DNA of 64,000 nt from Ginglymostoma cirratum (Eukaryota). Below the pieces are notes generated by a model. The model was given only the letters and a program-made list of their open reading frames with translations, was not told the origin of the DNA and did no database searches. The stretch spans positions 43,630,554 through 43,694,553 of the forward strand of contig JAHRHZ010000009.1 in the NCBI GenBank assembly GCA_024137785.1, in the 5' to 3' direction. Of this stretch, positions 1 to 64,000 are shown in pieces. Positions within the stretch are counted from its first letter, which is position 1. Each line of letters opens with the position of its first letter. Made by a program: the position numbers and the translations under genes.

Positions 1-1527
1 TAAATAACAGCATTCTTTGTAAGTACATATTTCATTGACACTGACTATTCAATTCTTTTTTCACAGTCTCTTGCATGTGATTCCTGATATCACTGTTACA
101 TTATGCTATACGTTATTGATTTATTATCACATCCATTCCCATTATAGTACAGCTGCACTTGCTGACCCCCAGGAGCATGTGCATTAGCAGTGATGTCTTT
201 CAAAAATATAGTTCAACAAGGAGTGATAAATTCTAAATAATGCCAAAATTTTAATGATAGAACAAATGAAGATTAAAATGTTAAACAAAATAGAATTTGC
301 TTCAATTTTTAAAAATTGGCTTAATATTGTGCATGGGTGTGAGTGTATGCATTTTCAATAAAGCTTGCTGAGCGTGCACAGTTACAATCATCATCATTGA
401 GTGTCACCAAAAAGATTACTCTACTACCCTTAGTAGTTGAAGAGAGCATTCAAGAGATTAGAATTAGACAAGGAGGCAGAAGAAATTCCTGATTAGAAGC
501 GACATTTCATTGTATTGTTCAAAATGTAAGACACTAGGGTAAAATGATTCCTTTTACAAAGAAAACGTTAATTGTACTCATTTGGCCCCTATAAAGGATG
601 GAGATCCCGGTCTTTCAAGCTTTATGTGATAAAAGTGCTTATCACAAATTTAATGATGGCGATCAGGATTTCATGGAGAATTTCCATTAATTTTTCATAA
701 AGTTTCCTTACTGAACAATTGTAATGAATTCTTCCAGAATTTCTAGTCAAACTCTAATTTGCTTCTAATGGTAATTTAAGCACTCTGGGCACACATGAAA
801 AAAAAAGATTAATTCTTGCTTATTTAACATTTCAGAATTAACATGGAGTATACTTCCACCACAGGTTATTGTTGAGAAAGGCCAAACTGATATACAATCC
901 ATTATGCTTCATTTCATGCAAAGTCAGAATGGAGTAATAAGTTAACAAAGCAATTAATTTTAAAAAGAAAGTTGAAATTAAATGCTTCAAAAAGCCTTGT
1001 CAAGCATACACAGAAGGATGTTGGTTTAAATAGCCAGGAAAATTATTGTAATCTGAAAAATAATGCTGGGCATAAAGAAGAGCAAACCTTCAGTTACCTT
1101 TAAGGGTTATAAAATGAAGACTGCCTTACAAAGAATGGAAGCATGTATGGAAAAATTGACAAAACTAAAATAAAGGAGTGCCTTACTTTCAGCTGCCAAT
1201 ATGAGGAGGATGTGACATCCATTAAACCTTCCAATATACTTTATTAAATTATTGTTCAGGCCAAACATGACATGCATGTCAATATAATGTGATACATTGT
1301 AATAAGACGCAGCAGTATTCCATAAAATTTGGTCAGCAAAACTGAGCCTAAAGTCTGAAGCTGTTAAAAAGGATTAGTGTTTATGTGGTAATTTGTCCAG
1401 TCAGTCAGAACAACTCAGTCCTTTCTATCCACTAAATCATATATTGGAATGGAATCAATGTTGTTTGTCAGTAAATGTTGCACCAAAGATTCTCAAGCAA
1501 CAAATGCATTGAATAAATACAGAGAGA

Positions 1528-2100
1528 AAACTGAAAATGCTTGAAATCCGTAAAATAGCAGTCAATACTGGAAATGTATGGGTGATTTAGCCTCCATTAT
1601 TTCTGCCCTAAGCCTGCTGTAAGTGTTGTAGTGAAGCCCAATGCAAGCTGGAGGAACAACACCTCATTTCCCACTTAGGTACTTTACAGCCTTCAGACCT
1701 CAAAATTCAACAACTTCAGAGTATTAACGCTGCCTCCCCACCAGCAATGACCATCGCCCTATCTCATTTGCATGAGTTTGCTCTCATCAAATTTGACCGC
1801 ATTTCACCAATCATACCTATTATTAACACCTATTTTATATCTATACTCTCCTGCACTAATATTAGACCCTTTTTATCTTTTGTTCTGAGAATCCTCACCA
1901 TCTGTTCCACTTGCTCCTCCTCTTCCTTTGAGAGCAGTATTTGAACCATAATTTTTCTAGATCCTGTCTGTTTTGAAGTAAAGTCAGATTGAAATCAAAA
2001 CATTAATTTGTGTTCCCATTCCACAGATGCTGCCAGGCCTGTTAATTTTCTCCAGCTCTTTGTGTACTCATTTCAGATGTTCAGCATCTTCAGTACTTTT
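1528..2100 (+). mobile_element. Penelope-like element 3' remnant (GIY-YIG C-terminus, 3' UTR, degenerate hammerhead tail) with a short inverted arm at the left end
   Basis: 1633-1715 reads EAQCKLEEQHLISHLGTLQP, matching the Penelope endonuclease C-terminal motif KLEEQHLIFRLGTLQP. The tail ccacagatgctgccaggcctg...tttcagatgttcagcatc resembles 27620-27685 and 35500-35580. Confidence 0.75.
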
Positions 2101-2104
2101 ATTA

Positions 2105-2945
2105 AGAAAATGTAATGTTGGTCTTTATTACAAGGGAACGGAGTAGCAGAACAAGAAAAATCTTGCTACAATTGCACATAAAACACCCACTCTACTATGT
2201 ACAGTTTTGGTTTCCATATTTACGGGAGAATATTCCTGCCTCAGAGACAGGACTGTCTATCCTATGAGAATCTGAGCAAATTTTGCCAAATGTCTGAAGT
2301 TTAGAAAAATGAGGGGTGAGAGGTAATCTCATTATAATGCAAAATATTCAGAAGACCCTTGGCAGGGTCAACACTGGACGTTCTATCTGGGGAATCTAGA
2401 GTATGGCAACAGGTTAGGAGGTTGATTAAGGAGAACGTTTCAACAAAGGAAACCGAGGAGAAATCCATTCAGTGCAGAAGGAGCATTGCAGGGATTGGGA
2501 AGAGTGTGCAACATATCAGTGTCTCAGTGAAGCAGACTGGGAGGACAGTTCATGCCCCTCTTTCATGGTATATCTTGATGTATATCATAAAGGTCCCAAA
2601 GCCATTTTGACAGTCTCTGAGGAAAGGTTAAATTACATTGAAAAGTGAGGGGCTACGGTGGCAGTGGGTAGATTAGGGAATTGTGTGCCTCCTTCAGATG
2701 ATTATGAATCTTTGGGTCTTTGAAGCCCCCACGTCCTCCCTCACCCCCGGAGGTTGAAGGATTTTCTGTCATATTTTAAGTCTGAAGGGATATATTTTTG
2801 TTCTCTTCTAGGGAATCAAGCGATATGAAAAGTGGACAGGAACATTGAGCTCTGGTAAATGATTAATGATGATCATATAAACTGCTGAGGACAGCTTAAA
2901 AGGCTACAGTTGCCCCTGTTACTTGCAGTTTGAGTTCTCATGTTC
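2105..2945 (+). mobile_element. CR1/HER1-like LINE 3' fragment, degenerate
   Basis: CR1 ORF2 C-terminal and 3' UTR motifs (tatgtacagttttggtttccatatt; gaagtttagaaaaatgaggggtgag...tctcatt), similar to the other CR1 copies in the window. Confidence 0.65.
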
Positions 2946-3781
2946 TTAAACATGTTCCCACAAGAAGCAAAGATGATAACTATAAACTGGAGAAATTAAC
3001 ATTAAATTGAATTTTAAAAGAACAGAAGAAGTGCCATATTTCTATTGAAACATTTGCCCGGATATTCCAAAGCCGTATAGTCATTGCAGCAGCGCAGACC
3101 AGAGCTGCACATTGAGACCACGTAGAATCCTTGACATTGCAGACTCCATGGAAATTGCCAAAGAAATTGAAATTTACAATATGCAATTCACTTGCATCAG
3201 CAAGTCTCTGAATGTGTCTCTGCATGGTAGATCTGTTTCATTTATGCTTAAAGTTAACCCAGAAATGGTTAGAGGATCAAAGAGCTGTTCTACCTTCTGG
3301 GTAAGTATTAAATTTATCTGACTCATTACTGACCATCTCAACTATACTTCCTCCTGACAAGTCCCCAATCACTCCCCCTCCCCTGCTTCGCAATGAACAC
3401 AACATCCAGACCTGATCCTGCCAGACATGAGCCAACACTGCAAACTTGACCTGATGTCAATGGACCGCATGCCCACACCCCACATTCCCTCCCACAACCT
3501 ATTCTGAGATTCTAGAACCACCAACACTGCCACCATTCCATACCCTGATCTGCCCTAACGATTCATCAAATTTTCTGGCACTCCGGCACCAACCCTCTTA
3601 CTTATCCACCTGATACTCTTTTCATACACCTGACACACTACCCACCTGGCACCCAACCCATTTATCCACCTGGCACATTATCCCATAGCCTACCAGATAT
3701 TCTTTCCCTTCCTTAGTCAATCTTAAATTTTTCCTAAGTGGTAACAAATTCTCTGGATTTAATGGCCAATATGATTAAGAA

Positions 3782-3880
3782 GACAAGGTCAGAAATCATA
3801 TGACACCAGGTTATAATCCAACAGGTTTATCTGAAAACATAAGCTTTCAGAGCCTTGATCCTTCTTCAGGTGTTAGTTTC
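3782..3880 (-). mobile_element. Single arm of a Penelope-derived element (same family as 46172-46335) with a minimal hammerhead motif
   Basis: Minus strand reads AACAC-CUGAAGA-A-GGAUcaaggCUCU-GAAAGCUU-AUGUU. The arm matches 46172-46250 (gtcagaaatcatatgacaccaggttataatccaacagg). Confidence 0.75.
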
Positions 3881-4444
3881 ACATCAGGATTAAGAATAGT
3901 CAACACAGACTTCTGAAAGGGCACTGGGGCTGGATTTAATGGGCTATCCAAACAATACAGGAGGCCTCATGTGGATTTGCTGCCCATGGATGAATTAAGG
4001 TACTTAATCGAACAATTAGTGTTCACTTAAGGGCCTCATCCTACCACAGTTCTGATTTAACGGATAGCGGGAGAGACCTGCACCCAGTATGTCGCCACAG
4101 AATCACAGAATTGTTACAGCACAGAGGTGGTCATTTGGCCCATCATATCTGCACTATGTCTATTGCCAGGCAGTCACATTTGAACCTGTAGGCAGCTGCC
4201 AGGAGAGGGGAGGACAGGTCCCGTCTTTCTGAATGACTGGATGTTCCTCCACACATCCAACTTGACCCACAACACCCTGTCCAACTTGACAAGTTGCCTA
4301 GGGGGAGCAGAAACTGGGTTTTCTCATCCTGTACTTGGTCAAGTTGGTTGGTCTTCCTTACTCTTTGCTAGCGTGACAGAGTTCTGATGAGATTTGGATT
4401 TATAAAGGGCGAGGGTTTGTGTCTGCCAGTGCCTAAATAATGTA

Positions 4445-4556
4445 GTTGCACAGACAGTGCTGCAATAGTTCAAGAAAGTGGCTCACAATCACCTTCTCTC
4501 ATGCACCAAATGGTGGCCCAGCCAGAAATGCCACATTCCATTAACAAAGATAAAAA
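4445..4556 (+). mobile_element. 3' tail of the CR1-clade LINE family seen at 21190-22311
   Basis: tgcaatagttcaagaaagtggctcacaatcaccttctc...gccacattccat resembles 22200-22311. Confidence 0.6.
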
Positions 4557-5149
4557 GACAACATTGTAGGCATTAATGCATGTGTGTTCTTCTCATTCCT
4601 AAACAAGCTCACCAAGTGTCTGTTATTGTGTTACTCTGAAAGTAATGTCTTCTAATGCTTTAAGGATGCATAGCAACTGGGTAACAGGTTAGACATACAA
4701 CAAATACCCAACCAAGTTGTTAACCACAGTTTCTATGAGATCCAGCAGAAAAACCCATGGGGATTTTAGCAGCTCACCAAAAATGGAGGTTGGCAGGAAC
4801 TGCCCGGCAATTTTGGGCCATCGAATTGTAAAAGCCACATTAGTACAGTATCTCAAGGATGACATCCCATTCTCTCTTTTCTCTGGCTATTAGAAGAACC
4901 ACATTTTCAAATGTGTACACTTTCACCATCTGGTCCCATCTTCGCTTGGATTTCACTTGGAGACCTACTTGTATGCATGTACTGGGATCAGACATGAAAT
5001 CTCTCTGCTGAATTCAAACTAATTCAGCAGACAGATTAACACAGCTGGTTAATACAACAATTCAATCACTGAATATCAATGGGGAGAATGTATTCATCAC
5101 CTCTGTCAGTTTAAGAATATTTAGAATCTCATGTGACCCCCATTCACAG

Positions 5150-6000
5150 CAGATGTGTATTCGCTGGGTGAAAACTCGCTGATAGGGCAGTTTTTTTTCT
5201 CTCCAAAGTGAGTACGTTTGTAGCACTTAATGTGTCCATAGCCATTGTTCTCCATGTATTCCTGTTGATCCTGTTTGCAGGGTCTTGTATTGAGAACAAT
5301 GCAACTGTTGCTAAGTTTCATTAAACCAAAGAGCTGGTATCTTGTAGGGCATTTGGAAAGGCGTTTTGCGATCTGATAGACATTTTTAGAGGAGGACTGA
5401 TATATCAGAGTTCACCAATTGTTCATGGAGAGTCTTCAAAATCTCTAATTGCTTTTGTTGCTGTCCTGACTGGCACCTTTGTATGATAAAAGATGGAAAG
5501 GATGGTGTAGACAGTGTCCAGGGCTATTTGATGAATTGGAAGCTAACAGTCTGCAAAATGCCATATATGTCCTGCAAGCAGAGCGTTCATGATATTTCCT
5601 GGCATTTTCTGCTGACGTTAAGTTTCAGCAAATAAACTTTAAACAGTTCTGAGGTGATATGTACAGCTTTCTGCACATTTTAAGTGATCTCCCCTTTTCT
5701 ATTTGATGGAAATTTTTGAACACCTCCTCAGTTACGGTTGTCTTCTTATTGGCAAAACACAACAAATTCACAGCACAGTCCATTTCTTTCAATCAGCTTG
5801 AAGTTCAAAATTATGTCATCTAAGATAAACTGTCCTTAATGATACAAAATATTCATATTCCGATTGATAATGATGTCTATCCAATATCTTTCTCCAGATC
5901 TTTGAAGATATTGATGGAGTTCATGAATACACTTGTCTTTATGTCTTCTCCACTCCCACTCTACAGTTTGCACCACTTTGTTATATTTTGTCCTATTTGT
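5150..6000 (-). mobile_element. RTE-clade LINE remnant, highly degenerate
   Basis: Minus-strand fragments resemble RTE ORF2 C-terminal motifs (DD..L, KKT.V, and NRNTWRT for DR..WR), with many frameshifts. Confidence 0.45.
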
Positions 6001-6329
6001 GTTATCATGGCTATGATGGCAGGTTACACTAACCCCTCCAGTTATGAGGTGGCCTCAGTTATTGCCTCAGATAAGACCAACAAGCTAATAATTATGATTT
6101 AGTGTAGAGCTGAGGGTAAGAGCCAGAAGTGAGATACACATGATAGGAATAAAGCAATCTTCACAACCCTTCATTGTCACATTTGGAATAAGCAAATTTT
6201 TTTTGATAAAGCTTCAACCAAATCACAGTCGCTCAAAGATAAAAACTACATGTGGAAATAGAAGTGTAGGATGGATCTATCTAGCAGAGATATCCCAAGT
6301 AAGAATTTTCAGTCTCAGATGGGGGTAAT

Positions 6330-7099
6330 TATGAAAATCTATGAACATTTAAAGAATCACAATTGTATGACTTTGTGAACACAATCACTACCAGCTTGTG
6401 ATTTAGGGCAGTTTGCTGCCACCATCCTTTTTCATTGACTTGATCAAAGGGAATTCCTAGTTTTCAATGTTAGAGAAAAAAAACACTATTGAGTCCGAAT
6501 GGGAAGAGACTTTTGTCTTAAATAAGATATAGTTTATTGTATGATAATAATTGGGTATACATTAGTTTTGTAAGTTTGCCATTGTTACAACAACTGTAAG
6601 TAAACCTGTGGATGTATGGCTTCACCCTTTCAGAACCCTATGTTGTTCCACTCTTTCTCCACCCAAGTGCATATGACATTATCAGACTGGGTAGCACTTG
6701 ATGCAACATTAACCCTTTCAGAACATTTACCTTATATAACAATACAATGATCAGGTGGTCTGAAGACAGATGTATGAAAGGGAAATCTTGTTTTACAAGT
6801 TTGTTAGAAGTTGTCCGCAGTTGCAGCAAGCAGTGATGACTGGGGGAATGAGAAATCTTGAATAACATTAATTCTCAGAATAAGGGATGAGCCATTTAGA
6901 ACCGAGACTATCTGTGTAGAATTTGTTCTTTGTTCTTTAAAGAAAATCCTGTAATTGATGCCTTGATTTTAACTTGTACTGTATTTTAATTCAATTTTGA
7001 TAGAACTGCTTACCAAAAATAATTCATTTTTTTTTGGTGGTCAAATAAGGGGGTTAAAAAAAACAAAGATGATTCACCCCTCTTTAACTGGTCATAATA
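6330..7099 (+). mobile_element. LTR-like remnant ending ...tggtcataata, interrupted by CR1 RT fragments (about 6640-6910)
   Basis: The end resembles the reverse complement of the start at 29275 (tgttatgaccag). 6775-6811 encodes MKGKSCFTSLLE, a CR1 RT motif. Confidence 0.4.
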
Positions 7100-7384
7100 A
7101 TCTGTAGCATCTCTTCAAAGGCAGAGTTGCGCAGTATATTACAAGATTGGAACATTTAATTTCATGCCCTCTCTCCAGGCACTGTGTTGGATAAGTGTAA
7201 ATAAAGTTAGTTCAGTGAGGCCTGGCTATAATTGAGTATGTGTCAGTCTTATTTACTGAAATGTACAGTAGAAAGAAGGTAACAATGATAGGAATTTCCT
7301 TTTACATCTCGTCCAAGAAATTAATGCTGAAGAAAGTGGCATATTTTGGAACTTCTAAAGTTAAGACAATTTGAACAATTGTTC

Positions 7385-7625
7385 ATAGAATCCCTACGGT
7401 ACAGGGGCAGGCTATTCAGCCCATCGAGTCAACATCGACCCTCTGAAGAGCATCCTCCCCATACCCACTCCCCTACCCTACACCTGTACCTCTGCATTTC
7501 CCACAGCTAACCCACCTAGCCTGCACACCCCTAAACACTATGGGCAATTTAGCATGGCCAATCTACCTAACCTGCACATCTTTGGACTGTGGGAGGAATC
7601 CGGAGCACCTGGAGGAAACTCACAC
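7385..7625 (-). mobile_element. HE1/V-SINE-like tRNA SINE, 5'-truncated
   Basis: Contains gggcaatttagcatggccaatctacctaacctgcacatctttggactgtgggagg, shared with the other copies. Confidence 0.9.
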
Positions 7626-9334
7626 TGGCACAGTATTTAACTGTTTATTTACTTTATTTGTTTCCTTTGGCTGAATTTAATTCTTTCAAGTTTTTTTTTC
7701 CGTGGATGGTAAAATTTGTTTTGAACTTGTCTCATGTTTTAGAAAAGTCCTGTCAATATTGAGTAATGGGAAATAGCATGACATGATAGTTCAATTCTTC
7801 AGCCATCGAAACTATAAGTTTTATCTCTTACCTAAGTCTAAAGCACTTCTATATTTTTCAGATCTTGTTATCCATCTTGGCCAAACTGAAGAAAGAAGCA
7901 ATTTCTCCGAGTTCTCAGAAAAGCTTTCTCTATTTGTAGCTATGTCATTTTCAAGCCTCAGTTTGCTCCAGGACAAATTGTTTGATTTCTTAAAGTTTCC
8001 AGTTCATCACTTAAAGAAATAGCTATTGTCAGCATGACATGTAATAGGTTTTATAGCAGGAAGTAAGGGGTTTCCAGATTGTAACATTTTTCTTTATCTA
8101 GTAGTTTTCTAGCGTTTAGCTTGATATGTAAAGTAACCATTGACACACCTCCTAAACTTGATTGTGTACATTTCATGTAGCAGCTCTGCTCCTCCTGGAC
8201 TTGCCCTTATCCATATTATGTAGAGATAAACAGCAGATGGCCTAAGTGTTCACCTTTGACAACTTTCCTGTTAGAAATGTATCAAACAGGGTGTCTGCGA
8301 ATGGATCTTCTGCACTGAGGTTAATTTAAATGTTTGGAATCAGCTCTCTGTAATACTTCTGAGGGAATAAACTGGAAAGGAGGATGGACGAGGACAATTA
8401 TTACAGTTTCTGTTTCAGCATAATATGTCTGATATATTGTTGAGTGCAATCAATCACCCACTGCCAAGTCAATGATGGATGACAGGAAAACAACAAGCAT
8501 TTTTAAAGTGCAAGTCTTGCTAAAGTGTTCAACCTGGGGGGAATGTTGGATGTCCTTTACAAATATTAACCTAAAATTTACAAATTTTATTGACACGGGA
8601 GAAAATTCCAAAGGAGCAGCAGATGTTCTATGTTATTGGAGTTTAGGTCTTTGTCTCAGGGAATAGGATGATACCTGACTCCAATATTAATCAGAAGACA
8701 TGAGCTGGTAGATAGTGATTCCTGAGGTTCATCATCCACTTCAAGGCTTGCAAGACCTTTAGTACCGCTGGCTTCTCCTTCATGTTCAGATCCTCTGTCA
8801 CTAATAGAATCCATTGCGGCTTTACATTTTCAGTACATAATTGCAAACAAAAATTGCATAGTGGCAAAACCTACATTTAGTCACAACAAAATGAAAACAA
8901 ATCTATGTTTTTGATATTAAGTGGTGCTTCCTTAATTATTTCTTGATATAAAATAGTTAAACTATTCTTGGATTTATTTGATGGACAATGAACAAAGCTG
9001 TCCTCACACAAGGTCTTATTCCTCTCAATATTTATTCTGCATGTAACAGCTGCTGACTATAAGATACATCCTAATAATAAAGCTATTTATTTCAATGAGG
9101 TTAGGAGATAGCAGACTGATTCCTCTCTTTGTTCCATTCCTCAATTAATTGCAGAAGAATGATGAGATATGGCCAATTATTTACTTAGTTAACTGTGTTA
9201 AACCTTATGTAAAGGAATAAGCTGGCCAGGCTCATTGAATTTAATAAGTGAAATATTAGTTTTATAACAAAAGTGACTCAAGTGAAGATATAGGTAATTA
9301 CTAAAAGGTAAAAATATGTCCTGACTTCGATGGC

Positions 9335-9445
9335 ATGTGTACGCGCATACACATGCACACACACATATGCGAAGACAAACATAGACATACAAACAAGCAT
9401 ATACATGCATGCAAACATTCATACACATACACATGCACACACATT
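9335..9445. repeat. Degenerate (CA/CATA)n microsatellite
   Basis: catacacatgcacacacacatatg...atacacatacacatgcacacac. Confidence 0.85.
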
Positions 9446-9494
9446 GTAGGACTGCATTCAGAAGTCAATGGCACAAAGGGCACCAACTTTGGTT

Positions 9495-10050
9495 GTTCAC
9501 CATTTCCCAGAGAATGTCTTGTTGTTCCTCTGTGATATCCCTGACCCTGGCACTAGGAAGCAACACAACATCCTAGAGTTAGCAGCCACAGAAATGCTTG
9601 TCTGTTCCACTAATTGTTGAATTGCCTCTCACTGTTGCTCCTCCTTTCTTCTTCCTCCCCTACGGCATATCTATGCCACAAGTTTGACTCTGAATGTTCT
9701 CCCTTGAGGAGGCATTGCCATCACCAGACTCCAAAATAGAAACCCAATTTTTGAATGGACCGCAGGGACTCTGGCACTAACTATCTGTTTCTCTTAGACT
9801 ACCTGATAACAATTCGTTCCCTTTCTGCCTTCAGGATCTTACAGCTACAACGGGACCACCTCTCTGAATATGCCATTCACAAAACTGTTAGTTTTGTGCA
9901 TGTGCCACAGTGACTCCAACCACTGTTCAAGTTCTGAAACCTGGAACTCTAGTTTCAGCAGTTGGCAGCACTTCCTGCATATGTGGTCATCTGGCAAAGT
10001 GGTGGGTCCATGTTTTCCCACACATTCAAGAGTACACATTCTATTCAACT
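9495..10050 (-). mobile_element. CR1 ORF1 (zinc finger/leucine zipper region) remnant
   Basis: ORF 9845-10048(-) LPDDHICRKCCQLLKLEFQVSELEQWLESL fits the N-terminal zinc-finger/coiled-coil region of vertebrate CR1 ORF1. Confidence 0.65.
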
Positions 10051-10569
10051 AAGCTGCACTGCCCTGCTTAAAATTATTTCCTTACATAAACTTCTCTCTT
10101 ATTTTGGATTACTTATTTTATTATATTGTCCCTGACTTTCCCCTATTTTTGGTGTTTCTTAGTTAAATCCAAATTCTTTAAATACAATACACTTTTCTAA
10201 CTTACAGCAGTTTTAAGACATTCCCTGAGAACTGTTCTTTACCTACCAATGACTTTACAGATTTTTGATGCTATTTCTGTTATTTTCTTTTCACTCCCCT
10301 TTCAAACCCCATATGTATGGGTCCCAAGTAGCTGAATGGTCTCCATTCCATTCCTCATCACCACCCTGGAAACAGGAAAATACAGCCCAAAATTTCTGGC
10401 ATTATCGATGAATTCTGTTGCCAACAGATCAATATCCATGTCACACAGCTTACAAATTTTTATGCTCTCACTTTTATTTTCCCATGAGGCAACACATTAC
10501 AAACTTGTGCTTGAGAGCCAGAGGTACTTACTGAGTTATGTTGACTGTTGTTGACAGACATGCAGCCAA

Positions 10570-10790
10570 CTTCAAAAAGGGGAACAGTCTTGACAGAAAC
10601 TGAATTTTTACGCCATGAGGTATCCTTGGGTGACCTCAGTCACATTGATCATGTCGCTCTGCACTACAGCTTCAAGAAGATGGTGGATGTGCTCTTGAGG
10701 CAGACCATACGAATTATATCCTTCTTTGGACCTTACCAGTGATCAGTTAGCTTTCATGCAGCAATAAGGATTACCTAGCAATGATAATCA
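10570..10790 (+). pseudogene. PIF/Harbinger transposase N-terminal fragment
   Basis: LNFYA (about 10600), then after a frameshift GDLSHIDHVALHYSFKKMVDVLLRQ..IISF, resembling Harbinger LNF.A.G...GDL.GISQ...H..I..V.D.L.....I.F. Confidence 0.55.
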
Positions 10791-12450
10791 GCACTGGAGC
10801 CCAATATATTAAACCCTGTATTAGAATCCCCTTGCTTAAACTGTAGTAGTATACAGCTAATATGCAATGCAACACCCTGATCTTGTTTATTACCATAAAA
10901 CCTTTGATTATTGACAACCAATGATCCATATTTGTACATCACAGTTTCAGCTGAAAATTTCAGAAGTCCATGCCTGCCTGATATTGACTTTCAAGCTTTG
11001 CAATTTATGCATGAAGCACAAGGAAGATGACACAATAAGATGGTGCTTCCAAACCTTTATCCCTCTGTTTTGGGGCGTGAAACTTGTCTCGACCCCTTGG
11101 TGAGACTTTTTAGAGTGGGTGGCAGGGGTAGCATCGCTGAAGCAGACCTATTGGGGCAGGGGGAGAGAAAATCTGTTAGGGCCGTTGAGGGGTAGGGTGG
11201 AGAAGAAGCAGCAGAACTCCAGAGCAGCCATTGGCAGTCATTATCGTGACTATGCCTAATGATAATTGTTCTGAATTACTATATGGTTCCTCTGACTCAC
11301 AGAAGGCTGAAAGAAGACTATCGTAGATACTTCTGTGGTAGATTCCAAAGATAACAGGAATATCATTCTTAGTGATTTACTGCTCTAATACATCACATTC
11401 TGGCTGTAAATTTCGGAATTTTCAGAAAGAGTCTAGATTCATGTTTAAACTTTCTCCATAGAATGGCATCAGAGGTACTGGTATAGCAATGTTATAATCT
11501 TGACTGACAAAGCTATTTACACTTCTTTCAAAAAAGTGATTGTAGGTGTATTTTCCTTAGCTTCATAGTCAGCTAAAGTTCAGTCGAAATAGGCCCAACT
11601 AATTCTGAGAGCCTTGGGTGTTGATGATGTTGTATGTGCCTCATAGAGAATCAGTGGAAATCATCATAACTATCATTGCAAAAGCTTCATCGTCGTGAAA
11701 ACCTCTACTGACACCTTGACTTAAATTTTTCTGGGCCTGTGTCAGTGGGATTGGAGACAGGGGGTAAAACAAGAATAGGTGAAGGCTGTGTCTGGACAGT
11801 ATCCTGATGCTTTCATGTCTAAGGGTGACTTTCCCAGAGATAAGCTGTGCCCAAGGTTGACTCCTGCTTCACTGAGTGGACAGACACCTCAGTCTGATGA
11901 AGTTTGACATAGGAACCAAGTTTTCACAAGAGCAAGGTATTTTCCCAACAGTGGAGTGACTTCCATCATGTGCACAGACTGTTAGCCTCATTGTCTCAGG
12001 ACTGATAACATCTGGAGTTAAAGGTTTGATTCCCCATTGGTGGAGTCACAAGATCGTCAGATGTAATCAGAGGCACATGATTCTAGGATGCAATCTTGGT
12101 CATTGTAACTCCTCCACCATTAGAGTCTTACTGACATTGTGTCACTTTATTTAGTTAATTCTCTGCATTCATCTCTTCAGTCTCCCATTTTTCTCAGCAG
12201 CTCCTACCTCATTCTGTCAGACCCCCACCTGATCTTACTATAAAGCTTCCGACTGGATGACCAGTATCTCTGATCTCTAAACTGAATTAATTGGATAGGG
12301 CTCAATGAGACAAGTTCTCAAATTGACTTCTCCAGGAAGACTGTGACTGACACACAACCTTGATCCCATCATGCCAGATTCCTGAACCCAAATTGAGACT
12401 TGGGTCTGCCCATGGTTGAAAGCAGCACAAGGTGGCCAAAAACGATTTTC

Positions 12451-13265
12451 TGTTGTCTTAGAATCAGTTGATTATTGTAGCATTAAATAAATCATAAGTT
12501 AGGACAAAAGTAGCTTTGTAAACAGAATATGTGCAAGGCAACAAGATCATTATAGCACACAAACTGTCCTGTTGCAAGCAGCAGCTGCAGTTGTTTTACA
12601 GAGACAGTTGCATAAGGACACCCTTGTGTATCCTGATAGAAAATTACCATCCTTAGCTAATTTAAAGCTTAAGATCCATCACAAACAGACTTACTCCAGT
12701 TAAGATTTCCAGATAATCACAGTTATAGATTTTGAATTAATTAAAAATTTTGACATATAACCATAAAAAAGCACAATAAGCATTAAAGAGATTCCACTAA
12801 AAATCCTATGGACAAGACAACCTCAGACAGTAGGGGAGGCTCTCCCCCATAGTGCTAGCAGGGAGGATCGAATTACAGGTGCAGAAGTTAACAGTATTGG
12901 AATATGGTTAAATGGTGCATGCATTACGAAAGCCCCAAGCATAGAGATCAGGGTGTCTGATAAACACCATGAGATCATGGAGGACTGAGGGTTGTCCATA
13001 ATGCTGCCCACTACTGACCTTACAGTCACATGATTAATTTGATTGGGTGTGTATGTAATTAATTAATAATATGATTGGTCTGTAATTGCCAAAGGCAGGA
13101 GGAAAACAAATGTATAAAAGTTTACGTCTTTCCTTTATTCATTGTAAAGCCTCTGACCTCAGAGCTTTCTTCTTACCAGTTTAATTTCAATAAACTCCTT
13201 GGTATAGAAAGTGGACACCAGGTGTCAAGTGGTTTGTTTAGTCATTCCATCCAACAAAACTAGCA
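12451..13265 (+). mobile_element. Candidate retroviral-type LTR
   Basis: TG start (the left boundary is a guess), ATTGG at 13074, TATAAAA at 13113-13119, AATAAA at 13189-13194, CA end at 13265 followed by tctgg. No TSD found. Confidence 0.35.
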
Positions 13266-14149
13266 TCTGGATGTGAGCCAATCAGGAAAATTCAACCCCT
13301 CTTTATGGCAAATATCTCCTGGAATGGGTAGAATTGCAAACATAATGCTGTCGATACAAATAGTGGATGCGTCCAACTTATCTACCAAACCTCAAAGACA
13401 CAAAGGAAGTGATTTGATTACAGTGATATAAGGTACCGTTGCTTTTGGAAACTGGGTTCCTAATATTTAGATCTTTAGACTGCTTAGTTGAGGGAAGTCA
13501 AATAATTCCCACTTTTTAAGACACACAGCTGACTTCTCCACTTCCCTTATTTTCCAGGCCTGCTATTTGCCTGTGACTGCTGTTTTGGTTTTTGATCTCT
13601 CCTTACTCAGACTGTCTGCATTCCACTGAATGGAAACCTATTGACTTGTCTAGAATGACTCAAGGACTGTGAATGAATGGTTCCTGAGGAAAATAAAAGA
13701 GTGTTCTTCAGTCTCCTTGTGTTTTTTGAGTGTTAAGAATCTGAGGATTCGGAAACACTTCTTTGTCTCTCTTATGAAACTTCAAAATATTGGGAGTTTA
13801 TACAACCTAAAAGGAATGTCTGAATTTAAATAATTTCCAACCTGTTTCTGGCAGCACTTCACCTATTTGTCCATCAATGTCAAAGGGACAAAAAAGATCC
13901 CTAATTTTGACTGATCAAAATCTAATGATTCCCATTCATTTGCCCATTGGGTATCTGGTTTTATAAGTACAGATTGACCATTGCATTAATTGACTCAACA
14001 ATTAATCTTCCAGAAATGTCAATAGATATGCTACAATTTGAAGGTACCAATGTGTGGGCTATGCCTCAATTTCTTAATTTTTCATTTTAAGATGAATGTC
14101 CTTTTTTCCCAAGTAATGTGAGAAGACATTTTTGTTTAACAGGCGAAGG

Positions 14150-14631
14150 AAGTTATAGAGTTATTGGACAGTTATAGCAAAAAGGAAATCTTTTGACCCA
14201 TTGTGTTCATGCCTGCTGTCTACAATAGTAACTCAGAATTAACTCCCCTGCCTTTTCCCAATGACCTTGCAATTCTGCTTTCTATTCAGATGATCATCAA
14301 TTTCACTTTTGAAAGTCATAATTGAATTTGTCTTCTGAGGCAGTGAATACCAGACCCAAACCACTTACGTTGAAAAAAATGTTTTCCTTCATGTTGCTTC
14401 TGATTCATTTGACAAGCACCTTAAATCACCATCCTTTGGTTCTCAATCCAAATTTTAATGGAAACAGTTTCTCCCTCCTCTTTCCAAATCCTTCATGATT
14501 CTTATAACTTTCTCTCAACCTTCTCTATTTTCAGAACCATACCAGTTCTCCAAACTATTCGCATAACTGGAAACCTTCATCCCTAGTATCTTTTTGTAAA
14601 TCTTTACCACAACTCTCTCTTACCTCCAAGT
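14150..14631 (-). mobile_element. CR1 LINE 3' portion, split by the Gypsy insertion
   Basis: CR1 3' UTR and ORF2 end on the minus strand, similar to 55095-55570; continues at 19600. Confidence 0.7.
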
Positions 14632-14810
14632 TGTTATGTATGTAGTTGTGCGGTATTGACTCTTTAAGAGAGCAGGTCAGGTGGTTTGATGCAGGAGCTG
14701 GGGGAACAGTCTAGGACTGACTGGGCACACAGTAAAGTATTCCTTGTTTACATTTACCTTCCGTCAACATAGCATTCTATTTGTGGACGTAGTGAACTAC
14801 AAATACAACA
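14632..14810 (+). repeat. 5' LTR of the Gypsy element (179 bp)
   Basis: tgttatgtatgtagttgtg...gtgaactacaaatacaaca; TG...CA termini; direct repeat of 19428-19599. Confidence 0.88.
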
Positions 14811-15219
14811 GCTGGTGATGAAAATTGATTCGATCCAGCAACACAAACATGCAAGCATCATTTTTTTTTTGTTGAGACATAGCCCGGACTTTGAAAACGA
14901 CACAGAGTTCTGGAAGTAACATCAAAGAAAGTGACTGATGCCAGGGGAGAACGGTACACACCAGGGAATAGAGTGTCGGTCATGAGGGGACTCGTGCCGT
15001 AGCTGACAGTTGAAGGGGTGAGTACTCACCTGGGAGATTACCAAAGTTGTCTCAAAGAGCAGTGGCAAGGGGGTGGATGCAGGCAATGCCAAGATAGAAC
15101 AGTACCTTGACGCAGTTGGTGAGGGAGCAGGCAATGCAGAGGCCGTTCACTGAGATGACTCAGGCTGTGACCAGCTACTAGACATAAGTAGCGGGAAAAT
15201 TTCCACTGGCTGGAAAAGA

Positions 15220-18200
15220 AAATAGCAGGCCAACTTGGGGCAATGCAACCATTCAGTGAAGAGACAGAAAGTTGGATGCTGTACACCAAAGGTTTTAGTG
15301 TGAATTTAAATGCAAATAAGGTGGCTGAAGATATAATCGTTTTCTTGAGTACTATTGGGCACAAGACCTTTATGATTCTAAGGAGTCTGGTGCAACCAGA
15401 GAAACCCACAGAAAAGACATGCCAAGGACTGTGTGAAGCGTTGGTGAGTTATTTTGCACCAAAGCCCCAATGATTGTGGAACGTTTCAGTTTTTTTAAAA
15501 CAGATACAGCACAAAGGAAAGTCCATCATCCAATTAGTGGTTGCCTTAAAGAGGTTAACGGAACATTGTAAATTCAGAGGATTCTTCCAAGATGCCTTGT
15601 GGGACCATTTGGTTTGTAGCATCTGACTCAAGGCATCCAAAGGAAGCTTGGAGGGGTCTGGATTTCAAGGCAAAATTGTTATCTTGATGGAGCTGGCTGC
15701 CAGTGAAGCAACACAGTTGGGTGACAATGCTCAGGCAGAAACTTGGCAGAGCACAGTACCAACAGTAGGATGCTGCCATTGTGACAAGAGTAGCTACAAG
15801 GGGTCAACATGTTGGATTCGAGAATCCCAGTGGTGCGGGTGTAAACAAGTGAGCCATTTTGCTGAAAATCGCAGGGTACAGCACAAGCAAAAGAAGAGGT
15901 ATCTAAAGGAGACAATTCAGAGGACAGAAGTAAGGAACATGCTACCAGCCAGTGGGTAGACAAGGAATTAGCCAGGTCTGCAGAAGAAACAGAAAGCTCA
16001 GAGTCAGTAGAGTTTCGGTTCAACATGTAGTTGGTATGGGGTGAAGCTGATTGTTTCTGAGCTCTTCCCAAAGTAGATGGTAAGACAGTAAAAATGAAAG
16101 TGGATTTGGGTGCAGCGGTCTCTAATTCCCTAATCAATAGATAGGGTAAAATTAAAGGCACCACCACTGAAGCATGCCAAGATTACATTATGAGCATACA
16201 CAAAGGAAATGATACCACTAAAGGACTATGTACTGGTAGAAGTACAGCTAAGGGACCAGTGGGCCAAAATGCCTCTGTACGTAGTAAAAGGTGACTACCC
16301 TATATTATTTAGATGCTCCTGGTTATAGAAATTAAAGTGAAATTAGGGCATGGTTCATAGGCTAACGAACTCAAAAATGAGTCTGCAAGAGATTTTGGAC
16401 AGGTATGAAGAGGTCTTCAAGGGAACCCTGGCAGAAATGAAAGGAGTAGAAATTAAACATCAGTTAATACAGGAGGCTCATCTGAGGAGTCTGGAGACGC
16501 ATCCAGTACCAAACGCCATTTTGTCTAAAATGGAGATGGTATCGAAATGTATAGTGATTCTGGGAGTGTTGAAACCAGTAACAACCAGTGAATGGACCAC
16601 TCCAATTGTTCCTGTCTTAGAAACAAATGGTGGGGTGAGGATTTGTGATGACTTTAAGGTCACAGTCAATCCAGCCCTGGTTGTGTATCAATACTCACTT
16701 CCAAACATTGAGGATCTGTTCAGTGGACTGGCTGTGGGAAAGAAATTTTCAAAAATGCAGCCATCCCAGGCCTACTTGCAGATGATGCTTGCAAAGTAGT
16801 CCCAGTTACTTCTGATGACAGTGACACACAGAGGGCTGTTCTGTTACAAGCGACTTCATTTCAGTATCAGATCGATGCTAGTTCTATTTCAGACAGCCAT
16901 GGACCAAATTTTGAGTAGATTGCCAGGTGCCCAGCGTTATCTGGATGACAGTTTGGTGACTGCATCGTTCAAAGACGAGCATTGAAAAATCCAGAAGAAA
17001 CCCTAAAAATGTTGCAGAAGTATGGCTTACAAGTTAAAAAGGGAAAATGTGAGTTTTTTTAAAGACTCCATTGAGAATCTGGGCCATATATTCAATGTCA
17101 AGGGGTTACACAAGGCACCCAAAAAGTTGAAGGGTTTCGTGAACGATCCTAGACCGGAGAATGAGTTTCAAGTGCGATTGTTCTTGGGACTGGTAAATTA
17201 CTATGGCAAGTTCGTGTTTGATTTGGTAACCATACTAAAGTCCCGATATTGGTTGCTGGGAGAAAGGCAACCATGGAAATAGACCCAGGAATGTAGGAGG
17301 CTTAGCAGGAGGTGAAGCAAGCTCTAAAAAGGTTGGAAGTGTTGACTCATTTTGACCGTAAGTTGCCACTGCAGTTGACGTGTGATACCCCGCCATATGT
17401 GGTTGACACTGCACTATCACACGTCTTACTGAAAAAAGAGCAAAAGCCCAAAACATTCACCTCATGGTCAGTAATGAAGATGGAAGAGAAGCATGCCTAA
17501 GTGGAAAAGGAGGATTGGGCATTGTGATCAGTGTTAAGAAGTTTGCCCACTTCCTTTACGGCAAGCACTTTGTGTTGCTGACAGACCACAGACCTCTAGC
17601 CTCCATTTCTGGCCTATATATGGGAATACTGTCAATGGTGGCAGCATGCCTGCAGAGATGGCGACTGGCTGTATCAGCCAACTCATATGATATCAAATAC
17701 CAATGGCGGGAGAAGCATGTCAATGCTGATGTTTTCAGAAGGTTACCACTACTGGTAAATGAGGATGTTCCCAGCTGGAACCTAAAAGTTATGTATTTCT
17801 CCTAGGAAAACAAAATACCAGTATCAGCAAGTCGGGGGAAAACACTATGCGAATGACCAGGCCTTGAGCTTAATGGTGAACTTAGCCCTGAGAGGAAGAA
17901 CTTGACACAGAGTCTGGCCAGAATTATGTCCTTACTTGTCCAGGAGGTGGGAGTTATCCATATTGGGGGATGACAGTTGTTATTCCTCCACCGTTAAGAG
18001 GAAAGGTACTGGAACAAGTGCCCCAAGTGTACCCTGGCACAATGCACTGTAAAGAAATAACCAGGAGCTGCTTTTTACAGCGAAATATGGACTGCCAGAT
18101 TGATGAGAAAGCAGGATCATGTCAATCATGCGCTTTAGTAAGGAAAGCATTGCAGTTATCGCCCCTTCATCCATGGGAATGACCTCAATCGCTGTGGCAG

Positions 18201-19050
18201 CAGATTAACGTCAGCTTTGTAGGACAAGTAGAGGGGCAGGTGTTACTAGTGATCATGGATCCCACTCCAAATGGCCCAAGGTGGTGATCATGAAGTCAGT
18301 ATCAACGATAGACCAACTGGATGAAATATTTACCAGGTTTGGGAACATCAACAAGTTGTGAGTGACAATGGTCCACAGTTTGTCACACAAAACTTCGAGA
18401 AGTCCCTGAAAAATCACAGAGTCAGACATCATGATCAGCTCCATTTCACATTGCAACAAATGGAGTGGTTTGTACAAACCTTGATGTTGGTGTTAAAGGC
18501 CTCACAAAGGAAGGGTTCACGAAGATGGCAACTCAACAAATTCCTCACTATGAACAGGAACACAACACACAATGACCCACTGCTCACCAGTATCAACAGG
18601 GAACCAGTTGACTGCAGCTGGAAGAGACCAAAGACATGGTAGAGCAAAATCAAGGACAGATGGCCAGAAGGGTGGGTACCTCACAGTTGAGGGTATTCCA
18701 AAGAGGTGTTGGGCCAGAATTTTATACCTGGGGGAAATGATCCCAGAGGTGGTGGTAGCTCAAACAGGACAATTATCATGAGTGGGGTGAAATGGTCTGG
18801 AGGAGACACATGGACCAGCTGGTCGCTGCATCTCACCAACTGTTTTGCGGGGGGGGATATCCCTCAGAACACTGAGCCAGTTTGGGTGGGACCACTGGTG
18901 TTGGTTGAGTCATGTGTCTCTGAGCCAGGGTTGGTCATACCCAGGGAGGAGACAACAACAGCGTCACAAGCAGTAATTGTCAATCAGAGACTATTGTACT
19001 TGTCGAACATCAGGAGGCTCTGGATGCCTGGGAGACTACACTAGAAAAGT
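15220..19050 (+). pseudogene. Gypsy gag-pol pseudogene with multiple stops and frameshifts
   Basis: gag QPFSEETESW; decayed double zinc knuckle at about 15770-15865; protease KMKVDLGAAVS at about 16091-16123; RT WTTPIVPV..GGVRICDDFK and YLDD (16938-16949); RNase H LTCDTPPY and LLTDHRPL; integrase SDNGPQF (18361). Confidence 0.9.
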
Positions 19051-19219
19051 TTCTTGAGATAAGGAAACAGTCTTCCAGGAAGTGTCATCCGTCAAACAGA
19101 TTGATTATGTCAAAGTTGATGGCAGAAAGGTTGTTTTCTTTTTCCTTTTTTATTTGTTATAAATATTCCTGATGCTGCGTATATGTTAGCTACAACACTT
19201 CTACAGTCATTATAATTGT

Positions 19220-19411
19220 TGGATGGATGAATGGATGGATGGATATTGGATGGATGCATGGATATTGGATGGATGGATATTGGATGGATGGATAGATGGA
19301 TGGATATTGGATGGATGTATGGATATTGGATGATGGATGGATCTATATTGGATAAATATATACTGGATGAATGTTGGATGGATGGATGGATATTAGATGG
19401 ATGGAGGATGG
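19220..19411. repeat. (GGAT)n/(GGATATT) compound microsatellite inside the Gypsy 3' UTR
   Basis: ggatggatgaatggatggatggatattggatgg..., ending directly at the polypurine tract. Confidence 0.9.
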
Positions 19412-19427
19412 AAATAAAGGGGAGTGG

Positions 19428-19599
19428 CGTTATGTTTGTAGTTGTGTGGTGTTGCTCCTTTAAGAGATCACATCAGGTGACCTAGCACGGGAGCTAGGAA
19501 AGACAGTCTAGGACCAACGGTGGAGCTGAGAAGACAGACAATAAAGTATTGTCTGTTCAAGTTTACCTTCTGTGGTTCTAGTGAACTACAAACACAATA
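19428..19599 (+). repeat. 3' LTR of the Gypsy element
   Basis: cgttatgtttgtagttgtg...gtgaactacaaacacaata; termini mutated TG>CG and CA>TA; contains AATAAA. Confidence 0.88.
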
Positions 19600-20220
19600 C
19601 AAATCTTCCCTGAACTATACTGCCCAAATTAAAGGCGACACACCAGTGAAAGTGAATCAGTGTTTTCTAACAGTGCACTATAACTCCCTTGTCTAAAGTA
19701 CACTATGACTTTATTAATAAGGCTCAGGATCTCAAATGATTCATTAATTGCTCTCAACCTGTCCTGCCACCTTCAGTCATTTGTACTGCTCTGCTCCTGC
19801 ACCCCCTGCAGAACTACGTATTTTATTTTGTCTCTCCTCAATCTTGCTACAAAACAATAATCACTTCACATTTCTTGGCATTAAATTTCACCTGTCATGT
19901 GTCTTCCCGTTCCTCTTGACCAGCCTGTCAATGTCCTCTTTAGATCTATCACTTTATTCACAACTCACTGTAATTCCAAGTTTAGCGTCATCTGTAAATT
20001 TTGAATCTGTACCCCACATACACAAGTCAAGGTCTATAGATACAACACAGAATGAAGTAAAGCAATGATCCTTGTACTAACCCCAGGGAACAAGACAACG
20101 TACTTCCCCTTCAGTATCCTCCAGTCCAAAAAACATTTCACCACAAAAATTTGTTTCCTGTCACTCAGCCTACCTAGTAGTCATGATCGACTACAATCTC
20201 TTTGATTCCATGGGTTCTAA
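19600..20220 (-). mobile_element. CR1 LINE continuation (RT region) to the right of the Gypsy
   Basis: ccaagtttagcgtcatctgtaaatt is the reverse complement of the FTDDAKLG (FADD) motif, and tactaaccccagggaac is the reverse complement of VP.G.V. Collinear with 14150-14631. Confidence 0.75.
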
Positions 20221-21189
20221 TATGTTTATCTGCAATATATTTCCTTCCTGTTGCTGAATGGTGATTTTCTTTTTCAATGAAACGATTGTCATTTCACAGT
20301 CCTCTCCTGTAACATGTCTTGTTGACAGCTACTGTTTCACTGGCATCAAGAGAAGTAGGGATTTATTCAGCATTGCTAAAACACTCTGACAGTTTGAAAA
20401 AGAAAGGGATTCACTGTGAAAAAATAGATTTACTTGCACCTCATGTTCTTGGTACTCATTTGCCTCCATCCCAAGACCAAGACAATCAGACCCATGGACG
20501 TCTGAAGTGAAATAATTTGATAGCTTATGCTCCATGAGCAAAGCTGTCATTGAGTTATGCTGTCTCCAATAATGTGAAAGTATGCATATATTATGACATC
20601 ATTGTGAATATTAAATTCTACTTTAAGGACATGTGGAGGAGTAGGTGTATTGAGCTTGTCACAATTTTTCAACAGATGCATTGATACATTTTGTTTTATT
20701 CCATGAACACCACAGCTGAAGGATAGACTTTTCTAAGTTTTTATTTGTGAAGGTACAAATTACAAACATGCACCTCCAATCTCACCTACCATTGTTTCAG
20801 TTTATTCATATTTGTCCTCATGAAGCAAGCACAGTTAACGCCCATCGCTAACATACAATTAAACGTATAATCAGTACACAATTACAATTGGCTTCGTTCA
20901 CCTTAGCCAACTTTCCACAATTGTACAATTATTAAACCATTTCTGTCACTGTGTTTCCATTTCTATGACACTGATCATCTATACCACGTTAGTTGTATGA
21001 TCTTTTAAAGACGTTACCCACCGTGTGGTCAAACGGCTAATAGTTCATTGCATCTCTGCCAATAATACCTCAATGACAAGCAGCCAATTTCACTAATGAT
21101 TACAAATTTGTTGGCAAAACCCTACCCAAAGGGAAACCCTTCCTCTGTTATGGTCACAAACCCGAGGAGGATAGAAGCTTGAAAGGTGA

Positions 21190-22311
21190 AAGGAAGGCAA
21201 ACAATCTGTAGCAAGTAGCAGCAGCTGGGAATGAAAAGGGTCCCCATCCCCAGGGCAGAAAAGAAGGTGCTGATGATGGGAGTGGTGCTAAGGAATGTAG
21301 ATACTTCCACACTAACAAGAGGTCAGTCATCTTGGCTCCAGGCCATCTCTGCAAGAGTTCCTCAGGATAATGTCACAGGCACAACCATCTTCTGCTTCAT
21401 CGATAACCTTCTCTCCATTATAAGGTCAAATGTGGGGATGTTTACCAATGATTGCACAATATTCAGCACTATTTGTGACTCCCAAGATGCTGAAGCAGAC
21501 AGTAGTCAAATGCAACAAGATCTGGACAGTACCTCGGCTTGGGCTGACACATGGCAAGTAACATCTATGCAACACAAATGTCAGGCAATGATCATCTCCA
21601 ATGAGAGGCTAATTAAGCACAACAGCTTCACACTCAATGGTGTTACCGTCAACGTATCCCCACTGTCAACATCCTCGGGGTTACCATTAACCAGAAATTG
21701 AACTGGACTCACTATATAAAATATATTGATTACAAGTGCAGATCAGAGGCTAGGAAAACTGGTGAGTAACTCATCTCCTGACTCCACAAGGCCTGTCCAC
21801 CAGCTACATGGCACAGATCATGCATGTGATGGATTTCTCCCCTCTTACAGCTCTAACAACATTCAAGAAGCTTGACACTATCCAGAACAAAGCAGCCTGC
21901 TTGATTGGCATCACATCCACAGGCATCCACTGCCTCCCCTACTACCACTCAAATGCAGCAGTGAGTACTATCTACAAGTTGCACTGCAGAAATTCACCAA
22001 AGATCTCACGACAGCACCTTCAAAGCCCACAATAACTTGCACACAGGCAGCTGACCCATGGGAACACGACCACCTGCAAGTTCCCTCCAAACCACTCATC
22101 AATCTGCCTGAGAAATGTATTGCTGTCCCTTCACAATCACTGGGTTAAATCCTGAAATTCCCGCCCTCAGTGCATTGTGGGTCTATTTATAGCACATGAC
22201 TGCAGCAGTTCAAGAAGACAGCACACCACTACCTTCTCACAGGCAACTAGGAACTGGCAATAAAACGCCTGCCAGCTAGCAGTGTTCATGTCCCACAAAT
22301 GAATAAAAAAA
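21190..22311 (+). mobile_element. CR1/L2-clade LINE 3' 1.1 kb (second family) with A-rich end
   Basis: ORF 21231-21701 VPQDNVTGTTIF..IDNL..MFTNDCTI..MQQDLD..WADTWQV..KCQAM is the RT C-terminal half. The 3' end is ggcaactaggaactggcaataaaa...gaataaaaaaa. Confidence 0.85.
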
Positions 22312-22314
22312 TGA

Positions 22315-23440
22315 TGGGACATCATTGGACAGGTTGTCAGAATTTATGGGGTAACCCCATACAATTTATTGGGGTATACCAGGTCACTGCTTGCAAAAGT
22401 GGCCCTGGCCGAGAGCAATGGCAGATGAAACAATGATTCTGTTCGTAGCTATAAGACCACATAAAAGCATCATTGTGGGTGCAGAGAGGTGAACAAGATC
22501 CCTGAGAGTGTTAGGGAAGTCCTGTCAAAAGAGAAATGACTCTCTATCCTTCTAGTGATGCAGTGATACCGAGACCACCTAACAAATTTGCTGGAGAAAA
22601 GCATGACTTTCCCATCAGAATGCATTGAATGGTAAGGTTTGAGTTAAATCTTTGAGGGGTGTTTATGTCCTTAGTTTTTTAGGGATGCACAAAGAGTGCA
22701 ACCTAGTGTCTGGGCGAGCAATCCTGTGGATTATCTACGACCAGCCTGAGAACAAGGTTGATCTGCTCCTGACATTTGGATTGGCAAGCTGAGGTTTGTA
22801 GCATCCACTGTTGTTTTAGAAAGATCAAGTGCAGTCAGAACAATTACAGGAAAAGGGCTGGGTATTTTACCTTCCTGACTGATTCAAACAAAGCTCCAAG
22901 ACAGACTTGGCAGTGCAGAGAGGTGACTCTGTCATTTGGAAGTCTGAAACATTTTTTGGAGGATTTGGATAACCTGATGGAAATGGTAAGTCAGTCTTCT
23001 GTTGGCTTAGTCTCAGGAACCCAAGATGAAGTTGAATTGGTCCAAAAAGTTCCAATGGAATCTGAAGTATGGGAAACTCTGGAACGTGACTATATTAAAA
23101 CAGACGCTCTAAGGAAGAATTGATGCTCTCTTTAAAAAGTCTGCGGGTGAAGTCTGGATAGTAGTTCACCAGAAAGTGATGCCACCTTAGTTGTGTCAGG
23201 AGATATGGCACCTATGAAATTCCCATGGCATGCAGAGATCCAGAAAATCCAAACACACTTATGTCAGCAGTTTTACCAGCCATGCTTCCACAAGGACATG
23301 ATGTAGACGTGTAACACATGTCATATGTGTCAGATTGTCGGAAAGTTCAAACCTGCAATAAAACAGAACTCTTAATTTCCGTACCAGTTTTTGGGGAACT
23401 ATTTAGCGGATGTTGATAGACTGTGAGGGATCTCTGCCAC
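22315..23440 (+). mobile_element. Gypsy (Gmr1-like) remnant: gag end, protease, then integrase
   Basis: SDTET at about 22562 (decayed RDTGA), VDLLL...LA at about 22758, then the integrase zinc domain CNTCHMCQIVGK at about 23310 and IDCEGSLP at about 23416. Confidence 0.65.
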
Positions 23441-23454
23441 TAATATGGAATTTA

Positions 23455-24130
23455 AATTGAAATTGCTGGAGAAATTCAGCAGGTCTGGAAGCATCTGAAA
23501 CAAACTGAACATTTCAAGTCTAATGATATTGCTTCGCAGTTGAAGAGAAGTGGAGAAGTCATGGGCTTAATGCTGCTCAATAATGAAAATGAGCAAGTGG
23601 AACAGAAAGCCAGATCAGGGAAGGATTACATAAAATTGAAGGTCAAAGGTATGATAACACAAAAGACAAACAGAGTGGTAACGCTTGTGGATCAGACAAG
23701 GCGTAACTCCAGAGTAGGGGTTAATAGCAGAATAAGGATGAGCTCTGACTGAAAGCAAAATCAAAAAAATCAAGATATAAATACTGGATGCGGGTGGGAT
23801 GATGTGAGTGAGGGGAATATAAAGATAGAGGACAGAGTTCATGGTCTGAAGTTGGTGACATAATGTTGGTTTCAAAGGTGGTGAAGTACCTAAATAGATA
23901 ATAATGTGATATGCCCTCAGCTTCTGTTAAGCATCACTGGAACAGTGCAACAGTTCAACAACAGAATTGTGAACTTGGGAGAAAGATAGTGTAATAAAAT
24001 GGCAAGTGACTGGAATATTGGGGCCATACTTATGGACTGAATGGAAGTGATACACAAAGCAGCCAACCAATCTGAGTTTGGTCTCCCTGAGGTAAAGAAA
24101 ACCAGATTGTGAGGGGCATTACAAACCATC
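23455..24130 (-). mobile_element. Penelope-like element 3' remnant with GIY-YIG endonuclease fragment
   Basis: Minus strand 24130-23850 reads GETKLRLVGCFVYHFHSV..PNIPVTCHF...LLHCSSDA.QKLRAYHIIIYLGT. The tail at 23455-23540 matches the hammerhead-family arm. Confidence 0.8.
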
Positions 24131-24714
24131 AAATGTTAAATGGCTGTGGGCCAGCAGTATCAGTGGGAATGTAGTTTCCATGCACTCTTCTGATGGTGAA
24201 GTGATAAATCTCACCATCCAAAAGTCCATGGCCTATATTTCCACCAAGCATTTCATTGGACCCTTTCCTATACAGCGCCCCATAGATGACTTCATCAGAG
24301 TCCTCAGCAGGAGAAATCAGAGCTTTACCTCTCTTATCCTTGTCTCCTGCCTGTGCTGTATGCCACTCAAGGCTGATATCCCATCGTGACTAGATCCCAG
24401 AATGGAGTAAACCTTCAACTATGTGCATGTAAGTGTTGGGGCTAATGTTTGAACTTCAATAATGGTGCTTCACTTTGATCAATGTCAGCCTGCTCTTCTA
24501 TCCCTTGTTATTTCACCACAGGTTTCCAAGTTGTGAACCTTGGAAAAACAAAAGTTGTATCTTCCAGACCTGATGGCTTGATGGCTATTTTATCTGGAGC
24601 TGGAATTAATCCCTTTCTGTATTGCAACCCAGCTGTCCAGTGATCTGCCAACCCTAAAAAGGTGATATACTTACCAAAGAGGGAGTGAGTAGAGGTTCCC
24701 TGGGCTGGTACCAG

Positions 24715-24880
24715 GGATGGCAGACCTGACTTTCGAGTTTGGAAGGATGTGAGGAGATCTAATTGAAATATATAAAATACTAACAGGCTAGACAGACAAG
24801 AATCGGAAAAGATGTTTTCCTTAGTTAGGAGTCTAGAACCAGGGGAAGCAGTCTCAGATATGGGGAAGGCCATTTAAGAA
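24715..24880 (+). mobile_element. CR1 ORF2 C-terminal fragment
   Basis: gaggagatctaattgaaatatataaaatactaacaggctagacag corresponds to the RGDLIE.YKIL.G.D motif. Confidence 0.75.
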
Positions 24881-25120
24881 TGACAAATTACAAATTAAAA
24901 CTATAGTCCTTGACCTCACTATGGTGGTATGTCCTTGCTGCAGCAATGTTGCTTGTGAGGACAGCACGTATTCCTTTCTCAGCTTCTACCTTTGCCGGCC
25001 GGATCCTTTACAATTTAAATTTTCTTCCTTTCCTAACAGGGATTTTTAAGTTTACACGTGGAGCACTGAAATGGTTGCTTTCCATTTGAACCTTGAATCA
25101 GTACTGCCCCTGCAGATTTT

Positions 25121-25634
25121 AGAATCATAGAATCCCTACAGTGCAGAAAGAAACCATTCAGTCCATTGACTCTGCACTGACCCACTGAAGAACATCCTGC
25201 CCAGACCCAGCTTCCGAGAGTAACCTCATAATTCTGCATTTAGAGTCTTGGAGTTATACAGCATGGAAACAAACCCTTCAATCCAACTTGTCCATGCTGA
25301 CCAATAAACTAGTCCCACTTGCTTGCGATTAACCCATATCCCTCTAAACCTGTCCTATTCATGTACCTATCCAAATGTCTTTTAAATGTTGTAACTGCAT
25401 CTACCACTTCCTCTGGCAGTTCATTCCACATATGAACCACCTCTGTGTGAAAAAAAATGCCCCTCAGGTCACTTTTACCTACCTAACCTGCCCATCTTTG
25501 GACTGTGGGAGGAAACCAGAGCACCTGAAGGAAACCCATGCAGAGACGGTGACAACATGCAAACTCCACACAGTCACCAAGGCTGGAATTGAACCTGGTT
25601 CCTTGGTGCTGTGAGACAGCAGTTCTGACCACTG
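25121..25634 (-). mobile_element. HE1-like SINE with an internal CR1 3'-end piece (about 25241-25475)
   Basis: SINE tail 25121-25240, CR1 3' end, then SINE body and head 25476-25634. Confidence 0.8.
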
Positions 25635-26076
25635 ATTCTGTGATTCTGAGTCTGGGAAGATTTGATCTTCTTTAAGGATTCTGCAGCTGCCAAATGTGTG
25701 ACTACTTTCTAAAACTCTTGCTAGCTCATACTGTTTCTCCTGTGCTTCTTAATATGTTTGTAGCTAAGGATTAGCCTTCAGTGCTTTTTCTATCTTGGTG
25801 ATGAGTTTTGTTGACTCCTTGTTTGTTCAAGCACTTGCAGCTGCTGATTGGCTGAGTATTTTTAAAATGGTGAAGTATTTCAAGTGTTAAGCTGAAAGAT
25901 ATATAGCACATACATCGGGCAGGTAGGTATTGGGTGGGTCACGCACCACTTTTTGTGGGCTCTCCACTGGTTTCAAATCAGTCAATTGAGGAACATGAAA
26001 TTCCACACACAGAAATACAGAATGATTTATGATACCAAGGAAGGCCATTCGGCCCATTTTATATTCAGTCCATTGG

Positions 26077-26273
26077 AGGACCCAAGGATCAATTCCAGCC
26101 CTGGGTGACTATCTGTGTGGAGTTTCCATGATGTCACCGTGACTGTGTGGGTTTCCTTCAGGTGGTCTGATTTCCTCCCACACTCCAAAGATGTGCAGGT
26201 TAGGCAGGTAAAAGTGACCTGAGGGGCATTTTGTTTGCACAGAGGGTGGTTCATATGTGGAATGAACTGCCAG
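26077..26273 (+). repeat. Inverted copy of the SINE/CR1 junction at 25413-25602
   Basis: Same junction ggttaggcaggtaaaagtgacctgaggggcattt. The ORF track shows near-identical peptides on opposite strands (NAPQVTFT.LTC.SL.CGRK..HLKETH). Confidence 0.85.
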
Positions 26274-26699
26274 TGTGATCATACCATTCCAATAAAGGCA
26301 CTCACCAGAATGTACAGAATGACCTCAAGGTGCAGTCCAAGAATAGTTGAGAAATCAGCATCTGAGATAAGGATTTGGGTTTTGGGAGTTTCTGTGAAAA
26401 CAAATCTCATAAATTAATGACTTTTGCAAACCCTGCACACTCCTCAGACATTGAAAGAAGTGACCTTGATGACAGCAGCCATCAATAAGGAGAAAAAATA
26501 ATGAGGACTAACTTTAGTTGATGTGGATTTCTGCACATGTTGATTTGGTTGAATATGAAACAATGGGTATTAAGAACTGATCCTTTGAGTTTTCGGATAG
26601 TCTCATCAGCTACGGTCTGATCAACTGCACAGAAGGAAGTATCTTAAGCTACCAGAAAGTCAACTATGCTGTTGTGATAGTATGCATCACTTGTATTTT

Positions 26700-27150
26700 A
26701 TGTGGGCTTTAGGTTAGAATGTTCCCAGTAAGTTATTCTTTGGCTGCATGCTGGAGATAGCATGTGCTGGACTTAGTCAATACAGTGTGGAGCTAGAGGA
26801 ACACAGCAGGCCAGGCACCATCAGAGGAGCATAAAAGTCAATGTTTCGGGTTTCCACCCTTAATTACCCGATGAAGTGTGTAAACCCAGAATGTCGACTT
26901 TCCTGCTCCTCTGATGCTGCCTGACCTGTTGTGTTCCTCCAGTTCCACGCTGTATTGGCTCTGATTTTAGCTTCTGCAGTGCTTGCTATCTCCAATGTGG
27001 TGGATTAGTTATATGCTGGATATGATGCATGTTGGCTTTAGCTGCATGTTGGCATTAGCTGAGTGCTGGTTTTACCAGAATGTTTAGATTTAACATGTGG
27101 AATGCTATATCTTGGATTTAGCTGAAAGTTGAATTTTGCTGTGTGTGGGG
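26700..27150. repeat. Degenerate ~17-bp minisatellite (gcatg[ct]tggatttagct-like), interrupted by a palindromic element
   Basis: tgcatgttggctttagc tgcatgttggcattagc tgagtgctggttttacc; similar units at 26745-26778. Confidence 0.55.
26776..26992. mobile_element. Palindromic Penelope-derived mini-element with decayed back-to-back hammerhead cores
   Basis: Arms gaggaacacagcaggccaggcaccatcagaggagc / gctcctctgatgctgcctgacctgttgtgttcctc. At the centre the minus strand reads GGGUggaaACCC-GAAA and the plus strand CCGAUGA. Confidence 0.8.
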
Positions 27151-27179
27151 TTGGATAAATACTATTGTATAAAGTGGCT

Positions 27180-29270
27180 TGTCATAACTCATGTAACCTC
27201 TGTTGTAATTGTATGTAATGAACCATTCTGTGCTGTAGACATATCACATTGAACATGGTGTCAAAAATGTGCCACTGTAATTGAGTGGATTTTGATAGTC
27301 GTACAGTAAAGAAAGGGTTATTTAATTACCTCATTGCAAGGCAGCTTTTAGAGAAAAAAAAGACAATCTATGATTCAGTTTTATATTGAGTATACAAGTA
27401 ATGCAATTAAGTCCAAAACTAATTCTTAAACAAAGGGAAAACTTGGCTACAATGGTTTGAGAAATTACATGAAAAGATAAAAGTTTGGAAATAAAAACAG
27501 TATTGCTGGCAAAACTCAGCAGGTCTGGTAGTATTTGTGGAGAGAAAGCCAAGTTGACACTTCAGGTCCAGAGACTCTCCTTCTGAGTTCTTAATAAGGG
27601 TTGCTGGATCCAAAATGTTACCTCTGCTTTCTCTCCCCAGATGCTGTCAGACCTGCTGGGTTTTTCCAGCAAATTCTGTTTTTGTACATGAAAAGATATG
27701 ATAGTAGACAAGCAATGACTTGCCTTTGAAGACTTAATATAACATTAGTAACAAATATATATTTCTTGAGGACAGAAAAATCCCACAAAATAGTCCACCA
27801 TGACAATCAAGAGGAATTAAAGACAGCTGCCGATCAAAGGATGAGATCTACAATGTTACCAAAATATATAAGCCTGGAAGGATTTTTGAATTCAGCACAG
27901 GAGAGCCAAGAAATTGATATGGAAAGAGAAGATAGGCCAACAAAAACATAAAATGGATCGCAAATAGTTCTATAAGAGTGTAAATAAGATGAGATCAGTC
28001 AAATTAAAGATGGCCCTATTCAAGTCAGAAATAGGTGAAAGTAGTAAGGAATTACATAGTGACAGAAACATAAAGCAAATATTTTGGGCTGAATTTTTGC
28101 AGCAAACAGAGCTTTCAACAAATGATAGCGAGTGTCCTAGAAGGTGAGGAATGAATAATTTCCCCCTTGCAATTAGATAATTAAATACATTGGTGACAAG
28201 CATCTACAAGCAGAGAGCATGTCAGTTTGAGATCTGTGTTACAATATCTACAAGAAGCAAAACTTATCCCAGTGACAAACGTGAGTTTCTGAAACCAACT
28301 GTTAAACTGTTGGGACACATTGTACACATATCTCGGATCAGAGCAATTTCCCTAAAGTCAGGCGTGATTAGAAAAAAATCACCTCCTCAAAATATCACAG
28401 AGCTTTGCTGATTTATGGATAGTGAATCAAGTGGGAAGGCTTTTCCTCAAATTATCAAATGAGAATAAACTGTCAAATCAGTTGCCAAGGCTGATGTAGA
28501 ACAGTCTGTGATTATTGTCAGAGCTGGATCATCGACAGAATTGGGAGCTGTGCTTCTCCAGAATCAGACAGATGGTGAACATTGACTGGTGTACTGTGCA
28601 ACTCTTTCTGCGAATCAAACAGCATAAAGATGTGCAGTTATTGGAAAAGAAGCAATGATATCTGGACTTATGAGAAGTTTACAGACTATGAGGTGAAACT
28701 TGAGTTAATATTCGCAATAAACCACAAAACCTTTGGTTAGTTTTTGAATGGTAAGGAATTAGAAAAGATACTGCCATGAGTGTCAAGATTTCATTTGAAG
28801 TTTTTGAGATTTGATGCTGCAAATTCATATGTGCAAAGGAAAAAACAGACTATAGTAAGTGCATTGCCTTGCATTACTATAGTAAGGCCTGAACAAGGGC
28901 ATATAAATTATGTTGAAGACATGAACACAATTGCTTCACTAATTACCAAGTATCTGCCAGCTACAATACAACATTTAAATAAGACTAGAAATATACAAAA
29001 ATCAGATGCAGAACATACTGAAATCCATGAACATGATAGCAAAGGCCAGAATGTGTTCCACACAATCCTATTCTAAGAGAGCATTTTGAGCAAAATAAAC
29101 TCAGTATCTTGCATAAAACCTCCTGACTGATAAGATATTTTTCATAGTGACAGACCTTGGACTTGATAAACTACAGTGGTTATACCAGGGTCACTTGGGC
29201 ATCAGGAAGTGTTGTGTGATGGTGCCAAATACTATTTTATGGCAAGTGTTCTCAAAATGTTGGAAGAGAT
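27180..29270 (+). mobile_element. Gypsy LTR retrotransposon remnant, internally deleted
   Basis: LTR-end CA plus PBS-like TGGTGTCA at 27254-27263; RT/RH DKREF..LLGHIV..PPQNITEL (ORF 28190), ELGAVLLQ at about 28540, KEA at about 28645; integrase QGHLGI.KC at about 29186. Confidence 0.75.
27490..27685. mobile_element. Palindromic Penelope-derived mini-element inside the Gypsy remnant
   Basis: Arms aaaacagtattgctggcaaaactcagcaggtctgg / cagacctgctgggtttttccagcaaattctgttttt; decayed hammerhead-like centre at about 27585-27625. Confidence 0.8.
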
Positions 29271-29274
29271 GAAG

Positions 29275-29600
29275 TTGTTATGACCAGGTGTGGTGGATTG
29301 GTTTGGTTCGCCTCTTTTTAACGCCTTCTTCTTGGTCACAACAAATATTTTTTATATTTCTTTCTAGCCAACAGCTGTCACACTTCAATTAAAACCTAGT
29401 GCATTATATGAAAATGAAGAAGGAAATTATCAAGATATTCTTGTGAGAGAAGGGATTCTTTCCCCTGATAATCCTGAGAAAATATTAAAAACATGATTTC
29501 AAACTCACTCAAATACAGGTCATCTATACAGAGGCTCATAAAAGTTACACAGTTTAAAAGGCCTCAGAGTCCATGAGGTGTTAACCTGAGATCACTATTG
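29275..29600 (-). mobile_element. LTR-like fragment
   Basis: Starts tgttatgaccagg, the reverse complement of the terminus seen at about 7090. Confidence 0.35.
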
Positions 29601-29845
29601 TTTAATTTTGACTGTTATGCTCAGCAGTGGTGAATTATATAAATATCTTAAAACTCTCAGAGTTATTGCTTCCCAGTTTGCTTTTTTCACCAGGTGCTGT
29701 CTTTCTAGATGATGAGAGAAGAAGGGAGAAATTTCCAGCTCTTGTTGTTACTAATTCATGTTTTCCTTCTCTCTGCTCTGCTGATCATAAAGAGCTCTTT
29801 AAATATTATTCATTGGTGTATTCCCAAGTCTGGCTCCTTACATTT

Positions 29846-30320
29846 CTAAGCTGAACATTTGGAGGCTTTTTTGCAGTTTAATAATGCTTCTAGTGATTGT
29901 TGGAGTACAGCTTTCACGTACCACCACATGTACTGTGTGACTGGCCTATGGATTAGGACAGCATCAACATGGAAAATTAGTTTTCCCAATCCTTCCAGGA
30001 TAGTCATTGTCATCTGCTGAAAAGTCTGTGGCAAATTGAAGCTAGAGATGTGAATTTTCTGATGCTGATGCTGATGCTGATGCTGACTTTGTTGCCTGGT
30101 TTCAATATCTTTAAATAAAATAGTAATTCCAAGTCAGACAATATTGTTCTATCCAGATGAGTATCCTGAACTGTCTTAAATTGGGGCCAGGTGATGATGG
30201 CACTATTCAGGGTCGCTATGTATCCTTCTTTTAAGGCCATTTTAGTTGGTATAACAATCTGATGATGGAAGTTAAAATTTGATAGTCGTATTACCGCTGT
30301 TGCTGCAAAATCCAACTACA
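29846..30320 (-). pseudogene. Gypsy RT fragment on the opposite strand, containing a short (GCTGAT)n repeat
   Basis: ORF 29846-30034 PQTFQQMTMTILEGLGKLIFHVDAVLIH..VKAVLQ..EALLN matches the PEIFQR.M..IL.GL.....YMDD.L region. Confidence 0.65.
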
Positions 30321-31085
30321 ACATGTGCTATGCATCTGGATTCCAATCCAGAGCAGAATTACAATAATTGATACAAAGGACACAAAGTACCAGGCTGGCG
30401 AGTCAGTGTGGAGTCATATTGAAGCTCAGCAAGGCCAAATTTTTCAGTAAACATTTCATCCACAGTTCAAGAGCACACTAGTTCTGCAAGGAGGCGATCC
30501 TATACAGGGGAAGGCTGAAGAAGTCTTCTACTTCTGGAAACTGCTCTCAGAGTGTTCCAAGCGAGGACAGAGTCTCTTCAGCCCTTCTACTTCCGACCTT
30601 GGCCCCTCACTAGCTATGATGAAAGGACCCTGCAAAGGTACAAGAGGCCCTCAGCATGAATCAGGCAGCCAGAGGACAGCCACCAAGGTCAACAGAGGCC
30701 ACCATGCAGCAAGGTCAGCAGCCTATTTCCACCTTATCACACAGCAGGACAACTAATATGTGCAATACATATTGGTTGGACTAATCAGTGAAGGCTTCAT
30801 GTAGTCTTCTACACCTCATATGGGGTCAGCAGAGACAACAGAAATTTATAAAAGGGAAATAGGAGATAAGGTTTTACAAATGTTACCAATGAATGGCATC
30901 CTGCATCATAAGAAGGCTGTCATCCTTTCAAAGCCATGCGTTGACGTTCTCTGCTCTGTCTGGCTATAAAATATATTGAGCTCTATCAGAATACTGACCC
31001 TCTGTAACCTCCTTTGTGCTATTGTGGATTGTAAATGGGACATATTGCAGATATTACTTGTTCCATCCTGAATGAAACCTGATTT

Positions 31086-31385
31086 CATAGAATCCCTACC
31101 GTGCAGAAGGAGGCCATTCGGCTCATCAAGTCTACGCCGACACTCCAAAGAGCATCCTGCCGTATGCTACATTTACCATCATTAATCCATCTAACCTGCA
31201 TATCCCGAGATGCTATGGGACAATTTAGCATGGCCAATCCACCTAACCTGCATATCTTTGAATAGTGGGAGGAAACTGGAGCACCCAGAGGAAACCGACG
31301 CAGACACGAGCAAACTCCACACAGACAATCACCCGAGGGTGGAATCGAACCAGGGTCCCTGGTGCTATGAGTCACCATGCCGCCC
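31086..31385 (-). mobile_element. HE1/V-SINE-like tRNA SINE, near full length
   Basis: Head gggcggcatggtgac, B box ggttcgattcc, conserved core, and tail ...gtagggattctatg. Confidence 0.92.
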
Positions 31386-34300
31386 TACATAGAAATGACA
31401 TGACCATGGCAGTTTTCACAGCAATTGGCATTGCCATCATTGCCCTGTTTTGTAGCTGCAATTTCAGCCAAGGTAATTATCAGATTTCCAGTAGGATATC
31501 TGAAGTGAAGCAATAAGATCTGACACATTGCTCCTCCCTGAGGTTATGGAAAGCAGATTACCCCCTTCAGTGTCATTGGGTGGTCTGGCTTCCCTGAGAC
31601 CTTGATACCCATCCTCCTCTTCTCTCTTTCAGGAAGTCATCCAGCTCATTATCCTCATAATATTACAGGCCAAATGGAATTGCATGAAACTGCATCCATT
31701 TCTTGGAGTAACTGGTTTGTGCAGAATAGTGTTTCAGCATGGGATACATCACTCTCTGTAAATTTCAACAACTTTGAAGAAAAAATGCTCTAGAAACTAC
31801 CAATAATTCCAGCCTGTAGAAATCAATTAACAACTAACATGAAATTCATTGATGGTTCCTTTAAATAGCACTGGTAAGGGTCGTAATTGCTGCTGAACAT
31901 GTTGTTTAGCTGAACAAAGTTGTGAGAGGGTGATAGTTGGAGATTTGAGCTCCAAAATGGTACTATTGACAATGAATCAGCATTGAACACTGATTATTTT
32001 AAGAAAATGACTACTCTGCACACATCTGATGGATAGTTCCTGTTCATGTGATAACCCTCGTCCAATGACATCCTGTGCATTTTGCACCAGTGTTGTGCAT
32101 TCATAACAGCAACTCCATTTGCAGGGAAGAAAGTATTTACAGTACCAAAGAAAAAGTGCTCATCAGCCTAATTTTTGGCAGACTGTGAATTCAAACATGG
32201 TCTGCATTGTTGCATGTGCTATCTTTTTGAATGAAAAATTAAACCAAGGAACAATGCACCTAGAAGTATCCAAAAGGTCCCTTAGCAATTTCCTTCGTAA
32301 AAATCGCATCATGCTCTCCTGTTCCATAATAGTTTCTCAACAAAGATTGTCAAGCAAATTATCAATTAATTTAATTGTGATATTAATTTGAACTTTCTTC
32401 TGTTTAAATTGTATATTTCATTTGTCTTCACAGTTTAAGTGGTAAACATAAAGAGATAAGTAGCTATGAATTGTGCTGGGACAAGAAAAATGTTATCTAT
32501 TCTATGAACTTCTAAGTGCAGATTATTTCTTCTTTCTATAACTGTTGGTTTAACTGCTGAATAAGTGTCATTAATAAGGATCTCAAGAAGGCAAAGCCAA
32601 GACTTAACAAAGGTTCATATTTTATCTTCTTGAATGCTGACAATGATTAATTGGCAGCTCAAAGTGCAAGTAGTTCTTTGATCACAGATACAGTAAAGCC
32701 ATTAGACAGGCACAACAGACGTGGGGTTTTATCCTGCATTTCCACTTTTCCATTTGGCTCCTATTCTGTATTATTGAAAATGGAGAAATTCCATTGAAAT
32801 GCCTTTCCATATTGTATCAAGTCACTGAGCTGTGACAATTCTGGCCTCTTACAGAAGCATGCATCTATAGGAAGGCTGTAGATGGCCCCCACGTGTACGT
32901 GACCTTCAAGCTGGTGCTGTCATGAGGCCAAACAGCCCTGACTGCTTTAGCGGTTCACTTACAACTGAGACCATGCAAGATTTGCAAGGAATTGCCAAGA
33001 TTTTTTAGGCTGACTGAGGTTGATAATAGAAGGAGGCAGGATTCTGAAATACAGCCCAAGAGGTGGGCAGTCAATAAGACTCATGAGGAATTTGTTTCAG
33101 ATTTCCAGCACCTGCTGTATTTTGCCTTTATTCAAGTCTAGTTAGGAGCCTAATTAATTACCATTAAAGGATGCTGACTGAAATTTCACAGCCGCTCACC
33201 AGTTTGCCAACATGACAGGTGGCATTTTAACAGACTGGATGGGCACCCAATGGCAGACCAATGCCAACAATCAAATAGGTACACAAGGCTTCTGTCTCCC
33301 TGTGCATGTTGAAATTCTCCCATTCCCCAATCCTTTCCCACACCCGTGCCTCTGGCTACTTTTGTTAGTTGCATTCATATTTTTAAAAAGTTGGTGACAG
33401 GACACTCCCAGGTTGGATCAACCTGTGAGTTACTTAAATTCTACTGCATCAGCTGGCCCTCTGAAACTGGACACCCTCTGATTGTTCCTCTGGCTTTGAA
33501 AACCCTCATGCACTTCCCCAGTTGAAAGAAACTCCTGTCTCCATACTGACCCAGAAGGAAAAAGTAGTAAAACCTAAAAATGAGACATATAGGTCTAGCT
33601 CACCTTGTAGTTGTTTTAATTCCCCTATTTAGGCATATTACGTCCCCAGGGAATATGGAACCTAAATTCAGACCTCTGGGCCACAGTGTGTCGACCTATC
33701 ACTTCACACCAACATTCTTCCGTCTCATTCTGTACACTTCAAAATGGAGGTTTGGCATAACCAATACCTCCATTTCCAAGGAAGCTTGTTTATTTCCTTT
33801 GATCCAAATTTCTGCTTGATCCAAATCCTAATAAGTAGCTGTTTCTCCAACAGGGATGGGTTCATGATTCAAAAGACATCTCCACTCCTGTTTCCCAGCC
33901 CAAGGCAGAATTTCAGTACAATGTATTATCACTGACTGAAGAACACACATGAATGTGCAAGAGCAGCCCAGGTGCAGAGTTCTTGAAAGGAATAGGCAGC
34001 CAACTCTGGACAACTGGAAAAACAACTGGAAACACTCAGCAACTCTGGCACCTTCTTTAGGACAAAAGCATAATTAACATTTGAGTCCAGTCAAAGTTCA
34101 TCAGAATTGATAGTAGCAAGCAACAAGTAGTATTTATGCTGAAGACGGGATTGGGGTGGGAGGGTCAGTAGGCAGAAGGTGGAGGTGAGCAGATAGTTGA
34201 AGATAGAGCCCAGAGAGAGAAAGATATGTGAAAAGGGGTAGGCAGGCAAGGGTGTTCTTGATAGTAAGTTAGGACTGAAGAGAAGCTGAAGATTATGAAT

Positions 34301-34545
34301 AGGAGAGAATGGCTCGGCTGTGCTGAAAGCAACCCCTGTAATGACAGGACCAAGGTGTGGGGGTGAGTAAGAGACATGGGAGGACATATTCAGGCTCTAA
34401 AGTTATTGAACATGATGTTGAGTCATAGCGGCTGCAAAGATGAGTGCAAATGGTTGATCAGTGCAAACTTCAAGAACAGCATTTCATCTTTCACTTGGGG
34501 ATCCTGCAGTTTCCAGAAATCAGCATTGAGTTCAATAACTTTAGA

Positions 34546-35128
34546 GATAAAAGGTACTGCAGATGCTGGAGAATCCGAGACAACAAGGTGCGGGGCTGGA
34601 CGAACACAGCAGGCCAAGCAGCATCACAGGAGCAGGAAAGCTTGATGTNNNNNNNNNNNNNNNNNNNNNNNNNNNNNNNNNNNNNNNNNNNNNNNNNNNN
34701 NNNNNNNNNNNNNNNNNNNNNNNNNNNNNNNNNNNNNNNNNNNNNNNNNNNNNNNNNNNNNNNNNNNNNNNNNNNNNNNNNNNNNNNNNNNNNNNNNNNN
34801 NNNNNNNNNNNNNNNNNNNNNNNNNNNNNNNNNNNNNNNNNNNNNNNNNNNNNNNNNNNNNNNNNNNNNNNNNNNNNNNNNNNNNNNNNNNNNNNNNNNN
34901 NNNNNNNNNNNNNNNNNNNNNNNNNNNNNNNNNNNNNNNNNNNNNNNNNNNNNNNNNNNNNNNNNNNNNNNNNNNNNNNNNNNNNNNNNNNNNNNNNNNN
35001 NNNNNNNNNNNNNNNNNNNNNNNNNNNNNNNNNNNNNNNNNNNNNNNNGGCCCGAGGCGTCAAGCTTTCCTGCTCCTGTGATGCTGCTTGGCCTGCTGTG
35101 TTCGTCCAGCCCCGCACCTTGTTGTCTC
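34546..35128. mobile_element. Young palindromic Penelope-derived insertion spanning the gap, with 14-bp TSD
   Basis: About 70-bp perfect inverted arms (gagacaacaaggtgcggggctggacgaacacagcaggcc...). TSD tcaataactttaga at 34532-34545 and 35127-35140. Confidence 0.88.
34649..35048. other. Assembly gap (400 N)
   Basis: Run of N. Confidence 1.
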
Positions 35129-36664
35129 AATAACTTTAGAGCCTGAATACATCCTCATATCTTTTACTCACCCCCACACCCTGGTCCTGCCATGACAGGG
35201 GTTGCTTTCAGCGCAGCCTACCCATTCCCTTTTATTCTTGGCTCTCCTTATCGCTTATTCAGCAGCTCGTCAGCCCTGGCTTACTATCAATAATCTCATC
35301 TGGTTACACTTTTCATATCTCTCTTTCTGTCTCCTTCTCCCCCTCTCAGGACACTGTCTCTACTTTGTGTTCTCTCCCCGGACCGCCAACATCCTACCCC
35401 ACCCCCACATCCCCCCAACCTCATCTTCACCATAAATAGCAAGTTATTTTTTCCCTAGCTACAATTAGTTATGATGAAGAGCCACTGGTCTTGAAACGTA
35501 ATTCTGTCTTTTCTCCGCAAACCTGCTGAATTTTTCCAGCAATTTCTGCTTTCGTTCAGATCTCCAGCATCCGCAGTCCTTTTTATTTATCACCGGAACT
35601 GTAATTTAGAAAATCTTCTGCTCTCGCAAAGTCTGTGGAAATGCTGTGGAGTGTTTTTGAAAGTGTTGTGGTGAATTGTGTATTGACCAGGAAGTGATGC
35701 TGCATTCTCACATGGAGGACAGAGAGATAGGTGAGCTGTCTGTGCAGATACTGCAACAGAAGTGGAGCTGCAATGACAGTGCAAGCTCTGCACGATGTCA
35801 TCTGTTAATCTGGAGACAAACTTCTCTCTCTTTCCTAATGGTGATAGGAGGATGCTTTGTGAACTAACCAATGCACCTAACATCTTGATGTGTATTGTCA
35901 TTAACTATTTGCAACCCGTATTGCCCTCCGGTGATATGAAACATTCTTTATTCCAGGACTGTTGCAGCTCACTCATATCTGTATGTTCCCAATTTGCATC
36001 CAAAGTACATGCATTTCCAATATCTGAGCCATTGTCTGCAATCATGTGATGGAGCCTTCTCAGCAGTGTGTCGATCCCTGTTTGGATTCTGTATTTGGCA
36101 GGGGACATTTCATGGCTTTTCAAAAGTTAGGAAATCAGAAGGTATCAGGAAAGCAATTAGGGAGGGGGTAAAGTAAGAGATCCCTGGTTACGCCATCAGT
36201 AATTTGTTCATTATAGCTGATAGCAAGATGATGGTAAACTGGACTCAAGAAGGGACATTAGGTGAGGACTAAGTGTCATTTTCAATGTTCTCAGTGGTGG
36301 CAAATGCCATGGGCTGATTCAAAAATATCCCTATGTTGATGAAAACCATTGCCTCTGTAGGAATGAAGTGCCCCTGTTGTCTTCCCATTCTGCTCAGTCC
36401 CCTTCTGTTGTGTACCACCTTGTCCAACAAGAGAGCTCAAAATATCAACAGTTTTGTAGCACAGTATTTGGGTGGCATGCCTACCAAAGCCAAATAGTTT
36501 TTGATATGTGGAAGGAATGTGAAGTGAAGGTGAAGCTAGTCATATTATGACGTGTGTGAGTGAAGTGGAGTATCTGGATATTTGGGATATGTCTCGCATC
36601 AGCATTTTGTGCTTCTATTTCTGTAACAACAGTATCATACTTCTACAGTACAAGTATTTGGTCA

Positions 36665-36845
36665 AATAAAACAAAGAACTGCGGATACTGGAAATCTAAA
36701 ACAAAATGCTGGAGGAACTCAGCAGTTCTGGGAGCATCTGTGGAGAGAAAGCAGAGTTAACATTTTGAGTTCAGTGAGCCTTTCTCAGAATTGGATTTGA
36801 AAGGGGTCACTAGACTCAAAAAGTTAATTCTGCTCTGTCTCCCCG
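36665..36845. mobile_element. Palindromic Penelope-derived mini-element
   Basis: ggagagaaagcagagttaacattttgagttcagtgagcc / ggggtcactagactcaaaaagttaattctgctctgtctcc; stem-II-like GGGUCacuaGACUC. Confidence 0.75.
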
Positions 36846-36989
36846 AGAACGCTTGGTAGTTTGGTGGCCTGATATGTGATGTGAAAATGTGTATACTGTG
36901 TGAAGCCATGCCAACGCTTCATCTAACCACCCCCACTACTAATGACTCCAATGTTCATCTGTTATGTTGGATTCTCCTTGCCCTGGTGT

Positions 36990-37428
36990 TCAGTTTACCA
37001 TTGTTCAAATTGCAATTGCTCAGCATCTCATCTACTCTGTTCATCCACCATTGACACTCGAGAGCAACAATATGTACCATCCACAAGATGCACTGCAAAA
37101 AATCATCAAGGCTCCTAAAACAGCACCTTCGAAACCTATGACCACTACCACTATTATTCAGCAGGACAGGGCAGAGTATACTTGGGAGAATTACCACATG
37201 CAAGTGCCCTCCAAGCCACTCATCACCCTGTCTTGGAAATTTATTGACAAATCTTTAGTGTTACTGGGTCAAAATCCTGGAACTTCCTCCCTAAACGCGC
37301 AATGGATCTACATGCAGCAAATGAATTTTCGCAGTTCAATTCACCGTATCTTCTCCTTACCAATTGGAAATGATAACAAATGTGGGGATAGCTAGTGATG
37401 TCCAGATCCATTAATGGATAAAAAAAGA
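36990..37428 (+). mobile_element. 3' end of the CR1/L2-clade family seen at 21190-22311
   Basis: Collinear with 21900-22311 (caagatgcactgcaaaaaatcatcaaggctcctaaaacagcaccttc). Confidence 0.75.
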
Positions 37429-39049
37429 GCTATTATTCTTCAGTGCAGCTTTGTTTTGGATAGGACAGTCAATATTTAAGAAGGGAAGGTTATGCCATGT
37501 GATATGTGAATAAAGCTGGTGAGAGCTGCAAATTTGCTTGCTGACCAGTTCAGTTTGAATGAGTATGGAGAAACTTGTGAATTGTGACTCTCTTGCCCAT
37601 AAACTTGGGATCACAATATTTGTGTTGCAATAGAAACACATACAATGAGAAGAAGCGCAGCACTACTACAGAAAGCACAATCAGTGATGCTCATAACTTG
37701 ACATTACTGATGTTAGCATCATCTTTAATATCTGTGACTGTTGGTTTTATTTGGTGTCATGTTAGTCCTGAGAAATGTTGGGATGGCAGCAGGTGTTGTT
37801 TCAAACCTGATACCAAATACACTGCAAATGTTTGCATGCTTCTTGATAGTACAAGCAAACGTCAGACTACTGTGTGTGCTGAAAATCATATCTGTTAAAT
37901 TAATCAACTGGCTATCCATTTGGACACAATGTTTTGTTTAAAATTACAGTTTGATCCTATGAGCAAGAGTACACACTGAAAGGTAGCTTATCATATTACA
38001 CACTTCATTGGATTTGGTTGACAAGGCTTTATAAAAATGTTTATAAGAATTATATTCAAATCTTTGACTCAGATCAAATGGTAGAAGTTTGGAAGAAGTT
38101 AATTTATTTCCCATTGTCATTTTGCATAACAAGATATTAAATAGCTTTTCATTTCTCTCTCCATCTTAGCAAAAAAATTGAGAGAATACAATGTCATTCC
38201 TTTAAGTATTCACATCCAGTAATTAGCATGCCATGTGTAAATAAGCTGCAAATCTTATTGGAGAATGACCCTTCTTAATGTTCAAACATTTATTTCGCAT
38301 CAAGAGGAATTGCACTAGCTTAGCCTAGATGTTATAAACACCTGCCTTTGTCCTCTGTGGATCTCAATGCTGTTGGGTAGCTGGCTCTGATACTGTAGTT
38401 TGGCAGCTATGCTGAAGCAACATGCGGATTCAGTAACTGAAGAACAGGTGTTCTTTCCCATTCTGTAATATACTTGATATCTCCCTGCTGATTAACCTAT
38501 AATCTATTTCTTCATATCACTGTTCCTCCCTCTTAATTGTTCAAAAGCAGACAGATCACTGTCAGAATCCCAAATATTTCCTTATTGAAATACAAGTTTG
38601 GGATGGACCAAGTGTGAAGTGCTTAAGACTAGTTTCATCTCAGAATAATTTAAACTTTTGTTCTCCCTTAATGAATGAATACAGTTCTTATAAATATCAT
38701 GGTCATCATGTGCTCCTCCTCAAAATTATAAATGCTAGGAAATGATGAACAATCTTCCCACGCTTAGAGCTATAACGTCAGAGGTCTACAGCACAGAAAA
38801 AGGTCTTTCAGCCCATCCACTCTGTGCCAGTCAAAAACAAGCACCTAACGTAGGATGTCAGTTCCTAACACATGATAGCTTTCATCTGATACCTACTTAG
38901 TGCTTTGAGCTGAAATTAATGTGCTTACCATTTGAATTTAAATCAACTGTTCAGGTAAAGTATAATGCATTTCACCATCACGTAAGATTATCAATTTCGT
39001 TACATTTGAATGAGAGTAGTTTTGTACTTCTAATCAATGCTCCCTGAGA

Positions 39050-40870
39050 CTTGAATTTAAAGGGCTCAAATTCATTATAGAAAAGACACCTTTCAGCATT
39101 TCCTAGCATAAAAAGGAAATCCCAAAGTAGTAAGAGGAGGGGTAGGGTTGATTCGTGTCCAAAAGGGAAATGTACACTTCAAAGCCAAAGACATAGAGGA
39201 GGTTTAATAATTGTTTTGCATCTACCAAGGAGGTAGATGTTATCCAGGCTGTGGTGAAAGAGGAGCAAACTTAATCATTACAAGGATTGAAGATCAATAA
39301 GGAGGAAGAACAGGAAAAATCTGTCAGTAAAGTTGATAAGGCACTGGCACCAAAGCCCTTCATCCTAGGTTAAGAAAGAGAGAGCCGACATTGCTGAGGC
39401 ACCAACAACAATCTTTCCTAAATTTTTCTAAAAAGATTGAAAAGATCAGACCAGCAATTACAGATCAGTCAGTTTAAATTCAGTGGTGGGAAAACTAATA
39501 GAAAGAATTAATTGTAATAGAATTAATAGACACATAGAAAAAACATGGATTGATTTGCAAGAGCCCACATGGCTTTATTAAGAAAAAATCATGTCTAACC
39601 AACTTGTTGGATTTTTGTGAAGAGTATGAGGGCAAGGCCCTTGATGGACATGAACTTCCAATCCTGCAGCATTCAACAGACTTGTGAGCAAAGTCATAAG
39701 TCATAGAATAAGACGGACAGTAGCAATGTGGATGTAAAATTAATCCTGTCGTTAATCGATGAATCTATGACTCTATCACAAGAAATAGAGAACAACGGTA
39801 ATTGGGTATTTTCCAGGCTGGAAGAAGGTTTGCAATGGATTTCCCCAATCTTTTTCTGAAATATATATAAATAATCCAAATCTTGGTATGCAGGAGACAA
39901 TTTCAAAGATTAAGGATGACTCAGATCTTGGGAAAACTTTGAACTGTGAGGACAAATGTAGAGGAATTCAGAAGGACATTCCCGCATTGGTGGAGTAGGC
40001 GGATAGGTGATAGAGGAGGTTTAGTGTAGAGAAGTGTGAGGTGATGTACTTTGGTACAAAGAACACAGGGAGATAGTATTAAAAAGTGTACTATTGTAAA
40101 GGTATGCAGGTGCAGAGAGGCCTGGTTGTATATGCACATAAAGAGACAAGACCCTTCAGTTATAAGGAAAGATCAGACAAGCTGGGACTGGTTTCCTTGG
40201 AAAGGTGGCTGAGCAGAGATTTGATAGGGGTCTAGATAAAGTGGATTGCAAAAAAAATGGCTCCACTTGTAAATGGATCGAAAATCAGACAGCACAATTA
40301 TAAACTGCTTTGCAAATGGAGGAGTAGGCAGTGGTATATTGGTAATGTCACTGGACAATTAATCCAGAACTCCAGGCTAATGAGCTGGTTTCACAATAGC
40401 AGATAGTGAAATATCAATTCAATTTTAAAAAGGTCTGGAATAAAACGATAGCCTAATTGAGAACTGTTGATTGTTGTAAAACCCATTTGGTTCAATAGGG
40501 AAGGAAATCTGCCAGCCTCACCTGATCTGTCCTACATATGACAGAAATGTACAAAAATATGATCAACTTTTAACTTGGGCAGTTGGGGATGCCCACTTCT
40601 CATGAATGAATGAAAATTAAACGCAATGTTAGAAAAATGTTACTTTTCTCATTCAGTGAGTAGCAAGGTTCTAGAATACACTGCCAGGAGGTGTAATGGA
40701 AGTTGGCTTAATTGAGGCATTTAAGAGGGCATTGGATGATGATTTAAATAAAAACAATTTGCAAGGTTAGCGAAAAAAGGCAGGGGGTTTTCAATAAGTT
40801 AAAATGTTCAGATGCAGGTGCAGACATAATACACTGAATAGCTTCCTCAGGACTGTAAACCCTTCTGTGA
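39050..40870 (+). mobile_element. CR1 LINE ORF2 remnant (RT to 3' UTR), interrupted by a SINE
   Basis: NYRSVSLNSVVGKLIE at about 39456, HGFIKKKSCLTNLLDF at about 39567, DD..LG at about 39915, and the 3' UTR at about 40650-40870. Confidence 0.8.
40320..40616 (+). mobile_element. tRNA-derived SINE (second family) with a tail resembling the 21190 LINE family
   Basis: Head ggcagtggtatattggtaatgtcactgga, core aaaacccatttggttca..agggaaggaaatctgcc, tail gatgcccacttctcatgaatgaatgaaaa. Confidence 0.7.
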
Positions 40871-41275
40871 TTCATTCCATTCATCTAAGCATTGAATTGA
40901 AGTCAAATCTGAGAGATGAAGGAAGATTGTGCCAAATCAGCTGTTTACCAAGACTCCCAAATAACTTTTTGAAAGAAATAAATGGAAGGCAGATCTACCA
41001 GATTGAATTTTGTGTAGGTGATGTAAGTACAGATCATTAATGGGAGAACCAGTTGGAAATACACAGCACCTCTCTGAAGGGTAACCAGCATATTAATTAC
41101 AATTAAACACATTACCAATCAATACAGGCAGGCCACAGAATTAGATCCCGTGAATTGGAAATCCCCGCCTGTGAGAACTGATCTGTTGACACCTTTGCCA
41201 TAATGTGAGATCACATCTTTGGTTTCTGGGATTTGGGAGTTGTTTATAAACAGACCCTCAGAAACTACCACAGAT

Positions 41276-41612
41276 GTAGTGATGGGCTTTTTGTTTTAAG
41301 CTGGGTATCAAATCTGACAGGGTGTTACTTACATTAGCTACAGTAATTATAAGAACTAGATATAAGTCACATAGCACTGCAAAATTCACTATTAATTACA
41401 GCTCCTGATATTTACACATATTACAACACAGGTACTCCATGTGGAGTAGAATTAAGGAATTCAGTTGCAAGCCGTAACATGCTTCGACCAGTGAGTCAAG
41501 CTTCAAGTAGCCCCAGTAAGATAGAAAATAAGACTCTTATACTCTCAAGTCATATGTTATGACACAGTGATGACATCTTGACCATGTCTGTAAAACGTAT
41601 ATGCATACTAAC
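41276..41612 (-). mobile_element. Candidate solo LTR
   Basis: Starts tgtagtg; reverse TATA-like cttatac and gtgatgacatc near the right end. No clear TSD. Confidence 0.35.
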
Positions 41613-42769
41613 TGCAGGTAGAGCAGGCACACATGGGTATAGATTCAAGAGATGATCAAAGGTAAGATTGAAAAACAGCAATCAGGATACTATGAAAAGC
41701 CAGGAAAGAAGTCACAAAGTGAAGAGACTTAGAAAGAAATTGCTGATATTACCCTGATAGCACTGTGCATGGACCTGCACAACATGGACTGTCTTGGTTC
41801 AAAAATATGATTCATAATAAATCTCCCAAGGACAACTTGGCAACAATAATAAATGCTGAACATGTCAGTGTCACATACATCTCAAGAACTAATGATAAAA
41901 AGAGTACAGTCAACTTTCCTTCGATTAAGTGTCATCTTGAAGATAGTGTTGGATGCAGATAAGTCTGCAAATTGTGCAATGTAAACCTAGAAGATATTGC
42001 AAATGTTGGGTAGTATCAGTTCATGAAAGAATCCATAAAACAAAGCAAACATAAAAACAGAAGTAGGCTATTGAGTTTGCCTGGCCTGTTCTGCCACTTG
42101 ACGAGATTGTCTACGTCTATGCCATTTTCCTTCAATTTCCCTGTATCCTTTTACATGATTAGCACCCAGCAACCTACTGATTTTCATTTCCTTTTAATAG
42201 TGTTATTCCTACTGGCTTTCTTACCCTCCCAAATTGTGACTGATCTACAAGCAGTATAATTAGAAGCTGACAGCTCATCTGTTCAATACAAACTAGGCCC
42301 AGCTACTAAAATCAGTCAGTTCATAGAATCAGATAGGCATTACAGATTCTATTTCGATTTCTGTCTTGAACTTGCTGAAAGATAATGAATTTAGTACTTT
42401 AGAGGATAGATTGGTTAGTAAGAACAAAGTGATAGCTAAACAAGAGTTGATGAAGATAGAATAGAGAAGCTATTAGTTGGAGATTCCCAGAATAGAAATT
42501 AGAAACCGTTACATTTTACTGAATTCAGCACTCATATAATAGAAGCATGAGTAAGTGTTTCAGTCTAGGGGGCAGTGAGGCAGTGGATTTAGCATAATGC
42601 ACACTGAATACTGGGAAAGGTAGTATGGTGGACTCAACATGCAATTCTAGGAACCTGAACAGTTTTAAGATCATTGACAAAAGAAACAAGAAAATAAGGG
42701 AACTACTTTAGCATAGTTTTATTCAACCCGCAAAACTCTGGGGGAAGCGGTGGTCTGTTGGTATTGTAA

Positions 42770-42976
42770 AAAAGTAAATTTGCCATAGCCCAGAACCCTC
42801 ATTAGAGAGGGGCAACTGATTGTGGTTTAACCTAAGGGTCAGCATGCCTCAGGCAAAGGAAGAGGTTGTAAGGGATAGCCTTTCATGGCAACTTCAGCCA
42901 GAGTAGTAATTGAACCCACAATGGTGGTGTTACTACATTACAAACTAGCCATCCAGCCAACTGAGCTAACCAACCA
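42770..42976 (-). mobile_element. tRNA-derived SINE (third family)
   Basis: Minus strand head ggttagctcagttggctgg (A box) ... gggttcaatt (B box); tail shared with 62231-62321. Confidence 0.75.
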
Positions 42977-43286
42977 GGACTGGCAACTAATTGGATAGCT
43001 CCTTCAAAAAGCTTGAAAACACATAAATGCCTCCCGAATACTTTGTGTGATTTATTGACAAAGGAAGGTGTGATCTCCTCCAAATACACTTATCACAATC
43101 GATTGGCAATTCACAAGGGACCTGTTTGAAAATTAACCTTGCAAAACTGGACATGAGGCTTGTACCCAGAAATTCAGGGTTAGCTTGTGAATTTTAGATA
43201 TAAAATAGCTTTTTCTTTTCCACAATCCAATAATCAAAGAAGAAATCAGCAAGTCAGCTAATAATACTGAGTAAACAGACAGTTTG

Positions 43287-43405
43287 CAGGTTTCCTGTTG
43301 CACAGTCTAAGTATCCCTGTCTCTGAGGAAGAGGACCTGTGTTCCACTCCCATCTGTTCCAGAGGTGTACCCATAACATGTCTGAACAGGTGGATTAGAA
43401 ATATA
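43287..43405 (+). mobile_element. Short tRNA-like SINE remnant
   Basis: B-box-like gtgttccactccc followed by ccagaggtgtacccataacatgtctgaacaggtggattag. Confidence 0.4.
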
Positions 43406-44749
43406 TACTGTAATTCAGACTTCAGGTGGGAACTATTTCTAAACAGACAATTTGCAATGCAAGCGGTTCAGCTGATGAAATATACATTCAGGTAACACTA
43501 AGCCAAAACAGTTTGCAAGCCAGAAGGGATAATGTAAAGAACATATTTGCTGTATTGGATGGTTGACAGATATTTTGTACAAAGCTGACCAATGTAAAAT
43601 AGAAACATAGTATGACAATATTTAATCTCAGGCTTCAGAGCATAATTTAGTTAGATAGAGTGCCGTGACATCCTGAAAGCACTTGCAAGTTACTGGAGGC
43701 AGGAGGTGACAGAGATAGAGCAAAGAGATATCCACAGATGATAATGCACCACATTTCTCAAGAAGAAGACCAACTTCTGAGCCCTCAGAACTGATTTGAC
43801 AAAGGACCAAATGATCATTGAGTTTAGCAAATCATAAGGTAACCTCAAAATGAACCTTTCTCAAATACGCCTGAAGCACACTATGATTTAAAGTTCACTT
43901 GCGCTCATCAAATGTTTGTAGAGATTCATTAATGTTTACCTAAATGTGTAACAATATATTGATTTCAAGCAAAAATGTGCAACAAAACACTGATTACATC
44001 TTTGTTGCCAACTAACTGTGTGTTGCAAACAAAAACATTTAACACAAAACATGTTGTGAATCAAAGACCTATCTGAATACCTTGTACTACATTGAATCTT
44101 TATCCATTAAAATATTAGTTCTGATGATATAGTTGGTGAATGCTGTTAATAGTCTTACTTCCTTACTTGACTTAGTTCATGATAATTCTGGAAAATCATT
44201 TTTCATTTGATAGGCAAGAGATTGCAGATTAGAATCATTTTATTCTGCAAGGCCTTGCCTAAACAATAAAAAGTAATTTTCCAGCATCATCGAAGACTAA
44301 CTCAGTTAAAAATGTACTCGTTAACAGTATTCAGCATCTAATTGATAAACCTTTTATACAGATATTATTAAAAAGATGAAGAAATCATCATTGAGCAAGA
44401 TGAATACATTTCTGTTCACTCTGAAATTAACCCCAATCTTAATCCAAACTTCACTCTTGTAGTTTGACAACTAGAATTGACTGTTTGATAGCACCATGGT
44501 ATGCATTTAGATATGGGTGGGTCTCAGAAACAATGATGTCTAATACTATGAGCTTACTGATTTAGCAGCTGAGCCTCGTTTAAGTAGAGAAGATGAGCTA
44601 TCAGTTTGTAATTACACTGTTTAGAGACCAATCACAATTTGGGAAGCTGGGAAAACCAGTAAGCATACAACTATTAAAAGGAAATAGACAATGCTGAATG
44701 AAAGATGCACATTTAAGAAGTGTTCAGTGAACAATGTAATAATGACACC

Positions 44750-45712
44750 AGTCAAAACGACCCTCATTGAATAATGTAATAATTTCCAGGTTTGAGCTGA
44801 CAGGTGTTAAGTAGCATTCATGCCAGACAATGACCCATCTCCTTTAAGAGATAATCTAACTATTGCCCCTTAATATTCAATGGCATTACATCACTATCAA
44901 CATCCTGAGGGTTACCATTAACCAGAAACTCAATTGGACTCACTATATAATTATCGTGGCTAGAAGAGTCAGAGGCTGGGAATGCTGCAGCAAGTAACTC
45001 ACTTTCTGACATCCCAAATACCATCCACCGTATGCCTGGAAGAATGCAGCTTCAAGAACACTCAAGAAGTTTGACACCGTCCAGAACATAGCAGCCTGCT
45101 TGATTGCCACCAAATCCACAAACATCTACTCTGTCCACCACAAACACTCGTTAGCAATACTGCCTACCATCCTTACAATGCACTACAAAGTTCTGCCAAA
45201 GATCCTTTGCACATTCCAAACCTATGACCAGTACCATCTGGAAGGACAAGTGTTGCAGATACACAGGAAAACCATTATCTGCAGGTTCTCTCTGTTGTGT
45301 TGAAGCTTCCTTTGGAGCCAGAAATTATACGCCAGTTGAACGAATGGTAAATCTCAACAGGAACTTTATTAATGATACTCACACCTTCACAGCCAGATCT
45401 AGACGGGACCCAAAGTCCGTCCCTCTGGGTCACTTGACCAGATCTCTTAAAGAGGCAGCACCCCATCTATTAAATTATGCTCTCCAAGGTACCCACTATG
45501 CTGACTTGGAAATATCACTGTTTCTTCATTCTCATCATTACAAAATCCTGAAATTTCCTCTCTCACATAATTGTGGATCTATCTACAGCACATGGACTGC
45601 CATGGTTCAAGAAGGCAGCCCACCTCCACCTGCTCAAGGGCAACTAGGGTGGGCAATAAATGCCAACTCAGTCAATTACACTCACATCCATGAGTGAATA
45701 GTAAAACAAAAA
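44750..45712 (+). mobile_element. CR1/L2-clade LINE 3' fragment (21190 family), split by a solo LTR
   Basis: tcaacatcctgagggttaccattaaccagaaactcaattggactcactatataa matches 21667-21720; same 3' tail. Confidence 0.85.
45293..45479 (-). mobile_element. Gypsy solo LTR (187 bp) with perfect 5-bp TSD
   Basis: TSD ctctc at 45288-45292 and 45480-45484. The minus strand ggtgctgcctctttaagagatctggtcaagtgacc..aataaag..caacacaaca resembles the LTRs of 14632-19599. Confidence 0.85.
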
Positions 45713-46171
45713 CATGGAAATCCTTTTCAGACTAATTGTAGGCAGCAAACATGTGCCTAAAAATATCAGTCATCAGTCATTGAGAAAGGTGCTTGGGTTG
45801 GTGAACGTCAGCAACGTAGATGCTCGAACATGGTTCCAATGCATGGTAGAATGTAGTCACTCTTCCAGAGGTGCTAAGGAAGACTCATTTTCACATCACT
45901 CTTGTTTTCCACATGGCATGACAAGACCAAACTTTAGCTGTATCATGAGCAATCCCTTCTTGCTTGACAATCCTCTCATCAAGTCACAACAGAACTGCAT
46001 TTCCTCTTCTTTGCATTCAATACCTGCTATTAGCTTCACAATGACTTCTTCCACTTGTCACACTCACTGCTTCTTCCTCTCCACATATACAATAACCTGC
46101 TTCATGCATCCTCTGAATTTTTGAACAGGATCACACATTTTGTGGACGTGCTGGTGTTAGACTGGTGTGGA

Positions 46172-46335
46172 CAAAGTCAGAAGTCACATAACACCAGGTC
46201 ATAATCCAACAGGTGTTTTGAAATCACAAGCTTTCGGAGAACTGCTTCTTCACCTGATGGAGGAGCTGCACTCTGAAAGCTTGTGATTTCAAAAAGCCTG
46301 TTGGACTATAACCTGATTTTGTGTGACTTCTGGCT
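46172..46335. mobile_element. Palindromic mini-element with overlapping hammerhead motifs on both strands
   Basis: Arms gtcagaagtcacataacaccaggtcataatccaacaggtgttttgaaatcacaagctttcggag / ctctgaaagcttgtgatttcaaaaagcctgttggactataacctgattttgtgtgacttctggc. Confidence 0.88.
46250..46286 (+). ncRNA. Minimal type-I hammerhead ribozyme motif with one core substitution
   Basis: Stem I UCAC (46250-46253) / GUGA (46283-46286); core CUGAUG(G)A; stem II GGAG-cugca-CUCU; GAAA at 46275-46278; palindromic stem III AGCU; CUU triplet at 46280-46282. Confidence 0.65.
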
Positions 46336-47569
46336 AGGTCACATATGAACATATTTCTACTTGTTTGCAGGGAAGGAGACTCCAACCAATGGGACTCTTC
46401 AAGGACAGAAGCAATGTCCAGCTATTCGCAACATTGATTACAATGGAAGGCAATATGACAATATCAAATTATAGAGCAGGTTTGAGGGACCAAACGGCCT
46501 ACTCGGCCTCCTAATTCATATGTTTGTTATGATAGTACTTGAACTCGGTGGCAGAGGGACCAAGATATGGGATTTAGACTTCTCCTATTCCTGTTATCTT
46601 TCTACTTAACTCACTGACTTACCAAATGTGCAGAGTATGTCAACCTAGGTCTTTAATCCATTGCCACTCAGATGTTTACCCTTGCCAGTGTGTGCTATTT
46701 CTTATCTCAACATCACCTTCTAGGTTCTTTAAATGATTTTGACTATTGCAACAACACAGATGGAAAGAGGCAAAATTTCTGAAGAAACACCATTACTGAC
46801 TTTAATCTTAGCAAGCATGAGTACGGACATCCCTATCACAGAACTGCGCAGGTCGATTCAAGTTGACTAATTATGGAGCGAGGATAGAATGGAAATCCCA
46901 GGAAGTTTGTGGCTAGACCCCATTCTCAGGGTCCAACTGTGTAGAAGAGAACAAAGATGCTGCCTTTGCAAGAGCAGCTTCCAAACATGAAATACTTTCT
47001 GTAACGTTCTGTCAGCGCTGAAAGCATCAGAAACTGGTTGGCAGGGAGCTACCACTCTATGTTAAAAATGGTGGAGAACGCCACTATAAACTCGTCTGGT
47101 GATGTTGTTATTATTGTTGCGCACAGAGTTTGGAGTGTATGCTCACCTCAATAAACAATGCAGCATAAACCTTGCAGGGGACTTTGACACCAGCAGTCAT
47201 ATCATTCCTTAGCCATGCAGTCCTGGGCTCAGTCATTTTCTCCACTTTAGACAGGGTTGAAGACAGAACAAATGAAGACTTTGGACTGATTACACAATGT
47301 GTGCACTTAGGTCTACTGCAGGTAAGTGGCGGTTTGGAGATACAAACCAATCATGAGGTGAATTACTCAATATGAGTGGAACAGATTTCCCTTCTTCTTA
47401 GGGCGACAGCAATTCTACAATTCACTAATTATTCGGGCAATATCTTCTCTATTGTCTAAAACCACTTAGGTAAGGAGCTGAGATGCTGAAATATGCAGAT
47501 GGGTCTTTGAAGTCCTGAATGTAAAAGGGTCAATGACCAGCTAAATTTCAGGACATATTTATGCCACAG

Positions 47570-47860
47570 AAATACTTCATGTTTTGTGATAGATTTTTTG
47601 TGAGCCATTTCATAGAACCGTGAGAGTAGACAAGGAAACAATAAGGGTAAATATTAGGGGCTCATGCAAAGGTGATAATTATTGAGCAGACATTTATAGC
47701 AGATAGCAAAATTATAGTTATTTTGAGTTCTTTGTGTACAGACTGTTCCTGCGCTATTTAGTGAATCAGCAATGTCAGATGACATACATAACAAGAGGGG
47801 CCTTCAGGCAGATGTCACTTCTTTGAGGCTGGAAGGTTAAGGACAATTAATGGATGTAAC
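47570..47860 (+). mobile_element. Degenerate CR1 RT fragment
   Basis: Weak match to the DF.KAFD.VPH.RL..K...G..G region; many deletions. Confidence 0.4.
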
Positions 47861-48169
47861 AATTAATGCAGTGTAGCAGCAATTGTTCGGCTGAAACTCT
47901 CATTAATGATCTGCTGTGGAACAGCTCTCGATGCAGGCAAGTGTTTCTCAATCATCTTCAATATCATCAGTGCTGTTCCTTTCATCATGGTGAAGGTCAT
48001 CATCCAATGATGTGTCTCTGCTGCTCACATCGCAAGGAAGGGGCACATAGTATATGGGTCAACCAAGAATATATGAGACAAAATTTGGATCTATCAGAGA
48101 AAAATACCAGACCTGTGCAGCTTGTGTAATCATGGCTCCAATGGTCTGGATGAAGATTCCAGTTAGCAC

Positions 48170-48400
48170 AAGAATTTGAATATAGCACACTTAGCCACTA
48201 ACCATGTGCTGTTGATAAGTCCCACAGATAGAGCGGAAGAAGATAATCGTTGGCCTCATGGAGTTAATCTGCTGCTTGTTATGCAGATGCAAAGGGATAA
48301 AGTATTGCCAAAGCATAAATGCTTCATTACAGTTGCCAGGAAGTTATCACAGAGGTATGCCTGCTGTGCCAGTAGTCATCAAAAACTCATTTATCATTAA
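48170..48400 (+). pseudogene. PIF/Harbinger transposase catalytic-core fragment
   Basis: TNHVLLISP..DNRWPHGVNLLLV, then after a frameshift INA..LPGSYH, resembling IDGTHV.I..P..NRKG.HS.NVQ.VCD...A..PGS.HD. Confidence 0.55.
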
Positions 48401-48646
48401 CGGGTTGGAAGCTTTTGCAATTCCTGAAAACAGTGGACCAATTTGAAGAATTTCATACAACAATATTATTATGATCAATGGCAACAATTGCAGGAAATCT
48501 GCAATCTGTGCATATCCAAAAGGCCTCTGTTGTTCTTTCCCGAGTATCGTTGAGGTGGGCTGGAGGGGGTTGGAAAGTGAAATATAGTTTTTTTCTTAGC
48601 AAGCGTAAACTGCAAGTCCAGTGCAACCTTGAATGACAGCAGCTAT

Positions 48647-49120
48647 GACTTGTATTTATTTGGAACTTTTAATATGATAAAGCATCCCAAAGCGCTTCGT
48701 TAAGAAATTTTCTAACCAGCTGAGGCACAAAAGAAGATATTCAAGCAGATTACTAAAAGTTCTGTCTAAGAGTCTTAAAGTAAGAGAGAGGGAGTTCCAG
48801 ATCTTGAGGCTTGACAGCTAAATGTACAACCACCTACAGTGGAGCAACTGAAATTGAAAAAGCAAAGAAACAAGAATTGGAGGAGCACATATATCACAGA
48901 ACAATGTGGGGCTGGAGGAGATTACAGCAATAGAAAGTGATGTGACCATGGGAAGATTTGAAAACAAAGATGTAAGTTCTAAAATCTAGAATCTACATAA
49001 CTGGGAGCCAAGGTGGGTCAATGAAGGCGGGGTGATAAGTGAATGTGACTTGGTACAAATAAAGACATGGGCAGCATGGAGTTTTAGAGGTCATGAAGTT
49101 TATTCAGGATGATCATTAAG
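48647..49120 (-). mobile_element. L2 LINE 3' end
   Basis: acttgtatttatttggaacttttaatatgataaagcatcccaaagcgcttc is a typical L2 terminus; followed by gagttccaga..gacagctaaa..ggaggagattacag..gatttgaaaacaaag. Confidence 0.7.
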
Positions 49121-49477
49121 AGACTCGTCAAGGAGGAGCAAATGGCTGCAGTGACTGAAATGGAACAGGCGGAGCAATAATAGGTATGTCATTGGGTACA
49201 AGGGCTTATTGTAGGAAGACAACTTTGTGACAGCCCTTGGCCAAGTGCAGGAATATTAACTTGAAATTATATATTGTCTCGGCACAGTAAAGATTTTGAT
49301 TGACATTGATTTCCAGTAGCTGCATTAATTGTCACTTCCTCCTATTGTTACTGCAGCTCATCCGCTTCTTCCACTGGTCAGAGTAAAATTGCCAGAAGTA
49401 TCTCTATGCTGAAAATAAATTGCCGTGTTTCTTTAAAGAAAACAGCAGTGTCTATTTGGGGTGACACCAACCCATTT

Positions 49478-49779
49478 GGGGCGGCAAAGGGGCTCAGTAG
49501 TTAGCACTGCCGCCTCACAGCACCAGCGACCCGGGTTTGTGGAGTTTGCACATTCTCCCCGTGTCTGCATGGGTTTCCTCCAGGTGCTCCAGTTTCCTCC
49601 CACAGTCCAAAGATGTGCAGGCTAGGTGGATTGGCCATGCTAAATTGCCCATAGCATTCAGGGATGTGTAGGTTAGGTGGGTTACAGGGGGATGGGTCTG
49701 GGTGGGATGCTCTGAGAGTCAGTGTGGACTTATCGGGCCAAAGGGCCTGTTTCCGCGCTGTAGGGTTTCTATGATTCTA
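49478..49779 (+). mobile_element. HE1/V-SINE-like tRNA SINE with a deletion over the B box
   Basis: gggcggcaaaggggctcagtagttagcactgccgcctcacagc...tgtagggtttctatgattcta. Confidence 0.92.
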
Positions 49780-50844
49780 TTAAAAACAATGACATGTGGA
49801 TCCATGAAGCAAAAAGCCGTCACAGTGTTGATTGTCTTGAAAATGGTGCTGAAGGTCCTGACAACATTGTTTGACCTACTATTATCATACATTTTAGGGG
49901 CATGTACTTGGAATTAGGATAGCAATTGAAATATCATAAGCATTTAAAAATAATGATTTTATTATGTTAAAAATCTTGCTTTTTAAAATTGTAATAGAGA
50001 ATTTTTGTATACTTCAAAATATTAAATGTTTTTCAGGCCCAATCATTAGAAGTTGTCACATTCATTCCACAAGGTATAGTGTTTTGGAAGGGGATTGTTA
50101 TAAGAAGAGTTGAGTGCAGAAAGTGGAAACTTTTGACAATTCTTGTAGTTTCTAATGATTAAGACTTGTGGAAACTTCAACAGTGTATTCTGCAATGAAA
50201 CAGATTACTGCAATAGAGCAATTTCTGGATGTTTTCATTTAATCATACATGTGAGAATGCCAGAAGCTGGTATCAGTTAACAGTTATACAACAGAATCAC
50301 TGTCAATTTCACTGCACTTATAGCCACAATGTCTGTACATGAGGTTCATTCAATTGCTGCTCATCCTTTTTAGTGTCGGTGGTCATTGAGGAGCAGTGCT
50401 GTGCCAATGTAAGTTGGTGAGTTTCTGTAGTACACAATGTACATTATACTTAACACAAAAATAGCATGCCAATAATGTTAACATTGGAAAATAAGTACAG
50501 TGGTATAGCATGAATCAAACAATTGGTTTGTCCTGATGTAGTGAGTTCCTCAACCATCAATTTAGTTGCGCGCATTTAAGCAAAATTATGAATTTTCCAT
50601 CAGATTCCTAATGAGAGGCTAGGAGGTGTTGCACAGGTTTTTGAGGAGTCAGGAGGTAAGCATTTTTGTTTTGAGAAATACTGCATCCCTAACCTGGCTT
50701 TTGCATCCACCACATTCACATGGCTGGTCCAATTAAGCCTTTGATTAATATTGCGAGTGTTCTCAGAGGTGAGTAAGGGTGGAGATGAGATTGTTGAACA
50801 TGTTTCATGTTTCAGATGTTCAGGCCTTTATGTGGCCTAAGTAT

Positions 50845-52120
50845 GAATGTACATGAAAACATATAAATTATGAGAAGAACTAAACTATTCAATCCCTCAA
50901 GCCAGCTGTGCCATTCAATAAGAACATGGCTGTCTGTTTGTCCTCCAAATTTAACATTCAAATACTTTTCTGATAATGTTTGATTCCCTTGCTTGCCTAA
51001 CAAAATGTGTCCACCTCTGCTGTAAAAATATTCAAACTACCTTGTCTATCATATCATAGATTCCAAAGTTGCACAACCAAAATTGCCTGTCTCTGTGGCG
51101 CAATCGATTAGGGCGTTTGGCTGTTAACTGGGGGTTTGGGGGCAGCATGGTGGCTGAGTGGTTAGCTTTGCTGCCTCACACCACCAGGGACCCAGGTTTG
51201 ATTCCACCCTTGGGTGACTGTCTGTGTGGAGTTTGCACATTCTCCACATGTTTGCGTGGGTTTCCTCCAGGCGCTCCGGTTTCTTCCCACAGTCGAACGA
51301 TGTGCAGGCCAGGTGGATTGGCTATGTTAAATTGCCCATAGTGTCTAGGTTGGGAAATGCAGGGATAGGGTAGGGAGTGGGTCTGGGTGGGATGCTCTTT
51401 GGAGGGTCAGTGTGGACCCGATGGGCCAAATGGCCTGCTTTCACGCTGTCGGGATTCTGTGATTCTGTGAACCCACTGAGAGAAAAAAAACTTCTACATC
51501 TCTTTGTCCTAGATGAGAAATCCCCTAAATTTAAAGAGATGCCTCCTAATTCTGGCCTCACAAGAATAAACATTTTTGCCACGTACCCCTTATCAAGACT
51601 GCTCATCATCTTATAAGTAAAAGTAAAAGCACCCCTCTCTCTTTTCAAGGCTTGTGAAAACAAACCTCATTTGTCCAATCATTCCTCATAAGAAAACTCA
51701 CTCATTCCCAGATTTCAATCTAGCAAACCTCCTCTGAATTGACTCCAACTCATTTGCATCCTTCCTGAACACATTATTTGAGATGCATTCTCACAAGTGC
51801 CCTGTAGAACTGAAACATAACATCCTTATTTTTACAATCAATTCCTCTTGGAATGAATGCTAGTTTGCTACTGACCTTCCTGATTATGTGCTATACCTAC
51901 ATATTAAACTTTTGTGACTTATGCTCTAAACCATTTAGGATCTTTTGGACCTCAGAATGCTGCAATCATTCTCCGTTTAAGTAACACTCTGATTTTTTGT
52001 TATTCTTCCACCAAAGCAAACAACTACTTCATGCTCCATCTGCTCGGTTTTTCATCCCTCACTTGATCTTTCTACATTTTTCTGCATCCTTGTAATGTTA
52101 TCTTCATAGCTATTTCCTAC
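50845..52120 (-). mobile_element. CR1 LINE 3' fragment interrupted by a SINE
   Basis: CR1 3' UTR at 50850-51090; the ORF2 end resumes at 51470 (YKMMSSLDK in ORF 51322). Confidence 0.75.
51140..51467 (+). mobile_element. HE1/V-SINE-like tRNA SINE, full length
   Basis: A box tggctgagtgg, B box ggtttgattcc, conserved core, and tail gggattctgtgattctg. Confidence 0.92.
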
Positions 52121-52599
52121 AAACTGAATATCGAGAAATAAAAGACATAAAAATGGTAAGAACTATAGTTTCCATCTAATTTACTTCACTGGTACAACTT
52201 AATAAATTTAGATTTGAGGGGGAGACAGTTTTGAAATCAGAGTGAATTAAAATGCATTATCAAGTTCTGTGACCCTAATTCCTCACATTCAGACAGCAGG
52301 CTGCAAACAATTTCCTTTTATATTCCATAAATTTAATGATATTACTGAGAGTGATTCATTATGCATAAATAAATGGTTGAGCTAAGGTAATTATAATGTG
52401 TTGTGACCCAATGTACTGCACAGTTCCCACTTCAGAGAAACTCAGAAGGAGCCCATTAATATTAGCTGACTTTCAGTATGAATATCATACATAAAAGCAA
52501 AGTTATCTTTGAGAGTCTATTCAACAGTCAACTTTTTCCAAAAAAAAGAGTGACTTTAACTGATATTTATTTTAAAATAACAGCTGAGAAAAAAAAATA

Positions 52600-54050
52600 C
52601 TGCTATACAAACCCATTGAATGGCTCTTATTGCTGTAATATCTGATGCAACTGCTGGACCTTTCCTGTTATTGCAAGAAGTACTACTGCGCCCCCCCCCC
52701 CCCCCAAAACCACCCCCCCCCGCCTGATACTCTTTGCAAGGGCATATCCAATGGCACAATGGTGTCTCTATTCTGGCCAAAGATCCACTTCTAACAAAAG
52801 GCACCACGGCATATACCTGAGATCTTCACTACAGCTGAAGTTGCAGCAACCAGGAGTGGAGCAAAGATCTAGTTTTACACTCTTATCTGGAAGCCCTGCT
52901 ATAGGATGTGAGAGACTGCAATTAGATGAGCTCTCCCAAGGATAGGAAGAAGAATCCAGCTTCTCCATGTCAAACAAGCGGGCGTGGAAATGAACAGCAA
53001 ATTCAGCATCAGAAATGAAATGCCTTCAACTTGGAGACAGTGCACCTCCGAGAGGATCCCGGGCTTTGGGAAAGCATGACAGGTAAGTGGTGTAACATGT
53101 GCATGCAGTAAGCCCCATACAGATTCTTGTGCACACTGGCATACTCCAGTACAGCATAACTTAAAGTAATGCATCTTCAGCACCACTCATTCCACTCCCT
53201 GCAGGTAGCTCACTTATGCCCCAACATCCACACTCATGCTCAGCTTATTGCCATCTCACACTCTCACAGTCACTTCCTACAAGTTTTGTCTCTCACTTCT
53301 TTACACAAGCACTCCCATTTCATTGCTTTCTCTGTTTGACGATAATAGAAAGGGCTTGACTTGGTGAAAGAGGTCTGTTTGTTGTGAACGGTAGCAGAAG
53401 CTTGGAAACTGTTATGAATACATCTCCAACTAGCAGACTGGTGAAGAATTCTTGTCCCAGGACATAAAGGCAGGCCACCACTGACATCTTTAAAGAGCTT
53501 GACTCTCCTGAGCTACTGGTGCTCAGATCCTCTACTTGTAGGTCTGTGTTGATGTCACACCTCATTCCAGCTGGATTGCGATGCCTATTCCTTCTTCCCT
53601 GTGGCAAGACCTGTGTCTGGGGAGAAGGCAGGTGGTGATGGTGCTGCAGCTGCTGGTGTTTTTCCTGTTATTGCAGGAAGTGTTAGCAGTGTTGTGGCTT
53701 CTGCTTTTGTTCTTCAGCAGAGGTTAAAGGTGAAATTGCATAAGCTTCTCCCATGCCATGTTGAAGCCTGGCATAAGTAAGAGCAGCTAAAGCTTACTGA
53801 AGTGCTAGACAGGTGAAGTGCCTTCCATAAACTCGGCCATTAGTAGGATTCTCTGAGTGAGCTGCTTAAATCAGCAGCCTCTCACTAGGCCAAAGCTGAA
53901 AATCTTCAGTTTCACTGAACAAAGATTTCACAGATTGTCAGTTTCACTGAAAACCTCTTCTCACTTTGCTCTCACCTCGATCTGCTTTAATAGTTCCTGA
54001 CAGATTAGGTAACATAAACCATGGCTGGGAAATCCAGGTTTCAGGGTTAA
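52600..54050. mobile_element. Internally deleted PIF/Harbinger-like element: Myb/SANT exon (+, about 52870-53082) facing a transposase N-terminus (-, about 53330-53780)
   Basis: Plus strand LEALL*DVRD...RAWK...TWRQC followed by the donor ag/gtaagt. Minus ORF 53320-53607 weakly resembles a Harbinger transposase N-terminus. Confidence 0.5.
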
Positions 54051-54167
54051 AGTAGTTCTTAGTAACCTCATGCAGATTTCATTACTTAACTGAGAGATTC
54101 AAGGCACTCCTTGTTCCCCTTCAAAGGATACTGTAAGAAAAGCCAGGAGGACGACGATGAGGACTCA

Positions 54168-54484
54168 ACCATGACTCAGTTGTTAGCACTGCTGCCTCAC
54201 AGCGGCAGGGACCTGGGTTCAATTTCACCCTCGGGTGACTGCCTGCGTGGAGTGTGCACATTCTCTCTGTGTCTGCATGGGTTTCTGGTTTTTCTGGTCT
54301 CTTTCCACAGTCAAAAGATGTGCAGCTTAGGTCAATTGGCCATGCTAAATTGCCCATAGTGTCTAAGAATGTGCAGGCAAGCTGGATCAGCTATGGGAGA
54401 TGCACAGTTACAGGGATCGGTTAGGGGGATGGATCTGGTAGAATGCTCTTCGGAAGGTCACACTGTAGGGAATGTATGATTCTA
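54168..54484 (+). mobile_element. HE1/V-SINE-like tRNA SINE
   Basis: ttagcactgctgcctcacagcggcagggacctgggttcaatt...attggccatgctaaattgcccatagtg. Confidence 0.9.
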
Positions 54485-54736
54485 AGGTGAGATTTCTTCA
54501 GAAACCAAGTCAATTTTCTGAGACAGTCCCATGCCGATGACTGGGTAGGCAAGTTTTGTTTGTTTTTAATAGAGAAATCCAAACTGGATTTCCTGACAAT
54601 TGAAATACTTCCCAGTTTATTTTCTCCAACATTGGAGATTTGTCAAAATGCAATATATACACTAGAACTTCACCAAGCATTCAATGCTTTCTTTATAAGT
54701 TAGAAAATATGCATCACGCTGATGGTATTGTTCTGT

Positions 54737-54915
54737 AAACAGAGCAAAGTACTGCAGATGCTAGAGATCTGAAATAAAAACAGAAATTGCTGGAGAAACT
54801 CAGTAGAACCCAAATTTCCAGAATCAAAGGAGAATCATATTGGACTTGAAACGTCTGTTTCTCTCTTCATAAATGCTACAAGAACTGCCGCATTTCATCA
54901 GCACTTTCAATTTTA
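54737..54915. mobile_element. Palindromic Penelope-derived mini-element, degenerate
   Basis: Left arm actgcagatgctagagatctgaaataaaaacagaaattgctggagaaactcag; the right arm retains gacttGAAACGTC (GUC triplet) at about 54843-54855. Confidence 0.65.
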
Positions 54916-55094
54916 ATTTATGCTTGCTTTGTAAATTGATAGGAGATGTTGCATCACCACCTCCAGATCTCACTGATTAGTCTCCAGGGACTTTCTGCTG
55001 CTTAGCGTCTCAAACATTCCCGTTAGTCAAGATATCACCATTATAATTAATTTGGTCTTCTTGTCTTTAATGTTATTCAACTAATGGTAAATTA

Positions 55095-56460
55095 TTTAGA
55101 GGCATATCAGCAGGAAAGAAGCCCTTTGGCCCATTATATCTATGTTGGCGATCAAGCACCTATCTATGTTCATTTCATTTTCCAGAACCTGGCCCCTAGC
55201 CTTGTATGCTGTGGAATTTTATGTGATCATTTAAATACTTCTTAAATGTCTTGTGGGTTCCTATCTCTACCATCCTTTCAGGCAAAATGTTCCAGATACA
55301 CATAACTCTCTGTGTGAAACAATCATCCTTAAATTCCCTTTAGACCAGCTGTCCTTTACTTTGCATCTATGCCCTTGGTTAATAATTCCTCTACTAAGGA
55401 GAAAAGTTTATTGCTATCTAACCTGTCAATGCCCCTTGCAGTTTTATAGGCCTCAACCAGATTCCCACTCAGCTTTCTCTTCATTAAAGAAAACAATCCA
55501 AACCTAACTACTCTCTTTTCATAGCTGAATCACTCAAGTCCAGGTATAGACCTGGAGTATCTACTCTGGACCCTCTCAATGCAATCACATCCTTCCTATA
55601 TTGTGGCAACCAGAACTGCAGACAGTACTGTAGGTGTGGCCTAACTGACATTATATACAGCTCCATCATTACCTCACAGCTCTTGTATTCAATGCCTCGG
55701 CTAACAAAGACAAACATCCCATATGGTGTTGTAACCACTTTGTCTACCTGTTCTACTGCCTCCGAGAATCTTTGTACATGCACACCAAAGTTCCTCTGAT
55801 CTTCAGTACTAACCTAGGTCCAATCATTCATCATGTACTCCCTTGCATCACCTTATACTTTTCAAAGCTAAATTACGTTTGCAATTGTTCAGCCCATCTG
55901 ACCAGCCCATCTGCGTTTAACAGTAATCAAATGCTTTCATCCTCACTATTCACTACACCACCAAATTTTGTGTTGATTGTGAACTTATGGATAAAACCCC
56001 CTACACTCTGTCAAAATCAACAATACACACTACAAACAGCAAGGGAATCAGCACTAAATTCCGTGGTATGCCACAGAACACAAGCTTCTAGTTACAAAAA
56101 CACTACCACCCTCTGCTGCTGCCACTCAGTTAATTTTAGATCCACTCATCAAATTGACCTGGATCTCATGGTTCTTACCTTCTTGACCAGTCTCCCATGC
56201 TGTACATTGTGAAAAGCTTTGCAGAAATCCATGTAGCCTACGTTAACTGTATTATCTTCATCCATACATCTAGTTACTTTCTCAAAAAAAAAGCCAATTA
56301 AACCTATAAGACATGATCTCCCTCTGGCAAAGCCATGCTGACTATCCTGAATTAATCCAAGTCATTTGGCCCTCAGGATTTTTCCCAATTTTCCCCACCA
56401 CTGATGTTAGGCTCATTGGCCTTTGGTTTTCTGGTTAATTCCTACTATTCTTCTTGAACA
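55095..56460 (-). mobile_element. CR1 LINE 3' 1.4 kb
   Basis: ORF 55508-55783(-) YGMFVFVSRGIEYKSCEVMMELYIMSVRPHLQYCLQFWLPQYRKDVIAL is a typical CR1 ORF2 C-terminus. Confidence 0.9.
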
Positions 56461-56461
56461 T

Positions 56462-56600
56462 AGACACAGGAGGAGCAGCAGTAGTAGACAGGCATGGGAT
56501 GAAATGGCTCTCATTGCCCTGAAGCTTCAGCCGTGCAACAAATCATTCGACCATCTGTCTGCCTCCAAGAAAATGACAGTTTCTACTCAGGTCACTGTGG
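56462..56600 (+). pseudogene. Harbinger Myb/SANT-like fragment
   Basis: RQAWDEMA...QPCNKSFDHL resembles the trihelix pattern AW.E.A...QC.K..NDL. Confidence 0.45.
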
Positions 56601-57186
56601 AGGCCCTCCACCTCCATCTCCCCACTGCTTTTCACCATGCACCCCCAACAACACTTGGATACTCTGAGTATCCAAGAGCAGGCCAGGGCTGGGTCCAGTA
56701 GAGGGGAAGCTATCAGATCCCAGGGTGGGTGGATTTGGATCCTGAGATGGGTGGTGGCCCAAGGGGAAAGATGTCAGGCCCTTGGGAGAGGGATCCTGGG
56801 GGCTGATTGTTTTGGGTAGTGGGGTTTGTTTTGGGTATCGTTGTGGGAGTATTTGGTCCCTGAGGTTCATTAGATCTTGTTGTGTCAAATCATGGCCTGT
56901 GAGTGTATATTTAGGGGTGTGTGAGATAAATATGGGATCATTTTCACAGTTATGCAGGAATTAGACCATGTATTTAATATTTAACCTATTAGTAACTATT
57001 TTGCTTAATACCATATTGAATGGGAACTTGACAGGTTTGACTGCGAAATGGCCAAGCACACCATTCAGTTAAGGGAGACTAATGAAGGGAACTATTTCTG
57101 GCCTTGTTAGCAATGTCTACTTCCCATGAAAGAGAAAGAAACTGCCATTTGAATGTTCTCAAATGATTTAATAATCTCATTTCTAG

Positions 57187-57528
57187 ATCATAGAATTATA
57201 GAATCTCTACAATGTGGAAACAGGCCATTCTGCCCATTGAGTTCACAATGACCCTCCAAAGACCATTCCACCCAGACACACCCCCAACTCAATCCCTGCA
57301 ATCACACATTTACCATGGCTAATCCACCTTGCTTGCACATCCCTAGACTCTCGGGGTAATTTAGCACGGTCAATTCATCTAATCTTTGGACAGTTGGATG
57401 AAAACAAGAGAACCTGGAAGAAATCTACCAAGACACAGGGACAACATGCAAACTCGACTCGGGCTGTCGTCTGAAGCCAGAATTGAACTGAGGTCCCTGG
57501 CGCTGTGAGACAGCAGTGCCAACTGTGG
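57187..57528 (-). mobile_element. HE1/V-SINE-like tRNA SINE, diverged
   Basis: Tail atagaatctctacaatgtggaaacaggccattc; head ggtccctggcgctgtgagacagcagtgc. Confidence 0.85.
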
Positions 57529-57721
57529 CGTTAGCATCATGGTTTTTGTGGGTAGAAAGATGCTGCCACAAGTCCTCTTTCCTTTACTGGGTCTCAGGCC
57601 CTATTGGTTTAAAGGAACAACCACAGAGTGATTCCTGTGAGTCTTAACAAGAAGAGGCTCTTGTCATAACAAGATGTAGTTTATTGCATGATAGCAATCC
57701 ACTAAAAGTTACCAAGCCCAG

Positions 57722-59165
57722 AGAACCATAAAAGATAGGACCAGGAGTTCACCATTCAATATGATCATGGCTGATTTTTGAGCTCAATAACCTAATCCTG
57801 CCCCCCTCCCATATTCACTGATCCCTTTAGCCACAAGAGCTATTGCTACCTCCTTCTCAAAAACACAAAGTTTTGGCCTCAACTATTTTCTATGGTAGTG
57901 AATTCCACAGGCTCACCACTCTCTGGATGAAGAAATTTCTCCTCATCTCAGTCTTAAAAGGTTTATCCTTTACCTTTAAATTATGACCCCAGTTGTAGAC
58001 GCACCCACCATTGGAAACATCCTTTCTACGCCTGTCCAGTCCTGTTAGAATTTTATAGGTTTCCATGAGATCACCTCTCCCCCACCATTCTTCTGAACTC
58101 CAGTGAATATAATCCAAACCAACTCAATATCTTCTCATACGTCAGTTCTTCAATCCCAGGAATCAATTTGATAAATCCTTTGCTGCACTTCCTGTTCACT
58201 CTTTGACTGTTTGCCATTGTCTACTCACCTTCATTCTTTTCAGTAACATTTCCCAAACCATCATGGCAAAGTCACACCTCATACCATTGCAGTTTCCCTT
58301 ATTAAAATTTAGGTGTCTAGTCTCAGGATCAACTACATCATTCTCCGTTTTGATGGAGAATTCTATCATAAAATGATCACTGAGCCCTAAGGTGGGGTGG
58401 GAGGGAGGGGTCTCATAACTTCATTGCCAATTATTCCTTATACTCAGTCTAAGAAAGGCTGTTCTGTAGTTGGTTCCTCAACATATTAGTCCAGAAAACC
58501 ATCTCATACGTTCAAAAAATTCTTTCCCTACTGGTAACTAACTTGATTTGCTCAATAATTACAAATATTCCTTTACCACATGCATCTCTGATTTCCTGTT
58601 TAATACCACTCCCAACATCACTACTGCAGTTTGGTAGTTTATATACCACACCCATTAATGTTTTGTTGCCTCTTGGTATTTCTGAATTCTACCTCCACAG
58701 ATTCTATATTGTCTGAGTTAATATCTTTCCTCAATCTTGCGTTTATATCCTCTTTAACCGGTAATACAACTCCATTGCCTTTTTTTTTGTCTGTCCTTCC
58801 TGAATACTGAATACTCCTGGATGTTCAGTTCACATCCCTGGTCACCCTGCAGCCATGTCTCCATAATCCTAACAATGTCATACCCATTTACACCTATTTG
58901 CATGATTAATTTTTCCACTTTGTTTCAAATGCTCTATGCATTCAGACACAAAGCCTTAAGGCTTGACTTTTTAACATTCCTTGTCCCAGTCCCACTAGTA
59001 TTTTTTTTACCGTGACCTTGCTTGATTCTGGCCCTTCGTTCCTCTGCCTATCACTTTTCTTATTTCTCTTTCTGTGTTTTGTTCTTGTCCTTGATTCTGC
59101 TTTGTCTGACTCCTTGCATAGGTTCCCATTCACCCTGCCAATTTAAACCCTCCCAAACACTTGAG
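57722..59165 (-). mobile_element. CR1 remnant: 3' end (57722-58195) next to the endonuclease region (58200-59165)
   Basis: RGDLMETYKILTGLD (ORF 57890). Minus strand 58950-58810 reads CLNA.SI.NKVE...GYDIVRIMETWLQGDQ, the APE endonuclease N-terminus. Confidence 0.85.
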
Positions 59166-59341
59166 AAGCTATTTCTCTTCAGGCATCAGTCCTTCTCCTA
59201 TCCAGGTGTAAACACTGGGTGCCCTAGATGACAAATCTATCCCCTCTGTGATCCAGAGTTATTCTCCCAAATTCCCTACTCAAGAGTAAATGACATCATC
59301 AGACTGGGTGGAACTAATGCAGTCTCCGTCGAGAACCATTT

Positions 59342-60322
59342 CATACAATCATAAAGTCATACAGCACAAAAATAGACCCTTCAGTCCAACTCGTCCATGC
59401 CAATCAAGTTTCCTAACTAAACTCATCCCACTTGCCTGCATTAGGTCTATGTCCCTCTAAACCTTTCCTATTTTTGTACCTATCTGAATGTCTTTTAAAT
59501 GTAACTGTACCTGCATCTACCACTTCCTCCAGCAGTTCCTTGCACATACTATCCTCTGTGTGAAAAGGTTGCCCCTTAGGTTCCTGTTAAACCTTTTTCC
59601 TCTCGCCTTAAAAATATGGCCACAAGTTCTGAACTCCCCCAGCCTAGGGAAAAGACCCTTGCTATTCACCTTATCTATGCCACTCATGATTTTATAAACC
59701 TCTGTAAGATCACCCCTCAAACTCCTATGCTCCAGTGAAAAAAGTCCTAGCCTATCCAGCCTCCCCCAGCAGTCCTGGCAACGTCCTGGTAAATCTTTTC
59801 TGATCCATCTACAATTTATTAATATCCTTCCTGTAGCAGAGTGACCAGAACTGTACATAGCAGTCCATCAGTGGCCTCACCAACATCCTGTACAGCCTCA
59901 ACATGATGTCCCAACACTTATACTCAGTGGTCTGAGCTATGAAGGCAAGCATGCTAGATGCCTTGTCAACCTACCTGTGATGCATCTTTCAAAGATCAGT
60001 GCATCTGAAACTCTAGGTCTTTCTGTTTGACAACACTACTCGGGCACTATCATTAACTGTGTAAGTCCTGCCCTTGATCAATTTATCAAAATGCAAAGCA
60101 TTGCATTTGTTCAAATTAAACACCTTCTGCCACTCCTCAGCCCTATGGCCCGGTTGGTCAAAAACCTTTTGTAATCATAGATAACCCTCTTCACTGTTGA
60201 CTATACTACCAATTTTGGTGTCATCTTCAAACTTACTAATCATGCCTCCTAAATTCTCATCCAAATTTTTTACATAAATAACAAACAACAGTGGACCCAG
60301 CACCGATCCCTGTGGAACACCA
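59342..60322 (-). mobile_element. CR1/HER1-like LINE 3' 1 kb
   Basis: ORF 59517-59858 RLDRLGLFSLEHRSLRGDLTEVYKIMSGIDKV; FEDDTKIG at about 60215-60232; GVPQGSVLGPLLF at about 60283-60322. Confidence 0.93.
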
Positions 60323-61129
60323 TCCTTCTTTATTCTAAGCTTTTATTTTGCTAACTCATATCATCTAATTTCCTTAGCCCTTTCGACTTCATGTTTTCTC
60401 AATTCCACTTTTTTCTACTTTCGCTCTCCTATCTCTTCACTATTCTTTGTTTTTTTTTCTCTTTGCTTTCAAGTCTTTTAATTTCTCTGACTCAAGTTTT
60501 TTTGTCTTTCATTTCTAACTGTATCTTAGATAGTTCCAAATTTGGGTTTCACTTCTTCTAATTCTCAATGTATTATAATCATTTGAAGCATCTCATCCTA
60601 AAGAGATCCCGCTTTTTTTTCTGCCTACCATATAACTGCTAAATCCTGTAATCCAAATTGAGTCAAAGATTTTATATAATCCACTATTGTATCTTACACC
60701 TCCAGAAAATTCTCAGCAATATCCAAAGCTGTCCTCAACTTTTGTGCAATAATTCAAGAGCTCTCCCTTGTTAAGAACCCAGCTGATGTTATTACTGTAC
60801 ATGTTAGATGCCACACAGGAACCCAAATTGACAGATTGTACTTTGATGTGTTTTAGTTTTATCAACATTGTCTCTGACCGAAACATAAACTCACAATGCT
60901 GCCTGTTTTGCTTTAACAATGAAATGAAAATTTATTAGAAAAGAAATGAAAATAAGGTAACCACTTGGAACACAAATTCAAGATTTTTAGCCACACATAA
61001 AAAAAATCCATTAATCAGAGAACATTCCTTTATAAACTGAAAATTAGCAAAGAAGCTTTGTTATATTCACTAATGCACAGCCCTGGTACAGCATCCAAAA
61101 TCCCACATATACCATAGTTATACCAGAGT

Positions 61130-61540
61130 GGGAGGAGTGATTGGTTTGACTAGGCGAGTTTTCACTAGAGTTTAGAAGAATAAGAGAGGATCTCATTAAA
61201 ACATGTAAATTCTTATAGTGCTGGACAGACTAGTTGCGGGAAAATGATTTCTCTGATTGGGGAATCTAGAATCGGGAGTCATAGTTTTCGGGCTGAGATG
61301 AGGACACATTTCTTTGCTCAAAGGGCAATGACGTATCTACTGCAGAAGTTTGTGGAGGACAAGTCACTGAAATTATTTATGAAAGTATGTTAAATTTTTA
61401 AATATATCGAAGGGTATAGGGAGAAAGCATGAGTATGGCAATATCATAGAGAATCAATCACAATCATATTGAATGGCACAGCAGGCTCGAAGAGCCAAAT
61501 GGCCTATACCTGGTCCAATTTTCTATGTTTCTATGTTTTC
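61130..61540 (+). mobile_element. CR1 3' end
   Basis: tcactagagtttagaagaataagagaggatctcatt...ggctcgaagagccaaatggcct..ttctatgtttctatg. Confidence 0.8.
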
Positions 61541-61559
61541 TACAAGTGCTTTAGTAAAT

Positions 61560-61805
61560 TGGGCCTGAAATTTATCACAATGAGAGTGATGTAGTTGAAT
61601 ATTATAGATTATGGAGAAAGTTTGATAGGGTAGATACTGAGAATGTGTGTCACATGATTGGACATTAAGAACAAAGGAGATATCAACTCAGGATAAGGGG
61701 TTGACCATTTCAGACCAAAGCAAGGTTGAATTCCTTTACTCAAAAAGTTGTTGATCTATGGAATTCTCCAACCCAGGCAGCTCAGGAATTACAGTTACTG
61801 AGCAT
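61560..61805 (+). mobile_element. CR1 ORF2 C-terminal fragment
   Basis: tttgatagggtagatactgaga...ttcctttactcaaaaagttgttgatctatggaattctc. Confidence 0.65.
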
Positions 61806-61810
61806 ATCAC

Positions 61811-62225
61811 TTTGGAGGAGCCCTATGGTACTTGGAAGAGCACATGCCAAGATGTGTGTTGTGTTGCATGCTGCACAATCTCGTTAACGAGGGCAGAGAC
61901 ACTAACACTATCTGTATAGTTGGCAATTGAGGAAGAGGAACAGGAAGGGAGCATGCACCTGATCCATACCCTTTCCAGATATTTCAGTAACAACATATTC
62001 AACTGCATTACCAGGAATTGCATACCAATTCGTCATTGCTACTGCCCATCATATTGTCTGGATAAATACAATGCAAATATAACAGACATCACAAAATGAA
62101 AATTCCAGGTCAATTTTATGAATCATATTGCATATAAGTGACATCAATCATGCTTGTGGATTCATTTTATATCCATCTTTTGGGTGCCTTTACCTCTCTT
62201 AATACCTCTATACAGTGCTATTCCA
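61811..62225 (+). pseudogene. PIF/Harbinger transposase C-terminal fragment plus downstream spacer
   Basis: In frame from 61811: FGGALWYLEEHMPRCVLCCMLHNLVNEG, then an acidic stretch. Matches the HARBI1-type motif GALQY.PE...ACC.LHN. Confidence 0.75.
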
Positions 62226-62230
62226 AGTTG

Positions 62231-62890
62231 AAAATAAAGTTGTCATGTTTTCAGAGGACCACAGGACTGTTTTCCCATATGATAGAGATAACTGGTGCTG
62301 GCTTAACCAAGGTTACCACATAGTTGATGGAAGGCTGCTCAGGTTCAAAGGAGATGACTACAGATGATTTTGTTGCATCAGCTCAACCAACTTTGTCTCT
62401 GGAACGTCTAGCTTTGGTCTGCATCCCCGTATCATGGAAGGAGCAGTTTGGCCTGGTAACAATCAATGGCAAGGTTGCAGGGACAGTAGCAGAAGTGTGA
62501 ATCCTGTCAATCTGAGAAAGGGCTACTAGTTTGTGCTTGATAGAAACACAGTAATTCTGGTCATTCTTTGGAGGACAGAATTCCAGATTGCCGTGACACC
62601 CTTGAAGCATATTTGAACAATAGCATTCACAGCAATGGTGCATGAGTTTAAACTAAACTTTGACTCCTACACAGAATATGATTGACATCTGCTTGTGCAG
62701 CAATGGAAACCAAATAATCAGAAAATGTATCACAGTTGGACACATTAGTGTGCTACTAGAGCTCTGTGCCACTTTCATTCTGGAACGTAAATGTGAACTA
62801 TGGTCTACATGAAGCCCTGTGCCAGGGTGCTGAACTCTGCAGTTCTCTCTTGGCATTGGTAGCAAACATTTTGAAATGCCAATATATCAA
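62231..62890 (-). mobile_element. Unclassified LINE-like 3' fragment sharing its tail with the SINE at 42770-42976
   Basis: aaagttgtcatgttttcagaggaccacagg..gataactggtgctggcttaaccaaggttacc resembles 42775-42842, but upstream there is no tRNA head. Confidence 0.4.
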
Positions 62891-62929
62891 GCATTCATTG
62901 TACATATACATTTACTATTTGTGTGCCAT

Positions 62930-63080
62930 TCCATCAAAATCCTCACCTGAGTCTTATGCAGGTGAATTCCTCTGTTGCATGCTGCATAATCTTGCCATCA
63001 TGCATATTCTGCCCGTGACACATGCTGAGTGGTGAATAACTAAGGAGGAAGAAAGGAAAATGAAAAGGGGAGGAAAACAA
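62930..63080 (+). pseudogene. Second Harbinger transposase C-terminal fragment
   Basis: ORF 62766-63035 ends SPESYAGEFLCCMLHNLAIM. Confidence 0.7.
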
Positions 63081-63949
63081 TAAATACTCTTTCTGAATTC
63101 ATTTGGTAAATTTGACCCTACACCACCCTTGCCCCTGAATGGCAGCAGTCCATCTACACCAGGTGATTTGCTTCACACAAATCATGCCTCCAAGCTATCC
63201 TCAAAATCAGTGAAGTGTCAGTATCTAAGCCAGTAGCTTCATGGGTAATCAAATGACACTGTCTTCTCTTCATCATTTTCTGCTCATCCACAGCTGCCTG
63301 GTCAGGTTACAATTCTTTGATTTCAGAAAGAGGAAAGCTTCAAGTTGAATGGAGAGATATGGGACAAGCAAGACATGCAAGTTTGCTACCATCTGCAACT
63401 TGTTAATCAAAGAAACTGTGGAATAAGGAAAGGTGGACTGAGAAGGACAATTAAGTTTCAGCAAATCATCATCTCCAATTTTCTCAGACTGCCTAATTTG
63501 CACAGTGTCAGCAGTGACCACTCCAATTGACCACCATCTCCCCCATTGTGTTTACAACATACATCTGTGTCCATTATCAATTAAGCACCAACTTGTCCCA
63601 CAAGGAAGAAGGAAGTCTGTCAATGAGCTGTGCTGCAATGTGTTTGGTGATGTGACTGACATCGCTGAATCCAAGCTGTATTTGCAAGTTGTATGATGTG
63701 GATTTGAGGCTTGCAGCTATTACTCTTATATAAAGGGATGTGGTGTGATCTCCAATACTGACCCTGCTTGGGGATGGATGACTCCCTAATCAGGTACAGT
63801 GCACAGTTCTCAAGAGACCTGGTTTGAAAGACTCAATCAAAAGTGTGAAACTCCTGGTTGAGTTTCAGAAAAAAAAAGTGTGAAGCGGCAATTCAAAAGT
63901 AATTGCCAGTACTTGAAACAGTTGGCCCTCAATTAGCTTCTTACCCTGA

Positions 63950-64000
63950 GACCATAAGACTTAAGGGCAGAAGTAGGCCATTCAGCCCATTGAGTCTGTT
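63950..64000 (-). mobile_element. CR1 3' terminus running off the window
   Basis: accataagacttaagggcagaagtaggccattcagccc. Confidence 0.7.

What the first reader, a model, noticed from the sequence alone, without database searches (positions are those of the whole stretch)
46172..46335. 164-bp palindromic element built around back-to-back minimal hammerhead ribozymes
Seen: a near-perfect hairpin whose centre has complete type-I hammerhead topology on the plus strand: stem I UCAC/GUGA, CUGAUG(G)A core, stem II GGAG/CUCU, GAAA, palindromic stem III AGCU and a CUU triplet. The minus strand carries the overlapping partner (..UGAAGAAGcaguuCUCC-GAAAGCUU-GUGA), with its 5' core partly lost at the overlap. 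Established: Penelope-like elements carry minimal hammerheads with palindromic stem III that are thought to work as dimers. Inference: this is a non-coding, MITE-sized, ribozyme-bearing Penelope derivative, and transcription from either strand would give a hammerhead-containing RNA.
Basis: partly seen in the sequence, partly recalled or inferred. Interest (0 to 1): 0.7.

Follow-up and report, generated by a model that had tools for sequence, protein, structure and literature searches.

The report
Head-to-head Penelope leader insertion, shark
This mirror-image stretch of shark DNA is one old, decayed insertion of two back-to-back copies of the ribozyme-bearing front end of a Penelope-type jumping gene; it is a common, known kind of footprint and likely not a self-spreading ribozyme element, but its ends give a testable clue to how these elements copy themselves.

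Summary
Each arm is the leader (likely transcription start to ATG) of an RT + GIY-YIG Penelope-like element of Neptune/Nematis type, found full length elsewhere in this genome. The hammerhead is real in the family (stems covary across four families) but damaged here: A9G and G10.1-U11.1 on plus, core lost on minus, and the hairpin beats the ribozyme fold by 37 kcal/mol. The palindrome is not a self-copying MITE-like unit: 38 pairs show 26 centre spacings, arms carry no side-specific changes, several subfamilies make it, solo and long versions exist. 41 of 43 pairs have exactly one tail; 47 of 71 have target-site duplications. Short copies start at an initiator about 30 nt below a TATA box, not at the cleavage site. 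Best model (inferred): two cDNAs primed from both nicks, started at two internal sites, run off the RNA 5' end and join. Inverted pLTR + tail + TSD is in print, and this scan noted the same thing before on other DNA (82 notes, at least 11 genomes). Interest low.

The parts
46131..46138 (.). left copy of a possible, decayed target-site duplication
   Evidence: 7 of 8 bases match 46339-46346; score 5, reached by 9% of shuffled flank pairs, so weak at this locus
46139..46175 (-).
   Evidence: aligns to the family 3' end down to 46141; tail runs into the ORF start in L239/L281/L284
46176..46252 (-). minus arm: leader copy from about +5 to +82, with GAAAGCUU (46235-46228) but no C3, no stem I 5' strand and a broken stem II
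46248..46252 (.). 5-base overlap (CTTCA) shared by both arms: the head-to-head junction
   Evidence: the parent has CTTCA just before and (T/C)GAAG inside the core
46248..46338 (+). plus arm: leader copy from -6 to about +82/+86, no tail
46250..46286 (+). decayed minimal type-I hammerhead (A9G, G10.1-U11.1); predicted cut site after 46282
46339..46346 (.). right copy of the possible target-site duplication

Best explanation
The palindrome is a single old insertion of two head-to-head copies of the leader of a shark Neptune/Nematis-type Penelope-like retroelement, likely built anew at each landing rather than copied from a palindromic master. Shown: the parent is pLTR-ORF-pLTR; the arm spans from an initiator-like site (about 30 nt below a TATA-like box) through the hammerhead to the ATG; copies end at two fixed 3' positions (+80-90 and +117-121); pairs nearly always combine one of each; a target-site duplication flanks the pair. 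Inferred: the element's protein nicks both DNA strands about 10-14 bp apart, each nick primes reverse transcription of uncleaved sense RNA, one at each internal start site; both cDNAs run off the RNA 5' end after about 90 and 128 nt and are joined by a few complementary bases (here CTTCA/TGAAG) or by end joining. The product lacks the TATA box and would be dead on arrival. This copy's ribozymes are predicted inactive.
For: Parent: L104 carries RT, linker and GIY-YIG remnants directly upstream of the arm; L281 and L284 have the leader at both ends of the ORF; the tail runs into the start codon. One tail per pair: 41 of 43 pairs among 86 loci chosen by single-arm queries. Two 3' ends: 26 at +80-90, 29 at +117-121, 2 between, of 57. 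TSD score >=6 in 47 of 71 pairs against 2.1% of shuffled flanks. 26 different centre spacings in 38 pairs; the window's spacing occurs in 2 of 38. No arm-side-specific position in 65 pairs (lowest P 0.017 of 82 positions); identity within an insertion 0.863, between insertions 0.864. Both subfamily types make pairs (22 A/A, 6 G/G, 3 mixed of 31 typed; 34 of 65 untyped). 5' ends in -10..-1 in 49 of 86 loci by script, 45 after removing four long copies misread through an indel (L192, L200, L221, L276). TATA-like box 29-31 nt above the initiator A in 5 of 6 family-A, 15 of 15 family-B and 2 of 2 family-C copies that had both motifs, and short B and C copies also end there. In DNA contigs of run X1 the top loose end with unrelated flank lies at the initiator A (209 contigs). 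In vitro, a lizard PLE extends both strands, starts at two internal sites flanking the tail and uses uncleaved RNA (PMC11167929, parts 1-2 of 4 read).
Against: The transcription start is predicted from motifs only; no read data show it (contigs cannot). The extra G expected from copying a cap is only suggestive: 12 of 30 unpaired copies by script (P 0.088), 10 of 21 after hand curation (P 0.035), and not evident in families B and C. 28 of 31 typed pairs have arms of the same subfamily, which fits one template or fold-back as well as two RNAs from one active source. Some centres are clearly eroded or meet further inside (spacings -11 to 31 in 8 of 38), so later deletion also shapes junctions. 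All searches return only the 40 best-scoring candidates, so samples lean to well-preserved copies. The TSD at this locus is weak.
Confidence: 0.68

Rival explanations
1. Same parent and per-insertion origin, but the mirror half is made by fold-back self-priming (of the first cDNA, or on an antisense template as proposed for rotifer PLEs), and the one-sided tail comes from endonuclease resolution of the intermediate.
For: Proposed in print (PMC3846280 Discussion; tail by EN resolution, PMC8557442 passage). The parent has a small inverted repeat at the 5' end and the window's centre is a 5-nt-loop fold-back. Arms mostly share subfamily type (28 of 31).
Against: Many pairs keep both 5' ends with 0-8 unrelated bases between and no fold-back loop (spacings 55-65 in 10 of 38). 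The loop lies on the tailed arm in some loci and on the short arm in others. Unpaired copies also end at either site. 3 of 31 typed pairs mix subfamilies.
Confidence: 0.22
2. One reading: a non-autonomous, MITE-like palindromic family that is transcribed and re-inserted as a unit, using its ribozymes.
For: Very abundant; the window's centre recurs (about 12 of 29 loci found with the palindrome as query share it in either orientation, read from the alignment); outer ends are uniform.
Against: That recurrence is query bias: 2 of 38 with single-arm queries. No arm-specific changes, no excess within-pair identity; continuum of arm lengths; promoter absent; hairpin excludes the ribozyme fold by 36.7 kcal/mol; only 2 of 86 arms pass all hammerhead criteria.
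Confidence: 0.06
3. A retrozyme (tandem, circular-RNA-forming hammerhead repeat) or a functional, host-adopted hairpin or miRNA precursor.
For: Animal retrozymes derive from PLE pLTRs (bioRxiv 10.64898/2026.07.22.740005, part 1 and passages); weak miRNA-family scores.
Against: Arms are inverted, not head-to-tail; no unpaired copy of 13 starts at the cleavage site in the set able to show it; Rfam scores are far below the gathering thresholds; arms diverged as freely as unrelated copies.
Confidence: 0.04

Closest known systems
EN+ Penelope-like element insertions with inverted pLTR, one-sided tail and TSD (Pen2a_Av of Adineta vaga, PMC3846280; general scheme PMC8557442; D. virilis Penelope PMC2377424)
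   Same: Head-to-head inverted pLTR overlapping the direct one, 30-40-bp tail on one end, about 9-10-bp TSD, TATA box plus initiator (TCACT) in the pLTR (passages).
   Different: Here both halves are cut down to the leader alone, with no ORF and no promoter; these minimal forms number in the tens of thousands. The pLTR here stops at the ATG rather than including 12-22 codons.
[quoted passage not shown]
   Same: CUGANGA, one bulged base, G10.1-C11.1, short stem I, palindromic stem III tetramer; widespread as single motifs; pairs on opposite strands already noted in Schistosoma (parts 1-2 of 4 read).
   Different: The two parts read name fish, coelacanth, Xenopus and reptiles, not sharks; this copy's core is mutated.
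PAc (Poseidon of Anolis) in vitro mechanism (Frangieh et al. 2024, PMC11167929)
   Same: Two internal RT start sites flanking an AC-rich tail about 110-120 nt below the hammerhead core; both target strands extended; uncleaved RNA used.
   Different: Poseidon clade, with the ATG at stem II; here a linker Zn-finger-like motif is present and the ATG lies at the tail end. The parts read do not derive head-to-head pairs from the two sites.
Non-LTR retrozymes (PMC7229834 listing; bioRxiv 10.64898/2026.07.22.740005)
   Same: Non-coding, pLTR-derived, type-I hammerhead.
   Different: Retrozymes are head-to-tail tandem arrays; this is an inverted pair.
MITEs (recalled definition)
   Same: Short, non-coding, terminal inverted repeats, TSD, high copy number.
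   Different: Retroelement origin, asymmetric ends, variable centre, no sign of copying as a unit.

Membership tests
EN+ Penelope-like element insertion | Parent with one ORF: RT followed by GIY-YIG endonuclease with CCHH motif | tested here: met
   RVT_1 matches below the curated cut-off for genome fragments and above it for shark relatives P0001, P0003; RT homologues 65-78% identical in sharks; GIY-YIG-like VVYLxxC..C..YIG and CCHH read by eye, no Pfam hit for it.
EN+ Penelope-like element insertion | pLTR: 3' end repeated at the 5' end of the ORF | tested here: met
   L281 and L284, 2 of 8 long loci fetched.
EN+ Penelope-like element insertion | Inverted 5'-truncated copy with 30-40-bp tail at one end only | tested here: met
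   41 of 43 pairs; window copy.
EN+ Penelope-like element insertion | Target-site duplication around the whole unit | tested here: met
   Family: 47 of 71 against 2.1%. Window copy alone: inconclusive (score 5).
Neptune/Nematis clades | CX2-5CxxC linker upstream of GIY-YIG (PMC8557442) | tested here: met
   C-x4-C-x2-C in L104 and L240 translations.
Neptune/Nematis clades | RT phylogeny placing it in Neptune rather than Nematis | not tested
   No named reference sequences were available in the hits.
Minimal type-I hammerhead ribozyme | Conserved core, paired stems I and II, palindromic stem III at family level | tested here: met
   Stem I TCAC/GTGA, ACAC/GTGT, ATTT/AAGT, AGTT/AACT in families A, A2, B, C; tetramer AGCT or ACGT.
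Minimal type-I hammerhead ribozyme | Intact core and G10.1-C11.1 in this copy | tested here: not met
   A9G and G-U on plus; C3 and stem I lost on minus.
Minimal type-I hammerhead ribozyme | Self-cleavage | not testable with these tools
   Needs an in vitro assay.
MITE / self-propagating palindromic family | Copies share one internal structure inherited from a master | tested here: not met
   26 spacings in 38 pairs; no arm-specific bases.
Non-LTR retrozyme | Head-to-tail tandem units each with a hammerhead | tested here: not met
   Arms are inverted at this locus; no head-to-tail leader array in the BLAST maps.
Catalogued Repbase/Dfam family | Match to a named consensus | not testable with these tools
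   Neither library is on hand.

The most novel reading that the evidence does not exclude
Shark Penelope-like elements start transcription on the 5' strand of hammerhead stem I, so the mRNA begins with its ribozyme; reverse transcription starts inside that leader and runs off the capped 5' end, and the genome is strewn with these 'strong-stop' cDNAs, singly or as twin-primed head-to-head pairs using one of the two start sites each. This would explain head-to-head PLE palindromes and the one-sided tail from sense RNA alone, without the antisense self-priming proposed in print, and show that the ribozyme does not cut the template in the transposing particle.
Probability: 0.5. Interest if true: 0.55.

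Novelty: new member of a known kind. Interest (0 to 1): 0.25.

Why it matters
As a locus it is ordinary decayed repeat DNA. As a class, these stubs are a large natural record of PLE integration, whose tandem and inverted structures are called unexplained in PMC8557442: both ends of each cDNA can be read from thousands of events. They also warn that palindromic 'MITE' or miRNA-hairpin calls in shark genomes can be PLE by-products.

Tried and rejected
Rfam scan: no hammerhead model matched, only weak hairpin matches. Run search: no RNA holder listed; all three runs were contigs, which cannot show a transcript start; their depth figures are not used as copy numbers. The rows at 1500-1555 in the loose-end table were rejected as alignment breaks because their loose letters continue the element. 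The Atlas gave no result for the endonuclease fragment. The weak AnkX_ins Pfam match on RT fragments is below cut-off and taken as chance. A different upstream sequence as the cause of the 5' cluster was rejected: flanks of unpaired short copies are unrelated to each other. First arm consensus held a spurious insertion and was replaced. Cap-derived G: kept only as a hint. Literature searches for a description of these shark stubs found none: 'Penelope palindrom shark non-autonomous', 'Penelope twin priming inversion' (listings only), 'Neptune Penelope shark hammerhead', 'Penelope-like solo pLTR hammerhead', 'Penelope-like head-to-head pLTR' (only PMC3846280); subscription papers, Repbase and Dfam were not searched, and no supplements were opened, which may list shark hammerheads. 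No paper on cap-derived G was found; that point is recalled.

Full report
Observation. The sequence at 46172-46335 folds into one long hairpin (-102.1 kcal/mol, z -15.1) with arms 81% complementary. Rfam has no matching hammerhead model. Compared with the family, the plus core has G for A9, G-U for G10.1-C11.1 and a mismatch closing stem II; the minus core lacks C3, the 5' strand of stem I and a sound stem II. Forcing stems I and II costs 36.7 kcal/mol, and their pair probabilities round to 0.0 in the 199-nt RNA, against about 0.5 in the family leader on its own.

It is a repeat, and longer than stated. The palindrome as query gave 3171 first-look candidates in the genome, 40 scored, all 75-87% identical apart from the self hit. 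The alignment of 29 loci showed an extra stretch of about 39 nt on one arm only, and variable centres. The window copy has this tail on the minus arm down to 46141. Position-picked stretches gave 4 loci in about 385 kb, roughly 45,000 genome-wide (95% range 12,000-116,000); 40 of the 80 stretches held no readable sequence, so this is rough.

The parent. One position-picked copy (L104) continues upstream into a 3' non-coding region and broken RT, linker and GIY-YIG frames. RT pieces match RVT_1 weakly and uncharacterised shark proteins at 65-78%, which is also my basis for calling the host a shark. The C-x4-C-x2-C linker marks Neptune/Nematis (PMC8557442 passages). In L281 and L284 (2 of 8 long loci) the same leader stands before and after the ORF, and the tail runs straight into the start codon. 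Coordinates below count from hammerhead C3 (+1); the cut site is after +29.

How copies look. I took 86 loci with three single-arm queries (30 loci each of the 40 scored, dropping three self hits and one duplicate). 43 of 86 have an inverted partner and 41 of those 43 combine one tailed and one short arm. 3' ends fall at +80-90 (26) or +117-121 (29) with 2 between, of 57. Among 71 clean pairs from all sets, 47 have a flanking direct repeat scoring >=6, against 2.1% of shuffled flank pairs; typical length is 10-14 bp. The window's own repeat is weak (7 of 8 bases). Inverted pairs also occur with arms of hundreds to over a thousand bases.

Not a self-copying palindrome. 38 pairs show 26 centre spacings and the window's spacing occurs in 2. 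Tailed and short arms have no distinguishing position in 65 pairs. Arms of one insertion are no more alike than arms of different insertions (0.863 and 0.864), so the hairpin is not being maintained. Two subfamily types each form pairs; 28 of 31 typed pairs agree in type and 3 are mixed. Only 2 of 86 arms pass all hammerhead criteria.

Where the 5' ends lie. 49 of 86 central arms end at -10 to -1 by script, 45 after removing four misread long copies; the flanks beyond are unrelated. The parent has an initiator-like TCACTTC there with a TATA-like box about 31 nt upstream. Two other hammerhead-bearing families in the fetched DNA have different sequences but the same spacing (29-31 nt), and their stems covary with family A; their short copies also end within a few bases of the initiator (25 of 42 and 16 of 20). 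In contigs of run X1 the strongest loose end with unrelated flank is at the initiator A (209 contigs). In the one set able to show it (query +30 to +91), none of 13 unpaired copies starts at the cut site; 2 of 16 pairs meet inside the AAGCTT palindrome beside it. An extra G before the 5' end, which a copied cap would give (recalled; one search found no paper), is only suggestive (P 0.088 by script, 0.035 after hand curation) and is not evident in the other families.

Mechanism. Shown: two 3' ends, one tail per pair, TSD, variable junction, 5' ends at the promoter motif. Taken from print: a lizard PLE nicks and extends both strands, starts at two internal sites that flank the tail, and uses uncleaved RNA (PMC11167929). 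Inferred: each nick primes one cDNA, one per start site; both run off the RNA 5' end; they join through a few complementary bases, here CTTCA, or with untemplated filler. The rival in print is self-priming on an antisense template (PMC3846280 Discussion). Junctions that keep both 5' ends with filler, loops on either arm and mixed-type pairs speak against fold-back as the only route, but do not exclude it.

Comparison. Inverted pLTR, one-sided tail, TSD and TATA-initiator motifs are described for rotifer PLEs (PMC3846280 passages and Discussion) and as the general PLE scheme (PMC8557442 passages); minimal hammerheads in pLTRs, including opposite-strand pairs, in PMC4209133. My searches found no paper on these shark stubs. 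This scan has noted the same thing in 82 findings from at least 11 genomes, including twin priming and starts at the transcription start; these are unchecked AI notes and not support. My reading was written down before I saw them; they led me to PMC3846280.

Verdict. Real, ordinary, decayed product of a known class of retroelement. Novelty: new member of a known kind. Interest 0.25; about 0.55 if the run-off and twin-priming model is confirmed.

Noticed in passing
window 26775-26960 and 34577-35128: Palindromes of a second hammerhead-bearing family (B); the second has perfectly complementary 69-nt arms around a run of N, so it looks young. Family B is the best material for end mapping.
   Followed up: partly
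window 27486-27680, 35480-35600, 36689-36850: Copies of a third family (C), one of them palindromic.
   Followed up: partly
window 3779-3872: Unpaired, tail-less copy of the same family (A2-like stem I), minus strand, starting at about -3.
   Followed up: partly
L104 7110-7205: A short family-B copy is inserted inside the family-A leader, so B was active after A.
   Followed up: no
L127 (flank): A fourth hammerhead leader type with stem I AGCT/AGCT, also below a TATA-like box and an initiator-like site; one copy seen.
   Followed up: no
L253 and L277: Two copies whose 5' ends fall at the TATA box itself (-38).
   Followed up: no
L091 8287-8435, L259, L262: Pairs whose centre lies at the AAGCTT palindrome next to the ribozyme cut site; microhomology or a trace of cleaved templates.
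   Followed up: partly
window 7383-7631, 25125-25623, 31085-31379, 49493-49780, 51151-51470, 54172-54438, 57188-57517: A frequent dispersed repeat of 250-500 bp in both orientations; from memory it resembles the shark HE1 SINE, not tested.
   Followed up: no
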